In this document: in pieces, positions 1-16,953 of the stretch
Layout of the letters: the number at the start of each line of letters is the position of its first letter
How positions within the stretch are numbered: position 1 is the stretch's first letter
DNA from: a virus
Lineage: Duplodnaviria; Heunggongvirae; Uroviricota; Caudoviricetes
Length of the DNA stretch: 16,953 bases
IMG/VR virus record: IMGVR_UViG_2529293063_000008
Strand: one strand, 5' to 3'
Program-made: the position numbers and the translations under genes
The notes under the pieces: model-generated
The model's database searches: none
Told to the model about the DNA's origin: nothing
Seen by the model: only the letters and a program-made list of their open reading frames with translations

Positions 1-190
1 ATATGTCCTGCAATATCTTCGTGCGCTTCATCTGCTCGCGTTTATTGAGCCGGTATGTAAGCACACCGAGGATAATGCTGAACGCGACACCGATAATGAA
101 GCCCCAATCCTGCAATGACAGGCTGGCAAAGAACGCAGCAAGACCAGCGCTACCATAAGATGCACTGCTGTATCGTTCATCCATCTTCAT
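1..190 (-). CDS. Holin (class II / pinholin-like), 5' part only; gene continues past the window start
   Basis: Minus-strand ORF from ATG 188-190 running off the window: MKMDERYSSASYGSAGLAAFFASLSLQDWGFIIGVAFSIILGVLTYRLNKREQMKRTKILQDI. Dual-start MKM motif, two hydrophobic segments, basic tail, SD GAGGT about 8 nt upstream. Absent from the ORF track because it is truncated. Confidence 0.5.
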   Translation of the reverse strand, partial: MKMDERYSSASYGSAGLAAFFASLSLQDWGFIIGVAFSIILGVLTYRLNKREQMKRTKILQDI

Positions 191-240
191 ATCTCTTACC
201 TCGCAATAGTTGCTGAGGTTTCGGCTTGGAAACTATATGG

Positions 241-271
241 CAAAAATAACCCCTACCAAAAACGGCAGGGG
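241..271 (-). terminator. Putative intrinsic terminator between methyltransferase and holin
   Basis: On the minus strand CCCCTGCC-GTTTTTGG-TAGGGG can form a GC-rich hairpin followed by TTATTTTTG. Confidence 0.35.
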
Positions 272-285
272 AATATATTCTCCAG

Positions 286-1362
286 TTACTCAAATAACTT
301 TTTCACTTCATCAACTGTCTGAAGATAACGTTCGCTCTCAATCTCAATACCTATTGCCTGACGTCCTAACTTCAGCGCAGCTTTAATAGTTGAGCCTGAT
401 CCCATAAAGAAATCGGCAACGATATCTCCGGGGCGTGAACTACTCTTTATAATATGTTCCATCATCGCTGCAGGTTTTTCACATGGGTGCTTGCCAGGAT
501 AATATTGCACAGGAGGAAACTCCCATACATCGGTATAAGGTACATCAGCAGTAACATGAAATGGACGGCGTAAATTTTCATACTGCACCTTCAAATCATC
601 ATACTGCTTCTTTACTTCCTCATAATGTAATTTCAGATCGCTATAACGCTTTTCATGTTCTGAATAATCAACATTAAAAGGATATGGACACTGGACACCG
701 AGTGAATCTGCCTTCCTGCGAAATAATTCGCATAGTTTATTAAAATCAATTAATGATGGAAGCCGCCACTGCGAATAAGAAAACCAGTGTGAACACATCT
801 GCTTTCCTGTCGCTGAATTAATGTCTGCGGCTGATATATCTAACTGACGGCGAGCCAGCGAAAAAGCATCAATTAGTGGAGAAAAAATATTTTTTCTTAA
901 ATCTGCACATTTTGAAGCATAACCTGACTGACCTTTCGCATAACCTGACGCGCCGTAATGCTCTGCAAATAATATTCTTTCAGTAGCAGGAAAATAAGCC
1001 CTTAAACTTTCTTTATGACAACCGCGCCACATACCACTGGGTTTAGCCCAAATGATATGGTTCAGAACATTGAAACGGTCGCGAGTTAATAATTCAATTT
1101 TTGACGCAAGGCGAGAGCCGGTAAACATATACAGGCTGCCATTAGGGGCCAATATCCGCCAAAATTCTGCCAAAAATTCGTCAATCCACCCCAAAAAGTC
1201 AGCATCGCTATCCCACTGGTTATCCCATGCGTTAGCCTTTACGCCGAAGTATGGTGGGTCTGTTGCAATCAAATTGACCGAGTTATCAGGGATGGTTTTG
1301 ATAAATTGCAGAGAATCTGCGCAAACGAGTTGCGCGCCATGAATATTAGTGGTTTTGAACAT
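286..1362 (-). CDS. DNA methyltransferase, beta-class amino-MTase (N6-adenine or N4-cytosine), orphan (no restriction partner seen)
   Basis: DPPY motif (ATDPPYFG) near the N-terminus and FxGSG motif (FFMGSGSTIKAA) near the C-terminus, i.e. motif IV before motif I. Start taken at ATG 1362 (MFKTTNIHG...); the longest ORF starts at ATG 1407. Confidence 0.8.
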   Translation of the reverse strand: MFKTTNIHGAQLVCADSLQFIKTIPDNSVNLIATDPPYFGVKANAWDNQWDSDADFLGWIDEFLAEFWRILAPNGSLYMFTGSRLASKIELLTRDRFNVLNHIIWAKPSGMWRGCHKESLRAYFPATERILFAEHYGASGYAKGQSGYASKCADLRKNIFSPLIDAFSLARRQLDISAADINSATGKQMCSHWFSYSQWRLPSLIDFNKLCELFRRKADSLGVQCPYPFNVDYSEHEKRYSDLKLHYEEVKKQYDDLKVQYENLRRPFHVTADVPYTDVWEFPPVQYYPGKHPCEKPAAMMEHIIKSSSRPGDIVADFFMGSGSTIKAALKLGRQAIGIEIESERYLQTVDEVKKLFE

Positions 1363-1454
1363 AGCTATTATTTTTTTGCCTGGGTAAGCTAACCCGGCGA
1401 TGCGCATCGCGGGTGGGCTTTAGGTTCAGCCTATAGCTCTGGCATGGGTTGACC

Positions 1455-1480
1455 GCAGGACAAGCTGCAACTTGTCCTGC
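1455..1480. promoter_or_regulatory. Perfect 10-bp inverted repeat GCAGGACAAG-N6-CTTGTCCTGC upstream of the methyltransferase gene
   Basis: Arms at 1455-1464 and 1471-1480 are exact reverse complements; located 50-100 bp upstream of the MTase start codons. Confidence 0.3.
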
Positions 1481-1497
1481 GCCCACTTTTCAGGCAC

Positions 1498-1519
1498 AAA
1501 AAAACCGCCATAAAGGCGG
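1498..1519 (-). terminator. Intrinsic terminator (minus strand)
   Basis: CCGCC-ATAAA-GGCGG hairpin (1505-1519) next to an A7 run (1498-1504) on the plus strand, i.e. hairpin plus U7 on the minus-strand transcript. Confidence 0.5.
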
Positions 1520-1558
1520 CTTGTTAGCTGTTGGGTACAAAAAACCCAACTTAACAAA

Positions 1559-1587
1559 ACAATAACTAAAAACCGTCATTTTGCCAA
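1559..1587 (-). promoter_or_regulatory. Candidate sigma70 promoter (minus strand) feeding a short leader that ends at the 1498-1519 terminator
   Basis: On the minus strand TTGGCA (-35, 1582-1587), 17-nt spacer, TATTGT (-10, 1559-1564). Confidence 0.25.
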
Positions 1588-1605
1588 GCTTTTTCGTTTT
1601 TGTGC

Positions 1606-1625
1606 TGTGCGACCGTGGTCGCACA
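1606..1625. repeat. Centromere-like palindrome, copy 1 (TGTGCGACC-GT-GGTCGCACA)
   Basis: Core TGCGACCGTGGTCGCA has 7-bp arms and a 2-bp centre; the same core recurs at 5900-5919 and 8345-8360. Same architecture as my recollection of the F sopC SopB site TGGGACC-AC-GGTCCCA. Confidence 0.5.
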
Positions 1626-1629
1626 GTTT

Positions 1630-1857
1630 TTAGAAAGTTGCCTGCTTATATTCATCGGTCAAAGAATATCGACCAGACCCGCTACGCTTTGCAATCCCAA
1701 AACAGATCATCTGTTCGATGATAAATTCAACGGCAGCCTGACTCAAAAAACAGGCTTCGCTTAACTCTTTCAGGGAAATGCGTGGGTATCCACGCATAAC
1801 ACATTCCACACTCAGGGCCGCTTCAGTCATATTTCCACGAATTTCATTAATATTCAT
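1630..1857 (-). CDS. Small putative winged-helix DNA-binding protein (75 aa)
   Basis: ATG at 1857 with SD AGAGAGG 5 nt upstream; C-terminal ...IIEQMICFGIAKRSGSGRYSLTDEY resembles a recognition helix plus wing. Followed by the 1498-1519 terminator. Confidence 0.55.
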   Translation of the reverse strand: MNINEIRGNMTEAALSVECVMRGYPRISLKELSEACFLSQAAVEFIIEQMICFGIAKRSGSGRYSLTDEYKQATF

Positions 1858-1870
1858 AACGCCTCTCTAA

Positions 1871-2092
1871 TCAATCTTGAAACTGGAAATCAACATCAGC
1901 CATAAAGCGGTTCAACTCAGCCAGTTTTGGCCCCATAGTCCCAACTAAGCGACCAGCCAGTCGGTCTGCTAGGTTGGTACTGTTGAAACCATATTCCTTT
2001 TCGAAACGTTCAACCTTCTGCCACAACTCATACAGTTCGTTAGCTATCTCCGCAACGTCGTCGCGCATTTTTTCGTTACCTTGATAATTCAT
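1871..2092 (-). CDS. Hypothetical protein (73 aa)
   Basis: Start moved to ATG 2092 (MNYQGNEK...), which has SD GGAGGA 5 nt upstream; the longest ORF begins at 2110 without an SD. Forms a tight pair with 1630-1857. Confidence 0.5.
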   Translation of the reverse strand: MNYQGNEKMRDDVAEIANELYELWQKVERFEKEYGFNSTNLADRLAGRLVGTMGPKLAELNRFMADVDFQFQD

Positions 2093-2180
2093 AATATCCT
2101 CCAAATTCATATAGTTAGTGGGTTATTGCCCCTCAATGACACGAACTGTAACTCTGCCAAACGAACACATCCAGTGTTAT

Positions 2181-2200
2181 TTTTCACTTTTTAGTGAAAT
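2181..2200. promoter_or_regulatory. Palindromic candidate operator TTTTCACT-TTTT-AGTGAAAT in the toxin-antitoxin promoter region
   Basis: Near-perfect inverted repeat 58 bp upstream of the toxin start, in the divergent intergenic region. Confidence 0.35.
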
Positions 2201-2257
2201 TTTTAATTTGCGCTGTTTTCTTGTTTTGGTGTATTTTATGGATATGGAGGCTATAAT

Positions 2258-2569
2258 ATGTTTAACGTGATAACCCACCCTGCAGCACTGGATGAACTGC
2301 TTGAACTACCAGATGATTTGCGAGGTCGCATGACCAGATTAATTGAGCGACTGGAGAAAGAAGGCAACAAACTGAAGATGCCCCATAGCCGTGTAATAGG
2401 TGGAGGGCTTTTTGAACTACGAGTAGGGGATAAAAACATCGCAAGAACGCTGTACGCCTACGCGACTGGTAACGAAATTTATCTATTGCATGCATTTGTA
2501 AAAAAGACACAGAAAACACCGGTGAAGGCTATCGAAATCGCCAGAACTCGCCTGAAGGAGATGAACTGA
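2258..2569 (+). CDS. Type II toxin, RelE/HigB-fold, gp49-like family
   Basis: 103 aa, SD GGAGG 7 nt upstream. Sequence ...GGGLFELRVGDKNIARTLYAYATGNEIYLLHAFVKKTQKTP... matches my memory of HigB/gp49-type toxins. Toxin-first order with a 1-nt overlap (TGATG) to a downstream HTH gene. Confidence 0.8.
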   Translation: MFNVITHPAALDELLELPDDLRGRMTRLIERLEKEGNKLKMPHSRVIGGGLFELRVGDKNIARTLYAYATGNEIYLLHAFVKKTQKTPVKAIEIARTRLKEMN

Positions 2570-2856
2570 TGAAAGCGAAAGGCATCCCGTTTAACGAAGT
2601 AAAAGAAAAACTTCTCAACACTCCAGAAGCCATCAAAGGATATGAAGAGGCCGATAAAGAGCTGGAGATGGTCGAAATGTTATACGAAATGAGGGAAAGA
2701 GCAGGTTTAACGAAGTCAGCTCTGGCTGAACGAATGGGATTGCGCCCGTCAGCTATCAGCCGCCTGGAAAGCAATCCTTTAGGGGCAAGCATGAAAACTT
2801 TATCAAAATATGCCCAAGCATGCGGTGCAACGATTAATATTAATGCCGTCTATTGA
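2569..2856 (+). CDS. HTH (XRE-family) antitoxin, HigA-like partner of the gp49-like toxin
   Basis: 95 aa; HTH segment LTKSALAERMGLRPSAISRLE; SD AAGGAG 9 nt upstream; start overlaps the toxin stop. Confidence 0.8.
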   Translation: MKAKGIPFNEVKEKLLNTPEAIKGYEEADKELEMVEMLYEMRERAGLTKSALAERMGLRPSAISRLESNPLGASMKTLSKYAQACGATININAVY

Positions 2857-2873
2857 TTAGACCCTTTTCGCTA

Positions 2874-2895
2874 CCCCGTCCGGAAGGGCGGGGTG
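2874..2895. terminator. Hairpin between convergent genes (possible bidirectional terminator)
   Basis: CCCCGTCC-GGAA-GGGCGGGG stem-loop between the antitoxin stop (2856) and the stop of the minus-strand 72-aa gene (2900); flanking T-runs are weak. Confidence 0.4.
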
Positions 2896-2899
2896 TGTA

Positions 2900-3118
2900 T
2901 CAATGATGTAAACTCTCAACAGCAATAACTTGTTGGCAATTCTGAGCTATCTCCCGCGACATACTAACAAGTCGTGAAATCTCGCCAAGATGCAAGCTGG
3001 CTTCTGGAGAAGCCAGAGCAACGCTAACCAGATCCAAAACGGCGTCGATGTCTTTTAGGTTTGATCCGAGTTCTTCAAGAGTTGATACAGGTGCTTCAGT
3101 CATTGAATCTAATACCAT
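2900..3118 (-). CDS. Hypothetical 72-aa protein, candidate SOS-regulated gene
   Basis: ATG at 3116-3118; promoter region 3119-3187 contains a LexA-box match and an operator-like 17-mer. Protein MVLDSMTEAPVSTLEELGSNLKDIDAVLDLV... is acidic and has no motif I recognise. Confidence 0.5.
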   Translation of the reverse strand: MVLDSMTEAPVSTLEELGSNLKDIDAVLDLVSVALASPEASLHLGEISRLVSMSREIAQNCQQVIAVESLHH

Positions 3119-3142
3119 TTAATTAAAAAAGGTTATTTGATA

Positions 3143-3158
3143 CTGTATAAAATTACAG
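3143..3158. promoter_or_regulatory. LexA (SOS) box CTGT-N8-ACAG
   Basis: TACTGTATAAAATTACAGGG (3141-3160) matches the E. coli SOS-box consensus TACTGTATATATATACAGTA in both CTGT/ACAG arms and the AT-rich centre; 25 nt upstream of the 72-aa gene start. Confidence 0.6.
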
Positions 3159-3168
3159 GGTAAAACTC

Positions 3169-3185
3169 AAATTTTATAGCCAGCT
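3169..3185. promoter_or_regulatory. Distal copy of the repressor-operator-like 17-mer AAATTTTATAGCCAGCT
   Basis: Exact 17-nt identity with 7098-7114 in the cro/repressor intergenic region. Confidence 0.5.
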
Positions 3186-3187
3186 TT

Positions 3188-3342
3188 CAATGGATTAACT
3201 GGTTAAATATCTTTGTAGTCCGATACTTATGTTCCCTTCCTGCGCCTCGCCCAACCACTTCCAAAAGCCCATCACCACCATCAGAAAAGCTCTTTTCGCT
3301 CCGTTTTCGTATCATTTCAAAAAGCAATGCCTTTTTGTCCAT
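3188..3342 (-). CDS. Small hypothetical protein (51 aa), below the ORF-track size cutoff
   Basis: ATG at 3340-3342 with SD GGAGGGG 4-5 nt upstream; translation MDKKALLFEMIRKRSEKSFSDGGDGLLEVVGRGAGREHKYRTTKIFNQLIH; stop at 3188-3190. Confidence 0.3.
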
Positions 3343-3352
3343 TTACCCCTCC

Positions 3353-3364
3353 GTGACCAGTCAC
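3353..3364. repeat. Palindrome GTGACCAGTCAC (GTGACYRGTCAC family, copy 1)
   Basis: The same 12-mer occurs at 8592-8603 and as its reverse complement within CCCCGTGACTGGTCACGGGG at 13196-13215. Confidence 0.4.
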
Positions 3365-3687
3365 ACTTTGAGCGCAAGTTTCAGCCTCGTGGTTGTAAGG
3401 TGGCATGAGCCTTCACCATCAAAAATGCATTCTGAAACAGGCATTCTTTGACCACATCGCGGACAAGTAGTAGATAGCTGTTTCTGCAACTCCTTATAGT
3501 TTTTCCTGATCAGCAGTCCGATGACTTCGTTCTCTGAATATGGAACTCGCCCTGGTCTACGCAATACACAAATTTCCCCCAACATACGTAACTCGTCAGG
3601 TTCCAGAATCCAGTCCCGTCTTGATGTGCCTTCCTTCTTCAACCGTTCCCTGCGTCTCCTTTGCCGTTCTGCAGCTGTCAGCGCCAT
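3361..3687 (-). CDS. Small basic protein with C-terminal zinc-ribbon-like CxxC motif (108 aa)
   Basis: ATG at 3687 with SD AGGAGG; N-terminus AERQRRRRERLKKEG is highly basic; C-terminus has CPRCG...C.H. Confidence 0.55.
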   Translation of the reverse strand: MALTAAERQRRRRERLKKEGTSRRDWILEPDELRMLGEICVLRRPGRVPYSENEVIGLLIRKNYKELQKQLSTTCPRCGQRMPVSECIFDGEGSCHLTTTRLKLALKV

Positions 3688-3702
3688 AAATCCTCCTGAA
3701 AA

Positions 3703-4362
3703 TTACTTAACCCAATTAACTACACCGCCAGCGGCCACAACCGCTTTTTCACAGTCACGCTCATATCTCAAAGGTTGAAATACACCATCAATAAAATATT
3801 TATCTCCACCACATGCTGCAGGAAGTGAAACAGAAAACTGAATATGACCATCCGGAGTTACCGGAGAGTTGCCAGCCTCATACGCGACCCTTATCCAGTG
3901 CATAAGCATTTCTGTACTTACACATCCACAATCAACATCAATTTTGTCATGCTGCTGTTCCAGCCATTGCTCAAAAGTTAACTTGTAAGTTTGGCTTACA
4001 GGTTTGGCTTCCAGTTCTGCTATGTGATTTTTGGCTGATTCCAACTCAATCGACAATTTTTCCAACTGCTCTTTATGCTTTTTATATTCCTGATATGCGT
4101 GCCAAGACTGACCTTTGCGCACACTATCAGTAATATCAGTAATCTGTTCTGGTGTTAGCGTGGTCAGTGGCTGTGTTGGGAAAATAAGCACTTTCCCGGA
4201 ATCCCAATCAAAACCAGCGTGAATTGACTGAACCTCAACTGAAGGTGTTGAACCAATGCTGCCAGGCGAATGAACAACGATTGTTACATCCATATCGCGA
4301 CGATGGCTGTGGTTGTTGGACAAAATACGATTCACCAACTCAGAAAATTTGGAAAATTTCAT
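3703..4362 (-). CDS. Hypothetical phage early protein with central coiled-coil (possibly Ea22-like)
   Basis: 219 aa; ATG at 4362 with SD AAGGGGG; its start overlaps the upstream stop (ATGA). Coiled-coil-like KEQLEKLSIELESAKNHIAELEAK; family assignment is from memory only. Confidence 0.5.
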   Translation of the reverse strand: MKFSKFSELVNRILSNNHSHRRDMDVTIVVHSPGSIGSTPSVEVQSIHAGFDWDSGKVLIFPTQPLTTLTPEQITDITDSVRKGQSWHAYQEYKKHKEQLEKLSIELESAKNHIAELEAKPVSQTYKLTFEQWLEQQHDKIDVDCGCVSTEMLMHWIRVAYEAGNSPVTPDGHIQFSVSLPAACGGDKYFIDGVFQPLRYERDCEKAVVAAGGVVNWVK

Positions 4363-4649
4363 GCTGATCCCCCTTTCTCTGCTCTCTCCTGTCGGAACAT
4401 CACTATCATCAGGTCGCCTTTTGTCGCTATCCTGGCTGTTGTACCTGGTTCAATGCGGCCAAGTTCAAATGCGTCATAGAACGCCTCCAACGCTTTCTGG
4501 CGTTTTTCCTGTTTGCGGCGCTTTCCCCACTGCTTTAGAAAAACAGAGGCCGCCCACTTCCCCGCACTGAACATGATGTAAAACCAACCGAGAAGTGCCA
4601 GACCGGTATTTAGGGCCATATCGATCGTTATCGTGGTGTCGATATTCAC
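4359..4649 (-). CDS. Small membrane protein (about 96 aa)
   Basis: Start chosen at GTG 4647-4649, preceded by SD AGGAGG with a 7-nt spacer and overlapping the upstream stop (TAGTG); ATG 4619 is an alternative. Hydrophobic segment LALLGWFYIMFSAGKWAASVF. Confidence 0.45.
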   Translation of the reverse strand: MNIDTTITIDMALNTGLALLGWFYIMFSAGKWAASVFLKQWGKRRKQEKRQKALEAFYDAFELGRIEPGTTARIATKGDLMIVMFRQERAEKGGSA

Positions 4650-5068
4650 TACGCCACCTCCTGAAAATTTCCCTGATAAAACGCCAACACACGCTGCATA
4701 ACTTCGCTCTTCCGACAATCGTGACAAATCATGTTCAGGCGCCTGTCGTAGCGACGTATTTCTCCGTCAGGTAATGACCAGATAAGGTCTGGATCAACCA
4801 CTACCGATTTCTTCGGCTTTACTCTTGATAGTTTTTTACGGGCGTTTTGCCAGTCCTTGCGTGCTTGTGCAGACAGAAATATCCCGGAGCCAGAGATATA
4901 CAAATCACCACTGGCAGCAAGCTCTCTTGATAAACGACTAACAGCACACCGGCTAATACCAGTTTCATCCGCAAGTTGCCTAACCGTTCCTCGTCCATTC
5001 AGGCGCACGAGTTCCACAATTTGTTTATTCAGTTCTTCCCTCTGTTCTGGTGTAAAAGCCTTTGCCAT
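4649..5068 (-). CDS. HTH DNA-binding protein (139 aa)
   Basis: ATG at 5068 with SD AAGGAG 7 nt upstream, overlapping the upstream stop (TAATG); HTH-like RQLADETGISRCAVSRLSRELA. Confidence 0.6.
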   Translation of the reverse strand: MAKAFTPEQREELNKQIVELVRLNGRGTVRQLADETGISRCAVSRLSRELAASGDLYISGSGIFLSAQARKDWQNARKKLSRVKPKKSVVVDPDLIWSLPDGEIRRYDRRLNMICHDCRKSEVMQRVLAFYQGNFQEVA

Positions 5069-5667
5069 TACGATTCTCCTTGCCCTTTTACAAGACGGGA
5101 GAAAATTGCAGATACATATTTAGCCTGATGAATAGCATCAGCCAGGGCATTGTGTCGTTCGCCATCAAATGGCATATCTTTTTTAGGATTAAAACCAATA
5201 AACTGACCAAGATTAACGATTGTTCGAACATCCTGATCATTAAAATATTCCCACGGACAGGATAAGCCAACGCGCTCATAAGCGCCGCGTAAAATTACAT
5301 TATCGAACGTTGCTCCATTTCCCCATACTTTCAATGTTTTTAAATTACAAGCATGGCAAGTAATAAAGTGTGATAATTCAAAAAGTGCATCATTAATATC
5401 AAGGGCATCATTAGTACAAATTGCGGCTCTGGCTTCCTTGCTCTGCCGCAACCACCATAAAATGGTATCACCATCGGCAACACCACCATTTAACATCGAG
5501 CTTCTGAGATTCACTGGTACATAAAAAGTGGCACCTAATTCCTCACTTTCAGGAGAAAAAAACACTGCCCCGATAGAAACAATTGGAGCACATGTATTAG
5601 TACCCATTGTTTCAAGGTCAATCATTACATCAGACCGTTTCCTGTCGTAAATTATCTGATTAGTCAC
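5068..5667 (-). CDS. DEDDh-type 3'-5' exonuclease (DnaQ-like fold)
   Basis: 199 aa; Exo I-like MIDLETMG near the N-terminus and Exo III-like HNALADA near the C-terminus; GTG start at 5667 with SD GAGGAG 8 nt upstream (ATG 5625 is an alternative). Confidence 0.75.
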   Translation of the reverse strand: MTNQIIYDRKRSDVMIDLETMGTNTCAPIVSIGAVFFSPESEELGATFYVPVNLRSSMLNGGVADGDTILWWLRQSKEARAAICTNDALDINDALFELSHFITCHACNLKTLKVWGNGATFDNVILRGAYERVGLSCPWEYFNDQDVRTIVNLGQFIGFNPKKDMPFDGERHNALADAIHQAKYVSAIFSRLVKGQGES

Positions 5668-5690
5668 GAATAATTCTCCTCAATGTTTAT

Positions 5691-5864
5691 CTATGCCCAA
5701 AACTTCTGTTGATATGTTCTGGATGGTTTTGGTGCTCTTTCTGATTCAGGTAAATGAACATAAACGCAATATCCATCACCTAAAAAATCAGAACGAACAA
5801 CCAGAACTTTCTTACCACGCCGCCGATAAGTATCTGAAAGACGCTCTGCCTCATCATGCGTCAT
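5691..5864 (-). CDS. Small hypothetical protein (57 aa from ATG 5864)
   Basis: The longest ORF begins at GTG 5918 inside the 5900-5919 palindrome; ATG 5864 (SD AGGGG) and ATG 5894 are more plausible starts. Confidence 0.4.
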   Translation of the reverse strand: MTHDEAERLSDTYRRRGKKVLVVRSDFLGDGYCVYVHLPESERAPKPSRTYQQKFWA

Positions 5865-5874
5865 CGGCCCCTGT

Positions 5875-6177
5875 TTAAATGGCGTTATTTTCATTTTCTT
5901 GTGCGACCGTGGTCGCACCCTCTCTAATTTCCAGATAACGCTTAATCCAAAGATTTTCTATATGCTTATTACCTGGCTGATTTGATAAATACCAATCGGC
6001 AATTACAGACTGCTTATTACTATCGGGTCGTGTCCTGTAACCGCAAGTTGGACACCAGATGACATATTCATTTCTTACCCCCGAATACCTTAATTCTGGC
6101 TTCGACGGTTTCCTGAACATAACTTGTTTACAAAGGCAGAATGGCACTTCCTGCCCGATGGCGTTTGATGATTTCAC
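5875..6177 (-). CDS. Zinc-finger protein, possibly Lar-family restriction-alleviation protein
   Basis: Two Cys pairs (PFCLC ... CPTCGYRTRP) about 27 aa apart, followed by ADWYLSN, in the pattern I recall for Lar-like proteins. Start set at GTG 6177 (SD GGAG) so that both Cys pairs are included; overlaps the upstream gene by about 50 nt. Confidence 0.4.
   Translation of the reverse strand: MKSSNAIGQEVPFCLCKQVMFRKPSKPELRYSGVRNEYVIWCPTCGYRTRPDSNKQSVIADWYLSNQPGNKHIENLWIKRYLEIREGATTVAQENENNAI
5900..5919. repeat. Centromere-like palindrome, copy 2
   Basis: TGTGCGACCGTGGTCGCACC; core identical to 1606-1625 and 8345-8360. Lies inside coding sequence at the junction of two small genes. Confidence 0.5.
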
Positions 6178-6838
6178 TGCGCTTCTCCGCCGCATTTAAT
6201 AATGCGGTTCGATTTAAGCTCAGACATCGCGACTTAATTAAAAGCCAGCGTTCTTTATAATCTTGTCTCCAGCTATCAATAGATATATTCAGTAGAAAAC
6301 TCAGATGCCTGTCCTGTTCTCTCTCATCAACTGCCTCAGCACACGTAAGTTCTGATTTAACCTGCTGTGCCGCGTAATAAATCAATTTCCGCATGGCTTT
6401 TTTCGTGGAGGCCTTCATTTTTTTAAAGCCGCCCCCCGAATGAGCAACCAGAAAATCAAGCCATAACCACTGACAAACAATCACATCATTGTTGTAGTCA
6501 GGCTTGCATCCGTAGCAATAATAAAGCCAGGCTGATTCCTCGTTATTCAACTGACAAATAGCCCTGCGCCAGCTGGCGCTCTGAAAATCAATATCAGTGA
6601 GCAACATTGATGATTGTTTAAATGTTTTCCCCTGGTGGAATCTAACCGGCTCAGCGGGAACGGACACTTCGTATGAGTTATCATCCCCCACACTGATTGA
6701 CCGGACTGGTTTATTGTTAAACCGTCCTGATCTACCGAGACGCATCTGCTCAAGCTGGACCTCCAGAATGCCACGCTGGCGATAATGAACATCAGCCAAT
6801 GCCGTAGAGACGCAGCTGCGTATATACTCAAGCTCCAC
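6128..6838 (-). CDS. Hypothetical regulatory protein immediately downstream of cro (position of a cII- or Q-like early regulator)
   Basis: 236 aa; GTG start at 6838 overlapping the cro-like stop by 11 nt (ATG 6745 is an alternative); Cys-rich segment WLYYCYGCKPDYNNDVIVCQW. Function not assignable by eye. Confidence 0.5.
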   Translation of the reverse strand: MELEYIRSCVSTALADVHYRQRGILEVQLEQMRLGRSGRFNNKPVRSISVGDDNSYEVSVPAEPVRFHQGKTFKQSSMLLTDIDFQSASWRRAICQLNNEESAWLYYCYGCKPDYNNDVIVCQWLWLDFLVAHSGGGFKKMKASTKKAMRKLIYYAAQQVKSELTCAEAVDEREQDRHLSFLLNISIDSWRQDYKERWLLIKSRCLSLNRTALLNAAEKRSEIIKRHRAGSAILPL

Positions 6839-7049
6839 GCTTACGACTCTCCTTAATCGACTGCTTTACCCGCCGAGTTGTAAAGTCACTCTTCAGCTTG
6901 TAAGCAGTACGAACTTCAATATCGCTTTGCCGCAATGAAGGAATCTCTCCAGCGGTTAACCATTGGTAAACAGCTCCGGGTGTTACACCTACCCCTGCCG
7001 CTGCTTTTTCAACACTGCCAAAGTGGCGAATAAGTTCTTCTGGTTTCAT
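6828..7049 (-). CDS. Cro-like HTH regulator
   Basis: Start moved to ATG 7049 (MKPEELIRHFGSVEKAAAGVGVTPGAVYQWL...); HTH motif; divergent from the repressor gene across an operator-containing intergenic region. Confidence 0.65.
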   Translation of the reverse strand: MKPEELIRHFGSVEKAAAGVGVTPGAVYQWLTAGEIPSLRQSDIEVRTAYKLKSDFTTRRVKQSIKESRKRGA

Positions 7050-7080
7050 GTTGTTATTATAAACAATAAACAATAATTAA

Positions 7081-7134
7081 AGCCAGCTATAATAAATAAA
7101 TTTTATAGCCAGCTATAAGAAGATCATTTATGAT
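7081..7134. promoter_or_regulatory. Immunity-switch operator/promoter region with two operator copies
   Basis: AGCCAGCTATAA at 7081-7092 and 7109-7120; the second sits in TATAGC-CA-GCTATA with perfect 6-bp arms (7103-7116). TATGAT (7129-7134) lies 6 nt before the repressor ATG, suggesting a leaderless repressor mRNA. Confidence 0.5.
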
Positions 7135-7140
7135 TACAGT

Positions 7141-7737
7141 ATGAAAACACGAGGCGAACGACTGAAAGCACGCCGTTTAGAGATGAAGCTGACGTTGCGA
7201 GAAGTTGCTGAGGCTGTCGATATCTCTATAGCAGGCGTCCAAAACTTAGAACGTGGCGACGTAATGCCGTCACTGGAGATAGGTATTGCCCTGGCTAAGT
7301 GCTTACGCAAGCCAGTACATTGGGTGCTATATGGGACAGAATATGACCCTGATCGCATTCCTGTTATTGGCACAACTGAAAGTGGGCCTGATGAAGAGTG
7401 GAAGCCGGGACAGGTTCCAAATACTGAGCGATTCCTGCCATTCATCAGCCAGCGCAATACTGTGTATGCGTTAACTATCAGCAATCTTACGCAGGGAAAC
7501 TATCAGCCAGGCGATTTTCTCCTGGTCGATTCTGCGCTGGAACTGGTCCCCGGCGAGGATGTTCTGGTTCGTGATACTGCAGGAAATATCACTATCCAGC
7601 GCCTAGCCCGTTTTGATGATGAAAATTACTATCTGGATGGAACAAACTCACAACGCGCTATCTTCAGGAAAAGCGATCTTGAATTTGTTCACCAAATAGT
7701 CGGAACGATCAAATCATTCATGGTTGAGGGTAGATGA
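7141..7737 (+). CDS. CI-like prophage repressor (N-terminal HTH, C-terminal S24-like domain that appears to lack the catalytic lysine)
   Basis: 198 aa; HTH LTLREVAEAVDISIAGVQNLERG; C-terminal GDFLLVDS...GEDVLVR...ITIQRLAR resembles LexA/CI (GDLLAV...VTVKRL) but has Q where the catalytic K is expected. No Ala-Gly in the linker. Confidence 0.8.
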   Translation: MKTRGERLKARRLEMKLTLREVAEAVDISIAGVQNLERGDVMPSLEIGIALAKCLRKPVHWVLYGTEYDPDRIPVIGTTESGPDEEWKPGQVPNTERFLPFISQRNTVYALTISNLTQGNYQPGDFLLVDSALELVPGEDVLVRDTAGNITIQRLARFDDENYYLDGTNSQRAIFRKSDLEFVHQIVGTIKSFMVEGR

Positions 7738-7839
7738 CTTAATACGGGGTTTATTGTTTGCTGTAAATCTGGTTTAATGCAGGGCATATGTTCTGTGGGT
7801 TGACTCAGGTTACAGCAGCAGAAAAAAGACGAAAAAAAA

Positions 7840-7868
7840 CCCGAGTCGGCAAACTCGGGTCCTTTTCA
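7840..7868 (+). terminator. Intrinsic terminator downstream of the repressor gene
   Basis: CCCGAGT-CGGCAAA-ACTCGGG hairpin followed by TCCTTTTC; preceded by an A8 run, so possibly bidirectional. Confidence 0.55.
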
Positions 7869-7982
7869 GGAAGCAGCCACAGTAACGCGACGGATTCCGT
7901 CAATTCAAGATGCGTTTATTGTGGCTGCTCCTGCGGATTTTTTCAACCCGAAAAAACATAATTCGCATGGAATGGCTAAAAA

Positions 7983-10900
7983 ATGACATTAAACGATTTC
8001 TATGCGGATCGCTTTGGCAGCGATCCGTTCTCGCTAATTGAAGCAGCACGGGATGAACTAACCGAGCTGGCACAGATGGCTGGTATCAACTGGCCTGCCT
8101 GTTCCGACAACATCCAACTCAACCCTCGCGGGGGTGTTGAGCGTTACTCTTCATACAATAAAACATCTCCAGAAGCTCTCGAGAAGAGCCTCAAAGGACG
8201 CGTAGAAATTTACTCCCGGCTGGAACACAGCAAAGGGATTGATTACCCGTTCATTAACTTCGTCCATAAAGGCAGCGATGCTGGCTCATGGAGCGGTTTC
8301 TCCTTCCTGTTTTCTGAATATCGCCGTGAGCAACAACGGAATAATGCGACCGTGGTCGCACAACCGGAAGAAGAACGGGCAAGAATAGAACGTCAGGCCG
8401 AAGCACGTCGTCGCCGTGAAGAACAAAAACGAATTAATGACCTGAAAAACAACCAAATTGACCATGAACGTTTGCTGGGATGGCTGGCATTTCACAGCGC
8501 GTGGGAACATGCTCCTGCAGAAGACGGCTCATGGCCATATGCGATTAAAAAAGGTATTCGTGACGTTTTTAATTCGTGTGATGTGCGTCGCGTGACCAGT
8601 CACGACAGCGCAAAATGGAGCAGGGGGCCAACCACGTATATGGCTATCCCTCTGGCTCACCTGGACGGTCGTTACGATGGTCGTATTGTGGGTTGGCAGC
8701 GAATCGACAAACAAGGTGGAAAATACCAGACCAGCGCAGTAACCAGCGGCGATTTCGTCGGTGCCTGCTTTGTTATCGGTGAGCTGAAAGGGGCGCAAAA
8801 CATCGCTGTTACAGAAGGTTTTGCTACTGGTGCATCCATCTGGCTTGCCACGAAAAAAGATAAACGCTTTGACGCTGTGGTTGTCGCTGTATCCGCTAAC
8901 AACATGGTTCATGTTGTGGAACAACTGGTAAACATGTACCCGGCGGCAAAAATCACCTGCGCACTGGATAATGACCGGAAATCTGCCACAGAAGGAAAAG
9001 GGAATACCGGCCTGCGGACTGGCTATGAAATCTTATCGAAATTCAACGATGTCCGCTGCGTCTATCCAACTTTTGAAGACGATCCGCAAATGGAGTGCAG
9101 TGACTTCAACGACCTGCACAAACTACGTGGACTTCGTGAAACAGCACGTCAACTATTTGCAACAGCAAACCGCCTGAAAACTGGTACTGATTTGCTATCT
9201 CTGACGCTCAACCGCCTGAAGACAATTAAGCGGGATAACCGTCGTACTTTTGCCAAAGAGCTGCTGAGAGCGGTGGATATTGGCATGCTAACCTGTCCGG
9301 TTCCTAACAGTCCGTCAGATTTATTTAACATGTTCTGCATCGTTCTGCGTGAAATGGGACTGGAAAATATCTATCGCGCTACGGTAAAAGACCACATTGC
9401 CCGTCGCCTGAATAAAAAGTGCCGTATTGCCCAGGCTCCGCGCTCTTTCAGCGAACGCATAACTGATCCCAATAAACGCCCTCAACATATCACATATAAG
9501 CGTTTTGAAACTTCGGTAATGACCGATGATGTCCTGAAGTACGTGCAATCACTACAGGGGATAGTCATCGTCCGTGCTGGTATGGGTTCCGGCAAATCTA
9601 CTGGATTGTTACGACCGTTAATGCATAGCTCAGAACGTGGTATCTCTGTTGCTCACCGTGTCTCCCTTATTGGCGGCCTGTGGGAAATGATGACAGAAGG
9701 AAAAGGTGTAAAAGCCGATATCCTGCACTATCAGGATCCTGGCTATCAGGAAATAGCTCCATACGCCAGTAAACTGACCATCTGCATAAACTCGATTGTT
9801 AAAAACTGCTGGCAACCGTTGATGCGCCAGCACGACTATTTTGGCTTTGACGAGGCCACACAAGGGCTACGTGCCGTTCTTTCCGGTCGGGCTATGGAAA
9901 ACCCGGTGGCTGTATTCAATACGCTAATTGACGCGCTGGCCAGAACAGAACAACACCCAATCATGGTGGATGCTGATGCGAATGATCTGCTGGTTGACCT
10001 GGCTGAACTGGCTATGAAACGCCGTGAAGAACTAGGTTTACCGGCATGGCTGCAGATCCACGTAATTGAATTACCTGTTGATGTTCGCAACCGCGAAACA
10101 GGTGAGCCAATCCGGGTTTTTTATACAGAAAAAGATCGCATCATGACCGAGGTGGTGAAAGCTGTATCGGATGGCGAAAAAATCATGTTGGCCACCGACA
10201 GCTCCACCTTTGCAGAAGATGTGACAGCCACCCTGAGAATGCATTTTCCTGGTAAGAAATTTCTGTGTGTAAACCAGAAAAACAAACCAGAGCCAGAAGT
10301 TGAAGCATTTACCAATCAACCGAAAAAGATGGTCAAAAAATACGACGGCCTGATTTATAGCCCGTCTATTTCATCCGGCGTGTCGATTGAGCAAAAACAT
10401 TTTGACCGTCATTTCGGCATGTTCTGTGGTGAAGTTGTACCCAGCGACGCAGTGCAAATGCTACGCCGCGACCGTACAGCAAAAGAATTTATTATCGGCT
10501 TTGATAAAGCTCGTGCAAAACGTGAAACTGACCCGCAAAAAATAGAACGAGCATTCGCCCAGGCATTGCTTGCTACCGCAGGTATGAACGGTGAACTGAC
10601 GGATGTCGTTTTCGATGGCGACCGTATATCAATGGGGGTGGCCAATACCGACTTTACCAGGATGAAAATTAAAGCAGCCGCTATTGAAGCGACTGCGCGT
10701 AACGACTACGCCAGCAACATGATCTGCATCATGCACAGCGACGGTTATAAGGTATCGCCGCTGGCCACCGATTATGCTGCGAATGATATCGGTAAAGAGC
10801 TGCGTAAAGAAGCGCGGGATATTGTGTGGGAACAGACACTGGATCTGCATCTCAATACAGAAACTCCACAAGAATCAGAGCGTGAAGAACTGCTAAAAAA

Positions 10901-11978
10901 ACGCGCGCTGACGCTTGAAGAACAGGCAAAACTTGTCCGCTGGGATATTGAAAACGAACTGAAACTACCGGTTGAAGAAGGCACGCTGAAATTCTATTTC
11001 GATGGTGCTCGAGACAAAGTTCGCCGCTATGAAACAATGCTTTTAGATGAGGTAACAGCTCGTCGTTACGACCGGGAAGAAGCAGCCATCAATTTTACCT
11101 ACGCATACCGTCAGGCGGGACAGTGGCAATATTTTGTAGTGACCGCGATGACTCGCGAGCAGGCTGATGATGTCTTTAAAACTAAATTCCCTGGAATAAT
11201 CGATCACAAGGTAAAAGCTACTCCTACTGTTGAAGTCGGGGCGCGCGGTTTCTATGCGCTTAAATCAGCAACTCTCCGGCAGTACTTTATCGACTGCGGT
11301 ATCAACCCTGAGACTATGACCGGCGAGGCGACTCAGGAGCGTCTCAAATTTGCTCGAGATAACCTCATGACAGCCGAACGCCGTGACCTGTTGAATAACG
11401 TTCTGCACATTGGTGGTTTTATGACGCCAAAAGGGAAGCCTAAAGTGCCGGAAGCGTTGTTTAAAAACATTTGCGACTCTCTTGGCCTTAAAACAGGTAA
11501 ACGTCGCGGCAGAGACGGCGATAAGCGTCCAACCTTGCGTTTTGTTGAGCCTGAATCAGCGGCATTTATGCTGGATATTCTTGCTCAGCGTCAGAAAGAT
11601 GGCCTAACCCTGAAAACGCGTAAAGCCGAGAAGACCGCCATCGAAATGGATCGCGATTTGGATCTCAATATATATATGGATGATAAAACGCGATCCACAA
11701 ACGAGCAGGTTCAAAACGCCCCTCATTCAGTAATTTCTGAGGCTTTGGCTGTGTTGCCAGTGGTTGTACCTGAGTCCTGGGCGATGAGTGCGCTTTCCGG
11801 TGAGGAGCTGGCCACTATGTCATCATGGTCATCAGCCAGCATAGCTATGACGTTTGCATCTCTGTACCTCACAGAGTTCATGGATCACTTATCCAGCAAT
11901 GAACTGCGGCGGTTACGTGAATACATTACCGGGAATAGCCCATGCAGCTACGAAGAGCAGGGCGCTTTCTATGGGTAA
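7983..11978 (+). CDS. repA: Multidomain replication protein: primase (TOPRIM) fused to a P-loop helicase/NTPase, N15 RepA-like
   Basis: 1331 aa; TOPRIM-like IAVTEGFATGASIWLA ... ITCALDND; Walker A VRAGMGSGKST; size matches my memory of N15 RepA. Confidence 0.85.
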   Translation: MTLNDFYADRFGSDPFSLIEAARDELTELAQMAGINWPACSDNIQLNPRGGVERYSSYNKTSPEALEKSLKGRVEIYSRLEHSKGIDYPFINFVHKGSDAGSWSGFSFLFSEYRREQQRNNATVVAQPEEERARIERQAEARRRREEQKRINDLKNNQIDHERLLGWLAFHSAWEHAPAEDGSWPYAIKKGIRDVFNSCDVRRVTSHDSAKWSRGPTTYMAIPLAHLDGRYDGRIVGWQRIDKQGGKYQTSAVTSGDFVGACFVIGELKGAQNIAVTEGFATGASIWLATKKDKRFDAVVVAVSANNMVHVVEQLVNMYPAAKITCALDNDRKSATEGKGNTGLRTGYEILSKFNDVRCVYPTFEDDPQMECSDFNDLHKLRGLRETARQLFATANRLKTGTDLLSLTLNRLKTIKRDNRRTFAKELLRAVDIGMLTCPVPNSPSDLFNMFCIVLREMGLENIYRATVKDHIARRLNKKCRIAQAPRSFSERITDPNKRPQHITYKRFETSVMTDDVLKYVQSLQGIVIVRAGMGSGKSTGLLRPLMHSSERGISVAHRVSLIGGLWEMMTEGKGVKADILHYQDPGYQEIAPYASKLTICINSIVKNCWQPLMRQHDYFGFDEATQGLRAVLSGRAMENPVAVFNTLIDALARTEQHPIMVDADANDLLVDLAELAMKRREELGLPAWLQIHVIELPVDVRNRETGEPIRVFYTEKDRIMTEVVKAVSDGEKIMLATDSSTFAEDVTATLRMHFPGKKFLCVNQKNKPEPEVEAFTNQPKKMVKKYDGLIYSPSISSGVSIEQKHFDRHFGMFCGEVVPSDAVQMLRRDRTAKEFIIGFDKARAKRETDPQKIERAFAQALLATAGMNGELTDVVFDGDRISMGVANTDFTRMKIKAAAIEATARNDYASNMICIMHSDGYKVSPLATDYAANDIGKELRKEARDIVWEQTLDLHLNTETPQESEREELLKKRALTLEEQAKLVRWDIENELKLPVEEGTLKFYFDGARDKVRRYETMLLDEVTARRYDREEAAINFTYAYRQAGQWQYFVVTAMTREQADDVFKTKFPGIIDHKVKATPTVEVGARGFYALKSATLRQYFIDCGINPETMTGEATQERLKFARDNLMTAERRDLLNNVLHIGGFMTPKGKPKVPEALFKNICDSLGLKTGKRRGRDGDKRPTLRFVEPESAAFMLDILAQRQKDGLTLKTRKAEKTAIEMDRDLDLNIYMDDKTRSTNEQVQNAPHSVISEALAVLPVVVPESWAMSALSGEELATMSSWSSASIAMTFASLYLTEFMDHLSSNELRRLREYITGNSPCSYEEQGAFYG
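8345..8360. repeat. Centromere-like palindrome, copy 3 (inside repA coding sequence)
   Basis: TGCGACCGTGGTCGCA exact; encodes ...NATVVAQ... within repA. Confidence 0.5.
8592..8603. repeat. Palindrome GTGACCAGTCAC (copy 2, inside repA)
   Basis: Flanked as CGTGACCAGTCACG; same family as 3353-3364 and 13196-13215. Confidence 0.35.
11648..11696. other. Candidate internal replication origin within the 3' part of repA
   Basis: 8-bp inverted repeat GGATCGCG / CGCGATCC (11648-11655, 11689-11696) flanks the AT-rich TCAATATATATATGGATGATAAAA and includes three GATC sites. I recall the N15 ori mapping inside the 3' part of repA. Confidence 0.3.
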
Positions 11979-12162
11979 TCAGTGGATATTATCTTTGTGT
12001 CTCTTGCTTTGTGTGTTCCAGCAATGGTTTTGGTTCATAGATCGAAAGTCTCACAAGGAAAACATGAAGGCCAGGAAGGCGATGTTTCGTGGTGAACAAC
12101 TCGCGCAGACTTATCGTATGTGGAAACGTTTCTATCGTGATTTTTCGGTGAACGGGGAGTAA
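11971..12162 (+). CDS. Possible small membrane protein overlapping the repA stop (63 aa)
   Basis: ATG 11971 in a different frame from repA (8-nt overlap, ATGGGTAA); hydrophobic WILSLCLLLCVFQQWFWFI then basic tail; weak SD. Confidence 0.25.
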   Translation: MGNQWILSLCLLLCVFQQWFWFIDRKSHKENMKARKAMFRGEQLAQTYRMWKRFYRDFSVNGE

Positions 12163-12166
12163 AAAT

Positions 12167-12493
12167 ATGTCTACTACTGCATTTTTGGACAAACTTGATT
12201 ACCGTCAGCTGCAGTTTTGCCGGGATGAATGCGATCGACGCATTAAGGCTATCCAGGAGGAAGAAAAAAAGGTTGCCTGGGCTGTAACAGATCGTGGCCT
12301 TATCTTTGGCTGGTTCCGTACGGAGGATTATCTGAAAGCAGTGGAATTATTGGCGCGTGAGGCTGCTGAGCGTTGGGAACGAGCCGACAAGGAAAACCCG
12401 GAGACGAAATATGAACTGAATCTCTACATCGAGGGCAACCGTCTACCATTGTCAGAGTATAACGCTTTGTTTGCTGATGGTGAGTGGGGTTAA
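12167..12493 (+). CDS. Hypothetical protein (108 aa)
   Basis: ATG 12167 with SD GGGGAG 7 nt upstream; no recognisable motif. Confidence 0.55.
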   Translation: MSTTAFLDKLDYRQLQFCRDECDRRIKAIQEEEKKVAWAVTDRGLIFGWFRTEDYLKAVELLAREAAERWERADKENPETKYELNLYIEGNRLPLSEYNALFADGEWG

Positions 12494-12495
12494 AA

Positions 12496-12891
12496 ATGGC
12501 TGTTCAATCATACAAATACGAATCCCCTTTGGATAAGGGATACATTCGTATCAAGTTAAGTCGTTCTCAGCATAAGGCTATTTTTAAGGTAAGGAAAATT
12601 CGCATATTGGATGCGTATGCGTATTACTACAACGGTGAAAATGTTGTTGTTGAACACTTTCTTGCACGATGGTTTGTAGCTCTGATTTTTGTCCCTCTCC
12701 TGTTAATTGGTACTTTTGTGGATGGTTTTCCTAGTACATGGCGGGAGATAAAGAAAGGCCTATTCCCGCGTAAGTACGGCGGATTTTCGCAAGATAGCTG
12801 GCGAGTTATACCTGGTAAACATTCTGTGGATGAGCAGCCGATTGTTGATTCCTGGTTGAAGCGTATGGCTGATGCTAAAAAAGTTGATTGA
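12496..12891 (+). CDS. Hypothetical protein with one predicted TM segment (131 aa)
   Basis: ATG 12496, 2 nt after the upstream stop (longest ORF starts GTG 12484); hydrophobic WFVALIFVPLLLIGTFV. Confidence 0.5.
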   Translation: MAVQSYKYESPLDKGYIRIKLSRSQHKAIFKVRKIRILDAYAYYYNGENVVVEHFLARWFVALIFVPLLLIGTFVDGFPSTWREIKKGLFPRKYGGFSQDSWRVIPGKHSVDEQPIVDSWLKRMADAKKVD

Positions 12892-12909
12892 GTTGTGGAA
12901 GGAGTATTT

Positions 12910-13134
12910 ATGAACTGTAACAAAAATGAAGAAACTCGCCTGGTTTGGACGGTAGTAATCGGAGATAAAAAGGGCGGTGAAGAGCCTCATTTTGATTATT
13001 CTGTGGCTTTGCAGGCTCTCATCCTTGAAGCACAGGGATACCAACAAGAGATGCAGAAGAACCCTCAACTGGAACCTCGACCAATTGGCCTATTCTGCGA
13101 GCGAGTATCAGCGGCGGAACTCCCTGATATCTGA
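12910..13134 (+). CDS. Hypothetical protein (74 aa)
   Basis: ATG 12910 with strong SD AAGGAG 6 nt upstream (longest ORF starts GTG 12895). Confidence 0.5.
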   Translation: MNCNKNEETRLVWTVVIGDKKGGEEPHFDYSVALQALILEAQGYQQEMQKNPQLEPRPIGLFCERVSAAELPDI

Positions 13135-13195
13135 TGCCCTCCAACAGCTGATCAGGTTCTGATCAGTTAGTAAAGCAAACTATAAAAACACCTGT

Positions 13196-13215
13196 CCCCG
13201 TGACTGGTCACGGGG
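13196..13215. repeat. Perfect hairpin-forming palindrome CCCCGTGA-CTGG-TCACGGGG (GTGACYRGTCAC family, copy 3)
   Basis: 8-bp GC-rich arms with a 4-nt loop; lies 20 bp upstream of a candidate promoter for the antisense-RNA/antirepressor operon. Confidence 0.45.
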
Positions 13216-13235
13216 TAAAATGTCTTTTCAAATTA

Positions 13236-13265
13236 TTGACGTGTGCGTCGTTTTGACGGTAAAGT
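13236..13265 (+). promoter_or_regulatory. Candidate sigma70 promoter of the antirepressor (immI-like) operon
   Basis: TTGACG (13236-13241), 18-nt spacer, TAAAGT (13260-13265). Confidence 0.3.
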
Positions 13266-13378
13266 TACTTCGCTGCGGTAAATCCCGTAGCCGGGACTCT
13301 CAACCCCGAAATCCGAACGACGCACAACACGCGCCAGCGTGTTTTTTTGTGTGTATGAGCCTGCGCATATCCGAATTA

Positions 13379-13460
13379 TGGTGGCTCAGGTGGGGCAGCC
13401 GAAAGGCTGGCCGGTGTCGTTTGGGCCGGTGTTGAGAACCCCGCTTGGGCTACCACCCCA
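13379..13460 (+). ncRNA. Candidate c4-type antisense RNA (P1 c4 / N15 CA RNA analogue); boundaries approximate
   Basis: About 80-nt GC-rich segment closed by GGTGG (13380-13384) / CCACC (13453-13457) with internal hairpins. Loop GGTGTTGAGAACCCC (13428-13442) is complementary to ACTCTCAACCCC (13296-13307) and ATTCTCAACTC (13466-13476), which flank it upstream of the icd-like start. Confidence 0.4.
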
Positions 13461-13514
13461 TAGAGATTCTCAACTCTGGTGGTAGCACTGTTTTACCAAA
13501 CAAGAGTGCATACC

Positions 13515-13679
13515 ATGTTCAAATTCAAATTTGCGGCAGTCGTTCGCACAGACAAAAAGTCACACATCCATCATCTTTCCACCATCGCGTCATCTGAACG
13601 GGAAGCTCGTCGCCAGTTCGCCAGCCGGTTTGTCCTGGTATTGTCTGCCCGTATTCCGGTGCGCGAGGTGGCTGCATGA
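13515..13679 (+). CDS. Icd-like small protein (first gene of the antirepressor operon)
   Basis: ATG 13515 (MFKFKFAAVVRTDKKSHIHHLSTIASSEREARRQFASRFVLVLSARIPVREVAA); the longest ORF begins at GTG 13479. Stop overlaps the next start (ATGA). Resemblance to Icd-like proteins is from memory. Confidence 0.5.
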   Translation: MFKFKFAAVVRTDKKSHIHHLSTIASSEREARRQFASRFVLVLSARIPVREVAA

Positions 13680-13909
13680 ATCAGGTAAAAATGAACACTG
13701 TTGGCCTGCTGGAATCGTTGGATGAACGTCTGGCTCAGGTCTATGCGCTTGTGTCATCCGCCCATCGTACAGTCTCCAGCTGTGAGGCGTCGATTTATCT
13801 CTCAGAAGCCGGGAAGCTCCTTCAAATTGCGTGTGAGTTGACACACAAAGCACAGGGGTATTCAGCATCTCTCTCGTCGCAATTGCAGCACAATAAGGAG
13901 GCCAAATGA
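13676..13909 (+). CDS. Hypothetical protein (77 aa), translationally coupled middle gene of the antirepressor operon
   Basis: SD GAGGTGG 6 nt upstream; ATGA overlaps at both ends. Confidence 0.55.
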   Translation: MNQVKMNTVGLLESLDERLAQVYALVSSAHRTVSSCEASIYLSEAGKLLQIACELTHKAQGYSASLSSQLQHNKEAK

Positions 13910-14688
13910 GCGCGTTAGCTGTATTTTCGTTTCAGGAAGAGCATCAGGTTCGTGTAGTGATGATTAACGGCGATCCGTGGTTTGTAGCGGCTGATGTTTG
14001 TAATGCCATCGGGATTATCAATCATCGTGATGCTGTTGGTAAGTTGGATGAAGACGAAAAGGGGGTCGGTTCAACAGACACCCTTGGAGGTAAACAGGGA
14101 GTGACAATTATTAACGAATCCGGCCTCTATACCCTAATCCTCCGCTGCCGTGACGCGGTGAAGCAAGGCACAACAGCTTGGCGGTTTCGCAAATGGGTAA
14201 CGAACGAAGTCTTGCCCTCTATTCGCAAAAATGGAGAGTACGTTTACGTCGAGCCAGAGCCAATGCGAGCAGCAGAGCCGTTGAACTGGAGGCAGAAAGA
14301 GTATCTGCGAGGGCTGATTAACGATATTGCACAAAGTTTTCAATACCGAAATGCCTGGATTAGCGGTGTATGGTTGGCTTTGCGTCGGGCGTGTCGTAAT
14401 CCATCCCCGAACCCCATAACTGTTGATGATTTGCCAGCAATTACGGCAGAACTGCGCCGGATTTTGACGGCTGCTGAGTCGGCATTGGGGAACATGCGCA
14501 CGTATGAACGAGAGTTGTTGCGTGATGTTGTTCGTGGTGGTAGGCGGAGTATGTCGTGTGGTGATTTGCCCATCACCGATATCAACTCTGATCTGGAAAA
14601 GGCGTTACCCGCGCATTTTGAACTGGCAGTTCAAAAACTTGAGCAGTTATCCGCGCAGCTAAAGCCAGCAGAAATCACCAATAAATAG
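13906..14688 (+). CDS. Phage antirepressor with N-terminal Bro-N/AntA-type domain
   Basis: 260 aa; SD AAGGAGG; N-terminal FSFQEEHQVRVVMINGDPWFVAADVCNAIGIINHRDAVGKLDEDEKG...IINESGLYTLILRCR...KWVTNEVLPSIRKNGEY matches the antirepressor signature as I remember it. Confidence 0.8.
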   Translation: MSALAVFSFQEEHQVRVVMINGDPWFVAADVCNAIGIINHRDAVGKLDEDEKGVGSTDTLGGKQGVTIINESGLYTLILRCRDAVKQGTTAWRFRKWVTNEVLPSIRKNGEYVYVEPEPMRAAEPLNWRQKEYLRGLINDIAQSFQYRNAWISGVWLALRRACRNPSPNPITVDDLPAITAELRRILTAAESALGNMRTYERELLRDVVRGGRRSMSCGDLPITDINSDLEKALPAHFELAVQKLEQLSAQLKPAEITNK

Positions 14689-14823
14689 GGTTGACCAGCC
14701 CGAATTTATGCCCTTCTTAGAGAAGGGAAGCCTCGCAGTCGGGGCGGTGATGTCTGTGGTTGCAGCCGCGTTTCCTCCGTTACTTCTGCCCTTTGCAGGG
14801 GGCAGGCGAGGTAGGTCACACAA

Positions 14824-14847
14824 CAAGGCACCGTTAATTCGGTGCCT
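14824..14847. terminator. Hairpin between convergent ant and telN genes (likely terminator)
   Basis: AAGGCACCG-TTAATT-CGGTGCCTT, 9-bp stem, immediately beyond the telN stop (14860). Confidence 0.45.
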
Positions 14848-14859
14848 TTACTGTATGCT

Positions 14860-16761
14860 TTAACCGAAATATGTCAGCCATGCTAACTGCATTGCTGACA
14901 TGGGGCTGTTTGCACTGCCGGACCACGCATAATTCTGGCCATTATAATGAAACTCAACAACGTATGAGCCATCACCAATATTTCTCACCGGCTTAAATAC
15001 CGGCTTAGATACAGGCGAAGAAGGTGCAGGCGGTTGCTGTTCTTCTACGCTCTCTTCCTCTTCCTCTTCCTCTTCCTCTATCTCAATTTCGTCGTCATCC
15101 AGATCGTCATCCTCTGACAATTCATCCGCCAGTTCAGGTATTGCTTCCAGTTCTTCTTCGTCAGGCATAACGATTTCTGGAGTATCTATTTTCAGTTGCC
15201 ATTGTCCGTTTTCGCCAACAAATTGCCCCAGAGCATCAGCAGCAAATTCCAGGTATCGACTAATCATTGTTGGGCTAAATTTGAACGCTCTTAGAGTGCT
15301 GTTCGTGATTTTTATAGAGGGGTCCTGCTCTACCAGCTGCTTAACTGTGTTATGCAGACGAACCCCGGCATCTCCTCTGGCGAATCCAGGCATTTCGTCA
15401 TCAAGCTGCTGCAATGCTTCCAGCCTGGTATTTTCGTTTCCAGTATTTGGCCTCCATGTCTTTGAGAAGTTGGCCAGCTTGAATTGCTTATAGTGTAATT
15501 GAGTGTTTTCATCGTCATGGCCTAAAATTTCCATAAAGAAAACATCTTCATCTACGTTTTTCCAACGAGGATCTACGCGGAAAAACATTTCATACGCAAT
15601 ACGGGCATAAATAGCACGACTATCTTTATAAACACGGCGGTCATCTTTGAAAAATGATTTAACCCACGGGTTAAAAGCCTTTGCTAATATGGCATTAATA
15701 CGTCCGTTTTCAGAGCGTGTGTCGTTATCTCCATAACCTTTAACGACATCATCAAAATCAGATGCTGCTGGGCATGAGCGAAGTACATTTATTAAATAAA
15801 CAAATGTTTTTGCTTCGCATAATGTATATATTTTTCTGGTTATATCATCAGAAGTTCTTTTTTTAGCTTGGCCTAAAAAATCAACGGTATACTTACCAGA
15901 AACAGTAAATGTACCTTGATACATAATCTCAATCATTCGTCTTCCTGACAATGCAGCAAGTGCAAATGCCAAAGGAGCCATACCTGAACGAGTGTTTAGA
16001 TTATTTAATGTAGCAGGGCTATTTATAATATCGTAAATAGCTTGCATATATTTAGGGTAATCAATGACCACCACGTTACGTTTCTTATTGTGCAGAACGT
16101 CCGCCCATCGTTGCTGGATAGATGCACGTTCGGCAGGGCTTAGTTGAAGATGATAGAGAATCTCATGGTTAACTTTTAGCTGATTCAACTCCTCAAGTAA
16201 GGCAGATCCTTGCTGTAGTAATTTATATAAATAATCGCGCTTATCTTTCCAGTTATCGCTAGTTAAATCAGAAATGGCGAATTGCCACTCTTTATATTTA
16301 TTTGATAATTTCAATAACTTATTATGACTTTTGTTATCGCCAATTCTGATATTAGATAAATCTTCTGATAGAGGGAGAATTAATTTTAATTTTGCCTGTA
16401 AAGCTGACATTCTCTGGCGAATATCGGCAGCAGGTAGAGAAAGCCATGACAATAGCTCCTCATTATATAAAGGATACTTTTCAGATAGGCGATGTATATT
16501 TTTTTCAAAGCTATGATGAAGTTTATCATCAAACCGTTTTCTGGCCCTGCTCATATAGGCATTGAATGTGTTGGCTGTAATTCTTTTTTCTAATCCTTTC
16601 CCCCTAAACTTTCGCTTGTCATTAAATAATGCATTTTTAAATTTTAATGCAACAGCCTTTATTTTTTTTGTTTTCTCCCCTTGAGGACGGTCAGAGTTAT
16701 CTATTGACTCAACATCGCTAACAAGTGAGTTTATTAATTCACCGATTTTTACTTTGCTCAT
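14860..16761 (-). CDS. telN: Protelomerase (telomere resolvase), TelN-like
   Basis: 633 aa; N-terminus MSKVKIGELIN..., length and an acidic Glu/Asp-rich stretch before the C-terminus match my memory of N15 TelN. SD AGGAGAGG. The gene abuts the terminal half-palindrome. Confidence 0.8.
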   Translation of the reverse strand: MSKVKIGELINSLVSDVESIDNSDRPQGEKTKKIKAVALKFKNALFNDKRKFRGKGLEKRITANTFNAYMSRARKRFDDKLHHSFEKNIHRLSEKYPLYNEELLSWLSLPAADIRQRMSALQAKLKLILPLSEDLSNIRIGDNKSHNKLLKLSNKYKEWQFAISDLTSDNWKDKRDYLYKLLQQGSALLEELNQLKVNHEILYHLQLSPAERASIQQRWADVLHNKKRNVVVIDYPKYMQAIYDIINSPATLNNLNTRSGMAPLAFALAALSGRRMIEIMYQGTFTVSGKYTVDFLGQAKKRTSDDITRKIYTLCEAKTFVYLINVLRSCPAASDFDDVVKGYGDNDTRSENGRINAILAKAFNPWVKSFFKDDRRVYKDSRAIYARIAYEMFFRVDPRWKNVDEDVFFMEILGHDDENTQLHYKQFKLANFSKTWRPNTGNENTRLEALQQLDDEMPGFARGDAGVRLHNTVKQLVEQDPSIKITNSTLRAFKFSPTMISRYLEFAADALGQFVGENGQWQLKIDTPEIVMPDEEELEAIPELADELSEDDDLDDDEIEIEEEEEEEEESVEEQQPPAPSSPVSKPVFKPVRNIGDGSYVVEFHYNGQNYAWSGSANSPMSAMQLAWLTYFG

Positions 16762-16795
16762 CTTTCCTCTCCTGATTATCCGCTCGGATTATCGT

Positions 16796-16885
16796 AACAC
16801 AATTTGAGAATAAGATAACTAATAACGCGTTAACTTAGGCACAAACTAACAGAACACAATAACGGATAATAAATAAAAACACAAT
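16796..16885. repeat. Three direct AACACAAT repeats upstream of telN
   Basis: Copies at 16796-16803, 16853-16860 and 16878-16885, between the telN start and the terminal palindrome. Confidence 0.4.
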
Positions 16886-16924
16886 ATCAGAACGTTAAAA
16901 TTTGTTCCTTGACTTTGTTCTGAA

Positions 16925-16953
16925 AATCAGCACATAATTACCCATTATACGCG
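16925..16953. other. Half of a telomere-resolution palindrome (telO-like); the window ends at or 1 nt past the dyad centre
   Basis: AATCAGCACATAATTACCCATTATACGCG differs at about 2 positions from the N15 telRL half-site as I remember it (TATCAGCACACAATTGCCCATTATACGCG) and stops in the CG-rich centre. Confidence 0.65.

Follow-up and report, generated by a model that had tools for sequence, protein, structure and literature searches.

How a harmful, non-specific DNA methyltransferase stays silent in lysogens is an open question for enzymes of the M.EcoGII type. M.EcoGII is a toxic, non-specific adenine methyltransferase of E. coli prophages, and both it and M.EcoGI are reported to stay silent in lysogens and to do harm when expressed constitutively (Murray et al. 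2018, PMC5778455). Here, we describe a phage locus in which a methyltransferase gene of the same family lies next to a lysis gene, behind a promoter, a terminator and a structured leader, and we ask how its expression would be controlled.

The locus lies in an N15-like telomere phage-plasmid

The window, that is, the whole stretch of 16,953 nt that was analysed, shows 98.3% identity to Escherichia phages YDC107_1 and PhiR46_1. It encodes protelomerase TelK domains (E 1e-50), as expected of a telomere phage, and the switch genes P22_Cro (PF14549), an HTH + S24 repressor, and Q. The window is thus a linear, N15-like telomere phage-plasmid of the YDC107_1/PhiR46_1-type lineage. On the minus strand, the order is a winged-helix ORF, a SopB palindrome, a promoter, a 5' hairpin, a U7 terminator, a leader, the methyltransferase gene, a second terminator, and a holin gene. 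The elements listed by the first-pass annotation were all recovered on this strand, within about 1 base of where it had placed them. Positions 1-1857 (minus strand) very probably form the late-operon control region, homologous to that of N15 p52, with a Q-switched late unit of methyltransferase and lysis genes. The layout of this late switch is not new, as GenBank already annotates the same layout in N15 and phiKO2.

Only the N-terminal part of the holin gene lies in the window (1-190, minus strand), the window edge cutting it to a 63-aa fragment whose Pfam holin matches are near the cutoff. In the near-identical PhiR46_1, the gene is annotated as a holin, with lysozyme R and Rz next in line. 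PhiR46_1 carries its methyltransferase, holin, lysozyme, Rz, and terminase genes consecutively on a single strand, and this co-oriented series supports the earlier proposal that the methyltransferase and the holin belong to one late unit.

An orphan methyltransferase related to M.EcoGII

The longest methyltransferase ORF spans positions 286-1407 (373 aa) and matches Pfam PF01555, N6_N4_Mtase. The N-terminus that is conserved with phiKO2 Gp52 and PY54 ORF60 begins at the ATG at 1362, and on the basis of this conservation the start at 1407 was replaced by 1362. The gene then covers 286-1362 (minus strand) and encodes 358 aa (PF01555, E 5.8e-47). DPPY at residues 35-38 is followed by a central insert and FxGxG (FFMGSG) at residues 318-323, and by this motif order the protein is assigned to the beta class of N6-adenine DNA methyltransferases. 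The best solved relative is M.RsrI (E 2.4e-22), with M.MboIIA and CcrM also among the solved relatives. No restriction endonuclease gene adjoins the methyltransferase gene, the neighbours being the holin gene and two small gp50/gp51-like ORFs; it is therefore an orphan enzyme and not part of a type II restriction-modification pair. The class, the orphan status, and the proximity to a lysis gene are as first annotated.

The protein is 57% identical over its full length (E 1e-148) to the methyltransferase of phage 1720a-02, a relative and not M.EcoGII itself. The 1720a-02 enzyme has been described as very similar to M.EcoGII (PMC5778455), and its gene also lies directly downstream of Q. The N15 methyltransferase is 83% identical to the window enzyme. 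Membership of the M.EcoGII family is therefore supported, the link running through the phage 1720a-02 enzyme; context-free specificity is putative, and sequence-specific activity is possible as well. Family membership also bears on the role of the enzyme, which had been put forward as protective or regulatory. The protective role is the better supported of the two, because the enzyme appears to belong to the M.EcoGII family, and the regulatory role is less so. In the PY54-like P840, an insertion in the methylase gene blocks neither lysis nor lysogeny.

Promoter and terminators around the methyltransferase gene

A consensus scan places a sigma-70 promoter, the homologue of the N15 p52 late promoter, at 1559-1587 on the minus strand, with the -35 element TTGGCA (1587-1582), a spacer of 17 nt, and the -10 element TATTGT (1564-1559). 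The match is 9 of 12 positions and is by itself not above chance, as the scan found 8 such sites with 5.2 expected. However, it falls in the alignment at the -35/-10 signals that are annotated in N15 and phiKO2. From spacing and conservation, the transcription start is predicted at A1552.

At approximately -1 to +5 lies a -10-like TAAGTT (1548-1553) followed by GGG (1553-1545 together), overlapping the stem of a hairpin. The pattern TA.GTTGG is invariant in all 21 aligned sequences of the N15, phiKO2, and PY54 clades, including those with other promoter hexamers. On the analogy of lambda pR', TAAGTT-GGG is a candidate signal for sigma-70-dependent pausing and Q loading. The 5'-proximal hairpin occupies 1530-1550, one base from its first placement, which corresponds to approximately +3 to +23 of the transcript, with a 7-bp stem and a 7-nt loop (-10.4 kcal/mol, z -3.5). 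As judged by eye, its stem is kept in relatives through G-U pairs and compensatory changes. An intrinsic terminator follows at 1498-1522, consisting of an 8-bp G+C-rich stem (1522-1505) and U7 (1504-1498); both the terminator scan and the fold energy (-12.9 kcal/mol, z -4.2) bear it out. Its stem and U-run are invariant across clades, and it is annotated as a terminator in N15 and phiKO2. The terminated RNA would measure about 49-55 nt.

A second terminator-like hairpin, absent from the first-pass list, lies in the gap between the methyltransferase and holin genes (243-271, minus strand; hairpin 271-250), with a 9-bp stem and a U-rich tail (-16.3 kcal/mol, z -4.3). A terminator is annotated at this point in N15 and phiKO2 as well.

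These elements bear on whether the methyltransferase is instead expressed in the lysogen from its own promoter, independent of late control, and acts for the benefit of the plasmid prophage, for instance in epigenetic regulation or in protection of the resident linear plasmid. Some orphan methyltransferases act as regulators, and the window enzyme is an orphan that has no endonuclease partner. However, the consensus scan found no promoter-like site on the minus strand between the terminator and the methyltransferase ATG, and terminators stand on both sides of the gene. The gene heads a late or lysis unit in telomere and lambdoid phages alike, and the reported silence of M.EcoGII and M.EcoGI in lysogens, with harm when constitutive (PMC5778455), also argues against expression in the prophage. 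We regard this explanation as very improbable. By analogy, the toxicity of the M.EcoGII family and its silence in lysogens would fit tight late control.

A centromere palindrome upstream of the late promoter

The palindrome CTGTGCGACCACGGTCGCACAG (1605-1626) immediately precedes the promoter and is a SopB centromere site of the N15 type, in the place of IR3. Within it, GTGCGACCGTGGTCGCAC at 1607-1624 (plus strand as printed) is an exact match to the pattern GTGCGACCNNGGTCGCAC, which occurs 3 times in the window with 0.01 copies expected. The core is identical to that of N15 IR1 and IR4, and the location equals that of IR3; the N15 IR oligonucleotides, including IR3, are printed in PMC7205306. 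The homologous site of phiKO2 is annotated 'putative plasmid partitioning site'. The centromere-like palindrome noted in the first pass is thus confirmed by core, position, and annotation. Another exact match, at 5901-5918, lies approximately 210 bp downstream of Q, which we take to be the location of IR2 in N15.

The palindrome could be a partition site only, which stands beside the promoter by chance and has no effect on late transcription. Two more copies do occur at unrelated places in the window, one of them inside repA, and the spacing from the palindrome to the -35 element varies by clade (19 nt here and about 9 nt in F-type relatives). On the other side, a centromere palindrome stays upstream of the late promoter even in relatives that have exchanged its specificity for the F-type TGGGACC..GGTCCCA, and the 48ST307 type carries it in duplicate. 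The N15 late region has reportedly been dissected experimentally by Ravin, Rech, and Lane (2008), and in N15 the SopB palindrome is said to link the partition proteins to late-promoter output. The title of the study by these authors (J Bacteriol 2008) states that N15 Sop facilitates late gene expression, and so in itself ties Sop to late transcription. A chance placement without effect is therefore considered unlikely.

The Q antiterminator and a proposed late mechanism

The 236-aa early protein encoded at 6128-6838 (minus strand) is a Q antiterminator, matching PF06323 Phage_antiter_Q over residues 2-229 (E 2.7e-84; 282.7 bits against a cutoff of 25). No sequence relative of it was found among solved structures. 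The gene adjoins the Cro gene (PF14549) and a divergent cI-like repressor gene. It is not immediately upstream of the promoter; from the Q stop at 6128 to the -35 element at 1587 there is a gap of approximately 4.5 kb with several genes. Identification of this protein as Q, together with the layout annotated in N15 and phiKO2, supports the earlier comparison with a lambdoid late promoter served by an antiterminator.

We infer the Q dependence and the SopB effect on the late promoter from sequence elements and homology, and propose the following model. The sigma-70 promoter at 1587-1559 would start transcription near A1552, and TAAGTT-GGG, which opens the transcript, probably causes the polymerase to pause in a sigma-dependent manner. 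Without Q, the transcript would stop at the U7 terminator, giving an RNA of approximately 50 nt. During lytic growth, Q from the cro-Q early operon (6128-6838) would modify the paused polymerase, which could then pass the first terminator, the 134-nt leader, the methyltransferase gene, and the second terminator and proceed into the holin, lysis, and head genes. The IR3-type SopB-binding palindrome upstream of the promoter may link the partition proteins to the output of the late promoter. Because of this arrangement of promoter, terminator, and Q, the orphan methyltransferase would be made only late in lytic growth, when it may methylate progeny DNA against restriction, and it would remain off in the plasmid prophage, which a non-specific enzyme would harm.

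A structured leader precedes the methyltransferase gene

Between the U7 terminator and the methyltransferase ATG lies a structured leader of 134 nt (1364-1497, minus strand), which matches our covariance model R1 with 49.3 bits (E 1e-11). The closing helix P0 pairs 1496-1491 with 1382-1377. Helix P1 (1486-1481 with 1418-1413) forms a three-way junction with P1a (1480-1455) and the P2 region (1454-1419), and is followed by the hairpin P3 (1412-1393), which carries TGCGCA at its tip. P1a is the perfect 10-bp inverted repeat that the first-pass annotation had listed with the promoter and terminator (-21.5 kcal/mol, z -6.1). The repeat is present, but it is a helix of the leader and not part of the terminator. 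We also considered and rejected a role as another intrinsic terminator, since in none of the clades is it followed by a run of U.

RNAalifold did not recover the helices from plain MAFFT alignments, in which the two clades were off by one or two stem columns. We moved to a covariance model that was built from a phiKO2-clade seed. Antisense matches on the palindromic hairpins were removed by re-feeding N-padded rows and through the selection of sources and threshold. A loose leader pattern gave mostly chance matches and was discarded, and a tighter pattern was used for the counts. In 43 distinct sequences, 87.9% of the cells are paired, compared with 34-45% when the structure is slid along the alignment, the alignment being fitted to the model, which inflates pairing counts. 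In the same model-fitted alignment, 28 of the 35 leader pairs vary on both sides. The covariation score is 0.452, compared with 0.145 in shuffles and at most 0.125 when slid. The single-sequence fold of the leader has a z of -4.7.

Neither in the window nor in six related loci did any Rfam 15 model match the leader, with E values of up to 0.5-1 allowed. The Rfam 15 matches elsewhere in the window are weak and terminator-driven (ctRNA_pGA1, 22.9 bits against 45; AgrB, 29.7 against 40), and no tRNA or tmRNA was predicted by ARAGORN. We also considered the three-way junction as a hammerhead, a riboswitch, or a tRNA-like fold and dropped these readings, as no model matched. In the literature searched, nothing relevant describing a methyltransferase leader was found.

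Of 68 homologue loci, 44 carry the motif immediately ahead of the methyltransferase ATG. Conversely, of 111 matches to the pattern searched blind, 108 are followed by the methyltransferase gene, in 103 cases with the same fixed offset. It is missing or replaced before some homologues, e.g. in Erwinia, Psychromonas, and Vibrio-type phages. The leader and the methyltransferase family occur in lambdoid and telomere phages, and in Shiga-toxin phages they lie between Q and stx. Among 5,426 complete E. coli genomes, 2,198 (about 40%) carry the lambdoid module of leader and methyltransferase. Judged from these alignments, the leader is a conserved, covarying multi-helix element, uncatalogued in Rfam and tied to this methyltransferase family.

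Upstream of the palindrome lies a small 75-aa ORF (1630-1857, minus strand), which corresponds to phiKO2 Gp51 and N15 gp51 and encodes a putative winged helix-turn-helix protein; its Pfam matches to HTH_24 and PCI are weak and below cutoff. In 134 of 160 distinct loci, the leader is preceded at no more than 600 nt by a homologue of this ORF or of a 76-aa ORF of phage 1720a-02.

Possible functions of the leader

Considering the covariation and the constant neighbours, we tentatively suggest, with rather less than even confidence, that the leader represents an uncatalogued RNA family, built of P0, a three-way junction, and P3, which serves as a dedicated cis-regulator of M.EcoGII-family methyltransferases, gates translation or mRNA fate, and usually stands beside a winged-helix gene. 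It would then provide a second control layer, in which the leader, perhaps with the winged-helix protein, controls translation, mRNA stability, or processing of the methyltransferase message. The enzyme might regulate itself, or the winged-helix protein might bind, with Q read-through being necessary and not sufficient. Such a layer adds to the Q switch and does not exclude it. Beyond the strong covariation, it is favoured by the position of the motif before the methyltransferase ATG, the recurrence of the gene after blind matches, and the small ORF partner. A canonical Shine-Dalgarno sequence at normal spacing was not found before the methyltransferase start. M.EcoGII, harmful when constitutive, also methylates RNA (PMC5778455). 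However, the AUG is predicted to be mostly unpaired (0.6-0.8), so simple occlusion of the start is not supported. The loss or replacement of the motif before the Erwinia, Psychromonas, and Vibrio-type homologues and the inflated pairing counts also weigh against this second layer, which we hold to be possible but doubtful.

Alternatively, the covarying repeats may act as DNA, as dyad-symmetric operators at which, for instance, the winged-helix protein would block or tune transcription entering the methyltransferase gene. At the tip of P3, every sequence type seen carries a self-complementary hexamer (TGCGCA, GTGCAC, or ACGCGT), like a gapless DNA palindrome, and the constant neighbour is a gene for a small protein of DNA-binding type. 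Overall, G-U cells (64) are not above A-C cells (86), so there is no clear strand asymmetry. In contrast, P4 has 25 G-U and 5 A-C cells, which favours the sense strand, and it alone does so. The long-range helices P0 and P1 enclose other helices, an arrangement that is meaningless for duplex DNA; P3 contains conserved single-base bulges in which the bulged base varies freely; and the sequences of the arms vary freely with pairing kept, which is unusual in an operator. Action as DNA operators is thus quite unlikely.

Implications

The late switch adds little in itself, being a further copy of a system annotated in N15 and phiKO2. What the locus offers is a concrete answer to the question of how a harmful non-specific methyltransferase stays silent in lysogens, since in telomere and lambdoid phages alike the gene appears to lie behind putatively Q-dependent terminators and to head the late unit. 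M.EcoGII-type enzymes are widely used as chromatin-footprinting tools. If the leader regulates, this would bear on the timing of late and toxin genes in Shiga-toxin phages, where it lies between Q and stx. Beyond the first-pass annotation, the analysis adds the M.EcoGII-family link and a covarying leader that has a winged-helix neighbour and no Rfam entry.

Comparison with known systems

As a covarying multi-helix 5' UTR element of one gene family, the leader resembles the 5' leaders and cis-regulatory RNAs of Rfam 15, but unlike those families it matches no Rfam model. The enzyme resembles M.EcoGII in its beta class, N-terminal DPPY, central recognition domain, C-terminal FxGxG, length of about 350 aa, and phage-borne orphan status; M.EcoGII is silent in lysogens and non-specific, and non-specific activity has been shown only for M.EcoGII.

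The late switch is comparable to lambda pR'-qut-tR' (6S RNA) in its constitutive-type sigma-70 promoter, candidate early -10-like element, Q-family protein, short predicted terminated transcript, and downstream late lysis and head genes. The terminated RNA of lambda is 194 nt, compared with the approximately 50 nt predicted for the window. Unlike in lambda, Q is 4.5 kb from the promoter and not adjacent to it, and the window Q belongs to PF06323. A site for a partition protein lies upstream of the promoter, and the first late gene encodes a methyltransferase, which also sets the window apart from lambda.

In phiKO2 (AY374448, Casjens et al. 2004), the aligned positions bear the annotations 'putative late promoter', 'terminator', and 'putative plasmid partitioning site', and a terminator also follows the methylase gene. 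Its upstream region has approximately 75% DNA identity to the window, and its leader helices have different sequences with the pairing kept. Unlike in the window, more genes lie between the methylase and the holin.

The N15 late region, IR3-p52-terminators-gene 52, shows 81.9% DNA identity over 225 nt (E 2e-53) in the gene 51-52 intergenic region. A difference is that gene 52 is annotated from 41621 in N15, though the homology starts at 41387. As in the window, N15 has its Q gene several kb upstream with a second palindrome downstream of Q, and the gp51-like ORF, SopB palindrome, -35/-10 elements, terminator, methylase, terminator, and holin follow one another in the same order.

An N15-like telomere phage-plasmid

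Over bases 1-2300, the window shares 98.3% identity with Escherichia phages YDC107_1 and PhiR46_1, and about 75% with Klebsiella phage phiKO2. The close relatives, together with a protelomerase (TelK domains, E 1e-50), a P22-type Cro and a cI-like HTH/S24 repressor (both domain matches), and a predicted ORF for a 1331-aa replication protein, identify the window as an N15-like telomere phage-plasmid. A Gp49-like toxin and an HTH antitoxin form a divergently oriented, toxin-antitoxin-like pair at 2258-2856 (+; PF05973, E 2.5e-29, then HTH_3, E 1.6e-12), the counterparts of N15 genes 49 and 48. The 286-1630 stretch was found in 16 of 5,426 complete E. coli genomes, every time on plasmids of about 36-63 kb. 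PhiR46_1 carries methylase, holin, lysozyme, Rz and terminase genes in one run on one strand.

The orphan methyltransferase is related to M.EcoGII

The longest ORF for the methyltransferase spans 286-1407 (-) and matches PF01555 (E 5.8e-47). We placed its start at ATG 1362, where the N-terminus is kept (MFKTTNIHGAQLVCADSL versus MENTVKINSAQLVHADSL) and the DNA alignment agrees. Start-codon annotation is inconsistent between relatives: an in-frame ATG at 1407, within the leader, gives the 373-aa call adopted in PhiR46_1, and N15 gene 52 (L003 2764-2998) is annotated from 41621, with homology to the window enzyme beginning at 41387. DPPY lies close to the N-terminus and FxGxG close to the C-terminus, an order that defines the beta class, and M.RsrI is the top relative among solved structures. 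No endonuclease gene adjoins the methyltransferase among the neighbouring genes checked. The motif order, the PF01555 match and these neighbours bear out the orphan beta-class methyltransferase of the first-pass annotation.

Full-length homologues (tblastn, 53-62% identical) occur in 95 phage records, in some of which a holin gene lies beside them. Besides telomere phages, the carriers include many Stx2-converting phages, phiP27, SfV, the cdtI phage, mEp460, and Vibrio and Aeromonas phages. The enzyme of Stx2 phage 1720a-02, encoded directly 3' of Q, is 57% identical over its full length (E 1e-148). Murray et al. (PMC5778455) named it very similar to M.EcoGII, a beta-class enzyme of 349 aa whose adenine methylation is independent of sequence context and which also uses RNA as a substrate; lysogens do not express M.EcoGII, and its constitutive expression slows growth. 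Through the 1720a-02 enzyme, the window methyltransferase can be assigned to the M.EcoGII family. Its role had been given as probably protective or regulatory; kinship with an enzyme that is harmful if constitutive and silent in the lysogen favours late protection over regulation. Such behaviour would also explain why the gene is placed between terminators. In the PY54-like phage P840, the equivalent methylase gene carries an insertion, and lysis and lysogeny are still possible.

Many lambdoid versions have a GATC (Dam site) 2 nt ahead of the start codon (…TGATCTATG or …TGATCCATG; for example related loci L229, L222, L254 and L184), which is absent from the window. On the Stx-phage-like contig L254 (2600-3098), three tRNA genes and the sRNA STnc100 (108 bits) follow 3' of the methyltransferase, placing leader and gene between Q and a tRNA region.

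A predicted late promoter, terminators and Q

Consensus scans of the minus strand located a putative late promoter (TTGGCA-17-TATTGT, 1587-1559) and an intrinsic terminator (stem 1522-1505, U7 1504-1498; z -4.2), although the regional totals were barely above chance for both promoters (8 sites versus 5.2 expected) and terminators (4 versus 2.4). Against shuffled sequences, a 5' hairpin (1550-1530) scored z -3.5 and the 10-bp repeat (1480-1455) z -6.1. A second hairpin of terminator type (271-250 (-), z -4.3) follows the methyltransferase and precedes the holin, which starts at 190; a promoter-like TTGGTA-16-TATAGT (232-259 (-)) overlaps this hairpin and, given the regional promoter count, is probably due to chance. 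Window 1400-1660 aligns with N15 over 225 nt at 81.9% identity. The GenBank record of N15 has -35 and -10 signals and a rho-independent terminator in the interval from gene 51 to gene 52 (methylase), and another terminator past gene 52, followed by holin gene 53. The aligned positions in phiKO2 carry the annotations 'putative plasmid partitioning site', 'putative late promoter' and 'terminator', upstream of the putative DNA adenine methylase Gp52. The promoter, hairpin, U7 terminator and repeat that the first-pass annotation had listed are all present.

The 236-aa early protein singled out there is a Q antiterminator (6128-6838; PF06323, E 2.7e-84) encoded by the gene after Cro. TA.GTTGG, around positions -1 to +8 of the predicted transcript, does not vary among 21 sequences of the N15, phiKO2 and PY54 clades, including those with divergent promoter hexamers; the terminator stem and U-run are likewise invariant. 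By analogy with lambda pR', TAAGTT-GGG is a candidate sigma-70 pause element and Q loading point. The consensus scan found no promoter-like site between the terminator and the methyltransferase ATG, so the gene should depend on read-through past the terminator, and the second terminator would guard the lysis genes. The predicted terminated RNA (1498-1552 (-), about 50 nt) consists of the 5' hairpin, a variable linker and the terminator hairpin with its U-tail, an Hfq-type small RNA shape as in the short pR' transcripts of lambdoid phages. A trans-acting seed within it is disfavoured by the linker, which is not conserved.

A conserved leader precedes the methyltransferase

The 134 nt from the U-run to the ATG (1364-1497 (-)) form a conserved leader whose hairpin sequences vary by clade with pairing retained. 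A covariance model, built from nine sequences of the phiKO2 clade and a structure drawn by hand, matched the window (49 bits, E 1e-11), all N15-, phiKO2- and PY54-type loci, and contigs labelled Enterobacteriaceae LSJC7, Serratia microhaemolytica and Symbiopectobacterium. No Rfam 15 family matched the leader in the window or in six related loci. In alignments fitted to the model, which favours pairing, 90.6% of paired cells were complementary in 27 distinct telomere-phage leaders (30-44% with the partner slid), with changes on both sides in 23 of 31 pairs. For 43 distinct leaders of both phage types, the share was 87.9% (34-45% slid), and changes on both sides were seen in 28 of 35 pairs and in 272 cells. 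The covariation score of these 43 was 0.452, compared with 0.145 shuffled (0/500 reached 0.452) and at most 0.125 slid; 10 of 11 pairs covary in helix P1a (the 10-bp repeat) and 7 of 7 in P3. A closing helix P0 was recognized by visual inspection only: it reads GCCUG/CAGGC in the window and GCCUU/AAGGC in phiKO2-type leaders, and two other types have GCC-U-GUA/UAC-GGC.

Translational or stability control of the toxic enzyme by the leader RNA would be the first reading. The second is that the repeats may act as a DNA operator for a winged-helix protein. All sequence types observed carry a self-complementary hexamer (TGCGCA, GTGCAC or ACGCGT) at the apex of P3 (window 1393-1412; alignments A8/A9); it could be a gapless DNA palindrome, which would suit an operator, or a loop-loop (kissing) contact. 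G-U cells over all helices do not exceed A-C cells (64 versus 86), again as an operator would allow, whereas in P4 alone G-U prevails (25 versus 5), the bias towards the sense strand that RNA would show, and nested long-range helices and variable bulged bases also point to RNA. As for how leader RNA might exert control, simple start occlusion is unsupported, since the AUG is predicted to be mostly unpaired and no Shine-Dalgarno sequence stands at normal spacing before it.

Distribution of the leader and its small-ORF partner

The motif also precedes the 1720a-02 methyltransferase, and 44 of 68 homologue loci on viral contigs have it ahead of the ATG. A blind pattern scan gave 111 matches, with a methyltransferase homologue next in 108 and a 21-nt offset in 103. 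In 123 of 163 distinct cases a T-run occurs no more than 60 nt upstream, which means that the motif usually has a terminator ahead of it. The lambdoid leader and gene are present in 2,198 of 5,426 complete E. coli genomes, in up to 8 copies.

Upstream lies a small putative winged-helix ORF of about 75 aa (window 1630-1857 (-); L187 31734-31964 (-)). The window ORF is gp51-like and shows weak likeness to the 76-aa ORF of 1720a-02 (25% identity, E 4e-4). A homologue of one or the other precedes the leader in 134 of 160 distinct loci, lambdoid and telomere phages alike, an arrangement that resembles controller-protein/methyltransferase pairing. The ORF ends 20-60 nt from the motif in lambdoid phages and 140-190 nt in telomere phages, where the late promoter and 5' hairpin intervene.

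Before some homologues (Erwinia) the motif is absent, and others have a truncated form. Vibrio/Psychromonas-type homologues (L219, L220, L224, L231, L239, L240, L243, L250, L251, L263, L185) have another conserved leader, about 170 nt before the ATG (GAUGCCUUGAGUACCUGAGACCCA … UGGAGAGGAAGCA … long GC hairpin … UUCAAGGCUC), which shares only the GCCUUGA…UCAAGGC closing helix with the motif and often follows a CTGTATATATATACAG palindrome. A third group (L235, L241, L245, L246, L249, L252, L253, L259) keeps the 5' part, GUGAAAUGG with the P1a hairpin and AUUCGCC, and diverges 3' of it; the covariance model misses these loci.

Centromere-like palindromes at the late promoter and elsewhere

The SopB-type palindrome pattern GTGCGACCNNGGTCGCAC occurs three times in the window (0.01 expected): at 1626-1605, as an exact copy at 5901-5918, about 210 bp downstream of Q, and with one mismatch at 8344-8361, within the replication gene. 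The N15 row of the alignment is the N15 IR3 oligonucleotide (…TCTGATATCGTGCGACCATGGTCGCACGGAATAGAAA…) of PMC7205306. The window core is identical to N15 IR1 and IR4, which, with the pattern match and the phiKO2 partitioning-site annotation, upholds the centromere-like palindrome proposed upstream of the methyltransferase. Just upstream of the late promoter, an F-type palindrome (TGGGACC..GGTCCCA) replaces the N15 type in seven related loci (L006, L012, L015, L023, L026, L046, L181), and the 48ST307 type (L005) has two N15-type palindromes in tandem. Position is kept across relatives while specificity changes, which supports a putative functional link between centromere and promoter. A 52-kb contig labelled Limoniibacter endophyticus KCTC 42097 (L183) shares its leader score (170 bits), tandem palindromes and promoter with the Klebsiella 48ST307-type telomere phage, and may reflect contamination or an unexpected host.

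Comparison with the N15 late-control system

The observation of the first-pass annotation is confirmed and its late-unit interpretation supported. N15 late control has been described experimentally: Ravin, Rech and Lane reportedly studied the same layout (J Bacteriol, 2008), and are said to have confirmed the late promoter p52 and shown antiterminator activity for the N15 Q analogue. They are also reported to have mapped terminators that separate p52 from the first ORF, and to have seen late expression rise with IR2/IR3 and SopAB. For the leader and small-ORF module, we found no catalogue entry or published description. The arrangement is a further member of the system already known in N15, to which the analysis adds the M.EcoGII-family assignment and the conserved leader/small-ORF module.

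Follow-up and report, generated by a model that had tools for sequence, protein, structure and literature searches.

Three identical copies of a 16-bp inverted repeat lie kilobases apart in a 16,953-nucleotide stretch of Caudoviricetes DNA, referred to here as the window. What binds them, and to what end, is the question that this locus raises. A preliminary description of the DNA had proposed that they are SopB or ParB centromere sites scattered as in the phage N15. With a probability that we put at roughly 0.93, the palindromes are centromere sites (equivalents of parS or sopC) of a type Ia SopABC partition system carried by an N15-like linear plasmid-prophage. Sequence identity with known sites, synteny, the presence of sopAB in near-identical replicons, and covariation of the SopB recognition helix with the site are established directly in the analyses that follow, which also strongly suggest an element-restricted distribution.

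Three dispersed copies of one palindrome

A pattern search of the whole window returned three exact matches to TGCGACCGTGGTCGCA, at 1608–1623 (copy 1), 5902–5917 (copy 2) and 8345–8360 (copy 3). The search agrees with the three identical palindromes that had been described and with the interval that had been given for copy 3, whereas the intervals for the other two (1606–1625 and 5900–5919) are the same 16-mer with 2 extra bp at either end. On the plus strand the centre is GT in every copy. Shuffling gave an expectation of 0.05 matches against the three observed, and none of 200 dinucleotide-preserving shuffles equalled that number, which excludes a chance origin of the three copies. No fourth site was found in the window by pattern search, even with three mismatches allowed. 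The true palindrome spans 22 bp at copy 1 (1605–1626), 18 bp at copy 2 (5901–5918) and 16 bp at copy 3, and the gaps between sites are 4.3 and 2.4 kb, with no tandem arrangement.

The placement of the copies, one between genes and two within coding regions, is also as previously described. Copy 1, which is intergenic, follows the stop codon of a gp51 homolog by 6 bp and lies 20 bp upstream of the −35 element of a late promoter. Copy 2, downstream of Q, falls within orf QD1 at its 3′ end; the alignment of QD1 has the third-codon-position variation that is typical of a real gene. Copy 3 lies within repA, 362 bp from the start codon, where it is read as the codons A-T-V-V-A.

The two central bases of copy 2 (5909–5910) are GT in the window and in a 99.9%-identical replicon (L010), and AC, in the same orientation, in four relatives of 96–98% identity (L001, L003, L005 and L006), so that the 2-bp core is flipped between them. 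The flip could reflect either two substitutions or palindrome-mediated template switching at SopB sites, which we mention as a small possibility.

The terminal arm of a linear plasmid-prophage

By megablast, the window groups with the linear plasmid-prophages N15 and phiKO2. It is 96–98% identical to E. coli elements recorded as ‘plasmids’ or phages, including PhiR46_1 and YDC107_1, and 74–77% identical to phiKO2 and N15; the closest match in the phages, PLSDB plasmids and complete E. coli genomes searched is 97.4% identical. The GC content of the window is 45%. Its genes comprise a methyltransferase (286–1407, minus strand), homologs of gp51 and gp50 (1630–2110, minus), a RelE/HTH pair (2258–2856, plus), orf QD1 with copy 2 (106 amino acids; 5875–6195, minus), a Q-like antiterminator gene (PF06323; 6128–6838, minus), cro (6828–7073, minus), cB (7141–7737, plus) and repA with copy 3, which encodes a primase/helicase-type replication protein of 1,331 amino acids (7983–11978, plus). 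A secondary-immunity region separates repA from the protelomerase gene telN (TelK/ResT Pfam domains; 14860–16761, minus).

The window closes with a telomere half-site (16926–16953): its last bases, ...ATCAGCACATAATTACCCATTATACGCG, make up half of the telRL palindrome. L010 runs on across this junction, reading ...TATACGCG before it and CGTATAATGGGG after it. In both L010 and PhiR46_1 the centre of telRL falls between ...CCCATTATACGCG and CGTATAATGGG..., and the window stops exactly there. Because it ends in the middle of the telRL palindrome, the window corresponds to the last 17 kb of the plasmid form with hairpin ends, and it constitutes the replication, immunity and late-regulation arm of an N15/phiKO2-type linear plasmid-prophage.

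Several other features of this arm deserve mention. The RelE/HTH pair at 2258–2856 consists of a RelE/ParE-family toxin and an HTH antitoxin (103 and 95 amino acids) that match N15 genes 49 and 48, and adds a second stability module, of the post-segregational kind, to the arm that bears the putative centromere sites. Two Rfam matches at gathering level, isrK (13272–13347, plus strand; 54.9 bits) and a C4 antisense RNA (13374–13460, plus strand; 71.8 bits), give the interval 13272–13460 the appearance of a P1-like secondary-immunity (immC) module, located upstream of icd/antirepressor genes. The surrounding interval, 12897–14115, is mosaic: relatives that are 97–99.9% identical elsewhere are 88–89% identical or unaligned here, a drop that points to exchange of the secondary-immunity/accessory region between elements.

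Some public records of related phages or plasmids that are listed as ‘complete’, among them L001 (CP025712.1), L007, L008 and PLSDB records of 62–91 kb such as NZ_CP014491.1, are hairpin read-through assemblies, in which the right arm is duplicated and inverted around the telomere. YDC107_1 was rejected as a whole-replicon reference, as it is one of these read-through assemblies, with an inverted right-arm duplication and without the sopAB arm.

Orthologs of the N15 and phiKO2 sites

The arms of the window palindromes, TGCGACC/GGTCGCA, are the same as those of N15 IR1–IR4 and of the sites in the phiKO2 genome. In N15 these arms are at 33480 (in repA), 35931 (after Q), 41125 (the annotated late −35 follows after 22 bp) and 45562, and at the four syntenic spots the GenBank record of phiKO2 (NC_005857) carries misc_features labelled ‘putative plasmid partitioning sites’. 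Three-way alignments with N15 and phiKO2 identify copy 1 as the positional ortholog of IR3 and of the phiKO2 site at 45384–45401, copy 2 as that of IR2 and 40345–40362, and copy 3 as that of IR1 and 37905–37922. The N15 repA copy carries a single arm change, GCT for GCA, which is synonymous. A conservation-island test on these alignments was weakly informative, given that the flanks are themselves 83–88% conserved; stronger arguments come from the perfect arms across genomes that are about 75% identical, from the variable centre and from covariation with SopB.

The same dispersed layout occurs in L003, L005, L006 and many viral contigs. The full-length relatives that we counted (PhiR46_1, pZ1323HEC0355-3, pEC12401-3, N15 and phiKO2) have four or five sites each, all within the region that runs from repA to beyond the lysis genes, and all with perfect arms except for the one change in the N15 repA copy. 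No further sites were found in these five replicons at up to two arm mismatches. Their fourth and fifth sites lie 1.4–1.7 kb beyond the position of the window’s left end, so that the window probably holds three of the element’s four or five. In L003, two sites (17794–17809 and 18014–18029) lie 220 bp apart after the lysis genes, and the same pair occurs in L001 and L006; in these close E. coli relatives the pair stands where N15 and phiKO2 have a single site (IR4), making five sites per replicon.

IR1–IR4 are given as the natural SopB sites of the N15 centromere, on which F SopB is non-functional; N15 SopB forms foci on a 4×IR array, and a hybrid SopB with the DNA-binding domain of F does not (PMC7205306). 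By analogy with these N15 experiments, we infer that the sites in the window would bind SopB and be active in partition. The N15-style scattering of SopB/ParB sites that the preliminary description had proposed is thus borne out by arms identical to IR1–IR4, by synteny and by the sopAB genes of relatives.

Cognate sopAB beyond the telomere

The gene content of the 17-kb window includes no partition operon, as had been noted from the outset. A sopAB operon elsewhere on the element had been named as a check on the centromere proposal; L010, at 99.9% identity, has one, as has every full-length relative. L010 was located by an exact-protein lookup of the window’s TelN; its TelN is identical, and its DNA is 99.9% identical to the window over 4333–12897 and 14605–16953 (10.9 kb). 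About 440 bp past the telomere junction, L010 encodes SopA (388 amino acids) and SopB (321 amino acids), and a sopA–sopB operon likewise stands beside the telomere in PhiR46_1, pZ1323HEC0355-3, pEC12401-3, N15 and phiKO2. The cognate genes are therefore seen by proxy, outside the window, in near-identical and related replicons. The window is without them because the sopBA genes that phage or junction-spanning assemblies place across telRL belong to the opposite end of the linear plasmid.

In the SopB protein of L010, a SoPB_HTH domain is recognized (PF18090; E = 7e-25); the protein shares 72% identity with its N15 counterpart and matches the F SopB–sopC structure 3MKY (E = 7e-38). Its recognition helix, NIDRNIITRC, is of the N15 type (D-R-N).

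Site and recognition helix covary

For F SopB, arm positions 2, 4, 5, 6 and 7 are critical and positions 1 and 3 matter least, and a purine–pyrimidine centre is needed for efficient binding (Pillet et al., PMC3177203). The same study mentions sites related to those of F that are ‘dispersed over the genome’ in three phage genomes (PMC3177203). Its base numbering agrees with the F site that had been given for comparison, TGGGACC-AC-GGTCCCA, and the 7-2-7 likeness drawn from it holds, the N15-type arm differing from the F arm TGGGACC at position 3 only. No F-type arm TGGGACC was found in the window in a search at three mismatches; all arms are TGCGACC.

The purine–pyrimidine rule measured for F extends to 45 of 46 distinct N15-type site contexts (39 with AC/GT, 3 with GC and 3 with AT centres), the sole exception being IR2 of N15. 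The window copies obey it throughout, with GT/AC in all three.

An alignment of SopB proteins from five systems relates the base at arm position 3 to the recognition helix. Where that base is C, the helix carries D-R-N (NIDRNIITRC in this element, GIDRNIVNRC in N15 and GVDRNIITRC in phiKO2); where it is G, the helix carries S-R-K (NISRKIITRC in F and NISRKIIMRC in PY54). All five proteins share the residues equivalent to R190, R195 and R219 of F. The covariation of base 3 with two residues of the helix amounts to a simple natural specificity switch, and fixed arms, a centre that is free as long as it is purine–pyrimidine, and covariation with the helix are together the signature of a protein-binding site and not of an RNA structure.

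This signature weighs against an RNA-level reading, in which the palindromes would be hairpins or intrinsic terminators. Each copy does fold into a stable hairpin, the plus strand of copy 1 (1596–1640) forming a stem of 10 bp with U5 behind it (−18.1 kcal/mol, z = −4.0), and the N15 record labels 45560–45584 (IR4) a ‘putative rho-indep. transcription terminator’. A terminator scan, however, flagged no copy of the three. Copies 2 and 3 lie on the sense strand of coding regions and have no U-tract, and the U-tract of copy 1 is antisense to all neighbouring genes and is missing at N15 IR3. An RNA structure would also fit poorly with a centre that varies, arms that stay fixed and a base 3 that covaries with a protein helix. 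With no copy flagged, and a U-tract at copy 1 alone and in antisense, we rejected the identification as intrinsic terminators, and we consider it very improbable that the palindromes act as RNA hairpins.

The same covariation speaks to which protein recognizes the sites. Another DNA-binding protein of the element, such as the winged-helix gp51, the CB repressor or RepA, could in principle bind them in place of SopB: copy 1 comes directly after the gp51 gene, whose phiKO2 counterpart is annotated as a winged helix-turn-helix protein, and copy 3 is inside repA. But the CB operators are annotated elsewhere in N15 (34056–34094 and 34729–34793), the SopB foci of N15 form on these exact inverted repeats and are lost in the hybrid with the F DNA-binding domain (PMC7205306), and the single base that differs from the F site covaries with the SopB helix in five systems. 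Recognition by a protein other than SopB is hardly credible on this evidence, and SopB is the protein that we assign to the sites.

A 16-mer probably restricted to N15-type elements

A generic repeat would recur in the host genome, and the distribution of the 16-mer argues against that reading. In a scan of one genome per species, at least 120 stretches contained the exact 16-mer, where about 277 are expected by chance. Among the matches listed, 118 of 120 were singletons, at a chance level, in unrelated genomes (median GC content of 64%, as against 45% for the window), the only enterobacterial multi-copy case was a 46-kb N15-type contig of Pseudocitrobacter, and no match was to an enterobacterial chromosome, for which the chance expectation is about 0.002 per 5 Mb. 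Viral contigs gave a complementary result: among the matches listed, 17 of the 19 stretches with multiple sites carry N15-type genes, and one of the two others comes from elsewhere on an N15-type contig. Of the viral stretches listed that have no N15-type genes, 85 of 87 were singletons. This pattern strongly suggests that the 16-mer is specific to the element and is not a generic host repeat.

A 45-kb plasmid of Vibrio sp. MA40-2 (L060) has one exact 16-mer, at 7178–7193, together with weak homologs of Q and QD1, and may be distantly related to the telomere phages and rely on a similar site.

A fixed distance to the late promoter

The preliminary description had also drawn attention to a promoter and a short-leader terminator next to copy 1. 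Both are located on the minus strand, where the promoter is orthologous to the late promoter of N15 and phiKO2: TTGGCA-17-TATTGT at 1559–1587 corresponds to the N15 −35 and −10 elements (41162/41185) and to the ‘putative late promoter’ of phiKO2. The intrinsic terminator of the short late leader, at 1502–1522, is conserved in N15 and phiKO2 and is the presumed target of antitermination by Q. Judged by sequence, promoter and terminator form a lambda-PR′-like Q target. On the opposite strand, the stem of copy 1 and the TTTTT that follows it resemble a terminator that would act on transcripts antisense to the late operon.

From the site to TTGGCA, the distance is 20–21 bp in all 12 distinct family sequences, and the sequence of the spacer varies. 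We propose, tentatively, that this fixed gap, kept in N15, phiKO2 and more distant relatives, is a direct architectural link to the Q-dependent late promoter, with the SopB complex as a required upstream element that either activates or silences; we think it possible, though we would not expect it. If it were true, the segregation status of the plasmid would gate lytic gene expression.

The preliminary description had added that partition-protein binding at copy 1 could silence the late unit, which is the weak part of its reading. In a stronger form, this idea makes the palindromes mainly transcriptional operators: SopB, or its spreading from copy 1, would silence the late promoter, the copies in QD1 and repA would be roadblocks, and partition would be secondary. 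The constancy of the gap to the −35 element across 12 distinct family sequences, despite drift of the spacer, speaks for this form, and the other copies adjoin Q and sit inside repA. Silencing of flanking genes by ParB and SopB is an established phenomenon. Such silencing has served as an assay (PMC7205306). Against this stand the further sites of relatives, which lie after the lysis genes and away from any known promoter, and the 11 scattered sites of the phage PY54, which include structural-gene regions. The title of a 2008 N15 study, the only one known to address this question and cited in PMC11652158, states that ‘the Sop system ... facilitates late gene expression’; as far as a title can tell, ‘facilitates’ indicates a positive effect, the opposite of silencing. 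We consider a mainly operator function very improbable; any regulatory role is better taken as an addition to partition, with which it is compatible.

Proposed mechanism and significance

As centromere sites, the palindromes would work as follows. A dimer of SopB, encoded with SopA beside the other telomere, would recognize each 16-bp inverted repeat, placing one helix-turn-helix on each TGCGACC arm and adding contacts from the conserved arginine equivalent to F R219. The complexes at the sites would nucleate larger SopB assemblies, which the SopA ATPase would position on the nucleoid, ensuring a copy of the low-copy plasmid for every daughter cell. The sites would act while spread over about 10 kb of the replication, immunity and late-control arm, unlike the tandem array of F. 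At its fixed 20–21 bp from the late promoter that depends on Q, copy 1 probably links the Sop complex to the transcription of late genes as well.

The centromere biology of sites of this kind is already known, and the element is an uncharacterised close relative of known ones. The partition function of N15 and its dispersed layout were reportedly established more than 20 years ago; Ravin and Lane in 1999, and Grigoriev and Lobocka in 2001, are said to have described the N15 SopABC centromere sites through binding and plasmid stabilisation. The main value of the present analysis is annotation. The palindromes may be entered as SopB centromere sites orthologous to N15 IR3, IR2 and IR1, and the window as the right arm, next to the telomere, of an N15-like plasmid-prophage with sopAB at the other telomere. 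The purine–pyrimidine rule, the covariation of base 3 and the invariant spacing to the late promoter are modest points that leave current understanding unchanged.

Relation to known centromeres

The sopC centromere of F resembles the sites in the window in its 7-2-7 inverted repeats, its purine–pyrimidine centre and its homologous SopB. In F, however, 12 tandem repeats of 43 bp form one cluster beside sopB, whereas the sites described here are single, kilobases apart and, in the plasmid form, tens of kilobases from sopB. The two also differ in specificity, with base 3 of the arm G and helix S-R-K in F, and C and D-R-N here. An F-plasmid-type sopC centromere was accordingly rejected, there being no tandem array and the sites lying on the opposite arm from sopB.

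PY54, a telomere phage of Yersinia, shares with the window the arrangement of dispersed single palindromes on a linear plasmid-prophage, and combines it with the specificity of F. In its genome (L253), F-type sites of the form TGGGACC-NN-GGTCCCA, some of them with a single change in an arm, are dispersed over 11 positions, at 508, 6566, 22251, 26513, 30984, 31240, 34394, 39870, 40976, 41121 and 44409, including sites in the structural-gene arm and in the interior of spyB. It differs from the window in these F-type arms, in the number of copies and in the helix of SpyB, which is S-R-K like that of F.

In phiKO2, four sites with identical arms occupy positions syntenic with those of N15, and three of them match the copies in the window. 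It differs in its Klebsiella host and in a DNA identity of about 74%, and its sites were annotated by similarity only (Casjens et al. 2004). N15 differs from the window in its centres (AC, TC, AT and AC, as against GT/AC throughout here) and in flanking DNA that is about 75% identical, and close relatives of the window carry a fifth site. It is like the window in its dispersed 7-bp arms, which lie in repA about 365 bp from the start codon, after Q and before the late promoter, and like L010 in the D-R-N helix of its SopB and in a sopAB operon that adjoins the telomere.

Follow-up and report, generated by a model that had tools for sequence, protein, structure and literature searches.

Characterized relatives of the gene pair

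The gp49-gp48 locus of phage N15 was published in 2007 as a toxin-antitoxin (TA) stabilising system (Dziewit et al. 2007, J Bacteriol 189:1983), going by the passages in which later papers cite it. Makarova et al. 2009 (PMC2701414) refer there to the N15 stabilising module, Wozniak and Waldor 2009 (PMC2654960) to the N15 module, Armalyte et al. (PMC5906591) to the N15 TA module and a 2026 phage-plasmid paper (PMC12977533) to addiction modules, and the title as cited (PMC2701414; PMC12977533) credits the module with stabilising heterologous replicons. The relevant passage of Sala et al. 2012 calls the gp49-gp48 locus of the E. coli N15 prophage 'chaperone-less'. N15 gp49 is given as an example member of the Gp49-like family (PMC2701414), in agreement with the statement, in an earlier note made on the DNA studied here, that the family takes its name from an N15 gene.

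Toxins of the Gp49 family (PF05973) are listed as ribosome-dependent mRNases encoded in toxin/antitoxin gene order (PMC11980606). The Tad-Ata group, which pairs a COG4679 toxin with a COG5606/COG1396 antitoxin, is now usually filed under Gp49-type HigBA. Tad-Ata of Paracoccus aminophilus pAMI2 and s045-s044 of SXT are like the gene pair described below in having a DUF891/Gp49 toxin, toxin-first order and an XRE HTH antitoxin, and they show the plasmid-stabilising phenotype proposed for it (PMC2701414; PMC3832669), but they are only distant sequence relatives and lie on other kinds of replicon. Validated Tad toxins share about 20% identity with other Gp49 toxins (PMC5906591).

The Gp49-type HigBA systems of Streptococcus pneumoniae (6af3), Mycobacterium tuberculosis (HigB1 of the TAC module, 7nbu and 7awk) and A. 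baumannii (HigBA2) belong to the same Pfam family and likewise have a downstream HTH antitoxin. Their toxins are mRNases (ribosome-dependent where tested) whose RelE fold includes a long C-terminal helix, and the operons are autorepressed via promoter palindromes; for A. baumannii HigBA2, plasmid stabilisation has been shown as well (PMC5906591). Similarity to our pair is weak (phmmer E 5.5e-5 to 0.04). The M. tuberculosis TAC module includes a SecB-like chaperone whereas our module has none, and S. pneumoniae HigBA has four palindromes (PMC7984235) where our module has one. The HigBA systems of Rts1 / Proteus vulgaris and of E. coli K-12 have toxins of other Pfam families (PF05015 / PF09907) within the RelE/ParE superfamily. 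Neither of these HigB and HigB-like profiles was among the Pfam matches of our pair at E values up to 1, so that 'HigB-like' is right for the working mode but not for family membership. P1 phd-doc is likewise an addiction module on an extrachromosomal prophage (PMC12977533; PMC4553209), but its proteins are unrelated (the toxin is a Fic/Doc kinase) and its gene order is antitoxin-first.

An N15-type gene pair

In the window, by which we mean the whole 16,953-bp stretch of DNA analysed here, the toxin gene lies at 2258..2569 and the antitoxin gene at 2569..2856, both on the + strand and both starting with ATG. They encode proteins of 103 and 95 aa, respectively, the first a Gp49-type HigB/Tad protein of the RelE/ParE superfamily and orthologue of N15 gp49, the second an XRE/Cro-type helix-turn-helix (HTH) protein and orthologue of N15 gp48 (Ata/HigA). 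The toxin-first order and 1-nt overlap described in the earlier note were confirmed, the toxin stop codon TGA (2567-2569) and the antitoxin ATG (2569-2571) sharing a single base (TGATG). Both of the strong Shine-Dalgarno sequences that it had mentioned were found: GGAGG at 2246..2250 (+ strand), 7 nt ahead of the toxin ATG and invariant in an alignment of six N15-like phages, and AAGGAG at 2555..2560 (+ strand), within the 3' end of the toxin gene, 8 nt ahead of the antitoxin ATG and kept in N15 and phiKO2. This arrangement, a toxin gene followed by an overlapping antitoxin gene on the same strand, is that of Tad-Ata / Gp49-type HigBA pairs.

A G+C-rich hairpin follows at 2869..2897 on the + strand, 13 nt past the antitoxin stop codon and facing the convergent gene gp47. 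Its predicted folding energy was -21.4 kcal/mol (z -3.0) on the + strand versus -13.4 on the - strand, and it is probably the 3' end or terminator of the operon; the terminator scan missed it because it has no T-run. YDC107_1 and phiKO2 have a similar hairpin after the antitoxin gene, whereas N15 lacks it and has a roughly 380-bp spacer there.

Pairwise BLASTP showed 95 of 103 residues of the toxin to be identical to N15 gp49 (92%) and 82 of 95 residues of the antitoxin to N15 gp48 (86%, with 98% positives). When the toxin was searched by tblastn against a phage collection, identity was 100% in two Escherichia Ravinvirus phages, 92% for N15 gene 49, 91% for phiKO2 Gp49 and 88% in several Klebsiella N15-like phages. 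N15 and phiKO2 have their pair in the same slot, flanked by gp50 and gp47 and oriented opposite to the operon around it; given this protein identity and shared genomic position, the two genes are orthologues of N15 gp49-gp48. Megablast found no N15 match across the gp49-gp48 stretch, indicating that the toxin protein is better conserved than the DNA. The N15 proteins (NP_046945.1 and NP_046944.1) are likewise 103 and 95 aa long, and the N15 genes have the same toxin-first order, 1-nt overlap, gp50-gp47 slot and strand opposite to their neighbours. N15 also carries an identical palindrome at equal distance (57-77 nt) from the toxin ATG, and the two modules share their type of replicon, a linear plasmid-prophage. 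The differences are 8 substitutions in the toxin, 13 in the antitoxin, the promoter spacer and the region after the antitoxin gene described above, and nothing in them suggests a functional difference between the two modules.

Judged by sequence, then, the cassette is a close orthologue of the characterized N15 module and more than merely 'HigBA-like'; it is known and annotated rather than novel. Because of this close orthology with a published module, the reading in the earlier note is right and the feature was already known. The RefSeq entry for the toxin, WP_001495871.1, is already labelled 'type II toxin-antitoxin system RelE/ParE family toxin'.

Profile searches placed both proteins in the families that had been proposed for them. 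The toxin matched Pfam Gp49 (PF05973) with an E value of 2.5e-29 (101.6 bits, cut-off 23.9), the match covering the whole profile (positions 1-90 of 90; toxin residues 12-100), and its sequence matches in the PDB were S. pneumoniae HigB (6af3_A, E 5.5e-5) and M. tuberculosis HigB1 (7nbu, which is ribosome-bound, and 7awk). The antitoxin matched Pfam HTH_3 (E 1.6e-12, residues 38-88), with the HTH at residues about 36-88, as expected of a Tad-Ata / Gp49-type HigBA antitoxin of the XRE/Cro type; it also matched the transcriptional regulator family phrog_1373 (E 3.4e-36) and, in the PDB, HipB, M. tuberculosis HigA2 (7ewc) and S. pneumoniae HigA (6af3_B). Toxin and antitoxin thus match the two chains of one solved S. 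pneumoniae HigB-HigA complex, 6af3, which bears out the proposed HigBA type. The Pfam and PDB sequence matches already settle the family of the toxin. In a single-sequence AlphaFold2 model of the toxin the order of elements (helix-helix-four strands-helix) was consistent with the family, but the model, with a pLDDT of 45.3, was too poor for a fold search and adds little.

We compared the toxin with the catalytic-pocket residues of M. tuberculosis HigB1 listed by Mansour et al. 2022 (PMC9098466). In the alignment from the PDB match, HigB1 K58, E66, R68, N73, F93, K95, Q98 and K99 have as counterparts R45, E53, R55, N60, F80, K82, Q85 and K86, and the counterpart of R77 is R63, which lies in a variable loop and is shifted by one residue in the alignment. 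The toxin therefore has the basic and aromatic active-site residues of active PF05973 members. Some Gp49-family HigB proteins are non-toxic (PMC9098466; PMC11205783), and if the toxin here lacked catalytic activity, as M. tuberculosis HigB2 and HigB3 do, the pair would act only as transcription regulator and co-repressor and kill no cell. NCBIfam, which has no equivalog-level model for the toxin (there was no equivalog-level match; the best for the toxin, TIGR02683, scored 15 bits against a cut-off of 62.85), is in keeping with such a reading. It is nevertheless highly improbable: HigB1 residues K58, N73, F93 and K99, which are absent from the two non-toxic paralogues, all have counterparts here (R45, N60, F80 and K86), and the toxin has kept 92% amino-acid identity to N15 where megablast gave no N15 DNA match. 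N15 gp49, the protein to which it is 92% identical, is moreover reported to be toxic and indeed bactericidal in E. coli. As the residues lost in HigB2 and HigB3 all have counterparts, the 103-aa toxin is predicted to be active.

The palindrome upstream of the toxin gene

The earlier note had pointed to a palindromic candidate operator at 2181-2200. The palindrome is present, the 8-nt arms given there being complementary at 7 of 8 positions around a perfect 7-bp inverted repeat at 2182..2199 (TTTCACT at 2182-2188, AGTGAAA at 2193-2199, with the 4-nt spacer TTTT), a candidate site for operator binding by the HTH antitoxin. The window has no second copy, even with 2 mismatches allowed. In 5000 dinucleotide-preserving shuffles of the 147-bp intergenic region (65% A+T), an equally good inverted repeat (perfect, with arms of 7 nt or longer and no more than 10 nt between them) arose in 8.7% (P 0.087), so that the palindrome taken alone is within chance. 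The shuffle statistic was dropped as stand-alone evidence and conservation was used instead. In an alignment of six phages (the one in this window, YDC107_1, N15, phiKO2, KpLi5 and Kpn74), 16 of the 18 palindrome columns were invariant, compared with 59% of the whole intergenic region and 37% of the stretch from the palindrome to the Shine-Dalgarno sequence, and this conservation of the sequence lifts the palindrome above chance.

Homologous HigA proteins and HigBA complexes bind promoter palindromes and repress their own operons (PMC7984235; PMC5906591). The core of our palindrome, TCAC-N6-GTGA, equals that of ATATCAC-N6-GTGATAT, the EMSA-mapped site of M. tuberculosis HigA2, a distantly related antitoxin (PMC11205783). 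A search for further operator copies (TCAC-N6-GTGA with at most 1 mismatch) gave 5 matches versus 6.0 expected, with no other near the operon.

Further evidence came from the Enterobacter phage MStein-2023a, in which homology to the window stops at ...ACATCCAGTCT, about 4 nt left of the palindrome, and restarts at the antitoxin start codon. The replacement segment is a hicA-hicB pair (PF07927, E 6.8e-10; PF15970, E 2e-12). The palindrome, the promoter region and the gp49 toxin gene are gone, and the gp48 antitoxin gene, gp50 and the conserved blocks upstream of gp50 remain. Since the palindrome was lost with the toxin gene while gp50 stayed, it travels with the gp49 cassette and not with gp50.

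That the palindrome lies 'in the promoter', as had also been claimed, held only in part. A sigma-70 consensus scan found no strong promoter at the operon, the sole promoter-like match in 1800-3200 covering the start of the leftward gene gp50. A looser scan gave three weak candidates (7-8 of 12 consensus matches), all of which overlap the palindrome or lie at most 8 bp from it. TTGCGC-18-TATTTT (2208..2237, + strand; 7/12), 8 bp downstream of the palindrome and within the segment swapped out in MStein-2023a, keeps the TTG of its -35 and the TAT(A/T)TT of its -10 in six of six phages and reads TTGTGT-17-TATATT in N15. CTGCCA-18-TGtTATTTT (2154..2183, + strand; 8/12 plus an extended -10), with a -10 that shares bases with the palindrome's left arm, is weaker on conservation because the TG of its extended -10 is not kept in N15 or phiKO2. 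The third, TTTTCA-17-TAATTT (2181..2209), is a weak match. Relative to the best-conserved candidate, the palindrome sits upstream of the -35, an unusual place for a repressor.

Because all three candidates lie at or near the palindrome, a bound dimer would plausibly interfere with RNA polymerase whichever of them is real. The palindrome is near-invariant in six phages, was lost with the toxin gene in the hicAB swap and has a core that matches a known HigA site; for these reasons an operator role for 2182-2199 is plausible, and we favour it with some reserve. Inside the toxin gene, an internal promoter for the antitoxin was sought and nothing above 7/12 was found, the best match being TTGAAC-16-AAACAT at 2412-2439. 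The 2007 report is said to describe cassettes with two promoters, the second upstream of the antitoxin gene.

A different function for the same sequence, as a weak intrinsic terminator or RNA hairpin, or as part of the leftward gp50-gp51 promoter, with any autoregulation acting through another site, has some points in its favour. The N15 record annotates the same 21-nt stem-loop as a 'putative rho-indep. transcription terminator', and on the + strand the palindrome would form a weak RNA hairpin (-6.2 kcal/mol, z -4.0) followed by a U-run UUUUUAAUUU. It is also overlapped by TTAAAA-16-AAAAAT, which weakly resembles a leftward promoter, and the palindrome's P value of about 0.09 is not significant by itself. 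However, the stem contains just 2 G-C pairs and was not picked up by the terminator scan, which called no terminator in 1800-3200, and there is no upstream + strand gene in need of termination. The loss of the palindrome in MStein-2023a, where gp50 and its upstream blocks were kept, also counts against such a function, and both the sequence of the arms and their spacing are conserved around a core that matches the HigA site. We therefore consider such a function unlikely, and the operator remains our preferred reading of the palindrome.

The prophage-plasmid and the proposed role of the module

The window is 100% identical to part of NZ_LR883007.1, plasmid 2 of an ETEC E. coli isolate, a 46,243-bp replicon of N15 type. 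It contains a CyRepA1-type replication protein gene (repA, 7999-11994), the cB/cro/Q immunity region, and a protelomerase ORF on the - strand (14860-16761) that encodes an intact 633-aa protein with all four TelK domains and 77% identity over its full length to N15 TelN. A perfect 10-bp inverted repeat at 1605-1626 matches a 'putative plasmid partitioning site' annotated in phiKO2. RefSeq flags the protelomerase as frameshifted, and a defective element was considered on that account; it was ruled out by the intact 633-aa ORF and its four TelK domains. The 46-kb ETEC plasmid is thus a prophage of N15 type that has a complete set of maintenance functions (protelomerase, RepA, partition site and TA module), and the term plasmid-prophage used in the earlier note was well chosen. 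Across 5426 complete E. coli genomes the TA region was present in 17, plasmid-borne in all 17 and chromosomal in none, and 29 further PLSDB plasmids carry it. The module is thus found on extrachromosomal replicons, as for an addiction module. These observations are useful mainly as annotation of the ETEC plasmid and carry little weight as a discovery.

Taken together, the sequence features and family of the two proteins, their orthology and synteny with N15, the plasmid-only location and the conservation of palindrome and active site make it very likely that the module is a type II TA operon, orthologous to N15 gp49-gp48, in which an mRNase toxin and an HTH antitoxin form an autorepressed unit that stabilises the prophage-plasmid. 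For toxicity, neutralisation, stabilisation of plasmids and ribosome-dependent cleavage of mRNA we rely on published work on the N15 orthologue and on homologues; the N15 locus itself reportedly stabilised heterologous replicons. Judging from its homologues HigB1 of M. tuberculosis and HigB of S. pneumoniae, the toxin, predicted to have a RelE fold, would enter the ribosomal A site and cleave mRNA, so that translation stops. Translation of the antitoxin gene would be coupled to that of the toxin gene via the TGATG overlap, and the XRE-type HTH antitoxin would bind and neutralise the toxin. Bound as a dimer to TTTCACT-N4-AGTGAAA, at the putative promoter, the antitoxin most likely keeps the operon repressed, either by itself or together with the toxin. 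When the roughly 46-kb prophage-plasmid is lost from a daughter cell, the antitoxin, presumed to be labile, would decay, and the freed toxin would arrest or kill the plasmid-free cell, stabilising the prophage in the population.

A real TA pair might instead serve mainly in abortive infection or in the exclusion of competing phages and plasmids, with an incoming phage as the trigger that frees the mRNase and post-segregational killing as a secondary effect. Abortive infection against lambda has been reported for a toxin-antitoxin-chaperone module, in which it is set off by a Gp49-family HigB (PMC11980606), and deletion of the SXT homologue s044-s045 caused no rise in the loss of its native element (PMC2654960). 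As that pair is dispensable for maintenance of the element on which it occurs, stabilisation of a test plasmid is no proof of maintenance of the native replicon. In PADLOC, our toxin gave a weak match to the C-terminal region of NsnC (E 2.6e-7), and our antitoxin matched defence-associated HTH models, but these matches are partial or generic and too little to call a defence system. Likewise, the presence of a different TA pair (hicAB) in the same slot of a sister phage is a kind of turnover that is also typical of defence islands, but no chaperone or sensor gene adjoins our module, the strict tie to extrachromosomal prophages fits addiction, and the N15 orthologue was published, according to its cited title, as a replicon-stabilising system. 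A defence role is thus possible but nothing here supports it, and as the main job of the module we regard it as quite improbable compared with stabilisation of the prophage-plasmid. Defence and addiction roles of such a module are not mutually exclusive.

The hicAB swap in the sister phage also hints at a role in competition among phages and plasmids. While decidedly speculative, and in our estimation probably wrong, it may be that the gp47-gp50 slot of N15-like phage-plasmids is a hot spot for the exchange of TA cassettes, with the palindrome as a shared regulatory handle, and that an orphan gp48, if expressed, confers 'anti-addiction' immunity. If this were true, a phage-plasmid with an orphan gp48 could take the place of a relative that bears gp49 while the host survives.

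The toxin-antitoxin slot in MStein-2023a and Kpn74

In Enterobacter phage MStein-2023a (CP115603.1; here L008), positions 2380-3445 are the counterpart of window 2177-2856, and a hicA and hicB pair (2482-2664 and 2707-3138, respectively) stands in the equivalent slot in place of the palindrome, the candidate promoter and the gp49 toxin gene. The gp48 antitoxin homologue is retained there at 72% amino acid identity, but near L008 3326 its reading frame is broken by a +1 G, possibly a sequencing error. One toxin-antitoxin cassette has thus been swapped for another, with an orphan antitoxin left behind. Klebsiella phage Kpn74 (OQ790078.1, L005) has frameshifts in homopolymer runs in both the gp49 and gp48 homologues (1501-2090), so that its record shows a truncated toxin and leaves the antitoxin unannotated. 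Either the module has decayed in this phage or the frameshifts are sequencing errors.

Sequences flanking the module

Within the gp50-gp49 intergenic region, two more blocks, GACACGAACTGTAACTCTG (window 2136-2157) and ACATCCAG (window 2166-2176), were as conserved as the palindrome among the six phages aligned. Both blocks are retained in the hicAB variant, where the palindrome is lost. For the leftward gp50-gp51 genes, they may serve as the 5' leader or as a regulatory site. On the other side of the module, where the antitoxin and gp47 genes converge, window 2869-2897 holds a strong G+C-rich hairpin that has no T-run; its RNA is far more stable when read from the + strand (-21.4 kcal/mol) than from the - strand (-13.4 kcal/mol). 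N15 differs in lacking this hairpin and has a spacer of approximately 380 bp at that place.

Other repeats and plasmid-prophage genes

Downstream of the gp51 homologue, window 1605-1626 holds a perfect 10-bp inverted repeat, CTGTGCGACC-GT-GGTCGCACAG, which matches the 'putative plasmid partitioning site' in the annotation of phiKO2 (L003 1846-1863) and is likely a SopB/ParB centromere site. A second inverted repeat, of 14 bp with zero spacer and 93% complementarity (CGCAGGACAAGCTG / CAACTTGTCCTGCG, window 1454-1481), lies upstream of the methylase gene, near the position of the late promoter and terminator annotated in N15 and phiKO2.

In the RefSeq record NZ_LR883007.1 the protelomerase is flagged as a pseudogene with a frameshift, and its 3' part is overlaid by small genes annotated on the + strand. 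The window contains an intact protelomerase ORF of 633 amino acids (14860-16761, - strand) that includes all four TelK domains and shares 99% identity with that of YDC107_1 and 77% with N15 TelN. The pseudogene call appears to be an artefact of annotation. An IS5-like ISKpn26 transposase gene (window 12897-13877) is inserted beside a frameshifted small ORF (12719-12915), in a region matching the N15 secondary-immunity (cA) area, and this insertion may affect immunity or antirepressor control.

Follow-up and report, generated by a model that had tools for sequence, protein, structure and literature searches.

What controls the small minus-strand gene that lies beyond the 3119-3187 region of this element, and what does its product do? 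A sequence-only reading of the window, by which we mean the whole 16,953-nucleotide stretch of phage DNA analyzed here, had placed the gene under dual control by host LexA and the prophage repressor and had proposed that it encodes an SOS-controlled small antirepressor that takes the place of repressor self-cleavage. Our analysis indicates that 3119-3187 is very probably the LexA-repressed antC promoter region of an N15-type prophage, forming a damage-induction switch that operates through the action of AntC on the CB repressor. Within the window, this answer has its basis in homology, gene order, a conserved box and promoter, a noncatalytic repressor and the layout of the operators.

The gene order of the window, which matches that of phage N15 (genes 37 to 52), identifies it as a linear plasmid prophage of the N15 type (Ravinvirus) (Table 1). 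The antC region is ~90% identical to two Ravinvirus phages, and positions 2860-3400 are 100% identical to the Escherichia coli plasmid prophage NZ_LR883007.1. The early operon begins with cro and ends with antC, which lies, as in N15, downstream of genes 46/47 and convergent with the toxin-antitoxin genes 48/49. The intergenic gap upstream of the antC homologue spans 3119-3186. Read on the minus strand from 3190 to 3100, the region consists of the TGA stop codon of the upstream gene (3189-3187), which falls within the operator-like 16-mer listed in Table 1, followed by ...GAAAGCTGGCTATAAAATTTGAGTTTTACCCTGTAATTTTATACAGTATCAAATAACCTTTTTTAATTAAATGGTATTAGATTCAATG. A promoter and terminator scan of 2800-3420 recognized no terminator between the early operon and antC.

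The same scan missed a GC-rich hairpin at 2873-2894, where antC and the antitoxin gene converge. Its stem forms, and its folding relative to shuffled sequences was not significant (z = -1.1). N15 carries a stronger hairpin at the equivalent position.

Table 1. Features of the window and their coordinates
Feature	Coordinates	Strand	Description
Methylase			Counterpart of N15 gene 52; followed by homologues of genes 51 and 50
RelE-like toxin and HTH antitoxin	2258-2856	+	N15 genes 49/48; Pfam Gp49/HTH_3
GC-rich hairpin	2873-2894		Possible bidirectional terminator lacking a T-run, between convergent antC and antitoxin genes
antC homologue (small ORF)	2900-3103	-	67 aa, acidic helical-hairpin protein, presumed antirepressor of CB; between toxin-antitoxin genes 48/49 and homologues of genes 47 and 46
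Putative -10 of P_antC, TACAGT	3142-3147	-	Inside the LexA box; invariant in 65 loci
LexA (SOS) box, TACTGTATAAAATTACAGGG	3141-3160		About -25 to -6, over the spacer and -10 of P_antC
Putative -35 of P_antC, TTGAGT	3165-3170	-	TTGNNN-17-TACAGT geometry
17-mer, AAATTTTATAGCCAGCT	3169-3185		Identical to 7098-7114
Operator-like 16-mer, TTATAGCCAGCTTTCA	3174-3189		About -54 to -39 of P_antC, upstream of the -35
Remaining early genes			After the homologues of genes 47 and 46
Q	6128-6838
cro	6828-7049	-	Pfam P22_Cro, 2.4e-22; RefSeq annotation of near-identical plasmid
OR1 equivalent, TTATTATAAACAATAA	7054-7069		14.6 bits, TA-N10-TA; 23 bp from OR2, as in N15
OR2 equivalent, TTAAAGCCAGCTATAA	7077-7092		26 bp from OR3, as in N15
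OR3, TTATAGCCAGCTATAA	7103-7118		16-bp CB/Cro operator beside cB; identical to N15/phiKO2 OR3
cB prophage repressor	7141-7737	+	HTH and degenerate S24-like domain; presumed AntC target
OL1 equivalent	7751-7766		Between cB and repA
OL2 equivalent	7774-7789		Between cB and repA; 23-bp spacing from OL1
RepA	7983-11978		1331 aa
immA antirepressor module	13270-14690
immA small protein gene	13676-13909		77 aa; N15 gp31 homologue

The SOS box had been placed at 3141-3160, and these coordinates proved exact: the box contains the sole CTGT-N8-ACAG in the window (3143-3158). The bare pattern alone is weak evidence; 0.25 occurrences are expected per window by chance, and 46 of 200 shuffled windows carried at least one. 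The full 20-mer is much stronger evidence. Scored with a LexA position weight matrix (PWM), a check that the sequence-only reading had suggested, it reached 20.0 bits, like genuine E. coli SOS boxes, and the runner-up site in the window reached 11.2 bits. The matrix was built from 21 E. coli SOS boxes, which themselves score between 13.1 and 26.8 bits (median, 21.4). The top site among the 200 shuffled windows scored 19.4 bits, below the box.

We then aligned the control region across 65 loci (13 annotated relatives and 52 IMG/VR loci) from Escherichia, Enterobacter, Klebsiella and Citrobacter elements. The sequence CTGT-N8-ACAGTA lies 38 to 42 nt before the conserved ATG in 13/13 relatives and 52/52 IMG/VR loci, the phiKO2 variant reading ATGT, and in every one of the 65 a TTGNNN hexamer is found exactly 17 nt 5' of TACAGT. 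The -35 variants across lineages are TTGAGT, TTGCGG, TTGCCA and TTGCGA. This geometry points to a sigma-70 promoter, P_antC, whose transcripts would start near 3135, and the resulting placement of the SOS box is a normal position for LexA repression. The generic scan of 2800-3420 called no promoter, because the two hexamers match the consensus at only 8 of 12 positions, and the assignment of P_antC therefore rests on phylogenetic footprinting. Between the window and locus L007, a member of the sister E. coli clade, antC has diverged by 0.67 synonymous changes per site, and there are 0 changes in the 32 nt that run from the -35 to just past the -10, SOS box included. Set against that divergence, the unchanged 32 nt constitute strong footprint evidence in this comparison.

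These data bear on the view that CTGT-N8-ACAG arose by chance in an AT-rich intergenic region and that the ORF is expressed simply as the last gene of the cro-Q operon. The chance frequency of the bare pattern and the failure of the scan to call a consensus promoter would both fit that view. However, the full 20-mer outscores the best site of all 200 shuffles, and its position and sequence are kept across the 65 loci (allowing for the ATGT of phiKO2) while flanks and synonymous sites have diverged heavily. We regard a chance origin of the box as extremely improbable. Control of antC by LexA is, on the sequence comparisons, well supported, and it is already known for N15.

The gene behind this promoter had been described as a 72-aa acidic gene at 2900-3118. 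The gene is real, acidic (pI 4.4 to 4.5) and coding, with dN/dS values of 0.10 to 0.34 against five relatives, but its start needed correction. The 72-aa product would arise from an upstream ATG at 3118, which is absent from phiKO2 and the Klebsiella group; RefSeq and phiKO2 annotations use the second ATG, at 3103, and translation probably starts there, yielding 67 aa. Neither ATG is preceded in the window by an evident ribosome-binding site. A tblastn search with the small ORF matched 13 phage records, including N15 and phiKO2 Gp47. The N15 match (57% identity over 94% of the protein, E value of 9e-18) lies at 39604-39807, an unannotated stretch between gene 47 and the toxin-antitoxin genes 48/49. 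Across 6 lineages, the family has 28 invariant columns, and the invariant core common to the N15 and window proteins reads DxDAVLDxVS...SPEASLH...RL..MSR. An AF2 model of the protein is a two-helix hairpin (pLDDT of 91.9) with the invariant S-P-E-A-S motif at the turn. Searched with Foldseek against the PDB, it found no match at an E value of ≤10, as expected since the model is a bare two-helix hairpin. Pfam and NCBIfam hold no family for the protein, and in the database records examined all family members are called hypothetical or uncharacterized proteins, none of them named. PHROG profiles did recognize it, as phrog_6301 (3e-36) and as phrog_10889, annotated "anti-repressor" (1.4e-6).

The N15 genome contains only two strong boxes by the LexA PWM. 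One (21658-21677, 24.7 bits) immediately precedes the umuD-like gene 26, and the second (39562-39581, 21.3 bits) immediately precedes the homologue of the small ORF. Published work on N15 credits the onset of induction to antC, whose product is a LexA-controlled antirepressor directed against CB (Mardanov and Ravin, 2007, J Bacteriol 189:6333), and likens AntC in this respect to Tum of phage 186. The literature that we found on antC gives no N15 coordinates for the gene, and by elimination and family membership we infer that the N15 ORF at 39604-39807 is antC. The proposal of an SOS-controlled small antirepressor that substitutes for repressor self-cleavage is supported: it is the published N15 AntC mechanism, and the ORF is the N15 homologue.

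The window also carries an immA antirepressor module, whose small protein is 59% identical to N15 gp31. The gene for this protein follows a C4-type antisense RNA, recognized by Rfam, and an Icd-like gene, recognized by NCBIfam. Ravin et al. (1999) reportedly describe the N15 anti-immunity module immA as comprising the cA/C4-type RNA, icd, antA and antB, and its small antirepressor, like AntC, reportedly acts against CB. Because NCBIfam places Icd one gene upstream, the gp31 homologue occupies what we take to be the antA position in the published order icd-antA-antB. Like the antC product, the immA small protein matches phrog_6301 and the "anti-repressor" family phrog_10889, and a MAFFT alignment of the two proteins revealed a common motif, S[PC]EAS[LI][HY]L. 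Pairwise BLASTP between them did not detect the paralogy; it is seen by the PHROG profiles and MAFFT only. Since the same two PHROG families are matched, AntC and the RNA-controlled immA small protein are, by profile and alignment, distant paralogues. This paralogy suggests one antirepressor fold wired to two different inputs.

The presence of immA as a second antirepressor module is one of the points that would favor a different role for the small protein: it might be SOS induced yet serve another function in the damage response, such as modulating cell division or a host function, while prophage induction proceeds through RNA-controlled immA. The lack of a matching Pfam or NCBIfam family or solved structure, together with the uniform "hypothetical protein" naming in the databases, leaves room for such a role. 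Against it, the literature cited above assigns N15 induction to LexA-controlled antC acting on CB, and the other strong LexA box of N15 precedes the umuD homologue. The profile evidence also argues for an antirepressor, since the protein matches phrog_10889 and shares phrog_6301 with the immA small protein and not with Icd. We consider a non-antirepressor role very unlikely.

The sequence-only reading had noted that the repressor appears to lack the catalytic lysine. That observation was correct. In an alignment with LexA, K156 corresponds to Gln in all CBs, and S119 corresponds to Thr in the window and Ile in N15. The window CB is 78% identical to the product of N15 gene 38 and matches Pfam HTH_3, with a partial, subthreshold match to Peptidase_S24. 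It has neither the catalytic Ser/Lys pair nor an Ala-Gly site and is predicted not to be self-cleaving. Published work likewise describes the N15 and phiKO2 CB proteins as lacking the active-site Ser/Lys and found the N15 repressor experimentally to be nonproteolytic and to remain uncleaved under SOS conditions.

The operators on which CB acts could be placed by comparison with N15, in which exactly five 16-mers, each of the form N-TA-N10-TA-N, are marked out by two protein_bind features. The window has five equivalent operators at the N15 spacings, all with TA-N10-TA, and the position and spacing of OL1 and OL2 correspond to those of N15 protein_bind feature 34056-34094. TA-N10-TA is common to all known CB operators, including OR1 to OR3 and OL1 and OL2 of N15/phiKO2 (Lobocka, 1996; Hammerl, 2016). 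From the five annotated N15 operators (12.9 to 21.5 bits), and from these only, we trained a CB-operator PWM.

The remaining claim concerned the 17-mer upstream of the SOS box, described as identical to an operator at 7098-7114. The identity is exact, but 7098-7114 is not itself the operator. Because the real operator is the 16-mer OR3 at 7103-7118, the 17-mer combines 12 of the 16 OR3 bases with 5 nt of flanking sequence, and an exact repeat of at least 17 nt occurred somewhere in the window in 28 of 200 order-2 Markov simulations. In the proper register, the sequence of interest is the operator-like 16-mer at 3174-3189, and the question becomes whether control of antC is truly dual in this sublineage, with CB also binding this site where it abuts the -35 of P_antC. 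Such binding would help keep antC off in lysogens or form a DNA loop to OR, ~3.9 kb away.

Several properties of the 16-mer favor dual control. It matches OR3 at 14 of 16 positions, and its promoter-proximal half is perfect. One of the two mismatches, the T at position 13, is also present in the bona fide OR2 of N15 and in OR2 of the window. Sites with two or fewer mismatches to OR3 arose in only 5 of 300 shuffled windows. By the CB PWM, the 16-mer scores 15.4 bits, which makes it the third-best site in the window and puts it within the range of the annotated N15 operators, above N15 OR1 (14.6 bits) and the weaker OL site (12.9 bits). In addition, published work reports that CB binds degenerate operators with low specificity and forms tetramers and possibly octamers.

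Other properties argue against it. The second mismatch changes the invariant second TA to TC, so that the site reads TA-N10-TC and breaks the pattern of all known CB operators, and OR3 half-sites alone are reported in published work to be unbound by CB. The PWM score reaches only about the 95th percentile of shuffle maxima (15.5 bits). The site is solitary, whereas genuine CB operators form a 23/26-bp phased array, and it lies outside the core promoter.

Its distribution is narrower still. The operator-like register scores 14.0 to 15.4 bits in the clade of the window only, and nowhere else does it exceed 8 bits: the sister E. coli clade (L007, L009 and L001) scores 2.5 bits, N15 scores -3.2 bits, and all other variants score 7.6 bits or less. 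Accordingly, neither N15 nor phiKO2 has the site, and it is also missing from the sister E. coli clade and from the relatives in Enterobacter and Klebsiella, although the relatives compared share an identical OR3. L007 and L009 lack it even though their CB (WP_001495876.1) and Cro (WP_001386907.1) carry the same accession numbers as those of L004, a locus that has the site. Of the 20 loci in the clade, 17 carry TGAAAGTTGGCTATAA, a 13/16 match to OR3, and the exact 17-mer is present in the other 3, namely, the window, L004 and a near-identical contig from a metagenome (99.86% identity). Because the outgroup carries T, the C at 3181 is derived, and this T-to-C change improves the match to OR3, a point in favor of dual control. 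Between clades, the 17-mer stretch has diverged at 6 of 17 positions, close to the synonymous rate, and there is therefore no sign of constraint on it.

We also considered two evolutionary scenarios for the site and rejected both. An ancestral, family-wide CB operator at -54 to -39 was suggested by the recurrence of a GGCTGTAT-like half-site, but scores outside the clade do not rise above 7.6 bits. Nor did a cluster of substitutions that created the operator stand up as evidence, since divergence is close to the synonymous rate all the way from the gene 47 homologue, at its 3' end, to the -35.

By these sequence criteria, the resemblance of the operator-like 16-mer to OR3 is imperfect, of recent origin and confined to one clade, and the 16-mer is most likely no required part of the switch. 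We think it unlikely that CB binds the predicted site at 3174-3189 in the lineage of the window, and true dual control of antC is, in our judgment, equally doubtful. Of the two regulators originally proposed, LexA is well supported, with its box kept in 65/65 loci, and the prophage repressor is not supported, given the broken TA-N10-TA and the restriction of the site to one clade. The more specific idea that CB has recently gained a working site abutting the -35 of P_antC, the promoter that drives its own antirepressor, with the site sharpened by the T-to-C change at 3181, strikes us as distinctly improbable. If it were true, the induction threshold would be tuned by a repressor-antirepressor feedback loop or by a 3.9-kb loop joining OR to P_antC, a regulatory connection caught while evolving; binding of CB to the operator-like site would show on a small scale how a few point mutations can create a regulatory link.

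The LexA-controlled antC switch that we favor would work as follows. In an undamaged lysogen, host LexA bound at 3141-3160 would keep antC silent, because the LexA box spans both the spacer and -10 of the sigma-70 promoter. DNA damage would activate RecA, LexA would cleave itself, and P_antC would fire. The 67-aa AntC would then bind the CB repressor, which is presumably unable to cleave itself because Gln replaces the catalytic Lys. Removal of CB by AntC from OR1 to OR3 and from OL1 and OL2 would derepress the cro-Q early operon and repA, leading to lytic growth. Since the early operon ends with antC and no terminator precedes that gene, read-through from the derepressed cro promoter could reinforce AntC synthesis, and such read-through may amount to an indirect control of antC by CB that does without the distal operator. 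For LexA binding, damage inducibility and the AntC-CB interaction in the window element, we infer the same behavior by analogy from the N15 literature.

The sequence-only reading, made from raw sequence, had in this way correctly reconstructed a known circuit, that of a noncleavable repressor paired with a LexA-controlled small antirepressor. The new elements are modest: an unannotated family, the paralogy with the immA small protein, and a near-operator beside the promoter in one E. coli sublineage. The antC gene is unannotated in the N15 reference genome, and the family is "hypothetical protein" in all of the records examined; annotation of antC across the many N15-like phage-plasmids of Enterobacteriaceae could draw on the conserved box, promoter and ORF signature.

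Among known systems, the closest is antC of N15 itself, also a Ravinvirus. The two share the position of the gene between gene 47 and the RelE/HTH pair, 57% protein identity, an SOS box equally far from the start codon and within a TTGNNN-17-TACAGT promoter, a noncleavable CB (78% identity) and an identical OR3. They differ in the C-terminal tail of the antC product, in an internal deletion in the gene 47 homologue of the window, and in the sequence upstream of the -35, where N15 has nothing operator-like (-3.2 versus 15.4 bits). Compared with the N15/phiKO2 CB operators, the distal site is similar in its 14/16 match to OR3 and in a PWM score within the range of the five N15 operators; unlike them, it lies upstream of the -35 instead of over the promoter core, and it is not conserved at equal immunity type. 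The immA module differs from antC in its input, being controlled by a processed antisense RNA (Rfam C4) and not by LexA. On these comparisons, the window module is orthologous to the N15 antC module and belongs to that known system.

The resemblance to more distant phages is one of circuit design. In phage 186, as in the window, the repressor is uncleaved and the antirepressor gene lies outside the immunity region under a LexA-repressed promoter. Tum, which we compared by description, binds the 186 CI repressor reversibly; it is a 146-aa protein with a DinI-like C-terminal half, in contrast to the 67 to 72 aa and lack of a Pfam domain in the window protein, and the phage family and repressor of 186 are unrelated to those of the window. 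The small antirepressors GfoA and GftA of the Salmonella Gifsy prophages, also compared by description, are likewise encoded far from the immunity region under direct LexA control, and they bind a noncleavable repressor (Lemire et al., 2011). The Gifsy layout consists of a terminator-like palindrome, a LexA box, a dinI homologue and the antirepressor gene downstream, whereas 2900-3400 of the window contains no dinI and no terminator. By analogy, then, the arrangement in the window works like those of 186 Tum and Gifsy GfoA/GftA, yet it is not a member of those families.

We found that the window carries a complete second antirepressor module of the immA type on the plus strand, at 13272-14688; its components are listed in the table below, together with the dispersed elements described here. 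Because the product of antC, the presumed LexA-controlled antirepressor gene, and the 77-aa immA protein both match phrog_6301 and phrog_10889, the two proteins are distant paralogues.

Features of the immA module and dispersed elements in the window
Feature	Coordinates	Strand	Source or context
isrK match	13272-13347	+	Rfam
C4 antisense RNA	13374-13460	+	
Icd-like ORF	13479-13679	+	NCBIfam NF033153
N15 gp31 homologue, 77 aa	13676-13909	+	
Ant protein with Bro-N, 260 aa	13906-14688	+	
CGTGACCAGTCACG-core palindrome	3351-3366		directly upstream of the gene-47 homologue
CGTGACCAGTCACG-core palindrome	8591-8604		within repA
CGTGACCAGTCACG-core palindrome	13199-13214		flanked by the CB-operator-like site and the immA promoter
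CB-operator-like site GTAAAGCAAACTATAA	13170-13185		directly upstream of the immA promoter region
TGTGCGACCGTGGTCGCACA palindrome	1606-1625		between the methylase and the gene-51 homologue
TGTGCGACCGTGGTCGCACA palindrome	5900-5918		
TGTGCGACCGTGGTCGCACA palindrome	8345-8362		
Gene-47 homologue, 51 aa	3187-3342	-	
Putative protelomerase ORF, 633 aa	14860-16761	-	

The site GTAAAGCAAACTATAA, which is kept in both the window and N15 (L013 28576-28591), retains the TA-N10-TA pattern of the operators of the prophage repressor, CB, and scored 15.0 bits with the N15 CB-operator matrix, a value that is borderline against shuffled sequences. It may be a CB site governing the immA antirepressor module. 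The neighboring palindrome belongs to a family of three copies sharing the core CGTGACCAGTCACG, and the N15 counterpart of this copy is conserved as GTGACTGGTCAC.

A different palindrome, TGTGCGACCGTGGTCGCACA, is likewise present as three scattered copies in the window. At the position in phiKO2 matching the copy at 1606 lies the near-identical GTGCGACCACGGTCGCAC, annotated as a "putative plasmid partitioning site," and the three copies are probably dispersed centromere sites of the N15 type.

In YDC107_1, as in the sister clade of related E. coli loci, the gene-47 homologue upstream of antC encodes a protein of 80 aa. The window's version has 51 aa, the middle of the protein having been lost through an internal in-frame deletion. 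Judged by its position, the 633-aa ORF is presumably the protelomerase gene; a tandem of about three CTCTTC/CTTCCT hexamer copies lies within it, at 15052-15071.

Across the antC region, the window and the E. coli plasmid NZ_LR883007.1 share 100% identity. The plasmid's OR2 differs (TTAAAGCTAGCTATAA at L004 10233-10248 versus TTAAAGCCAGCTATAA at window 7077-7092) and overall identity is 98.5%, which indicates, from sequence comparison, that close relatives have undergone mosaic exchange. On each of several IMG/VR contigs, the antC locus occurs twice, in inverted orientation (L015/L016, L040/L041, L051/L060, L052/L055, and L054/L059), the pattern expected if a linear plasmid prophage with hairpin ends were assembled as a head-to-head palindrome.

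In N15 itself, the top-scoring SOS box, TACTGTATAAAAAAACAGTT (L013 21658-21677; 24.7 bits), lies 15 nt upstream of the umuD-like gene 26, in a region beyond the extent of the window. N15 thus has two predicted LexA-controlled genes.

Follow-up and report, generated by a model that had tools for sequence, protein, structure and literature searches.

The dispersed palindrome GTGAC-NN-GTCAC of an N15-like phage-plasmid is a conserved DNA element and the probable operator of gp46, a predicted ribbon-helix-helix protein

The 12-bp palindrome GTGAC-NN-GTCAC occurs three times (sites A, B and C; Table 1) in the 16,953-nucleotide stretch of viral DNA analyzed here (IMG/VR record IMGVR_UViG_2529293063_000008; "the window"), and comparison with relatives indicates that it is a real, conserved and functional DNA element. 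It is probably the recognition site (operator) of the gp46 homologue, a protein with a predicted ribbon-helix-helix (RHH) fold whose gene ends within site A, and surveys of phage sequences show the same pair of gene and site in a wide range of unrelated temperate phages, whose hosts are enteric bacteria and Vibrio. A previous interpretation made from the window alone (the sequence-only reading) had suggested that a second site-specific DNA-binding protein acts on the element. This suggestion is supported by linkage of gp46 to the motif across phages, by the RHH model and by covariation between the motif center and the predicted DNA-reading strand of the protein.

The Escherichia phages YDC107_1 and PhiR46_1 match the window at 96 to 97% identity, and parts of N15 and phiKO2 match it at ~75% (megablast). 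The window is therefore the plasmid maintenance and early region of an N15-like linear phage-plasmid, reversed relative to the N15 map. N15 serves as the reference for linear phage-plasmids and is the origin of linear cloning vectors in wide use. Between cro and cB, TTATAGCCAGCTATAA (7103 to 7118) looks like the N15 CB/Cro operator palindrome, and operators are annotated at the homologous place in the N15 record. The "complete genome" of YDC107_1 (CP025712.1, L003) contains the telN-repA region twice, inverted around 36.7 kb and with frameshifted copies, which looks like assembly read-through of a hairpin telomere; because of this inverted duplicate, five motif copies are present in that record.

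Table 1. Coordinates of motif copies, genes, RNAs and other features in the window
Feature	Coordinates	Strand	Remarks
Site A	3353-3364	minus	GTGACTGGTCAC on minus strand; bases 2-4 (TGA) are the gp46 homologue stop codon (G-TGA-C)
Site B	8592-8603	plus	repA codons GTG ACC AGT CAC = V-T-S-H (204-207)
Site C	13200-13211	plus	GTGACTGGTCAC; central CA/TG orientation opposite to A and B
Half-site CGTGAC in ATTCGTGACGT	8556-8566	plus	Inside repA, 27 bp upstream of site B
gp46 homologue (candidate binder)	3361-3687	minus	108 aa
gp47 homologue	3187-3342	minus	51 aa here; 80 aa in YDC107_1 and PhiR46_1
Q	6128-6838	minus	
cro	6828-7073	minus	
cB	7141-7737	plus	
repA	7983-11978	plus	
Anti-repressor operon	~13236 to 14688	plus	
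Promoter Pa	13236-13265	plus	Sigma-70-like (TTGACG-18-TAAAGT)
isrK-like leader RNA	13272-13347	plus	Rfam, 54.9 bits
Terminator	13326-13343	plus	isrK-like RNA ends there
C4 antisense RNA	13374-13460		Rfam, 71.8 bits
telN	14860-16761	minus	
SopB-type palindromes	1605-1626, 5901-5918, 8345-8360		(C)TGTGCGACC-GT-GGTCGCACAG; from the palindrome listing of the window

Exact matches to GTGACYRGTCAC in the whole window are confined to the three sites; sites A and B both read GTGACCAGTCAC, and site C reads its reverse complement. No copy of GTGACYRGTCAC appeared in any of 200 dinucleotide-preserving shuffles of the window. The looser pattern GTGACNNGTCAC has a chance expectation of about one per Mb, or 0.016 per window (Poisson P, ~7e-7), and GTGAC-NN-GTCAC is absent from three enterobacterial phage genomes without gp46 (128 kb). 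The number of copies is thus far beyond chance, as previously claimed.

Site A had been placed at the 3' boundary of the early operon, but it lies instead at an internal gene junction, where it overlaps the stop codon of the gp46 homologue and precedes the next gene. On the minus strand it is followed by GGAGGGG (Shine-Dalgarno) and then by the ATG of the gp47 homologue at 3342, and this arrangement of stop codon overlap and next gene recurs in N15 and all N15-like loci. The assignment of site B to repA holds. Also confirmed is the position of site C, the reverse-complement copy, inside a perfect hairpin upstream of the anti-repressor promoter: it forms the core of a perfect palindrome of 20 bp, CCCCGTGACTGGTCACGGGG (13196 to 13215), and, given the location of Pa, lies 24 nt upstream of the -35 element of the anti-repressor operon promoter, with its center at ~-67 from the start. 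The start of the isrK-like RNA coincides with the transcription start predicted from Pa, and the C4 antisense RNA, icd, gp31 and the Bro-N anti-repressor gene are located downstream of Pa, the isrK-like RNA and its terminator.

Two further interpretations of the site C region were rejected. The ATG of a possible gene following site C (13220 to 13435) is not kept in relatives, and the frame overlaps Pa, the isrK-like RNA and the C4 RNA. LexA control can be discounted at site C, which has no LexA box; the sole CTGT-N8-ACAG in the window is at 3143 to 3158. This sequence, CTGTATAAAATTACAG, is the only perfect LexA box pattern in the window and lies 195 bp from site A. Just downstream of it, a 72-aa minus-strand open reading frame (ORF; 2900 to 3118) matches PHROG 6301, with a weak match to an "anti-repressor" PHROG, and may encode an SOS-controlled small anti-repressor.

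Conservation in related phage-plasmids, which had been proposed as a check, is borne out by three sites at homologous positions in every full-length N15-like relative. In N15, GTGACYRGTCAC occurs three times in the whole 46-kb genome: at the gene 46/47 junction, within repA and in the interval between gene 33 and the anti-repressor operon. PhiR46_1 likewise has three copies, and its whole genome contains no further copy even with one mismatch. A RepA-based search of IMG/VR yielded 44 N15-like loci (RepA identity, 78 to 100%), and every locus of sufficient length has exactly three copies, with fewer only in short loci. The copies lie at ~-5 kb, at +610 nt of repA and at ~+5 kb, and the distances from A to B and from B to C differ by kilobases among relatives. 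The 12-mer is invariant in these loci except at the second central base (CA to CC), the flanks at site A fall to 56% identity, and orientation is constant, with A and B one way and C opposite. The spacing between site C and the -35 element is constant in all relatives, while the bases between them vary. Directly upstream of site C, a block (GTAAAGCAAACTATAAAAAC, 13170 to 13189) that holds TATAAA and TATAGT, -10-like hexamers on both strands, shows conservation nearly at the level of the motif in N15-like relatives.

Within repA, all synonymous positions of GTG ACC AGT CAC and of the preceding CGC are fixed (31 unique sequences); nearby codons whose amino acids are conserved show free synonymous variation. 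Across the first 1.5 kb of repA, no invariant run is longer than the 17 nt around site B (CGCGTGACCAGTCACGA, 8589 to 8605; 30 unique sequences; minimum identity, 72.5%). The second-longest invariant run in the repA 5' alignment is ATTCGTGACGT, which contains a half-site and whose codons ATT CGT GAC have synonymous positions that are invariant in all relatives; this half-site is possibly an auxiliary contact. Together, the invariant core, divergent flanks and fixed synonymous sites in repA show selection on the DNA itself. An internal promoter or terminator at site B was rejected, as a scan found neither near the site.

These data also bear on the proposal that the 12-mer is the boundary or junction of a mobile gene module, i.e., a recombination sequence or the end of a gp46 cassette. 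Such a role would fit the copy over the stop codon, which ends a gene found in many unrelated genome contexts, and the variable gene content of the regions adjoining sites A and C. However, site B is located in the middle of a conserved repA gene with unchanged gene content on both sides, no matching copy exists at the 5' end of gp46, and a module boundary leaves the palindromy, the synonymous site invariance and the covariation with the protein (see below) unexplained. This explanation is therefore considered very improbable.

A shared structural element, such as a hairpin, a cruciform or a piece of an intrinsic terminator that requires no dedicated protein, was the second possibility raised by the sequence-only reading, and it is not supported by folding analysis. 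Site C does lie in a stable hairpin (z scores of -2.7 on the plus strand and -4.9 on the minus strand, where a U-run follows), but sites A and B fold no better than shuffled sequences (z scores of -0.2 and -1.0), and the CCCC/GGGG arms that extend the site C core are not kept in relatives. A hairpin of only 5 bp around a 2-nt loop would not be viable. Terminator scans detected none at sites A or B, and there is no stable stem-loop with a U-run common to all copies. Furthermore, it is the sequence of the arms, and not mere pairing potential, that is conserved, with no compensatory changes. Other phages give some indication of a structural role: the motif itself forms the stem in a few distant gp46 loci, annotated terminators adjoin the phiV10 copies, and 37 of 68 motifs in distant gp46 loci (described below) are within 60 nt of a terminator-like hairpin, compared with 7% of random positions, an association confounded by lineage and by the location of most phage non-coding DNA at operon ends. 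A structural element without a dedicated protein is considered highly improbable.

The association with terminators is closest in the epsilon15-like phages (phiV10, L050/L056; PAT1, L051; and L102-L136), where each of three copies is 5 to 25 nt from an intrinsic terminator. One copy lies between the gp46 homologue (the last early gene) and terS, another follows terL and the third follows the last structural gene; the phiV10 and PAT1 records carry no annotation of a Q-like antiterminator. Because the sites abut terminators, a role at operon boundaries is possible in these phages. A reading of the motif as a promoter, with GTGACA as the -35 element, was considered by eye for the epsilon15-like phages and rejected, as it does not extend to the N15-like sites.

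The identity of the probable binder is indicated by the phages that lack the motif and by those that share it. PY54 has repA, cB, cro, Q and telN in common with the window, and it contains neither the motif nor homologues of gp46, gp47, gp50, the toxin-antitoxin pair, gp31 or the Bro-N anti-repressor, a set in which gp46 is the gene that ends within the motif; lambda and P2 similarly lack both the gp46 gene and the motif. Searches of GenBank phages (tblastn) found gp46 homologues with 30 to 43% identity in phages of other types, namely, the epsilon15-like podoviruses phiV10, PAT1 and epsilon15, Pantoea phage AH07 (where the homologue is annotated as a "RepB-like replication regulatory protein"), Pectobacterium phage ZF40, P2-like Yersinia phages and many Vibrio phages. 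GTGAC-NN-GTCAC is present in every homologue-bearing phage examined: PAT1 (three copies, one over the homologue stop codon), AH07 (two copies, one over the homologue stop), ZF40 (three copies, one 2 bp past the homologue stop), Vibrio phage K308 (three copies), YenM_42.18 (one copy) and phiV10 (two exact copies and, at the homologue stop, a one-mismatch copy that spans the record ends).

A profile-based scan of IMG/VR identified 36 further distant gp46 loci (558 kb), which contain 54 motifs compared with 0.53 expected. The homologue's stop codon begins at the second base of a motif in 29 of the 36 loci, ~100-fold over chance. Five loci have no copy at the stop codon, and four of these five have copies elsewhere. 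When the 14-mer CGTGACATGTCACG alone was used as the query, a gp46-like ORF was present in 19 of the 80 short fragments retrieved; the remainder include chance and coding occurrences, and this diluted scan thus supports enrichment only, not exclusivity. Some palindromes in viral contigs away from gp46 encode V-T-C-H of CxxCxGxG zinc fingers. In addition, a fragment without a gp46 gene (L158) has three GTGAC-NN-GTCAC copies (4755, 5056 and 5092) in one 329-aa replication gene ORF, which may be iteron-like repeats of an origin inside the ORF, and the palindrome is therefore not exclusive to gp46 phages. In five loci (L101, L108, L109, L110 and L115), the stop codon of the gp46 homologue lies inside a different palindrome, CTGAC-AGTATGA-GTCAG. 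Copies of GTGACATGTCAC are found ~7 kb upstream in L101, L108, L110 and L115 and also ~5 kb downstream in L108, L110 and L115; the 5-kb fragment L109 has none.

Another phage protein that travels with gp46 (the winged-helix-like gp47, gp50, gp31 or a helix-turn-helix antitoxin) might bind the motif instead, as the candidate genes are also found in N15-like loci and are absent from PY54. Among these, gp47 starts 10 nt from site A, and its 80-aa relatives contain a segment resembling a winged helix by eye. Nevertheless, none of the candidates accompanies the motif in epsilon15-like, AH07, ZF40, P2-like or Vibrio phages, where the neighbors of gp46 differ, and the gp47 homologue of the window has lost the helix-turn-helix-like segment while all three sites are intact. 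Binding by one of these proteins is accordingly judged highly unlikely. The loss results from an internal replacement in the window gp47 that removes FVFASMLAFDVGLNSRIVKRMLDSAVRTGLLEKV, a winged helix-turn-helix-like segment.

The gp46 homologue, whose N15 counterpart is NP_046942, is assigned to PHROG 536 ("transcriptional regulator"), its sole family match. It has no Pfam or NCBIfam match at an E value below 0.01, placing it outside the curated RHH families, and sequence searches found no relative in the PDB. Its structural model, on which the predicted RHH fold rests, consists of an N-terminal basic helix (AERQRRRRERL), an RHH core, a Cys-rich CxxC...C...C segment and a further helix. The core has the element order of an RHH protein (β-strand, helix A, turn and helix B), with the strand appearing as coil in the model, which is of the monomer only. 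A weak hint of a TraR/DksA-type zinc finger was also obtained (E value, 0.5). A profile search gathered 1010 protein clusters, none with a Pfam domain. Among the 120 clusters listed, almost all source names are "hypothetical protein," and the genera are Escherichia, Salmonella, Citrobacter, Enterobacter, Cronobacter, Pantoea, Klebsiella and Pectobacterium. The invariant residues of the family (A6, R8, R13, R43 and R44) are located in the N-terminal helix and an RRPGR loop.

The center of the motif varies with the predicted DNA-reading strand of gp46. Homologues with the strand RRDW(I/V)LE (the N15-like clade) have CA or CC at the center of all sites (~215 CA, 13 CC and 0 AT), and those with (R/K)K(L/I/M)ELxLD have AT, sometimes AG or AC. 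As this covariation rests mainly on two large clades and is confounded by phylogeny, it is suggestive, and the sole clearly independent case is L114, which is epsilon15/AH07-like overall yet has the strand ERRIDLPLD and CA at two of its three sites. The combination of an invariant protein helix and loop with invariant DNA arms is, equally suggestively, what would fit an RHH dimer with its ribbon on the center and helix on the arms.

The motif must be distinguished from other short palindromes of these phages and their hosts. Its description as a second palindrome family, apart from a first, is upheld, since its arms and spacing are unlike those of the SopB-type sites. N15 has four SopB-type sites (33481, 35932, 41126 and 45563), spread over the right arm, and the copy in the repA gene of the window is 246 bp upstream of site B. 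The N15 SopB sites (IR1 to IR4) resemble the motif in being dispersed short palindromes of the same genome that are conserved in relatives, with one copy in repA, but they are 16 bp long (TGCGACC-NN-GGTCGCA) and are bound by a ParB-type helix-turn-helix protein encoded on the other arm. Relative to the F sopC core, each half-site of the N15 sequence has one changed position (PMC2910045). PY54 has eight F-type SopB palindromes (TGGGACC-NN-GGTCCCA) genome-wide and no GTGAC-NN-GTCAC. Identity of the motif with the SopB centromere was rejected, given the separate families within the window and the retention of SopB-type sites without the motif in PY54.

Two host sites, matS and the SlmA site, share bases with the motif, and a conserved Enterobacterales/Vibrio host protein (MatP, SlmA or an unknown factor) might bind the sites and position or protect phage DNA, with gp46 as a neighbor or modulator. 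The half-sites GTGAC and GTCAC are those of matS, the SlmA site has the outer GTGA...TCAC in common with the motif (PMC3116907, PMC8669397), and all hosts belong to the MatP/SlmA clade (Escherichia, Salmonella, Klebsiella, Yersinia, Pectobacterium, Pantoea and Vibrio). A host factor would also naturally explain the invariance of the motif across very different phages. However, matS (GTGACRNYGTCAC) is a 13-bp site, GTGAC-RNY-GTCAC, whereas the motif has 12 bp; every site has a 2-bp rather than a 3-bp spacer, and neither the window nor N15 contains a 13-bp matS. matS is significantly avoided in Escherichia and Salmonella prophages, with none in those analyzed (PMC3603311), which argues indirectly against host MatP on the motif, and GTGAC-NN-GTCAC is enriched in integrated epsilon15-like and P2-like prophages. 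The SlmA site (GTGAGTACTCAC) is also a 12-bp palindrome and matches the motif at the four outermost bases of either side (PMC3116907), but it has G5/C8 where all motif copies have C5/G8, and the copies therefore depart from the SlmA consensus at these symmetric positions. Moreover, SlmA is a TetR family host protein, whereas the motif tracks the presence or absence of a phage gene (PY54, lambda and P2 being without both), and a host factor would not predict covariation of the motif center with the gp46 strand. Binding by a host factor is thus regarded as unlikely. Homology of the gp46 family to MatP itself was rejected (hhalign probability, 0.1%); gp46 lacks the four-helix bundle and coiled coil of MatP and has a Cys-rich tail instead.

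Other parallels to gp46 are the classical RHH repressors (Arc, Mnt, CopG, MetJ, AmrZ, TraM and the ParD/MazE antitoxins), with which it shares the predicted fold and a short symmetric operator. The MetJ box (AGACGTCT) resembles the inner TGAC..GTCA of the motif, and AmrZ has an N-terminal extension that adds contacts. Classical RHH operators, most often tandem boxes, are found at the promoter that drives the operon of the regulator itself, whereas the gp46 sites are single 12-bp palindromes 4 to 7 kb apart, one of them over the gene's own stop codon. The Cys-rich C-terminal tail of gp46 is absent from the classical proteins.

If gp46 is the binder, as is probable, a dimer would bind the 12-bp palindrome, the invariant N-terminal helix and RRPGR loop holding the outer arms GTGAC and GTCAC and the two-stranded β-ribbon of the dimer reading the central bases. 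Genes 39 to 47 of N15 constitute the rightward early operon, which is CB repressed in the lysogen and in which gene 46 lies downstream of cro and Q; as a consequence of this repression, gp46 synthesis would be restricted to the time after infection or induction. The protein would then be present on all three sites: the one over its own stop codon, which precedes the ribosome-binding site of the next gene; the one in the 5' third of repA; and the one located ~67 bp before the anti-repressor operon start. The most likely outcome would be transcriptional control of neighboring units, in which gp46 might repress, form a roadblock or set a boundary and possibly bridge the sites. For the physical binding, the timing of expression and the regulatory outcome alike, we infer the role of gp46 from the comparisons above. 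The fixed 24-nt spacing of site C, despite variable bases, points to a positional relation with the anti-repressor promoter, and site B and its half-site, which are without a nearby promoter, suggest a roadblock or a bridging partner.

Several features argue against gp46 as the regulator that uses this operator. Retention of the same operator across proteins with 30 to 40% identity, which also sets the gp46 family apart from classical RHH regulators, is unusual for phage regulators, and a conserved host factor would account for it more easily. Autoregulation does not classically operate from a site at the 3' end of the gene for the regulator, and -67 is a non-canonical position for an activator.

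A different role for the same protein, which appears doubtful, is that gp46 and its sites form a phage-borne, matS-like system for DNA organization or boundary formation. Here, a MatP-like RHH protein would act on a near-matS site that is shifted by 1 bp and ignored by host MatP, and gp46 would bridge dispersed sites or mark operon ends beside terminators. In epsilon15-like phages, a gp46 switch might pass early transcription through the site-terminator pair into the late genes, and in N15 gp46 might rewire repA and the anti-repressor operon at the turn from plasmid prophage to lytic growth. If true, gp46 would exemplify a class of phage developmental regulators that is widespread, comprises more than 1000 protein clusters and has gone undescribed.

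In the searchable literature, beyond whose reach lie older N15, phiKO2 and PY54 papers in subscription journals, neither the motif nor the function of gp46 was found described, and a literature search for the 12-mers returned only unrelated primer sequences. On the most likely reading, that of gp46 as an RHH regulator with a palindromic operator, the general type is known, and its distinguishing features are the dispersed sites, the copy over the gene's own stop codon and the retention of the operator across unrelated phage lineages. The near-identity of the motif to matS, with a spacer one base shorter, would make the pair a clean system for studying how host and phage recognition are separated by spacing. 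In vectors derived from N15, recoding repA with synonymous codons would abolish site B and the nearby SopB site.

If gp46 binds the motif, N15 would have a third layer of sequence-specific control, beside the CB/Cro operators and the SopB centromeres, that touches the replication gene and the anti-repressor promoter. The pair of gene and site is present in epsilon15-like, P2-like and other temperate phages of Escherichia, Salmonella, Klebsiella, Yersinia, Pectobacterium, Pantoea and Vibrio, and settling the binding and function of gp46 would give an annotation to more than 1000 protein clusters, a family that has no Pfam domain and is mostly "hypothetical."

Follow-up and report, generated by a model that had tools for sequence, protein, structure and literature searches.

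The stretch of viral DNA analysed here in full (16,953 nt; the window) belongs to an N15-like (Ravinvirus) linear phage-plasmid and is 97% identical in DNA to phage YDC107_1 and to approximately 28 Escherichia coli plasmid records. Of 5,426 complete E. coli genomes, 17 contain a place covering at least 80% of positions 3361-6838; the best matches are on records of roughly 46 kb. Eight minus-strand open reading frames fill this segment. Together with the features that surround them, they are as follows:

7141-7737: cB, the repressor gene beside the switch
7065-7116, unstranded: O_R operator region between cB and cro, with two TATAGC-CA-GCTATA copies (direct repeat D1)
6828-7049, minus: cro, first gene of the operon, outside 3361-6838; 86% identical to N15 gp39; phrog_409 transcriptional regulator
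6128-6838, minus: antiterminator Q, 236 aa; PF06323 (E = 2.7e-84), phrog_304
5875-6195, minus: Lar-like zinc-ribbon protein, 100-106 aa; phrog_6795 (E = 2.7e-45)
5901-5918, unstranded: N15-type SopB centromere site IR2, GTGCGACC-AC-GGTCGCAC, an exact 18-bp palindrome
5691-5894, minus: small conserved phrog_1212 protein (E = 6.7e-25), 67 aa from ATG 5894 or 75 aa from GTG 5918
5068-5667, minus: 3'-5' DEDDh exonuclease of the DexA/Rv2179c family, 199 aa from GTG 5667; PF16473 (E = 3e-68)
4649-5068, minus: DUF977 winged-helix protein, 139 aa, cargo; PF06163 (E = 1.1e-29), phrog_142 (E = 2.7e-42)
4657-4669, plus: 13-mer copy 2, DUF4752 ribosome-binding site, within the last codons of DUF977 (N-F-Q-E-V)
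4359-4649, minus: DUF4752 small protein, 96 aa, with one N-terminal hydrophobic segment, cargo; PF15944 (E = 1.7e-40), phrog_667
3703-4362, minus: modular 219-aa protein, hypervariable slot; phrog_6026 and phrog_368
3847-3877, minus: 31-nt linker-coding repeat (..GNSPVTPDG..), site of protein-module exchange
3692-3704, plus: 13-mer copy 1, gp46 ribosome-binding site; reverse complement AATTTTCAGGAGG
3361-3687, minus: N15 gp46 homologue, 108 aa; phrog_536; 78% identical to N15 gp46 and 80% to phiKO2 Gp45
3187-3342, minus: N15 gp47 homologue; phrog_13995
1502-1624, minus: probable Q target, comprising IR3 (1607-1624), a late promoter (-35 TTGGCA at 1587 to -10 ending at 1559) and a terminator (1522-1502) located by scan

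An earlier, sequence-only reading described eight tightly packed leftward genes, and this description holds: the three junctions it quoted are exact (TAATG at 5066-5070, TAGTG at 4647-4651, ATGA at 4359-4362). Overlaps occur between cro and Q (11 nt), Q and the Lar-like frame (50-68 nt), and the Lar-like frame and phrog_1212 (20 nt), and the gaps that remain measure 15-23 nt. Good Shine-Dalgarno sequences precede Q, the exonuclease (at GTG 5667), DUF977, DUF4752, the 219-aa gene, gp46 and gp47. The genes placed at 3361-6838 are real, but these limits enclose only part of the operon, which starts upstream at cro and extends at least to the gp47 homologue. The latter differs from YDC107_1 by an in-frame 87-nt deletion. 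A toxin-antitoxin pair lies near the operon, at 2258-2856.

Gene-by-gene synteny was followed between the window and N15, phiKO2, MStein-2023a and PY54. N15 genes 39-47 (NC_001901) and phiKO2 genes 37-47 (AY374448) have the same divergent cB and cro with operators, the same cro-Q overlap, a Lar-like frame with IR2 inside it and an overlap with the end of Q, a small phrog_1212 frame and then an exonuclease. Further along they have gp46, gp47, an antC-like frame, a convergent RelE/HTH pair, gp50, gp51, IR3 and the late promoter with its terminator. Shared genes are 52-92% identical in protein sequence. The Lar-like and phrog_1212 frames are unannotated in both records, and in place of N15 genes 41-45.1 and phiKO2 genes 39-44 the window has the DexA-type exonuclease, DUF977, DUF4752 and the modular protein. 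N15, phiKO2, PY54 and an Enterobacter relative all have counterparts of Q, the Lar-like gene and phrog_1212; gp46 is likewise found in N15, phiKO2 and the Enterobacter relative, with no match in PY54. The comparison of related phage-plasmids that had been suggested thus separates DUF977, DUF4752 and the modular protein as cargo from a remainder that recurs. Only these three are clearly cargo; the "variable region" of the sequence-only reading is correct in part, the rest being backbone.

Profile searches of each protein placed every gene in a Pfam or PHROG family. The view that only the exonuclease could be confidently assigned was therefore mistaken, Q being firmly assigned as well, and most of the genes described as uncharacterised are unremarkable representatives of lambdoid ren/nin-type or N15 backbone families. 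The roles of seven of the eight proteins are putative, being family names, and two structure predictions were of low confidence (pLDDT 57 and 50). Q is 66.5% identical both to N15 gp40 and to phiKO2 Gp38. The Lar-like gene likely starts at GTG 6177, with GGAG upstream, and its frame is also present in N15 (79%), phiKO2 (73%), MStein-2023a (77%) and PY54 as ORF44 (47%). Like Rac prophage Lar, its product is small and has a zinc ribbon with two pairs of Cys, and PHROGs names the family "Lar-like"; unlike Lar, it falls below the curated cut-offs (Pfam Lar, 21.2 bits against 28.6; TIGR03655, 19.1 against 39.6), has about 100 aa, including a long extension at the C terminus, and has a putative role. 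The phrog_1212 protein is 45-52% identical in N15, phiKO2, MStein-2023a and PY54 (ORF47). The N-terminal helix of the gp46 homologue is basic, and the protein has four invariant Cys (C75, C78, C87, C95). Its family comprises only 27 clusters in 5.8 billion proteins, and gp46 is a backbone gene restricted to N15-like elements.

The IR2 palindrome, missed by the sequence-only reading, is embedded in the coding part of the Lar-like gene, 6 nt upstream of the ATG of phrog_1212. Its sequence is exactly that of the consensus published for the N15 centromere sites, IR1-IR4 (PMC7205306, Table 4), and additional copies occur at 1607-1624 and 8344-8361. IR2 is present in relatives L001-L006, N15, phiKO2 and MStein-2023a, and was not found in the PY54 stretch compared; the phiKO2 record annotates a "putative plasmid partitioning site" at its place.

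The exonuclease matches the T4 DexA structure 8kel at E = 6e-7. Its D17, E19, H172 and D177 align with DexA D7, E9, H186 and D191 and are kept in 117-119 of 120 homologues; D122 is conserved too. It is 60% identical to PY54 gene 51. A DEDDh exonuclease occurs in the early operon of all five lineages compared (window, N15, phiKO2, MStein-2023a and PY54), of the T4 DexA type in the window and of the RNase_T/DnaQ type in N15, phiKO2 and MStein-2023a. Because every telomere phage examined has such an enzyme in this operon, the exonuclease is not free cargo. It shares the PF16473/DEDDh fold family and conserved catalytic residues with T4 DexA and with EcD, the E. coli homologue of DexA (HREX; PMC12153337; PDB 8KEL), and has about 60-70% identity with exonucleases of enterobacterial prophages, a group that includes EcD-like Asp-to-Ala variants. 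However, residue-by-residue alignment finds none of the EcD-type residues in it: Asp93 is retained where EcD has Ala, Phe142 replaces the 5hmC-recognising Trp152 of DexA, and the D169 position is not acidic. It also differs from DexA and EcD in being, by prediction, coded in a repressed lytic operon.

The genes of the variable slot are common to lambdoid and P1-like phages. DUF977 lies outside N15-like elements in 70 of 80 viral contigs, where it is unlinked to the exonuclease, and in 69 lambdoid contigs it directly follows the replication genes, as ren does; phrog_1212 (2-4 kb away) and Lar-like zinc-finger genes also occur downstream of it in lambdoid contigs. In the window it follows the exonuclease instead. 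Lambda Ren also matches phrog_142 (E = 1.6e-41), both proteins doing so over the whole profile and sharing the C-terminal motif CR.S..M.RVLA.Y, although DUF977 has 139 aa against 96 in Ren and pairwise similarity is limited to the C-terminal 20 aa. DUF4752 has 92-97% DNA identity with the P1-like phages D6 and Ro157c2YLVW and is absent from relatives L005 and L017. The 219-aa protein consists of an N-terminal domain, a coiled coil, the linker GNSPVTPDG and a constant C-terminal module; in most relatives DUF551 stands in for this module, which in the window is another one of 47 aa. Slot length ranges from 965 to 2380 nt among 16 relatives, with a constant 3' module. In relative L004 the 31-nt linker repeat has two matches, either side of an extra stretch of approximately 790 nt, and the linker is found in both frames; Stx and other lambdoid phages share a 32-nt linker core at 100% identity. 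The modular protein is proposed to have been built by exchange at this conserved linker. Its predicted layout has three parts, with a long helix (residues 71-119) between N-terminal and C-terminal domains, and resembles that of lambda Ea22 (PMC10834534) and of ead/Ea22-like or DUF551 modular proteins. Two deposited relatives are annotated Ea22 or pmgU. To lambda Ea22 itself the protein has no detectable similarity (E = 0.27).

A 13-nt repeat had been reported at two gene starts; it exists, one base away from the coordinates first given (3692-3704 and 4657-4669), with two matches against 0.05 expected. The copies bracket exactly DUF4752 and the 219-aa gene, 965 nt apart, and homology to P1-like phages stops at 4650, beside one of them, as if recombination at the repeat had brought in a mobile two-gene cassette whose ends they mark. 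This is very improbable. One copy is DUF977 coding sequence, and the closest relatives of the same gene order show a one-base difference in it; the 13-mer is inexact in the nearest relatives (AATTTACAGGAGG, AATCTTCAGGAGG, AATTTTCATGAGG), and N15 has no copy before gp46. Where the slot of a relative is filled differently, the breaks fall at the GNSPVTPDG linker and inside the slot rather than at the copies, and the gp46-proximal copy is retained whatever the slot holds. Comparison of the copies across relatives thus largely refutes a role as cassette ends. What is conserved is CAGGAGG, a ribosome-binding site, and the repeat is Shine-Dalgarno context plus coincidence.

The sequence-only reading also proposed a locus for defence or anti-restriction. 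Three genes do belong to or resemble families of phage-host conflict (Lar, lambda Ren and T4 DexA), Lar serving restriction alleviation and Ren escape from Rex exclusion, and anti-defence roles for these relatives are plausible from family membership; PADLOC, however, matched no defence model beyond two marginal generic-domain matches. An island protecting the lysogen, in which the exonuclease degrades modified incoming phage DNA as EcD does and the DUF4752 membrane protein excludes superinfecting phage, could draw on the protection that EcD confers against T4 even at leaky expression (PMC12153337), on the retention of every catalytic residue, on the nearby toxin-antitoxin pair and on a slot as hypervariable as many defence hotspots. 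It is nonetheless unlikely: the substitutions relative to DexA and EcD count against it, the occurrence of a DEDDh exonuclease in every telomere phage examined suggests a role intrinsic to the phage, and lysogen-protecting functions are disfavoured because the genes sit in a lytic operon under repressor control, in which no separate promoter for them was detected. A dedicated lytic counter-defence set, with the Lar-like protein directed against type I restriction, Ren-like DUF977 against Rex-type abortive infection and the exonuclease removing defence-related nucleic acid, is a better though still doubtful candidate. Early expression right after Q suits a takeover role, the phrog_6795 and phrog_142 assignments agree with it, and N15 gp41 has a Lar domain above the Pfam cut-off; against this stand the sub-threshold Lar match, a likeness to Ren that lies at the profile level, and a literature in which nothing on DUF977 or DUF4752 function was found.

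Positions 3361-6838 are probably the central part of a CB-repressed early transcription unit, the P_R (cro-Q) unit of an N15-like linear phage-plasmid. The placement of an early operon beside the immunity switch is borne out by cB, the operators at about 7065-7116, cro and Q. The N15 record annotates a CB operator at the position equivalent to 7065-7116, where CB repression is predicted to act, and 1502-1624 aligns with the -35, -10 and stem-loop annotated in N15 and with the phiKO2 "putative late promoter" and terminator; operators and late promoter/terminator are orthologous to the annotated sites. On the minus strand, a simple consensus scan of 3361-6838 gave neither a credible promoter nor a credible intrinsic terminator. 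In the prophage, CB on the operators between cB and cro would keep the unit silent. Induction would yield a single tightly packed transcript, probably translationally coupled, giving Cro and then Q, which would act on the late promoter/terminator pair approximately 4.5 kb downstream (1502-1587). Behind Q would follow the backbone genes, namely the Lar-like gene with IR2, phrog_1212, the exonuclease, gp46 and gp47, with a recombination-prone slot for Ren-family DUF977, the DUF4752 membrane protein and the modular protein between exonuclease and gp46. SopB bound at IR2 might block read-through or silence the region, which would count against a single P_R transcript.

What was seen directly is the identity and synteny of the genes, their junctions and family matches, the centromere site and the variability of the slot, and the locus is an ordinary, already sequenced arrangement of conserved backbone and a swappable slot of small accessory genes. 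We infer that these accessory genes act in lytic growth, in DNA-end processing or scavenging, rather than in protection of the lysogen, and the Lar-like and Ren-like proteins may possibly contribute counter-defence during that growth.

The window belongs to an N15-like linear phage-plasmid, and the eight minus-strand genes at 3361-6838 are its right-arm early region, adjoining the immB switch. This assignment follows from the ORF content, from the identity to YDC107_1 and PhiR46_1, and from matches in PLSDB and in Escherichia coli genomes. The ORF listing and BLAST comparisons with N15, phiKO2 and MStein-2023a show genes in the order cro-Q-...-gp46-gp47 and, close by, protelomerase and RepA; the N15-type hallmark of a divergent CB repressor and cro with intervening operators is also present. 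By megablast, Escherichia phage YDC107_1 (genus Ravinvirus) shares 97.1% DNA identity across all of 3361-6838, and PhiR46_1 shares 96.4%. Twenty-eight plasmids in PLSDB match at one place apiece over at least 80% of the region, as do 17 of 5,426 complete E. coli genomes, where the best matches are on records of about 46 kb; fragments occur in 2,641 of these 5,426 genomes, mostly in chromosomal prophages. The feature exists but is nothing unusual: a known family of phage-plasmids has this early operon, and its accessory slot is mosaic in a way long known in lambdoid phages. Near-identical sequences are already public, and current understanding is unchallenged.

Features of the early region and its surroundings
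14860-16761, minus strand: protelomerase (ORF listing)
7983-11978: RepA-type replicase, 1331 aa (ORF listing)
7141-7737: LexA-like repressor gene cB, from which the minus-strand gene run diverges (ORF listing)
7065-7116: operator region between cro and cB, two copies of TATAGC-CA-GCTATA (TATAGCCAGCTATA)
6828-7049, minus strand: cro, overlapping the start of Q
6128-6838, minus strand: antiterminator Q
5875-6195, minus strand: Lar-like zinc-ribbon protein
5691-5894, minus strand: phrog_1212 gene (PHROGs match)
5068-5667, minus strand: DEDDh exonuclease, PF16473 (Rv2179c-like), E 3e-68
4649-5068, minus strand: DUF977 gene, phrog_142
4359-4649, minus strand: DUF4752 gene, one hydrophobic N-terminal segment
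3703-4362, minus strand: gene for a 219-aa protein, phrog_6026 and phrog_368
3361-3687, minus strand: gp46 homologue, N15 gp46 family, phrog_536
3187-3342, minus strand: gp47 homologue, 18 nt after gp46

The sequence-only reading described eight closely packed genes with three overlapping or abutting start and stop codons, and this structural observation stands, with corrections. The ORF listing agrees exactly on the eight genes, and the three junctions are also exact (plus-strand CATTA at 5066-5070, CACTA at 4647-4651 and TCAT at 4359-4362). The remaining junctions are as tight, and strong Shine-Dalgarno sequences precede most starts. The operon extends upstream into cro (86% identical to N15) and downstream into the gp47 homologue. 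In a consensus scan of 3361-6838 neither a promoter nor an intrinsic terminator on the minus strand was credible, total hits being at or below the shuffled level, and the sequence shows no evident terminator after Q. The operator repeats sit where the N15 record annotates CB operators, and cB is 78% identical to its N15 counterpart. One study treats cro and Q as the sole cistrons (PMC4488713). Tight junctions and the lack of internal signals point, indirectly, to a single transcript from P_R, the promoter of the cro-Q operon, which would be repressed in the lysogen. Once CB repression is lost, P_R would yield one transcript of tightly packed and probably translationally coupled genes; Cro and Q would be made first, Q would then act at a distant late promoter, and the accessory genes behind Q would act in lytic growth. 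For these accessory genes, DNA-end processing or scavenging and counter-defence would be likelier roles than protecting the lysogen through defence or exclusion, the latter being less likely because they have no detected promoter of their own.

It had also been claimed that only the exonuclease could be assigned, which is wrong because 6128-6838 encodes antiterminator Q, matching PF06323 at E 2.7e-84 (282.7 bits against a cut-off of 25). The target of Q is probably the late promoter/terminator pair at 1587-1502. Here, after the gp51 homologue, the consensus scan places a promoter-like site (1587-1559) and, beyond it, a strong terminator (1522-1502). They line up base for base with what N15 annotates as -35, -10 and stem-loop and what phiKO2 annotates as 'putative late promoter' and terminator. 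This target lies 4.5 kb from Q, whereas that of lambda is adjacent to Q.

Several observations concern the surroundings of the operon. In YDC107_1 and other relatives gp47 has 80 aa; an in-frame deletion of 87 nt leaves the homologue in the window with 51 aa. A 72-aa ORF at 2900-3118 (minus strand) matches phrog_6301 and, weakly, the anti-repressor phrog_10889, and N15 has an unannotated ORF with 57% identity to it. Ahead of the window ORF stand a LexA box of perfect consensus, CTGTAATTTTATACAG (3143-3158), and a 17-nt exact copy of part of O_R (3169-3185). We take this ORF to be, probably, the SOS-controlled antirepressor AntC of N15 (after Mardanov and Ravin 2007). Convergent with the early operon is a plus-strand pair at 2258-2856. 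One gene encodes a RelE/Gp49-type toxin (PF05973; 92% identity to N15 gene 49) and the other an HTH antitoxin (86% to N15 gene 48), and a GC-rich stem-loop CCCCGCCCTTCCGGACGGGG (2874-2893) lies between the convergent stops; MStein-2023a has different ORFs at this position. Rfam detects no RNA family within 3361-6838. Elsewhere in the window, isrK (54.9 bits; 13272-13347) and a C4 antisense RNA (71.8 bits; 13374-13460) match above gathering score on the plus strand, upstream of an antirepressor-like gene (13906-14688) in the secondary, immA-like immunity region.

Protein identities within the operon were compared by BLAST across N15, phiKO2, PY54 and Enterobacter phage MStein-2023a.

BLAST protein identity of window genes to those of four related phages
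Q: N15 66.5%; phiKO2 66.5%; MStein-2023a 67%; PY54 30%
Lar-like ORF: N15 79%; phiKO2 73%; MStein-2023a 77%; PY54 47%
phrog_1212: N15 52%; phiKO2 52%; MStein-2023a 48%; PY54 45%
gp46: N15 78%; phiKO2 80%; MStein-2023a 76%; PY54 no match

The N15 and phiKO2 records show an apparent 400-nt 'gap' after Q, which is filled by unannotated Lar-like and phrog_1212 genes (11654-11971 and 11955-12152 in N15; 7647-7961 and 7945-8142 in phiKO2). Only N15-like elements carry the gp46 family (27 clusters), and its four invariant cysteines suggest a zinc site; the AlphaFold2 model of the window protein (pLDDT 56.6, from a 17-sequence alignment) was too poor for a fold search. Annotation of N15 is also touched by a minus-strand DNA methylase ORF at 286-1407 (373 aa), of which 364 aa align to N15 DNA by tblastn, against 284 aa annotated for N15 gene 52; the start of that gene was probably called too far downstream.

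The exonuclease is a conserved function with a swapped family rather than free cargo, because each lineage examined (the window, N15, phiKO2, MStein-2023a and PY54) has a DEDDh exonuclease in this operon. The window enzyme and PY54 gene 51 (60% identical) are of the DexA/Rv2179c type, and N15 gp41, phiKO2 Gp39 and an MStein-2023a ORF are of the RNase_T/DnaQ type. N15 gp41 has a C-terminal Lar domain above the Pfam cut-off, and the MStein-2023a ORF, by sequence comparison rather than Pfam scan, closely resembles gp41, C-terminal tail included. A less probable further reading is that hairpin-telomere phages require a 3'-5' DEDDh exonuclease early on, whichever family supplies it; its role might then lie in replicating or processing the linear replicon, or in a shared counter-defence need, rather than being that of cargo.

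A narrower defence role was weighed for the same enzyme. It matches the T4 DexA structure 8KEL (E 6e-7) and, in a 122-sequence alignment, keeps the catalytic residues D17, E19, H172 and D177, D122 also being conserved. The E. coli DexA homologue EcD cleaves 5hmC-DNA only and protects against T4 (PMC12153337, 2025). By the criteria of that study, the specificity residues do not support identifying the window exonuclease with the EcD defence variant: F142 and F156 occupy the positions aligned to the DexA 5hmC-recognition residues W152 and D169, the alignment being less certain around D169, and the window enzyme retains Asp93 where EcD has Ala in place of the tetramer-forming Asp (DexA D90). Ala occurs at this position in 15 of 120 homologues. 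The exonuclease and DUF977 were likewise considered as a conserved functional pair, and this was rejected: the exonuclease is missing from the flanks in 70 of 80 viral contigs with DUF977, and the two are unlinked outside N15-like elements.

The suggestion that the operon houses defence or anti-defence functions is plausible, on homology only, for three genes, the DexA-like exonuclease among them, and unsupported for the others. One is the Lar-like gene, which matches PHROG 6795 'Lar-like' (E 2.7e-45), the only Lar profile to do so; the curated profiles are missed (PF14354, 21.2 bits vs 28.6; TIGR03655, 19.1 vs 39.6). Another is the DUF977 gene. Its family, phrog_142, is matched by both DUF977 (2.7e-42) and lambda Ren (1.6e-41), each over nearly the full profile, although pairwise BLAST aligns only 20 aa (E 9e-6); the two share the C-terminal motif CR.S..M.RVLA.Y. 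Lambda Ren reportedly allows escape from Rex exclusion (Toothman and Herskowitz, 1980). The window gene follows the exonuclease, unlike lambda ren, which follows replication genes, and in 69 lambdoid viral contigs close DUF977 relatives stand directly after replication genes, the ren position. Broader searches added little: the PADLOC hits were two, both marginal and to generic domains (DEDDh model, 0.0013; CasR HTH model, 0.0029), NCBIfam gave no substantial match, and PDB sequence searches were uninformative for Q, DUF977, gp46, the Lar-like protein and the 219-aa protein. The literature held a single incidental mention of DUF977 and none of DUF4752, and 'LygF' is just a label taken from a prophage region of Salmonella.

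From the DUF977 stop to the gp46 start runs a variable slot, 965-2380 nt long in 16 relatives, with contents that include DUF4752, DUF551 proteins, ead/Ea22-like proteins and several unnamed ORFs. One C-terminal module (...HIQFSVSLPAAxGGDKYFIDGVFQPLRYERDCEKAVVAAGGVVNWVK) closes all versions of the slot. The 219-aa protein joins the N-terminal 172 aa of a 249-aa DUF551 protein from L004, a relative with a longer slot, to the C-terminal module of a 176-aa protein from the same element. The join lies at the linker GNSPVTPDG, which a 31-nt repeat at 3847-3877 encodes, and Stx and other lambdoid phages have a 32-nt core of this repeat with 100% conservation; the fused form is common (more than 60 clusters). 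Pfam finds no DUF551 (PF04448) in the 219-aa protein, whereas DUF551 relatives that share its N-terminal 83% do carry PF04448, the C-terminal module here being swapped at the linker. One deposited record labels the protein as Ea22, but homology to lambda Ea22 was rejected (BLASTP E 0.27, solved Ea22 domain unmatched). Its AlphaFold2 model (pLDDT 50.0, 22 sequences) was too poor for a fold search. Near its N-terminus, at about 4300-4330, its aligned relatives vary from one to three copies of the 5-aa unit NRILL/NRILS, which is a minor in-frame polymorphism in a tandem repeat.

A 13-nt ribosome-binding context had been reported at two gene starts. The repeat is real (2 copies vs 0.05 expected), with coordinates one base off; the copies are at 3692-3704 and 4657-4669. 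The reading of the repeat as a cassette boundary was rejected: the 4657 copy codes for the C-terminal end of DUF977 (...N-F-Q-E-V-A-stop) and differs by one base in the nearest relatives of the same gene order, and the 3692 copy is missing from N15. The conserved core is CAGGAGG, and a ribosome-binding site together with chance best accounts for the exact match over 13 nt.

The sequence-only reading missed IR2, one of three SopB centromere sites in the window.

Centromere sites
8344-8361: IR1, same palindrome as IR2 with one mismatch, inside repA
5901-5918: IR2, 18-bp palindrome GTGCGACC-AC-GGTCGCAC, in the Lar-like coding sequence, 6 nt upstream of the phrog_1212 ATG
1607-1624: IR3, same palindrome, 19 nt upstream of the late-promoter -35

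IR2 fits the N15 SopB pattern GTGCGACC-NN-GGTCGCAC exactly, and the palindrome has the same sequence as the sites IR1-IR4 published for the SopB centromere of N15 (PMC7205306, Table 4). In the phiKO2 record all three corresponding positions are labelled 'putative plasmid partitioning sites'. IR2 is present in the relatives L001-L006 (N15 among them), phiKO2 and MStein-2023a, and was not found in the PY54 stretch examined. A SopB partition complex at IR2 might act as a silencer of, or a block to, the lytic operon beyond Q. This reading, like that of an obligatory exonuclease in hairpin-telomere phages, is considered improbable.

The main value of this analysis is a corrected map, which sets an N15-type backbone (Q, Lar-like, phrog_1212, exonuclease, gp46 and gp47) against swappable cargo (DUF977, DUF4752 and the modular protein). 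The N15 reference record lacks annotation for two conserved genes and a centromere site, and the phiKO2 record lacks the two genes. Counter-defence activity is now open to three cheap tests, of the Lar-like, Ren-like and DexA-like proteins. If silencing or blocking by the partition complex is true, IR2 within the Lar-like gene would couple plasmid maintenance to the control of lysogeny.

Follow-up and report, generated by a model that had tools for sequence, protein, structure and literature searches.

The dispersed SopB-binding centromere sites of phage N15, IR1-IR4, were reportedly described by Ravin and Lane in 1999 and by Grigoriev and Lobocka in 2001. The four IR oligonucleotides all share the core GTGCGACCNNGGTCGCAC (PMC7205306, Table 4), a working N15 centromere has been built from such oligonucleotides, and N15 SopB foci form on this built centromere (PMC7205306). 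Furthermore, sopAB gives stable inheritance to plasmids that carry the N15 centromere site located within repA, and this single IR was reported to be enough when sopAB is supplied (PMC2847241). The four sites of the N15 genome are found in repA, 183 nt downstream of Q, in the interval that separates gene 51 from the annotated late promoter of gene 52, and past gene 58. The site at record position 33479 falls in gene 37 (IR1), and the site at 41124 (IR3) has gene 51 on one side and, on the other, the -35/-10 annotated for gene 52. IR2 reads GTGCGACCTCGGTCGCAC and is flanked by ...AAAGAGG. The record of phiKO2 shows four features named "putative plasmid partitioning site" in the same four relative positions as in N15: one is in gp35, the second is 183 nt after Q, and another precedes a "putative late promoter". 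Sites of N15 and of the F plasmid differ at position 4/4' of each half-site, a position reported to separate their specificities, and the determinants of sequence specificity in the protein are carried by the helix-turn-helix segment (PMC2910045).

The window and its three palindrome copies

The DNA analyzed here, referred to as the window, is a stretch of 16,953 nt that shows 96-97% identity to the Escherichia phages YDC107_1 (Ravinvirus) and PhiR46_1 over 94-96% of its length, as well as ~74-77% identity to N15, phiKO2 and several Klebsiella phage-plasmids in the replication and immunity region. PhiR46_1 is the nearest complete relative, with 96.8% identity over the window. These identities and the gene order, which is the reverse of the N15 map (Table 1), identify the window as the right arm of a linear plasmid-prophage of the N15 type. 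What the initial annotation called the leftward early operon is the cro-Q operon. The open reading frame downstream of Q matches PHROG phrog_6795 (E=2.7e-45) and, under the curated cut-off, the Pfam family Lar_restr_allev (E=3.5e-4); it is referred to as the Lar-like gene. In the cro/repressor intergenic region (7065-7116) we also found a tandem pair of 26-nt AT-rich repeats, 81% identical and ending in AGCCAGCTAT, which, judged by their position, probably serve the immunity region as operator or promoter elements.

Table 1. Features of the window, with the PY54 boxes added in the last row (PY54 genome coordinates).
Feature	Position	Strand	Remarks
Methylase gene	286-1407	-	
Exact palindrome copy	1607..1624	.	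Closely follows the gp51-like gene and precedes the methylase gene; N15 IR3 counterpart, adjoins the late promoter
gp51-like gene	1630-1857	-	
Exonuclease gene	5068-5667	-	After two small ORFs downstream of Q
Small gene, function unassigned (phrog_1212)	5691-5894	-	Probable start ATG 5894; mechanical ORF 5691-5918
Lar-like zinc-ribbon gene	5875-6195	-	106 codons, the last 14 traverse the palindrome (..E G A T T V A Q E N E N N A I*); N15 and phiKO2 have homologues
SopB-box palindrome, putative	5901..5918	.	GTGCGACC-GT-GGTCGCAC; coding strand GTGCGACCACGGTCGCAC; counterpart of N15 IR2 and phiKO2 partitioning site 2
Q antiterminator	6128-6838	-	Pfam Phage_antiter_Q, E=2.7e-84; directly upstream of the Lar-like gene, same leftward operon
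cro	6828-7073	-	
Prophage repressor	7141-7737	+	
repA	7983-11978	+	
Palindrome copy with one mismatch	8344..8361	.	ATGCGACCGTGGTCGCAC (ATGCGACC...); 361 nt inside repA; N15 IR1 counterpart
telN	14860-16761	-	
F-type boxes of phage PY54	508, 6566, 22251, 26513, 30984, 31240, 34394, 39870, 40976, 41121, 44409		

A centromere-like palindrome had been placed at 5900-5919, where the + strand reads tGTGCGACCgtGGTCGCACc. The palindrome is real, but that interval takes in one non-palindromic base too many at each end; the inverted repeat proper is GTGCGACCGTGGTCGCAC, with arms of 8 nt and an asymmetric centre of 2 nt. The description as centromere-like is well founded, since the repeat fits the consensus of N15 IR1-IR4, with 0 mismatches to GTGCGACCNNGGTCGCAC, and lies in the same position as N15 IR2, which aligns to 5901-5918, and as the annotated phiKO2 site. 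The reported overlap with the 3' end of the Lar-like gene was also found: on the coding (-) strand the box reads GGT GCG ACC ACG GTC GCA C and takes up codons 93-99 of 106 (G A T T V A Q).

The window contains three copies, 2.4 and 4.3 kb apart, which are dispersed and do not form a tandem array. No further copies with up to three mismatches were found in the window, and the number of such matches expected by chance was 0.00 (mean of 200 dinucleotide-preserving shuffles). According to the N15 coordinates and the phiKO2 annotation at matching relative positions, the three copies are the counterparts of IR1, IR2 and IR3. The region of IR4 is outside the window, beyond its left end. PhiR46_1 shows five boxes, two of them in the IR4 region: these are exact boxes (17793-17810 and 18013-18030), 220 nt apart, that follow the lysis genes, in a place occupied by one IR4 in N15 and in phiKO2.

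The sopAB genes are also outside the 16.9-kb window. From ~36.7 kb to its end, the YDC107_1 record (CP025712.1) contains an inverted copy of the right arm past the protelomerase gene (telN, BRO, repA fragments and repressor), with many split genes in the duplicated part, and it contains neither the tail-fibre nor the sopAB end; the record appears to be a fold-back assembly via the hairpin telomere. Since the left end is absent from this fold-back record, sopAB was searched for in PhiR46_1, where a ParA/ParB operon is found at the far end of the linear genome.

Taken together with the comparisons given below, the palindrome is very probably a binding site for the element's own SopB, a protein of the ParB family, and the counterpart of N15 IR2, one of several scattered single sites. 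By analogy with the F SopB-DNA structure and with the N15/F domain swaps, a SopB dimer would read both 8-bp arms via its helix-turn-helix and would leave the central 2 bp unread. Bound dimers would then nucleate a partition complex, which the SopA ATPase would use to segregate the low-copy linear prophage at cell division; a second role in phage gene expression, dependent on location, could be added to this. As the single IR in repA was reported to suffice for stable inheritance, the partition role of the copy at 5901-5918 may be redundant. N15 IR2 and the second partitioning site of phiKO2 were already known, and the palindrome is therefore a correct rediscovery and not a new element. Nevertheless, the box is unannotated in the closest records, YDC107_1 and PhiR46_1, and its assignment is useful for their annotation.

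Conservation of the box at a coding junction

To study the drift of the gene around the box, 61 loci were retrieved from IMG/VR and GTDB genomes using residues 1-90 of the Lar-like protein as query, so that the palindrome was excluded from retrieval. Together with the window, N15 and phiKO2, these loci gave 49 distinct sequences over the region: 41 belong to the N15 group (69-100% protein identity) and eight are more distant. All 41 sequences of the N15 group show the box at exactly the same place, with invariant arms in which the sole change is a terminal C-to-T in a Klebsiella subgroup. Third-codon positions vary at 0 of 6 sites in the arms and at 74 of 85 in the rest of the Lar-like ORF (Fisher p=1.9e-5), and, counting all positions, 1 of 16 varies in the arms in relation to 120 of 256 elsewhere (p=0.0012; 41 sequences in both cases). 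The two central bases vary freely among the same sequences: 15 have AC, 12 GC, 10 GT, three AT and one TC. These changes encode T, A, V, M or S, which indicates that the protein is indifferent at the central codon. Furthermore, the Lar-like ORF of the Klebsiella subgroup meets a TAG stop immediately past the box, and the part of the protein tail beyond this point is therefore dispensable. No relative that keeps the Lar-like gene and lacks the palindrome was found among the retrieved loci. The claim that the site is maintained inside coding sequence, and the codon-level conservation proposed as a check on it, were thus both borne out by invariant synonymous positions in 41 distinct relatives, in none of which the site is lost. 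These comparative data are a clean case of a protein-binding site that overrides synonymous drift within a gene.

Within the 18-mer, which is otherwise frozen, the centre changes fastest. The window has AC at 5909-5910 (coding strand); its closest IMG/VR relatives (L007-L022 and L056, with 100% identity in the Lar-like N-terminus) have GT, except for one, L019, which has GC. An inversion of the spacer was considered as the origin of the AC and GT centres and rejected, because with the GC intermediate of L019 two single transitions are enough.

The position of the box in relation to the coding sequence differs between lineages. In PY54, in locus L057 and in the N15 group, the Lar-like frame continues through the box; in five of the distant loci, the box is intergenic: it starts 2 nt past the stop codon of the Lar-like gene and precedes the Shine-Dalgarno sequence of a different downstream gene. 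As the box is intergenic in these five loci, its overlap with coding sequence is incidental; constraint acts on the DNA site, and the tail of the protein just reads through it. In the Klebsiella phage Kpn74, the downstream gene has lost its 5' two-thirds and the box is intact. The retention of the box whether it is coding (N15 group and PY54) or intergenic (five distant loci), as well as in Kpn74, was counted in favor of a SopB site. In the Kpn74 sequence (OQ790078.1, L108; 680-775), the box GTGCGACCGCGGTCGCAT is directly followed by the 3' third of a phrog_1212-like gene; the deletion comprises ~140 nt and one of its endpoints is within a few bases of the palindrome.

The initial annotation gave weight to a GTG start of the downstream gene inside the palindrome. 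Such a codon is literally present, as the GTG at 5918 that opens the longest ORF (5691-5918, - strand) is the first triplet of the palindrome; however, the phrog_1212 profile begins at the ATG at 5894. Residues 1-66 of the 67-residue product from this ATG match profile positions 1-65 of 66 (E=4.7e-25), and its initial motif, MKxTPFKQGPM, is conserved in N15 and phiKO2. In the N15-group alignment, the stretch from the box to the ATG varies at all three codon positions, and a period-3 pattern begins after the ATG. A GAGG abuts the GTG at 5918 with no spacer, a geometry that should be poor for initiation, and the annotation of PhiR46_1 sets the start even later than 5894. On these sequence features, the real start of the phrog_1212 gene is probably the ATG at 5894 and not the GTG at 5918. 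With this start, the palindrome belongs to the Lar-like tail, and 6 nt separate its end from the likely start of the next gene; the proposed overlap with the 5' region of that gene holds for the mechanical ORF but not for the likely gene, which starts past the box. Also against the importance of the GTG, distant relatives have a different gene after the box and Kpn74 keeps the box with the downstream gene truncated.

The GTG start given for "orf QD1" in YDC107_1 is probably wrong as well. Concerning the origin of this name, the N15 immB record (U45242.1, L003) reads GGCTG-AC at 2088-2105, inside IR2, where the complete genome (NC_001901, L002; 13931-13948) reads GGTCGCAC. This discrepancy, a cluster of substitutions and a 1-nt deletion, joins the Lar-like ORF to the small ORF downstream of it, giving a 143-aa "orf QD1", and YDC107_1 has inherited this name for both ORFs. 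The discrepancy looks like a compression that arose when the GC-rich palindrome was sequenced.

Box type and ParB recognition helix

ParB of PhiR46_1 is 74% identical to N15 SopB. Their recognition helices read EGVDRNII and EGIDRNIV, respectively, and the helix-turn-helix segments are AEAEGVDRNIISRCIN in PhiR46_1 and AEAEGIDRNIVNRCMN in N15; the former is of the N15 type. A cognate SopB of this type is assumed for the window from PhiR46_1, its 97%-identical relative.

In the eight distant loci (49-57% identity) a palindrome likewise marks the end of the Lar-like gene, but its arms differ: six loci have TGGGACCNNGGTCCCA, one has TGGGGCCACGGCCCCA and one has the imperfect GTGTGTCCACGGTCACAC. The first of these is the sopC box of the F plasmid (TGGGACC..GGTCCCA). 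The changes are symmetric across both arms, at position 4/4'. Locus L063 has a perfect TGGGGCC..GGCCCCA at 1781-1796, and L062 has GTGTGTCC..GGTCACAC at ~1781-1798, with a mismatch in one arm; these two arm variants may represent additional SopB specificity types.

The SopB loci that could be paired with Lar-like loci across IMG/VR contigs encode only N15-type SopB, and box type and helix type were therefore compared using PY54 and F instead. The Yersinia phage PY54 is one of the eight distant loci. Its genome has 11 F-type boxes (Table 1), among them one in repA, one where the Lar-like gene ends (34394) and a pair ahead of the methylase gene. ParB of PY54 (SpyB) is 53% identical to N15 SopB, and its recognition helix, AEAENISRKIIMRCIK (ENISRKII), matches ADAENISRKIITRCIN of F SopB (PDB 3mky) and is unlike that of N15. 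The centromere box thus co-varies with the ParB recognition helix, which is the pattern expected for the target of a co-evolving, dimeric, sequence-specific protein; RNA structure would not give such a pattern. The boxes of PY54 are found genome-wide, including the structural-gene arm and the inside of spyB; members of the N15 group have four to five, in the right arm only.

Alternative readings and comparison with described systems

According to the initial annotation, binding at the palindrome could couple assembly of the partition complex to expression of the early operon. The idea of such coupling is not new: Ravin, Rech and Lane reportedly found a related effect in 2008, namely that the N15 Sop system facilitates late gene expression. 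Regulation of phage genes by SopB bound at the box, alongside partition or instead of it, is a tentative possibility, either by bridging between IR2, close to Q, and IR3, close to the late promoter, or by damping or insulating cro-Q read-through. Three box positions are kept from N15 to PY54 (in repA, after Q and the Lar-like gene, and before the late promoter and the methylase gene) through changes in box type, ParB helix and neighbors, and a SopB-mediated silencing assay on an N15 4xIR array is mentioned in PMC7205306. However, the sequence itself shows no regulatory effect, no promoter-like or terminator-like site overlaps the box, and the downstream gene differs between lineages.

Partition alone would not need the strict positional conservation observed in N15, phiKO2 and PY54, which hints at an extra role. 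Selection on the position of the box, in addition to its presence, is in our opinion a rather doubtful proposition; it would fit a second job for the partition complex, such as bridging the Q region and the late promoter, or tying replication and late transcription to the state of the complex. The same conservation could merely reflect linkage to the conserved Q/Lar-like module. If position is selected, the C-terminal tail of the Lar-like protein would be an accidental read-through of a DNA site. The conserved placement of the boxes is a sequence-level reason to revisit the reported link between Sop and late expression in N15.

A very improbable alternative is a role of the palindrome at the RNA level, where a hairpin in the cro-Q transcript would serve as a stability element, as a processing site, or to bring the upstream GAGG near the ATG at 5894 for translation of the small downstream gene. 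The transcript is predicted to form a 7-bp GC-rich hairpin that ends 6 nt before this ATG, and all members of the N15 group have the GAGG that directly precedes the box on its 5' side; nevertheless, the invariant third position of the GAG is not significant, as 11 of 85 third positions (13%) are invariant anyway. The arms are conserved in sequence, beyond mere pairing, and this sequence is found again in other contexts, among them the inside of repA, and on either strand. Between lineages, the arms change in step with the ParB recognition helix. Furthermore, in the distant loci the box is followed by a separate Shine-Dalgarno sequence for the next gene, and Kpn74 keeps the box without the downstream start. 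No intrinsic terminator was found at 5900-5919 on either strand; the hairpin is followed by AAGAAAAUG and not by a T run, and a search for promoter-like sites overlapping the box was negative. Rfam 15 gave three chance-level matches over 5400-6400 (E 0.2-0.5), none of them at the palindrome. A "split Shine-Dalgarno" formed by GAGG, hairpin and ATG was also considered and found unsupported: it involves one invariant synonymous position, and neither the distant relatives nor Kpn74 agree with it.

A chance palindrome, or the target of another protein (repressor operator, restriction-modification site or protelomerase site), would account for the palindromic form alone and is effectively refuted, with 0 matches expected, a fit to the experimentally used SopB sites of N15, and no relation to the annotated CB operators or the telRL repeat of N15.

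The reading of the palindrome as a SopB site agrees with the described systems as follows. In N15 IR2 the arms GTGCGACC/GGTCGCAC are identical to those of the window, both sites follow Q at a distance of ~180-210 nt, where the Lar-like ORF ends and shortly before the MKxTPFKQGPM gene, and both elements have sister sites in repA and before the late promoter. They differ in the central dinucleotide of the coding strand, AC in the window and TC in N15, in the flanking DNA, which is ~77-79% identical, and in the number of boxes, five in the closest complete relative in relation to four in N15. In phiKO2 (AY374448, 40345-40362; annotation of Casjens et al.), the coding-strand box GTGCGACCACGGTCGCAC is identical and lies at the same gene junction, although the host is Klebsiella and the flanks are ~74% identical to the window. 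PY54, with its SpyA/SpyB system, shares the box at the orthologous Lar-like 3' end, in repA and before the methylase gene; its arms, however, are F-type (TGGGACC), its copies are 11 and its ParB helix is F-like. Finally, the 43-bp repeats of F plasmid sopC are arranged in tandem, and every repeat has a TGGGACCACGGTCCCA box to which F SopB binds (PDB 3mky/3mkz). The protein family, the architecture of the box (arms of 7-8 bp and a 2-bp centre) and the partition mechanism are in common with F; in contrast, arm position 4 is C in the window and G in F, and the F boxes form one tandem array beside sopAB, whereas those of the window are single, kilobases apart, in some cases within genes, and far from sopAB.

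Follow-up and report, generated by a model that had tools for sequence, protein, structure and literature searches.

An N15-type immunity switch in an Escherichia coli phage-plasmid, with three operators and promoters predicted to give leaderless cB and cro mRNAs

Short palindromic repeats that lie between a repressor gene and a divergently oriented cro-like gene raise two questions: whether the repeats are the operators of an immunity switch, and where the transcripts of the two genes begin when a -10-like hexamer stands only a few nucleotides before each start codon. We addressed both questions for positions 7050-7140 of the window, by which we mean the whole stretch of phage DNA that was analysed (16,953 nucleotides). 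An earlier interpretation, made from the letters of this DNA alone (hereafter, the sequence-only reading), had proposed an immunity switch here. That proposal is upheld, in that the sites are orthologous to OR2 and OR3 of the telomere phages N15 and phiKO2 and lie between the cro and CB genes. Judged by sequence, the repeats make up the repressor/Cro operator set already known from N15-type immB regions, and reading them as a switch is correct. The window holds a further, unexceptional example of a switch that was already known, and finding it is a rediscovery.

The repeated element is the 12-mer AGCCAGCTATAA, which occurs in the window in exactly two copies, at 7081-7092 and 7107-7118; the second copy had been placed at 7109-7120, a slip of 2 nt. 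At one mismatch or fewer, 0.10 occurrences of this 12-mer are expected, and two or more matches were found in none of 200 shuffles. The second copy was also described as part of a 14-bp site with perfect 6-bp inverted arms, and this site is indeed present as TATAGCCAGCTATA at 7104-7117. Its symmetry extends further, to 7-bp arms (TTATAGC and GCTATAA) that flank the central CA in a 16-mer at 7103-7118. Matches to the 14-mer pattern at three mismatches or fewer number 6, compared with 1.12 expected, and a count of 6 was likewise reached in 0 of 200 shuffles.

The element that carries these repeats is an N15-like telomere phage-plasmid, i.e., a linear plasmid-prophage. Comparison of the DNA from 6000 to 8000 gives 99% identity to Escherichia phage YDC107_1 and 97% to PhiR46_1, and the Q-cro-cB-repA DNA is about 75% identical to that of N15 and phiKO2. 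We found a protelomerase gene and, beside cB, a RepA primase-helicase gene, and the element exists as an extrachromosomal plasmid. Specifically, it is present in the complete genomes of 18 E. coli strains, invariably on plasmids of about 46 kb, and all 21 E. coli matches are plasmid-borne, with none on a chromosome. The lineage circulates in E. coli of humans, poultry, and pets. The genes run in the same order as in N15 (Q, cro, cB, repA, protelomerase), with Q and cro arranged as N15 genes 39-40:

6128..6838, minus strand: Q-like antiterminator gene (Phage_antiter_Q, E=2.7e-84), 3' of cro and in one operon with it
6828..7049, minus strand: cro gene, 73 aa from ATG 7049 (P22_Cro Pfam, E=1.7e-22)
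7141..7737, plus strand: cB prophage repressor gene, 198 aa (78% identity to N15 CB)
7983..11978, plus strand: repA replication gene encoding a 1331-aa RepA (annotated as primase or CyRepA1 family in matching records)
14860-16761, minus strand: protelomerase gene (domain matches to TelK/ResT)

The divergent neighbours of the repeats are a CB-type repressor and an N15-type Cro, as the immB family requires. CB contains an HTH_3 domain and a partial, sub-threshold match to an S24-like (Peptidase_S24) C-terminal domain; the catalytic Ser and Lys are absent from N15 and phiKO2 CB according to PMC4997575. The window Cro matches the N15 Cro structures 2HIN and 6ON0 with E=2.2e-32, and the recognition-helix residues PGAVYQW are the same in both phages. 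RepA has domain matches to Toprim and to origin-binding protein. When viral contigs were searched with CB, only near-identical relatives were returned, and the search of genome contigs gave two matches, both irrelevant Firmicutes HTH proteins. The diverse relatives used for comparison below were taken from tblastn against phage and plasmid records; Klebsiella phage Kpn74 was left out, its record appearing rearranged and over-called.

As the N15 reference we used GenBank U45242 (immB), which annotates OR1-OR3 between cro and cB and OL2 and OL1 after cB. The window has a counterpart to each of the OR sites and a probable counterpart to each of the OL sites, all of them unstranded:

7054..7069: OR1, TTATTATAAACAATAA, with one mismatch to N15 OR1 TTATTATAATCAATAA; covers the cro -10 box
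7077..7092: OR2, TTAAAGCCAGCTATAA, orthologous to N15 OR2 TTAAAGCTAGGTATAA and phiKO2 OR2 TTAAAGCCAGGTATAA
7103..7118: OR3, TTATAGCCAGCTATAA, with 7-bp arms that match perfectly on either side of CA; N15 and phiKO2 OR3 have the same sequence
7751..7766: probable OL2, TTATTGTTTGCTGTAA, which aligns with N15 OL2 TTATTGCTGACTATAA; overlaps the -35 box of the repA promoter
7774..7789: probable OL1, TTAATGCAGGGCATAT, which aligns with N15 OL1 TTAATCCGATCTATAC and phiKO2 TTAATGCGGTCTATAA; overlaps the -10 box of the repA promoter

The two copies noticed by the sequence-only reading are OR2 and OR3, but OR1 and the two OL sites had been overlooked. The OR sites start at 7054, 7077, and 7103 in the window and at 1845, 1868, and 1894 in U45242, with centre-to-centre distances of 23 bp (OR1-OR2) and 26 bp (OR2-OR3), both as in N15. 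In addition, OR1 keeps the same position relative to the cro ATG across the alignment of relatives. All three OR sites are 16 bp long and two-fold symmetric, and they carry the T-A-N10-T-A end motif of CB operators (PMC4997575), for which the general form is TTATA-N6-TATAA. Promoter hexamers lie within each of them: the cro -10 in OR1, the cro -35 in OR2, and the cB -35 in OR3. The sequence identity and orthology of these sites are established for the window itself. Since OR2 differs from OR3 by only one base in the window (three in N15 and two in phiKO2), the 12-mer is repeated exactly here, and this exact repeat is a peculiarity of the window's clade.

Both candidate OL sites keep T-A-N10-T-A, and their centres have diverged, by more from the N15 and phiKO2 sites than those differ from each other. 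Neither candidate comes within three mismatches of the OR3 16-mer, whereas N15 and phiKO2 OL2 have only two. Because the OL sites have diverged more, binding of CB to them in the window is less certain. A scan of the OR region found no intrinsic terminators and no Rfam families.

Published work on N15 and phiKO2 indicates how such sites are used. As cited in PMC4488713 and PMC4997575, all five N15 sites were footprinted with N15 CB. The CB protein of phiKO2 binds OR1-3 and OL1-2 as well as the operators of N15, with OR1 as its strongest site, and operator half-sites by themselves are left unbound (PMC4997575). The Cro protein of phiKO2 binds OR3 only; the presence of cB blocks cro transcription, and that of cro blocks cB transcription as long as OR3 is not mutated (PMC4997575). 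The KD,app of N15 Cro for OR3 is 90 nM; this protein leaves OR1 and OR2 unbound up to about 1 uM, and has been co-crystallized with a symmetric consensus site (6ON0; PMC6649833). Looping between OL and OR by phiKO2 CB has been observed in vivo (PMC8053113). In both N15 and phiKO2, repA transcription is set by CB at OL.

Overall, the best explanation of the locus, and one that we hold with high confidence, is a three-operator N15-type switch placed between divergent cro-Q and cB-repA genes. What we say about binding, repression, and start sites in the window phage is carried over by analogy from N15, phiKO2, and PY54. In the lysogen, CB dimers would fill OR1-OR3 and silence the cro/Q promoters, both hexamers of which fall within operator sequence. 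CB bound at OL (two sites, 7751-7789), which covers the repA promoter, would set the plasmid copy number, and OL and OR would probably be looped together. Upon DNA damage, LexA cleavage would allow the AntC homologue (2900-3118) to inactivate CB, after which cro would be transcribed. Cro would then occupy OR3 only, covering the -35 box of the cB promoter, so that repressor synthesis is turned off and Cro does not repress itself. Both switch genes would be translated from 5'-terminal AUGs.

The last of these steps depends on where transcription begins, for which the predicted promoters are as follows:

7106..7134, plus strand: predicted PRM-like cB promoter, with -35 TAGCCA (7106-7111) in OR3, a 17-nt spacer, and -10 TATGAT (7129-7134)
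7056..7085, minus strand: predicted cro/Q promoter (PR2 of N15), with -35 TGGCTT (7085 to 7080) in OR2, an 18-nt spacer, and -10 TATAAT (7061 to 7056) in OR1

The spacings given by the sequence-only reading are as it stated: TATGAT precedes the repressor ATG at 7141 by 6 nt, and TATAAT, on the minus strand, precedes the cro-like ATG at 7049 by 6 nt. Since a -10 hexamer lies 6 nt before each ATG, transcription is predicted (by consensus count) to start on the A of ATG 7141 for cB and on the A of ATG 7049 for cro. The combination of TAGCCA, 17 nt, and TATGAT was the sole site to pass the promoter scan, and it was also the best plus-strand candidate by consensus count. U45242 annotates the same -35 and -10 hexamers for cB, and the equivalent cro hexamers are those of PR2. 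The -35 boxes are weak for both genes, with 4/6 consensus matches in TAGCCA and 2/6 in TGGCTT. This geometry is established for the window, and so is the lack of a Shine-Dalgarno (SD) sequence before cB and before cro, as judged by anti-SD duplex energy: the duplex dG is +0.4 kcal/mol for cB and +1.5 kcal/mol for cro, and most genes nearby have values of -7 to -12 kcal/mol.

The same arrangement recurs in the relatives. OR3, 10 nt, TATGAT, 6 or 7 nt, and ATG follow one another in all relatives examined, including PY54, and in each of these, as in the window, (T/C)ATAAT stands 6-7 nt ahead of the cro ATG. ATG is the start codon of both cB and cro throughout, and the 6-7 nt that separate the -10 box from it vary freely. 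For PY54, PMC4488713 reports that RACE detected one leaderless mRNA species each for cI and cro and that the leaderless cro mRNA comes from the CATAAT promoter; the cI end, as described there, may correspond to either of two in-frame AUGs.

Altogether, these observations suggest that leaderless mRNAs most likely supply at least part of the cB and cro products, and we think it rather probable that the leaderless promoter is real. The earlier proposal that both transcripts may start at or next to the start codon is plausible. Promoter geometry, SD absence, conserved spacing, and the PY54 RACE results speak for it, but the cB promoters of phiKO2 lie upstream of OR3. Specifically, luciferase assays of phiKO2 found moderate cB promoter activity in two fragments, P1 (by the cro ATG) and P2 (at the border of OR3), each located upstream of OR3 (PMC4997575), and promoters in these positions would give leadered mRNAs.

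One could therefore suppose that cB is transcribed mainly from the equivalents of P1 and P2, with leaders of about 40-60 nt, in which case the operators would be real and TATGAT would be no working -10 box. We regard this as a possible but somewhat unlikely account. It would have translation begin at an upstream ATG, which is in frame in N15, and the window contains this ATG as part of a short frame:

7130..7144, plus strand: upstream ATG inside TATGAT, frame ATG ATT ACA GTA TGA; four codons, with its end overlapping the cB ATG

In the window's clade, ATG 7141 would then be reached by re-initiation after this frame, the TGA of which overlaps the cB ATG. The activity of phiKO2 P1 and P2 and their repression by Cro at OR3 fit this account, as does a perfect TATAAT at 7088-7093 on the plus strand, with a predicted start near 7100; however, the upstream -35 boxes match TTGACA at just 1-2 of 6 positions. 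A weak purine run, AAGAAG, is suitably spaced before the upstream ATG (anti-SD dG of -2.4), but it is not conserved, and phiKO2 and others read ACAGATC instead. The upstream ATG itself bears on both sides of the argument. Four other lineages (N15, phiKO2, PY54, and a Salmonella plasmid) have it in frame, and there it is the annotated start, yet throughout the window's clade it is out of frame, in two different sequence variants; its spacing is 11 nt in this clade and 12 nt in N15, phiKO2, and PY54. Since the upstream ATG is out of frame across the whole clade, the SD-less ATG 7141 must be the cB start there. Furthermore, the four codons added by the upstream start vary freely (MIKG, MINR, MINS, MIST) beside an invariant MKTRGE, and the RACE results for PY54 gave leaderless ends only. 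Upstream promoters also need not displace the leaderless one, given that both kinds of transcript may coexist. We conclude that leadered and leaderless cB transcripts probably do coexist, like those from PRE and PRM in lambda.

A further copy of the repeat had been placed 3.9 kb away, at 3169-3185. The match is real, since these 17 nt (AAATTTTATAGCCAGCT) are exactly those of 7098-7114, but an operator role for it is improbable, and the site is not conserved. Its surroundings are as follows:

3174..3189, unstranded: distant OR3-like site, TTATAGCCAGCTTTCA, a 16-mer with two mismatches to OR3, formed by one perfect and one degenerate half-site
minus strand: antC-like promoter, with -35 TTGAGT, 17 nt, and -10 TACAGT, containing a LexA box
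3143-3158: LexA box, CTGTATAAAATTACAG, within the antC-like promoter
2900-3118: ORF of the AntC homologue, 72 aa, with 57% identity to the ORF that follows the equivalent LexA box in N15

The ORF at 2900-3118 is very probably antC, the LexA-controlled antirepressor gene; that a LexA-controlled AntC antirepressor induces N15 is cited in PMC3121763. The OR3-like site sits 3 nt upstream of the -35 box of this LexA-controlled promoter. Nine clade relatives read TTATAGCCAACTTTCA at the site, which adds one further mismatch. PhiR46_1 has a 99.5% identical CB and identical OR2 and OR3, yet its sequence at the position of 3174-3189 is unrelated. Of 11 E. coli plasmids, just one shows identity across 76 nt here, and nothing similar was found in N15 and phiKO2. 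Phages that share the repressor do not share the site, which is therefore unlikely to be an operator. We rejected a conserved third operator at 3174-3189 on the evidence of the relatives, PhiR46_1, and the E. coli plasmids, and the site is probably a chance or isolate-specific resemblance.

It is very unlikely, in our view, that 3174-3189 is nevertheless a genuine extra operator through which CB, jointly with LexA, senses or controls the promoter that drives its antirepressor. The exact 17-nt identity with OR3 and its flank, for which the rough chance expectation is about 0.02 in such a window, and the location 3 nt from a -35 box would invite such a role. Against it, in addition to the lack of conservation in all of the comparisons above, the degenerate half-site is without the outer T-A common to all CB operators, and half-sites alone are not bound (PMC4997575). 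Moreover, the site is centred at about -46, from where a bound protein would not obviously occlude RNA polymerase. As for the OR repeats, the notion that they are chance similarities in AT-rich intergenic DNA, where short AT-rich words recur readily, and have no regulatory role was rejected as having next to no probability, since the shuffles did not reproduce the repeat counts, the sites hold their position and sequence among phages that are only about 75% identical overall, and CB and Cro bind identical sequences experimentally.

N15 is among the closest known systems. The immB region of N15 was reportedly described by Lobocka et al. in 1996. Its records (U45242 and AF064539) have the same gene order, the same three 16-bp operators and spacing, and the same -35 and -10 hexamers as the window; OR3 is identical, OR1 is one base off, the OL sites align, and the repA leader/terminator region aligns as well. 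N15 differs from the window in having 7 nt rather than 6 nt from the -10 box to the ATG on both sides, in an annotated cB start ATG whose counterpart is out of frame in the window, and in the centres of OL1 and OL2. In phiKO2 (Hammerl et al. 2016, PMC4997575), OR3 is identical to that of the window and OR2 is one base away. By homology to phiKO2, the window would have CB on all OR and OL sites, Cro on OR3 only, and promoters that overlap the operators; in phiKO2 itself the promoters were assayed on reporter fragments, which put P1 and P2 for cB upstream of OR3.

PY54 is a more distant relative, with a repressor only about 34% identical to the window CB. Before its repressor gene, it has the OR3 core TATAGCCAGCTATA, 10 nt, TATGAT, 7 nt, and ATG, like the window, and CATAAT lies 6 nt before its cro ATG, where the window has TATAAT, also at 6 nt (Hammerl et al. 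2015, PMC4488713). The leaderless cI and cro mRNAs mapped there by RACE are what the sequence-only reading had proposed for the window. Unlike the window, PY54 has a single OR3-type operator, with G...C as its outer bases, and an additional ORF42 between cro and Q.

As in the window, the repressor and cro genes of phage lambda diverge from a stretch with three operators, and OL lies beyond the repressor gene; lambda also shares with N15-type switches a Cro that prefers OR3 and repressor-mediated OL-OR looping. The lambda cI mRNA made from PRM is leaderless and starts at the AUG of the gene. PMC4488713 and PMC6649833 cite this start of the lambda repressor mRNA at the AUG. The two systems differ in several other respects. 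The lambda sites are 17 bp long, whereas those of the window are 16 bp long, with the symmetry axis between base pairs. The window Cro would have an all-alpha P22-Cro-type fold, bind OR3 only, and probably not regulate itself. By analogy with its relatives, CB is said to be without self-cleavage residues and would be inactivated upon induction by a LexA-controlled antirepressor. OL controls the N operon in lambda and would control plasmid replication (repA) in the window. The cro gene of the window is predicted to be leaderless too, which sets it apart from lambda. Activation from OR2 in the manner of lambda, which occurs from position -42, was rejected for the window, where the centres of OR2 and OR3 lie at about -56 and -30 from the predicted cB start.

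The discovery value of the locus is small. For N15 and phiKO2, publications already cover the switch, the operators with their binding proteins, and a co-crystal, and leaderless repressor and cro mRNAs have been published for PY54. The departures from the known kind are clade-level details, namely an OR2 close to OR3, a -10-to-ATG distance that is 1 nt shorter, and an upstream ATG that is out of frame. We think it improbable, though worth stating, that these details make the switch of the window's E. coli clade wired slightly unlike that of N15. If they did, cB translation would hinge wholly on a leaderless or re-initiating AUG, the in-frame upstream AUG having been lost. With OR2 one base from OR3, Cro might also occupy a second site and thereby repress the cro promoter, in contrast to the Cro of N15 and phiKO2, and, in this isolate, CB or Cro might reach the antirepressor gene through the OR3-like site by the antC promoter.

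What is gained is a correct annotation of the immunity region for a circulating E. coli phage-plasmid lineage. In addition, the natural frameshift of this clade argues for the conserved SD-less ATG (MKTRGE...) as the true cB start, whereas the start annotated in N15 and phiKO2 is the upstream ATG. Finally, the near identity of OR2 and OR3 in the window can serve as a simple natural test of what makes N15-type Cro pass over OR2.

Two of the operators between the divergent cro and cB genes, OR2 and OR3 (7077-7118), differ from each other at only one base in the E. coli N15-like phage-plasmids of the window's clade, as opposed to three bases in N15 and two in phiKO2. No binding of N15 Cro to N15 OR2 was observed (PMC6649833). 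Since OR2 in the window is nearly identical to OR3, and its right half-site is the same as that of OR3, the operator sequences suggest that Cro might bind OR2 more strongly here than in N15.

On the minus strand, a LexA box is placed within a promoter in front of a short ORF:

3187-3342, minus strand, homologue of N15 gene 47, immediately upstream of the antC-like promoter
3170-3165 (-35, TTGAGT) and 3147-3142 (-10, TACAGT), minus strand, promoter around the LexA box
3143-3158, minus strand, LexA box CTGTATAAAATTACAG
2900-3118, minus strand, 72-aa ORF downstream of this promoter

The 72-aa product shares 57% identity with that of an unannotated N15 ORF located behind the same LexA box. The ORF in the window is probably antC, the SOS-controlled antirepressor gene; its start codon lacks a Shine-Dalgarno sequence (anti-SD dG +1.9). 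The neighboring gene 47 homologue encodes 51 aa, compared with 73 aa in N15, and appears to carry an internal deletion.

The leader of the replication gene repA (7800-7980), which contains a bidirectional terminator hairpin, AAAAAAAACCCGAGTCGGCAAACTCGGG, is almost unchanged among N15, phiKO2, and the window's clade, and is far more conserved than the adjoining OL operators. The leader also takes in the stretch that the N15 annotation marks as an antisense (inc) RNA promoter.

Overlapping the 5' half of the repressor gene cB is a further reading frame:

7134-7484, minus strand, 116-aa antisense ORF

Its equivalent in the N15 immB record (U45242) is annotated as "unknown," with a putative RBS, and PY54 has ORF40 at the matching position. 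Codon usage may have produced this ORF incidentally, or it may be an overlapping gene that is conserved.

Farther along, three adjacent features look like an N15-type secondary immunity locus (immA, CA-RNA-controlled anti-immunity):

13272-13347, plus strand, isrK (Rfam hit, 54.9 bits)
13374-13460, plus strand, C4 antisense RNA (Rfam hit, 71.8 bits)
13906-14688, plus strand, Bro-N domain protein, following both RNAs

The window also carries the following annotated genes:

286-1407, minus strand, N6/N4 DNA methylase
2258-2856, plus strand, Gp49/HTH (RelE/ParE-type) toxin-antitoxin pair
14860-16761, minus strand, protelomerase TelN/TelK

We note that, in the record of Klebsiella phage Kpn74 (OQ790078), repA is present twice, marked "repeat_region," cro/Q follow cB and share its strand, and tiny ORF calls are numerous; this layout is probably an artifact of assembly or annotation rather than a real rearrangement.

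Follow-up and report, generated by a model that had tools for sequence, protein, structure and literature searches.

The window analysed here is a 16,953-nucleotide stretch of a virus of the class Caudoviricetes (IMG/VR record IMGVR_UViG_2529293063_000008). At 7141–7737, on the plus strand, it contains a real open reading frame that begins with ATG and encodes a protein of 198 residues. This protein is 78% identical to gp38 (CB) of phage N15 over its full length and without a single gap (154 of 198 residues, E 4e-121), and the protein of Escherichia phage YDC107_1 matches it at 100%. At the nucleotide level, the 1.2 kb spanning the gene are 99% identical to YDC107_1, 97% to PhiR46_1 and about 78% to N15 and phiKO2. 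The surroundings are those of the N15 immB region. The genes for Cro and a Q-type late antiterminator flank the repressor gene on one side, and repA, a 1331-aa open reading frame in the slot of N15 gp37, flanks it on the other. A protelomerase gene lies further on in the same element, and all four TelK domains were found in its product with Pfam. The start of cro was set at the ATG at 7049, as read from the sequence. From this orthology, the N15-type neighbours and a shared operator, we assign the gene as cB. Its predicted product is a primary immunity repressor of the CB type, and the element is an N15-like linear telomere phage-plasmid. N15-like elements are common in Enterobacteriaceae and account for 210 of 271 telN-repA loci (Silpe et al. 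2023, PMC10432266). The features discussed below are collected in Table 1.

Table 1. Features of the window that bear on the CB repressor and its control
Feature	Position	Strand	Evidence
antC ortholog, small (72 aa) SOS-controlled antirepressor	2900..3118	-	N15 ORF match, PHROG
LexA box CTGTATAAAATTACAG, 24 nt ahead of the start codon of antC	3143..3158		pattern CTGT-N8-ACAG
Q-type late antiterminator	6128..6838	-	Pfam Phage_antiter_Q, E 2.7e-84
cro, lytic repressor, divergent from cB	6828..7049	-	Pfam P22_Cro, E 2.4e-22; arrangement as N15 gp39
OR operator cluster, cB-cro intergenic	7054..7118		three 16-bp sites: 7054-7069, 7077-7092, 7103-7118
cB, prophage repressor, ortholog of N15 gp38/CB	7141..7737	+	ORF; identity to N15 and YDC107_1 proteins
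HTH_3 (XRE/Cro-CI type) DNA-binding domain, residues 8-61	7162..7323	+	Pfam, E 3e-11
Ser81-Gly82, vestigial cleavage site at the LexA Ala84-Gly85 position	7381..7386	+	three alignments
Catalytically dead C-terminal domain (S24-like beta-barrel), residues 98-198	7432..7734	+
Thr117 codon ACG, LexA Ser119 nucleophile position	7489..7491	+	three alignments
Gln153 codon CAG, LexA Lys156 general-base position	7597..7599	+	three alignments
C4-type antisense RNA	13374..13460	+	full-length match to Rfam RF01695, 71.8 bits (gathering score 45)
icd-like small ORF (54 aa) of the immA operon, tentative	13516..13678	+	tblastn
Putative antA (77-aa ORF), positional ortholog of N15 gp31	13676..13909	+	identity, PHROG
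antB, Bro-N/Ant family	13906..14688	+	Pfam Bro-N, E 1.6e-20; PHROG 'anti-repressor Ant' families

Within the OR cluster, the site at 7103–7118 (TTATAGCCAGCTATAA) is identical to an N15 sequence inside the annotated CB operator span, and the site at 7077–7092 differs from it by one mismatch. The stretch at 7054–7069 is a probable third operator, called by its position and its similarity to the N15 span. The operator search gave five matches, against 0.16 expected. A further CB-operator-like 16-mer, TTATAGCCAGCTTTCA, with two mismatches to the OR operator, is found at 3174–3189, just upstream of the LexA box of antC. If this site were functional, CB could co-repress antC. However, neither YDC107_1, whose CB is the same, nor N15 shares the 16-mer. 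The site may therefore be specific to this lineage or a chance match, and a CB/LexA double lock on the antC promoter was dropped for the same reason. On the other side of cB, ahead of repA, the minus strand can form a strong terminator-like hairpin at 7832–7867 (16 pairs, T-run), in the same place as a putative terminator annotated in N15. Compared with the closest phage records, YDC107_1 and PhiR46_1, the window is a mosaic. Whereas the cB region (6800–8000) is 97–99% identical, the antC region (2880–3260) reaches just 81%, with an AntC protein that is 78% identical.

In the C-terminal domain, the Pfam Peptidase_S24 match (residues 99–171) scores 21.3 bits, below the gathering score of 23.3, and in a sequence search of solved structures the confident matches were to HTH domains only, with UmuD appearing at an E of about 0.7. 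Aligning the CB family profile with a profile of 15 active S24 proteins in hhalign gave a probability of 100% (E 6e-48), with an alignment that is continuous over the entire C-terminal domain. A profile search of 1.84 billion representatives returned 5,501 relatives, many of which match the C-terminal domain alone at E<1e-12. We also utilised AlphaFold2 to predict the structure from the family alignment, with high confidence (mean pLDDT 87.8). Searching the PDB with this model in Foldseek placed the full-length lambda repressor, a lambda-186 hybrid repressor and 186 CI at the top, together with lambda CI on the RecA filament and LexA, although the TM-scores to solved C-terminal domains are moderate (0.5–0.6). 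Because the lambda, 186 and LexA repressors take the top ranks, we consider the fold assignment sound despite the sub-threshold Pfam score. The S24 fold signature that a preliminary description of this DNA had recognised by eye is thereby confirmed.

To place the catalytic positions, the CB protein was aligned with 19 family members and five references of the self-cleaving type, namely E. coli LexA, lambda CI and three CI repressors that carry the complete set of Ala-Gly, Ser and Lys; PY54 CI and N15 CB were included for comparison. Three methods were used (MAFFT L-INS-i, the family profile HMM against all collected sequences, and hhalign profile-profile alignment), and the register agrees in all of them. 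The structural invariants of active S24 proteins (LexA P77, G85, L113, G128 and G142) are all retained; in CB numbering, the invariants kept are P74, G82, P83, L111, G124 and G138. GDFLLV of CB pairs with GDLLAV of the LexA/lambda CI reference, just as had been proposed by eye. ITIQRL pairs with VTVKRL (LexA V-T-V-K156-R-L with CB I-T-I-Q153-R-L), which puts Gln153 in the column of LexA Lys156, and none of the alignments sets a Lys at the catalytic position. The loss of the lysine claimed in the preliminary description therefore stands. Its companion claim, that the serine position is still present because GMSMKD equals TISNLT, does not, as that register is three residues off. LexA L113-R-V-S-G-M-S119-M pairs with CB L111-T-I-S-N-L-T117-Q, so that the nucleophile column is occupied by Thr117 and Ser114 of CB faces the non-catalytic Ser116 of LexA.

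The cleavage site has changed as well. No Ala-Gly occurs within the linker of CB (residues 66–97), in agreement with the earlier reading; LexA V-A-A84-G85 pairs with CB T-E-S81-G82, so the homologous dipeptide is Ser81-Gly82, embedded in the conserved motif IPVIGTTxSGPD. The columns themselves were checked in two ways. The known Ala-Gly, Ser and Lys of lambda CI land in the same three columns, and Ser and Lys stand exactly at both catalytic columns in 80 of the 114 cluster representatives (50% identity) whose C-terminal domain aligns. In the scissile-Ala column, every member of the inactive clade has Ser or Thr, and each of the six aligned active references has Ala; the dipeptide is more varied among the 114 representatives (AG in 39, GG in 20, LG in 16).

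Residue 117 is Ala in a 99%-identical variant (P0001, the representative of 156 sequences clustered at 90% identity) and Ile in N15, and within the clade the column is the sixth most variable of the 127 positions from residue 72 to 198. Judged by this variation, Thr117 carries no weight as a retained nucleophile. Column 153 holds Q, Y, F, M, L or G in the clade. Around the catalytic Ser, active enzymes have a Gly and a Met (LexA G117 and M120), for which CB has N115 and Q118. With the Ser, the Lys, the flanking Gly and Met and the scissile Ala all replaced, CB is therefore not an active S24 member.

Relatives of CB show that the complete set can be found in homologous repressors. P0054, a full-length relative with 42–44% identity, retains Ala-Gly, Ser and Lys and aligns unambiguously, and the repressors of the Vibrio and Aeromonas telomere phages Valp1 and phiARM81ld are likewise intact. 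By sequence, PY54 CI falls in between: it has TG at the cleavage site and Ala in the nucleophile column but keeps the Lys. In the N15 clade all three features are lost, and the scissile Ala has become Ser or Thr throughout. The Ser/Lys dyad is absent from about 30% of the nearest cluster representatives, a figure that is biased upward as the profile was built on inactive members; loss of catalysis thus looks frequent in this repressor family.

The dN/dS ratio between the window cB and N15 cB is about 0.10 and is alike in the HTH domain, the linker with the former cleavage region and the C-terminal domain. Members of the inactive clade hardly differ in the motif IPVIGTTxSGPD around the former scissile bond. 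Their catalytic positions vary freely, while the domain as a whole stays at a dN/dS of 0.10. By these measures, the dead S24 domain is not decaying; it is kept under purifying selection for what would be a non-catalytic job. Several of the database homologs of CB (among P0029, P0036, P0039, P0045 and P0046) appear frameshifted in the linker, for example with 'LVLNLILTAFLLLAQQK' where 'YGTESDPDRVPVIGTTE' is expected, and some are N-terminally truncated to 156 aa. These odd homologs may be sequencing errors or come from decaying prophages.

How a repressor of this kind could be inactivated is suggested by two further loci of the window, both of which had been put forward as candidate antirepressor routes and both of which hold the genes expected of them. 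The product of the small gene at the first locus is 57% identical to the open reading frame at the same position in N15 (E 4e-27) and matches phrog_6301 (E 3e-36) as well as phrog_10889, annotated 'anti-repressor'. The gene stands where antC is expected and, on this evidence, is the antC ortholog. The LexA box in front of it is close to the consensus, and CTGT-N8-ACAG occurs nowhere else in the window. Its N15 counterpart (CTGTGTTTATATACAG) lies at the same place, and the box is conserved in both N15 and YDC107_1. A simple consensus scan around the box returned no sigma-70 promoter. In the N15 record (AF064539), the equivalent open reading frame (4141–4380, minus strand) lies between gp47 and gp48 behind CTGTGTTTATATACAG and is unannotated in GenBank, so that a comparison by name with 'gp47' fails. 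We had considered gp47 as the antC counterpart and rejected it: BLASTP found no similarity, gp47 being the neighbouring gene and the true counterpart lying downstream.

At the second locus, a C4-type antisense RNA precedes an icd-like open reading frame, antA and antB. The RNA probably corresponds to the small processed RNA through which the anti-immunity system of N15 is controlled. In tblastn, the icd-like product matches the region of N15 gene 32 at 61% identity, and its homolog in phage KpLi5 carries the annotation of an Icd-like cell-division inhibitor; this assignment stays tentative because the product has no PHROG match. BLASTP gave no alignment to the annotated N15 gp32. The next product is 59% identical to N15 gp31 and matches phrog_6301 (E 1.4e-36) and phrog_10889, 'anti-repressor' (E 1e-17). 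We read its gene as antA because the product is a paralog of AntC, and we infer that N15 gp31 is AntA. The antB product is 74% identical to N15 gp30.

The paralogy of AntC and the 77-aa AntA is visible in the PHROG profile, where both match phrog_6301 over their full length at an E of about 1e-36, and in a multiple alignment, which is gapless with about 25% identity and a common E-A-S/T-x-x-L/M-x-E motif; pairwise BLASTP between the two is not significant. Directly upstream of the C4 RNA, at 13272–13347 on the plus strand, lies a match to the Rfam family isrK, an Hfq-binding sRNA (54.9 bits). A mechanically called open reading frame at 13220–13435 (phrog_34583, function unknown) overlaps both RNA matches and so may not be a real gene.

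These features fit what has been reported for the closest relatives of CB. Hammerl et al. (2016, PMC4997575) detected neither a RecA cleavage site nor the essential Ser and Lys in the CB proteins of phiKO2 and N15. In experiments with ciprofloxacin as the SOS inducer, VP882 cI is cleaved but the N15 repressor is non-proteolytic (Silpe et al. 2023, PMC10432266, Fig. 1b), and predicted cleavable and non-cleavable telomere-phage repressors form separate clades (Silpe et al. 2023, PMC10432266). Later papers (PMC3121763, PMC4488713) cite Mardanov & Ravin 2007 for the finding that N15 induction requires AntC, itself under LexA control, and Ravin et al. 1999 for the control of the N15 antirepressor gene by a small processed RNA; the binding of AntC to CB in N15 is likewise taken second-hand from the same two papers. 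A non-self-cleaving, antirepressor-dependent CB is thus already published for N15-type repressors, and the case described here is an ordinary one.

We therefore favour, with a probability of roughly 0.9, a reading in which CB is the dead-protease repressor of an N15-like element and is induced indirectly via antirepressors, its function being transferred from the 78%-identical N15 protein. The HTH domain of CB would bind the 16-bp operators between cB and cro and thereby keep the cro-Q lytic operon off; CB probably also binds operators upstream of repA, as in N15. The C-terminal domain would descend from a LexA/CI S24 autoprotease and now serve a structural purpose in dimerisation or cooperativity, and it probably also offers the surface to which antirepressors dock. 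With Ser replaced by Thr117, Lys by Gln153 and Ala-Gly by Ser81-Gly82, activated RecA (RecA*) should be unable to trigger self-cleavage. Upon DNA damage, cleavage of host LexA would instead free the LexA box of antC, and the AntC then made would bind CB and take it off the DNA. The second route would be gated by the C4-type antisense RNA, which controls an operon that could deliver AntA and the Bro-N protein AntB. The preliminary description had predicted a repressor that cannot cleave itself and relies on antirepressors. This prediction gains more support than was originally argued for it, because the nucleophile is lost besides the Lys and the Ala-Gly.

The argument from lost residues would be meaningless if the resemblance to S24 were superficial and the C-terminal domain an unrelated oligomerisation domain. 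The Pfam score below threshold and the moderate TM-scores could be taken in that sense. Such a reading is scarcely conceivable in view of the hhalign probability of 100% with an alignment running across the whole domain, the retention of every structural invariant of active S24 proteins, and P0054, in which the intact Ala-Gly, Ser and Lys align unambiguously with CB at 42–44% identity. Given the S24 ancestry, CB might still cleave itself, with Thr117 as the nucleophile, another residue as general base and a cut at Ser81-Gly82 or elsewhere. A threonine in the nucleophile column could in principle act, and Gly82 and the motif around it are conserved. However, the obligatory Lys is replaced by Gln153, the equivalents of G117 and M120 are gone too (N115 and Q118), the 99%-identical variant that stands for the 156-member cluster (90% identity) has Ala117, and N15 CB, with Ile in this place, is reported to be non-proteolytic after SOS induction (PMC10432266). 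Self-cleavage is thus extremely improbable.

A further alternative is inactivation by a separate, dedicated protease in the style of ImmA/ImmR, rather than by stoichiometric antirepressor binding; such systems do exist for HTH repressors without peptidase activity of their own (PMC10432266). We deem it very unlikely here. The scanned open reading frames, a subset of those in the 17 kb of the window, include no ImmA-like metalloprotease, SOS induction does not lead to proteolysis of the N15 repressor (PMC10432266), and an antC ortholog with its LexA box is present.

If CB is indeed displaced by antirepressors, the paralogy of AntC and AntA allows a more speculative extension. One small antirepressor fold may have been duplicated under two sensors, the LexA box and the C4 RNA, with both copies docking on the dead S24 cleft and the IPVIGTTxSGPD strand. 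Docking on the former active-site region would explain strong purifying selection without catalysis. Paralogy and purifying selection are found in the data, and the docking site is speculation; we regard this idea as a whole as doubtful. A more practical consequence concerns annotation. In databases it goes under the names 'LexA family transcriptional regulator' and 'S24 family peptidase', which wrongly suggest self-cleavage; 'S24-derived pseudo-protease repressor' would describe it better than S24 family peptidase. Beyond correct annotation, the point matters little.

The overall organisation of the CB system is closest to the CB/AntC/immA system of N15 (CA RNA/icd/antA/antB), with phiKO2 CB as a further near relative. 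Both N15 and the window element have a CB of equal length, at 78% identity, the gene order Q-cro / cB / repA ... immA ... telN, an identical OR operator sequence, a CB in which the Lys (here Gln153) and the Ala-Gly are lost, a LexA-boxed antC gene in the same place, and an orthologous immA module. However, the window CB has Thr117 and Ser81 where N15 has Ile and Thr81, AntC is just 57% identical, and the window element is closer to YDC107_1 and PhiR46_1.

When comparing CB with the repressors of phage 186 and the Gifsy phages, the operators and the oligomeric architecture differ, and 186 CI showed no detectable sequence similarity to CB in the sequence-only search of solved structures. What these systems share, in 186 CI/Tum as in Gifsy GfoA/GftA, is a non-cleavable repressor combined with a small, LexA-boxed antirepressor gene outside the immunity region (PMC3121763). 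Tum is about twice the size of GfoA and GftA and has a DinI-like half (PMC3121763). The architecture of LexA, lambda CI and UmuD (MEROPS S24) is kept in CB, with an HTH domain followed by an S24 beta-barrel and with the cleavage-region strand and the GD, G and L motifs; unlike these proteins, CB lacks the Ser nucleophile, the Lys base, the flanking Gly and Met and the scissile Ala.

The cI repressors of VP882, Valp1 and phiARM81ld are homologous full-length telomere-phage repressors in the same genomic slot (24–27% identity), but unlike CB they keep Ala-Gly, Ser and Lys. VP882 cI undergoes SOS-dependent autoproteolysis (Silpe 2023, PMC10432266), and the ARM81ld module behaves like that of an A. 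popoffii phage whose cI autoproteolyses on DNA damage (Silpe 2023, PMC10432266). The second antirepressor route is reminiscent of immI of P1 and P7 (c4 RNA, icd and ant), since a C4-family antisense RNA (RF01695) is followed by a tentatively assigned icd-like open reading frame and antirepressor genes; the window operon differs in having the small AntA, a paralog of AntC, and the Bro-N protein AntB. The target repressors differ as well, with the HTH/S24-like CB in the window and C1 in P1.

Follow-up and report, generated by a model that had tools for sequence, protein, structure and literature searches.

A predicted SopB-type centromere site within the repA gene of an N15-like plasmid-prophage corresponds to N15 IR1

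Introduction

The closest described counterparts of the element studied here are the centromere sites of phage N15. Four natural N15 SopB sites are represented by the oligonucleotides IR1-IR4, with which N15 SopB functions and which F SopB does not use (PMC7205306, Table 4). A further report places an N15 centromere site within repA (PMC2847241). In published work, N15 SopB binds IR1-IR4, the N15 repA site supports SopAB-dependent stability and exerts Sop incompatibility, and N15 replication initiates within repA; other papers cite N15 as an example of dispersed centromere sites. In the related phage phiKO2, the repA site and two others carry the depositors' annotation "putative plasmid partitioning site" (GenBank AY374448).

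We analyzed an inverted repeat at positions 8345-8360 of a 16,953-nt stretch of tailed-phage DNA (IMG/VR record IMGVR_UViG_2529293063_000008), hereafter the window. An earlier note on this DNA had described the repeat as a copy of a centromere-like palindrome lying inside a primase-helicase gene. We consider it very likely that the repeat belongs to a set of centromere sites dispersed over an N15-like linear plasmid-prophage. The kind of element is already known, and the finding is an ordinary one that adds little biology beyond N15. Modest additions are a co-variation of the site across lineages and a second site position within repA in PY54-type phages.

Results

Genomic context

Between positions 7000 and 12500, the window shares 98.4% identity with Escherichia phage PhiR46_1, 95% with YDC107_1, and 74-78% with N15 and with Klebsiella phiKO2-like phages. 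Pfam matches locate a protelomerase gene (telN) at 14860-16761 on the minus strand and a CI/CB-type repressor gene at 7141-7737. The last positions of the window (16925-16953) end in ...CCCATTATACGCG, where PhiR46_1 continues with CGTATAATGG; this continuation places the end of the window at the midpoint of the palindrome on which TelN acts, which is the hairpin telomere (telL) of the linear prophage. The relatedness to PhiR46_1, N15, and phiKO2, the presence of genes for TelN, RepA, a CB-like repressor, and Q, and the end inside the telomere palindrome together identify the window, by comparison, as the right arm of an N15-like linear plasmid-prophage.

Elsewhere on the arm, two Rfam matches above the gathering score adjoin each other upstream of antirepressor-like genes: an isrK Hfq-binding RNA (13272-13347, 54.9 bits) and a C4 antisense RNA (13374-13460, 71.8 bits). 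This pair probably forms an anti-immunity (immC-like) control region. An AT-rich 26-bp tandem repeat (7066-7118, 2.2 copies) occupies the intergenic region between cro and the CB repressor gene and is possibly the operator/promoter region of the immunity switch. PhiR46_1, elsewhere 96-98% identical, gave no BLAST match to two segments, 12898-13149 and 14065-14798, and the segment between them (13150-14064) is only 88% identical to that phage. The pattern is that of a mosaic replacement around the antirepressor region, which by this comparison includes a 260-aa ORF (13906-14688).

The deposited YDC107_1 sequence (CP025712) contains the repA-telN arm twice, inverted around the telomere (28021-36551 versus 37493-46299). 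The same inverted double arm is present in the IMG/VR contigs that gave the pairs of loci L025/L026, L030/L031, and L039/L042, and some of the doubled copies have a frameshifted repA or telN. The doubling most likely arose either when the assembly read through the hairpin end or from a head-to-head dimer formed in replication.

The repeat and its copies

On inspection, the window reads TGCGACCGTGGTCGCA at 8345-8360, where two inverted arms of 7 bp each, TGCGACC and GGTCGCA, flank a 2-bp center, GT. The palindrome of the earlier note therefore stands as an inverted repeat with 7-bp arms but not as a perfect palindrome, since the arms are interrupted by a center that is itself asymmetric.

The exact 16-mer occurs three times in the window, at 1608-1623, 5902-5917, and 8345-8360, and these copies account for six of the seven TGCGACC half-sites found there. 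Allowing up to three mismatches, the mean chance expectation was 0.05, and none of 200 dinucleotide-preserving shuffles attained the observed count. The likeness among the copies ends one base past the 16-mer (17 nt in total) and their flanks are unrelated, so that they are discrete sites and not fragments of a longer repeat. A longer repeat or mobile element around 8345-8360 was rejected on the same ground. None of the copies in the window is surrounded by a tandem array like that of F sopC. The PhiR46_1 genome contains five sites, as against three in the window.

The copy at 5902-5917 (no strand assigned) lies downstream of a Q-type antiterminator gene (6128-6838, minus strand; Pfam Phage_antiter_Q, E = 2.7e-84). 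Its flanks are homologous to those of the N15 site at 35931, making it the positional counterpart of IR2, and its phiKO2 counterpart is one of those annotated as a putative plasmid partitioning site. The central dinucleotide of this copy is GT in the window and AC, in the same orientation, in PhiR46_1 (10375-10390) and YDC107_1 (25940-25955), relatives that are 95-98% identical. This two-base change is equivalent to a flip of the center and fits a free spacer, or else gene conversion or inversion between copies.

The copy at 1608-1623 (likewise without strand) is the positional counterpart of N15 IR3. It is found ~20 bp upstream of the -35 element of a late-promoter-like site that a consensus scan detected on the minus strand (TTGGCA, 17 nt, TATTGT; 1559-1587), followed by a terminator-like hairpin on the same strand (1522-1502). 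The layout is that of N15 p52 and its terminator, N15 IR3 being at 41125, just upstream of an annotated -35 at 41162. At 8345-8360, by comparison, neither a promoter nor a terminator was detected, the sole matches in 7600-8800 being on the minus strand and upstream of repA.

The copy at 8345-8360 is carried by repA (7983-11978, plus strand), an ORF encoding a primase/helicase replication protein of 1331 aa with Pfam matches to Toprim_3 (residues 274-383) and Herpes_ori_bp (residues 522-674). Over its N-terminal 300-350 aa, this RepA is ~83-85% identical to N15 gp37. The 16-mer spans the third base of codon 121 through the end of codon 126 (N-A-T-V-V-A, followed by Q). Sequence and ORF thus bear out the earlier description of an exact copy encoding NATVVAQ, which had been assigned to the N-terminal third of the protein and lies, more exactly, in its N-terminal tenth. 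In alignments, the N-terminal segment around the site is variable and indel-prone. Genes for this RepA were detected in 18 of 5426 complete E. coli genomes, plasmid-borne in every case, and in 214 PLSDB plasmids, the majority from Klebsiella.

In N15, phiKO2, and the window alike, a GCGACCNNGGTCGC site is found ~363-366 nt into repA, with two further sites at matching intergenic positions. Reverse-complementing the published IR1 oligonucleotide (PMC7205306) gives the homologous repA stretch together with its flanks. The locus at 8345-8360 shows the TGCGACC-NN-GGTCGCA sequence, which equals the N15 IR consensus both of the published oligonucleotides and of the N15 genome, as well as the IR1-orthologous position and several dispersed copies on the replicon. 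Judged by these comparisons, the repA copy is orthologous in both position and sequence to N15 IR1, an already characterized SopB site, which lends support to the centromere-like reading proposed earlier.

Conservation in repA homologues

We aligned by codons the N-terminal regions of RepA from ten phage genomes, four bacterial-genome loci, and 80 IMG/VR contigs. The site occupies the same codons in the same phase in all N15-type genes and in almost all homologues down to ~45% protein identity (~85 homologues); the window shares both codons and phase with N15, phiKO2, and ~40 other N15-type repA genes. Among 39 distinct N15-type repA sequences, 85% of third codon positions are variable over the first 900 nt, while five consecutive third positions within the 16-mer are invariant. 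If positions are taken as independent, the probability of five invariant third positions in a row is ~0.15^5, or ~1e-4. The sole variable columns of the 14-bp core are the central NN, where the protein residue is V, M, or T, and the only arm position that varies among N15-type genes is the outermost base pair.

A different site is found at the same place in PY54-type RepAs (45-55% identity), whose codons there read T GGG ACC NNG GTC CCA, a site of the F sopC type. In these 16 sequences, 96% of third positions are variable, while inside the site five of six are invariant. The peptide changes along with the DNA: ATVVA with GCG arms (GCGACC) becomes GTTVP with the GGG arms (GGGACC) of the F/PY54 type, and the A-to-G and A-to-P replacements amount to a symmetric C/G switch at site positions 3 and 14.

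Two lineages, L064 and L066 (59-65% RepA identity), lack a site at these codons, where their peptide is unrelated as well, and the position in repA is therefore not obligatory. The whole segment is missing from distant Halomonas-type RepAs and similar IMG/VR sequences.

The earlier note had suggested weighing conservation of the site against conservation of the amino acids in homologues. This comparison favors a centromere: the site is kept beyond coding need, and its letters change together with a SopB motif (see below). Because synonymous positions are frozen, letters and peptide change together, and the site class tracks the SopB helix-turn-helix (HTH), the alignment indicates that selection acts on the DNA site and not on the peptide. 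On the exact 16-mer, the codons and phase shared with N15, phiKO2, and PY54, the published IR1 oligonucleotide, and the frozen synonymous positions, we list 8345-8360 (no strand assigned) as a predicted SopB-type centromere site in repA, orthologous to N15 IR1.

A second position in repA and other site types

PY54-type phages and several other lineages have a second slot at codons ~209-214, used in a different reading frame (TGG GAC CNN GGT CCC, encoding WDxGP). Such sites are located at 30984-30999 in PY54 and at ~3619-3646 in the loci L013, L067, L070, L078, L079, and L080. This second slot is absent from the window and from all N15-type repA genes.

A RepA lineage at ~45% identity (L080, L083, and L093) has an asymmetric site, TGCGACCGTGGTCACA, at the first slot, of a TGTGACC/TGCGACC type; L080 also has TGTGACCATGGTCACA at the second slot. 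The sites of this lineage are at 806, 3363, and 3631 in L080 and at 3363 in both L083 and L093, and going by their sequence they may represent a third SopB specificity class.

The two lineages without a site at the first slot carry other palindromes near the second slot or upstream of repA. In L064 these are TGTGGCCATGGCCACA and TGGGGCCGTGGCCCCA, of a GGCC-core type, at 877 and 3634, and in L066 CGTGAC-NN-GTCACG at 3595 and 3626. They may serve another partition protein as centromeres or may have arisen by chance.

Co-variation with SopB

The window, ending as it does at the telomere, does not include the sopAB genes. In PhiR46_1, ParA/ParB (SopA/SopB) are encoded at 43667-45822, next to the other telomere, and a cognate sopAB is present in this phage and in every paired contig examined. 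By extension from PhiR46_1 and other relatives, we infer that the window's replicon carries sopAB as well. PhiR46_1 SopB shares 74% identity with its N15 counterpart and contains a SoPB_HTH domain, an invariant GSRRRK box, and the HTH motif DRNI.

An alignment of SopB from PhiR46_1, N15, phiKO2, PY54, P840, and F showed that G[V/I]DRNI accompanies GCG sites and NISRKI accompanies GGG sites, F SopB itself combining SRKI with TGGGACC sites. We then paired RepA and SopB loci where both were on the same IMG/VR contig (n = 22). All 22 pairs followed the rule, GCG sites going with DRNI in 16 of 16 and GGG sites with [S/D]RKI in 6 of 6; as the lineages behind these counts are few (N15 type, PY54 type, and F as outgroup), the co-variation is supportive and does not amount to a formal test of co-evolution.

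Literature searches, none aimed directly at co-variation, met no published description of this joint variation of site, RepA codons, and SopB HTH, and a search for PY54 SpyB sites found no description of them. The SopB motifs point to a single HTH position (N versus K) that changes along with centromere specificity from N15-type to F/PY54-type Sop systems. This position is relevant to incompatibility between phage-plasmids residing in the same cell and to linear vectors of the pJAZZ type, which depend on this repA site.

Discussion

In the mechanism that we propose, the phage SopB, which belongs to the type Ia ParB family and has a SopB HTH domain, would bind both 7-bp arms as a dimer. As with F SopB, additional SopB molecules would load and spread from the site, presumably in a CTP-dependent manner, to build a partition complex. 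Complexes formed at the dispersed sites would then coalesce, as in type Ia ParABS systems such as F SopABC, and the SopA ATPase (SopA-ATP) on the nucleoid would position them so that each daughter cell inherits a copy of the prophage. The repA site is written into codons 121-126, in a variable N-terminal segment that tolerates the imposed amino acids. Lying singly in an actively transcribed gene, it could be a weak or auxiliary centromere.

Since the site is embedded in repA, any replicon with this gene, and with the origin inside it, also carries a centromere. The earlier proposal that a site here would physically link segregation to the replication locus is true in this trivial sense, the site and the origin sharing one gene. 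Candidate advantages of the position are a linkage of centromere and replicon, an early capture of origin-proximal DNA, and a modulation of repA expression. More broadly, the 5' part of repA might act as a conserved centromere "socket" across enterobacterial telomere phages, with slots at codons 121-126 and ~209-214, in which RepA is rewritten as SopB specificity shifts (GCG, GGG, and probably a mixed TGT/GCG type) and the embedding is itself selected. We put this forward tentatively and regard it as somewhat doubtful. Were it true, replicon and centromere would be inseparable in mosaic recombination, or origin-proximal DNA would be captured early, or SopB would tune repA expression.

Several explanations other than partition have to be set against these data. 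It is next to impossible that the repeat is a coding by-product, with the peptide ATVVA required by RepA and all three copies of the palindrome due to chance or to shared codon usage. ATVVA is indeed conserved among N15-type RepAs; however, three exact copies stand against ~0.05 expected, two of them lie outside repA, and synonymous positions are frozen only inside the site. Other lineages change the peptide to GTTVP yet keep a palindrome; in L064 and L066 both site and peptide are gone, and distant Halomonas-type RepAs and similar IMG/VR sequences lack the whole segment. A chance or coding artefact is thus excluded by the copy count, the GTTVP lineages, and the frozen synonymous positions. 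We find it highly improbable that the repeat works through a hairpin in the repA transcript (whether as an attenuator, as an RNase target, or by pausing translation) instead of as a DNA-binding site. The transcribed strand does form a 6-bp GC-rich stem that appears in the minimum-free-energy fold, but the local fold is ordinary (z = -1.42, with 19 of 200 shuffles folding at least as well) and the site has no Rfam family match. Moreover, the same 16-mer occurs at non-coding positions, upstream of a promoter and after Q. A plain stem would accept any complementary pair, whereas the arm letters co-vary with a DNA-binding HTH and only position 3/14 switches, together with SopB.

A role at the origin, as an iteron or another site bound by RepA, would fit the initiation of N15 replication within repA. 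It is nevertheless very improbable, given identical copies 2.4 and 6.7 kb away in unrelated contexts, no iteron-like array around the site, and a sequence that is that of a documented SopB site. The origins of N15 and PY54 map to the 3' part of repA, kilobases downstream of the site. Finally, SopB bound at the intragenic site could modulate repA transcription, besides or instead of serving partition, either as a roadblock or by spreading to the repA promoter and CB operators; copy number or immunity would then depend on how much partition protein is present. The site is only ~360 nt into repA and ~600 nt from the end of the repressor gene, and its conserved position across lineages could reflect such a role. 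Related ParB proteins reportedly silence genes flanking their centromeres, and IR2 and IR3 of N15 are said to have a second role, in late gene expression. Against this, the position is lost in two lineages, and pJAZZ-type vectors replicate whether or not the host supplies sopAB, so that any such modulation is not essential; we regard it as unlikely.

If the repeat is the SopB-type centromere that we favor, its recognition adds three centromere sites to the annotation of this prophage, which are unannotated in the closest deposited record, that of PhiR46_1. It also offers a clean natural example of an essential gene in which a protein-binding DNA site prevails over the choice of codons and even of amino acids.

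Comparison with known systems

One of the systems compared is that of the chromosomal parS sites around oriC. According to PMC3597684, these are 16-bp inverted repeats bound by ParB, several per replicon, origin-proximal, and in some cases intragenic, features that recall the window site. They differ in their sequence, TGTTNCACGTGAAACA, in the ParB subfamily, and in the ParA type; the window site does not match this consensus and differs at most positions from published parS probes.

Like the window site, the SopB site of F sopC spans 16 bp, with two 7-bp arms set 2 bp apart, and the SopB proteins are homologous (~49% identity). The F site, TGGGACCACGGTCCCA, departs from the window site in the center and at the symmetric pair 3 and 14, and nowhere else. 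In contrast to F, where tandem 43-bp repeats (10 or 12 by different counts) lie downstream of sopB, the window sites are single and dispersed, one of them inside a coding sequence. Neither the tandem 43-bp array nor TGGGACC arms are found in the window, where the arms are TGCGACC.

PY54 and P840 are telomere phages with a sopAB-like operon (spyAB) and have a site at the same codons, in the same phase, of the orthologous repA. They differ in their GGGACC arms, in having ~10-11 sites per genome, and in the second repA site at codons ~209-214. Gene 35 of phiKO2 (AY374448; Casjens et al., 2004) has the identical 16-mer at the same repA codons, annotated by the depositors as a putative partition site; this site is known as an annotation only, belongs to a phage with a Klebsiella host, and has different flanking codons.

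N15 IR1 shares with the window site the 14-bp core GCGACCGTGGTCGC, the codons of the orthologous repA, the homologous flanks, and the three-site layout of the right arm. The two differ at the outermost base, which is GCT in the N15 GenBank record and GCA in the window, making the window site the more symmetric one. In that record (AF064539, 33480-33495), IR1 reads AGCGACCACGGTCGCA, and the published IR1 oligonucleotide has TGCGACC at that arm (PMC7205306, Table 4). The window phage belongs to another species-level lineage than N15 (RepA ~83-85% identical, and SopB 74% identical in PhiR46_1), and N15 has four sites where PhiR46_1, the window's close relative, has five.

Follow-up and report, generated by a model that had tools for sequence, protein, structure and literature searches.

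An inverted-repeat element with an AT-rich core inside repA as the probable replication origin core of an N15-like telomere phage

Where within repA does an N15-like linear plasmid-prophage start its replication? In N15, replication begins inside this gene (PMC2847241) and repA by itself is enough for circular replication (PMC10612081); initiation within repA and the sufficiency of repA alone together imply that the origin must lie inside the gene. Such a location would also favour the behaviour of N15 RepA, which is reported to be active only in cis (PMC3155836). We address this question in a stretch of viral DNA of 16,953 nucleotides (IMGVR_UViG_2529293063_000008), called here the window, for which a preliminary description had proposed an AT-rich, GATC-dense inverted repeat in the 3′ part of repA as a candidate internal origin. 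This reading gains support from homology to the N15 repeats, from synonymous constraint, from the dyad and its AT core and from an argument by elimination. We put at about 0.88 the probability that the plasmid-prophage replicates from an origin whose core is at positions 11647-11697 and which is the orthologue of those reported in the repA genes of N15 and PY54.

Over 94-96% of its length the window matches the Escherichia phages YDC107_1 and PhiR46_1 at about 96.5% identity; phiKO2 and N15 are more distant relatives. It encodes a DNA methylase of the N6_N4_Mtase family (286-1407, minus strand), an antiterminator Q (6131-6838, minus strand), a CB-type repressor (7141-7737, plus strand), RepA (7983-11978, plus strand) and, 3 kb from repA, a protelomerase that matches all four TelK/ResT domains (14860-16761, minus strand). 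By homology to PhiR46_1, telL is found at the right edge of the window. The window thus represents the arm next to telL in an E. coli telomere phage of the N15 type, maintained as a linear plasmid-prophage. Compositional skew had been put forward as a check on the origin, and this check turned out to be uninformative at the site: no GC-skew switch occurs at 11.67 kb, the skew tracks transcription direction and its cumulative minimum, near 6.9-7.05 kb, is the point of divergent transcription.

The 1331-aa product of repA shares 99% identity with the ‘primase protein’ of PhiR46_1, 75% with N15 gp37 and 49% with RepA of PY54, and on these grounds it is the RepA of an N15-like linear plasmid-prophage. 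According to its Pfam matches (Toprim_3 and Herpes_ori_bp), it carries in one chain a Toprim (primase) domain and an SF2 helicase resembling the herpesvirus origin-binding protein; the latter match is marginal (24.2 bits for a cut-off of 20) and covers the helicase core only. By these annotations the element is located in the 3′ part of a primase-helicase repA from a protelomerase-bearing prophage, which is the genetic setting of an N15/PY54-type origin.

The element is composed of two inverted arms, an extra direct repeat and an AT-rich core. The 8-bp inverted repeat of the preliminary description can be read directly in the DNA, as GGATCGCG at 11648-11655 and CGCGATCC at 11689-11696, and it proved to belong to a longer one, with 13-nt arms complementary at 12 of 13 positions and a 25-nt spacer. 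The left arm, TGGATCGCGATTT (11647-11659, plus strand), is the proposed initiator-binding half-site, and the right arm is AAAACGCGATCCA (11685-11697, minus strand; TGGATCGCG when inverted). Three GATC sites, starting at 11649, 11661 and 11692 and thus within 50 bp as first described, are all embedded in TGGATC, two copies being direct and one inverted. GATC-1 (11649-11652) belongs to the left arm and GATC-3 (11692-11695) to the right arm, while GATC-2 (11661-11664) is part of the second direct TGGATC (11659-11664, plus strand), which starts 12 bp after the first copy. This second copy is kept in most lineages and has been lost in YDC107_1, where the absence of the middle GATC suggests that the middle repeat may be dispensable. 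The bracketed stretch TCAATATATATATGGATGATAAAA (11665-11688), described earlier as AT-rich, has 4 G+C in 24 positions (17%) and constitutes a putative DNA-unwinding element. From the dyad axis, at about 11672, it is 306 nt to the final base of the stop codon (11978), in agreement with the distance of some 300 bp given initially.

Could such an arrangement arise by chance? Across the window GATC is depleted (40 observed for 61.5 +/- 7.5 expected), and given 40 sites in 16,953 bp a group of three in 47 bp has a probability of about 0.15, so that the cluster is unremarkable alone. Three of the eight TGGATC sites of the window are inside the element (P about 0.001). Inverted repeats of this grade (13-nt arms, at least 12 matches, spacer of 5-40 nt) number 4 in the window versus 0.43 per dinucleotide shuffle, an excess of about tenfold. 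The duplex is also unusually weak here: 11667-11686 is the least stable 20-bp segment of all repA (-18.4 kcal/mol versus -26.8 +/- 2.3; rank 1 of 3976), and the least stable 30-mer of the gene, 11656-11685, covers the AT core as well. As we read the sequences, the decisive evidence against chance is nevertheless comparative and comes from other lineages.

The first comparison is with N15 itself. When the last 700 nt of repA were aligned with N15 by blastn, 11619-11783 alone gave an alignment (74.5% over 165 nt). Exactly at the aligned positions, the original N15 repA record (U63085.1) marks three 11-nt repeat_regions, cgaagTGGATC, cgattTGGATC and the inverted tgtttTGGATC; the second direct TGGATC of the window is the counterpart of the second annotated repeat and the right arm that of the inverted one. 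Window and N15 thus have three TGGATC units in matching order and orientation around an AT-rich core, and by this alignment the element is homologous to the N15 repeat cluster. The homologous coordinates are 30139-30194 in N15 (AF064539), 27862-27911 in PY54 (AJ564013) and 34568-34620 in phiKO2 (AY374448). No rep_origin feature appears in the records of N15 (AF064539 and U63085), PY54, phiKO2, PhiR46_1 or YDC107_1. The N15 origin was reportedly placed in the 3′ part of repA by Ravin et al. in 2003 and by Mardanov and Ravin in 2006, and a 212-bp PY54 origin, also in the 3′ part of repA, is said to have been described by Ziegelin et al. in 2005. Judged by these reported positions and by the GenBank repeat annotation, the element presumably coincides with the mapped coordinates. 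In complete E. coli genomes, copies of the element occur at 22 places in 17 of 5426 genomes, exclusively on plasmids and never on chromosomes.

To compare lineages more broadly, repA was collected from 12 phage records, 4 genomes and 72 viral contigs, the proteins were aligned and the codons threaded back. Twenty-five lineages with less than 93% mutual identity were kept, with 43-100% amino acid identity to RepA of the window. The 20-codon window 11631-11687 displays the highest synonymous-codon identity in repA (0.80 versus a mean of 0.44, z=6.1), whereas its amino acid identity is just 0.29 versus 0.55 overall, and a scan restricted to 6 lineages peaks at the same place. The sliding 20-codon scans delimit a zone of raised synonymous-site conservation at 11628-11744, which may represent the fuller extent of the origin; the minimal origin may likewise extend beyond the 51-bp core. 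The runner-up window, 8340-8387, covers the palindrome TGCGACCGTGGTCGCA (8346-8361), a sop-type centromere whose counterpart is annotated as a putative partitioning site in the phiKO2 record and whose 14-bp core has exactly three copies in the window. Recovery of this annotated cis site serves as a positive control and validates the synonymous-conservation method.

The same data bear on the most sceptical explanation, in which coding constraint, an overlapping gene or chance accounts for the pattern and neither the repeat nor the GATC cluster does anything in itself. Besides the unremarkable spacing of the three GATCs, short antisense ORFs of 35-40 aa across the site could be quoted for it. 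However, amino acid identity is here among the lowest in RepA and synonymous identity the highest, and an alternative frame stays open in at most 5 of the 25 lineages, so that the constraint is not accounted for by an overlapping gene. Moreover, the DNA motif survives a shift of codon register: the middle GGATCT of PY54-type lineages is divided into codons as TGT GGA TCT instead of TTG GAT CTC, the DNA being kept while the peptide differs. GATC enrichment is found in all 25 lineages, with 3-4 sites per lineage over 60 aligned nt (87 for the three Erwinia-like lineages that have an insertion), a density 17.7 times that of the rest of repA. We consider that this explanation has next to no chance of being correct, and, as far as the alignments can tell, selection acts at this element on the DNA independently of the encoded protein. 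The stretch of RepA that it encodes is poorly conserved and tolerant of indels, as illustrated by the 30-nt insertion after the right arm in Erwinia-like lineages, and such a location would explain how a cis element is tolerated in coding DNA. Weak conservation and indels also suggest that the peptide encoded by the element may be a disordered linker.

In a gap-free alignment of 81 columns covering 23 lineages, neither of the outer GATCs varies; they start 43 nt from each other and enclose an ATATA(G/T)ATAT-like core that the lineages share. The arm sequences vary by lineage, TGGATCGCGATTT/AAAACGCGATCCA in the window being represented by TGATCCAGATCTTT/AAAGATCTGGATCA in Erwinia-like phages and by CTGATCCAGCTTTTA/TAAAAGCTGGATCAG in lineage L068. 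In spite of this variation, the arms pair across the dyad in 79.9% of cells versus 67.2% in shuffles, a level reached by 0 of 500 shuffles, which ignore kinship; with the same reservation about kinship, changes on both dyad sides amount to 50 cells versus 23 expected (0 of 500 shuffles). A control with slid registers, which allows for shared ancestry as the shuffles do not, gives pairing in only 29-45% of cells. Strict Watson-Crick symmetry attains 74% versus 20-29% in slid registers and, when the invariant GATCs are left out, 65% versus 19-34%.

Co-varying arms would also be expected of a hairpin in the repA mRNA modulating translation or mRNA stability, for which the DNA features would be secondary. 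Consistent with it, the single strand of the segment folds better than shuffles (-12.7 kcal/mol with DNA parameters, z=-3.8). Yet wobble pairs of the G:U type (G:T in the DNA) are not in excess in the arms, at 5.5% versus 4-19% in slid registers. In addition, an RNA stem needs neither two invariant palindromic GATCs with starts 43 nt apart nor a conserved AT-rich loop of 25 nt, and both are found here. A known RNA family was rejected as well, the search of Rfam giving only a chance miRNA-like match (E=0.53), far under the gathering score. The symmetry of the arms thus points to a feature of double-stranded DNA rather than to an RNA stem, and we hold the mRNA hairpin to be very improbable.

A more serious objection is that synonymous constraint and a dyad demonstrate selection on DNA and not its purpose. 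The element could then be a regulatory site of repA, a partition-related site or a Dam/SeqA transcriptional checkpoint, the true origin being elsewhere in repA, where further palindromes exist at 8346-8361 and 8588-8605. Several observations argue against this. The centromere palindrome GCGACCGTGGTCGC, the dispersed repeat of this phage, differs in sequence from the element; it occurs exactly only at 1609, 5903 and 8346, and no copy with up to 2 mismatches is found at the element, so that a centromere identity was rejected. A promoter identity was discarded too, no promoter-like (sigma-70-like) site being detected in 11300-12200. Strong DNA-level constraint inside repA is confined to two islands, the centromere palindrome and the 11647-11697 element, and only in the latter does a dyad accompany the least stable duplex found in repA. 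If the element were not the origin, no island of similar constraint would be left for this role in a gene that reportedly forms a replicon by itself. Since the origin must be in repA and the other constrained island is the centromere, the element is designated as the origin by elimination, and this argument is independent of the mapping papers mentioned above. We therefore regard a cis element of another purpose as unlikely.

Two well-known types of origin were compared with the element and set aside. An iteron-type origin, such as those of lambda, P1, F and pSC101, would have at least three initiator-binding direct repeats of about 17-22 bp; the element has just two direct TGGATC, 12 bp apart, and one inverted copy, and no longer repeat family was found in 11500-11850. 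As for an oriC-type origin, no DnaA box (TTWTNCACA, up to 1 mismatch) is present between 11467 and 12118. The nearest matches are at 11401 and 11458, and over the window such boxes are not enriched (47 versus 40 expected). Two terminator-like matches were also observed in this part of repA, at 11556-11574, outside the element.

If the element is indeed the origin core, its layout suggests how it could work. RepA, encoded by the gene in which the site is embedded, would bind the two inverted TGGATC arms and the extra direct TGGATC and would melt the 24-bp AT-rich core between the arms. It could then load its own helicase both ways and prime with its own Toprim domain, after which the host polymerase would replicate bidirectionally to both hairpin telomeres, to be resolved by the protelomerase. 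If two helicase assemblies are loaded head to head, inverted half-sites on either side of an AT spacer are what one would expect, and this arrangement suits replication in both directions. Arms that co-vary lineage by lineage would suit an initiator and a site evolving together, and selection at the DNA level would dominate at a site lying in a translated, poorly conserved stretch. The conserved GATCs, for their part, could belong to the sequence recognised by RepA, act as Dam/SeqA targets coupling firing to methylation, or do both.

An origin inside repA of telomere phages is of a kind already reported for N15 and PY54 and is not new. Like the element of the window, the N15 origin is inside repA (gene 37), about 280 nt from the stop versus about 306 nt here, and two direct and one inverted TGGATC repeats flank an AT-rich core. 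The two RepA proteins are, however, only 75% identical, the dyad of the window (TGGATCGCG, 9 perfect positions and 12/13 overall) is longer than that of N15 (TGGATCG.G), the core reads ATATATATAT in the window but ATATAGATATA in N15, with a difference in the inner right spacer as well. The PY54 site shares with the window its position in the aligned gene, the two outer GATCs and a dyad around a core, which is ATATAGATATA in this phage. It differs by four GATCs versus three, by arms (CGGATCTAACTTG / CAAGTTGGATCA) unrelated to those of the window outside GATC, by the middle GGATCT shifted by one nucleotide with respect to the codons, and by a RepA of 49% identity. The RepA proteins of PY54, N15 and phiKO2 are not known to cross-activate each other's origins. 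In repA of the Vibrio phage VP882 the same dyad geometry is observed with arms that have no GATC. A dyad with arms of about 13 nt, separated by about 25-27 nt, and with an AT core may thus be, from the sequences compared, the deep invariant of all RepA-type origins.

Similarities extend to more distant systems. At the lambda origin, initiator-binding repeats adjoin an AT-rich region. Like the element of the window, this origin is contained in the gene for its initiator, its iterons being ‘located within the O gene’ (PMC12663957). Lambda nevertheless has four direct iterons of about 19 bp, versus two inverted arms and one short direct repeat in the window, and its O protein recruits host DnaB via P, whereas RepA of the window has its own primase and helicase domains. 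Herpes simplex oriS comprises two inverted UL9-binding sites flanking a short AT-rich spacer that melts, and the window resembles it by inverted sites around an AT spacer and by a RepA helicase core that weakly matches the UL9 family. However, oriS belongs to a eukaryotic virus, has no DNA similarity with the element and is located outside UL9. Finally, E. coli oriC and P1 oriR also present a GATC cluster beside an unwinding element, but the element of the window has no DnaA box in or adjoining it.

The identified hosts are Enterobacterales, which possess Dam. Firing of telomere-phage origins could be coupled to Dam methylation, full methylation being needed for RepA binding or melting and hemimethylation after firing recruiting SeqA, which would block re-initiation; this would explain the invariant GATCs and the 1-2 extra ones in each enterobacterial lineage. 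We advance this idea tentatively, the odds being rather against it. We know of no report of Dam/SeqA control for N15-type replicons, and none was found among the top 10 matches of a loose literature search. SeqA dimers can bridge GATCs 12 bp apart (PMC2691817), which is the distance between the starts of GATC-1 and GATC-2. Should the proposal be true, the SeqA block on re-initiation would hold the prophage at low copy number.

The element does not overturn the current understanding of these replicons; it adds to its detail. The invariant spaced GATCs, the co-varying arms and a synonymous constraint that is the highest of the gene had, to our knowledge, not been described before. The N15-like records examined have no origin feature; the present comparison supplies the homologous positions in N15, PY54 and phiKO2. 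N15-derived linear vectors such as pJAZZ depend on the N15 origin. Comparison of 25 lineages distinguishes what is fixed, namely the dyad symmetry, the AT-rich core and a pair of GATCs whose starts are separated by 43 nt, from the arm sequences, which drift with the initiator. These fixed and drifting parts offer handles on replicon specificity and incompatibility among the many telomere phages of Klebsiella and E. coli, and the conserved GATCs raise a testable hypothesis of copy-number control by Dam and SeqA.

The GATC motif is scarce in the window, with 40 sites observed against 61.5 ± 7.5 expected, and at least 40 sites were reached in 199 of 200 shuffles of the whole sequence. Against this background of avoidance, the cluster of three GATC at the proposed origin in the 3′ part of repA (11647-11697) is therefore conspicuous. 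The window also encodes its own DNA methylase (286-1407, minus strand). This protein belongs to the N6_N4_Mtase family and not to Dam (D12), while in the related telomere phage PhiR46_1 it is annotated as 'DNA adenine methylase'.

An arrangement similar to the window's dyad element occurs in the 3′ part of repA of Vibrio phage VP882, about 200 nt ahead of the stop codon. There, a dyad at VP882 positions 4962-5012 is formed by 12-nt inverted arms, TGGGGACACTTC and GAAGTATCCCCA, complementary at 11 of 12 positions and separated by a 27-nt spacer, which is overlapped by the lowest-GC 20-mer of the gene. The geometry is like that of the window element, but the VP882 arms carry no GATC. This dyad may be the VP882 origin.

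Another telomere phage, YDC107_1, shares about 96.5% identity with the window as a whole, yet this figure drops to about 80% over the 3′ end of repA (11577-11978). It lacks the middle GATC, reading TTGTCATTA instead, and the C-terminus of its RepA resembles the phiKO2 type. These differences hint that recombination joined two sequences close to the proposed origin.

Besides the element, three further inverted repeats of the window have 13-nt arms with at least 12 matches. Two of them, mutually overlapping, lie between the repressor gene and repA (7872-7928), a region whose N15 counterpart contains an annotated terminator stem-loop and CB operators. The third, terminator-like in appearance, is located at the 3′ end of the protelomerase gene (14871-14901).

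In several public contigs and 'plasmid' records of about 60-90 kb, repA occurs twice, with the copies inverted relative to each other. The cases are, by our handles for the compared records, L029/L043, L032/L050, L023/L080, L069/L079, L070/L075 and L051/L084, together with the E. coli plasmids NZ_CP014491.1 and NZ_LT906558.1. This arrangement is probably not real but the result of assembling hairpin-ended linear plasmids as head-to-head dimers.

The palindrome GCGACCGTGGTCGC is present in three exact copies (1609-1622, 5903-5916 and 8346-8359), where 0.29 would be expected by chance. The copy internal to repA (8346-8359), second in the gene for synonymous constraint, matches a phiKO2 feature labelled 'putative plasmid partitioning site'. 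Together, the three copies probably make up the dispersed sop centromere of this plasmid-prophage. A second palindrome within repA, CGCGTGACCAGTCACGAC (8588-8605), is kept across the N15-like group, whereas PY54-like and more distant lineages are missing this 15-nt block and display instead, directly after the deletion point, a centromere-like palindrome of the TGGGACCACGGTCCCA type. Thus, the positions of such palindromes within repA differ among lineages.
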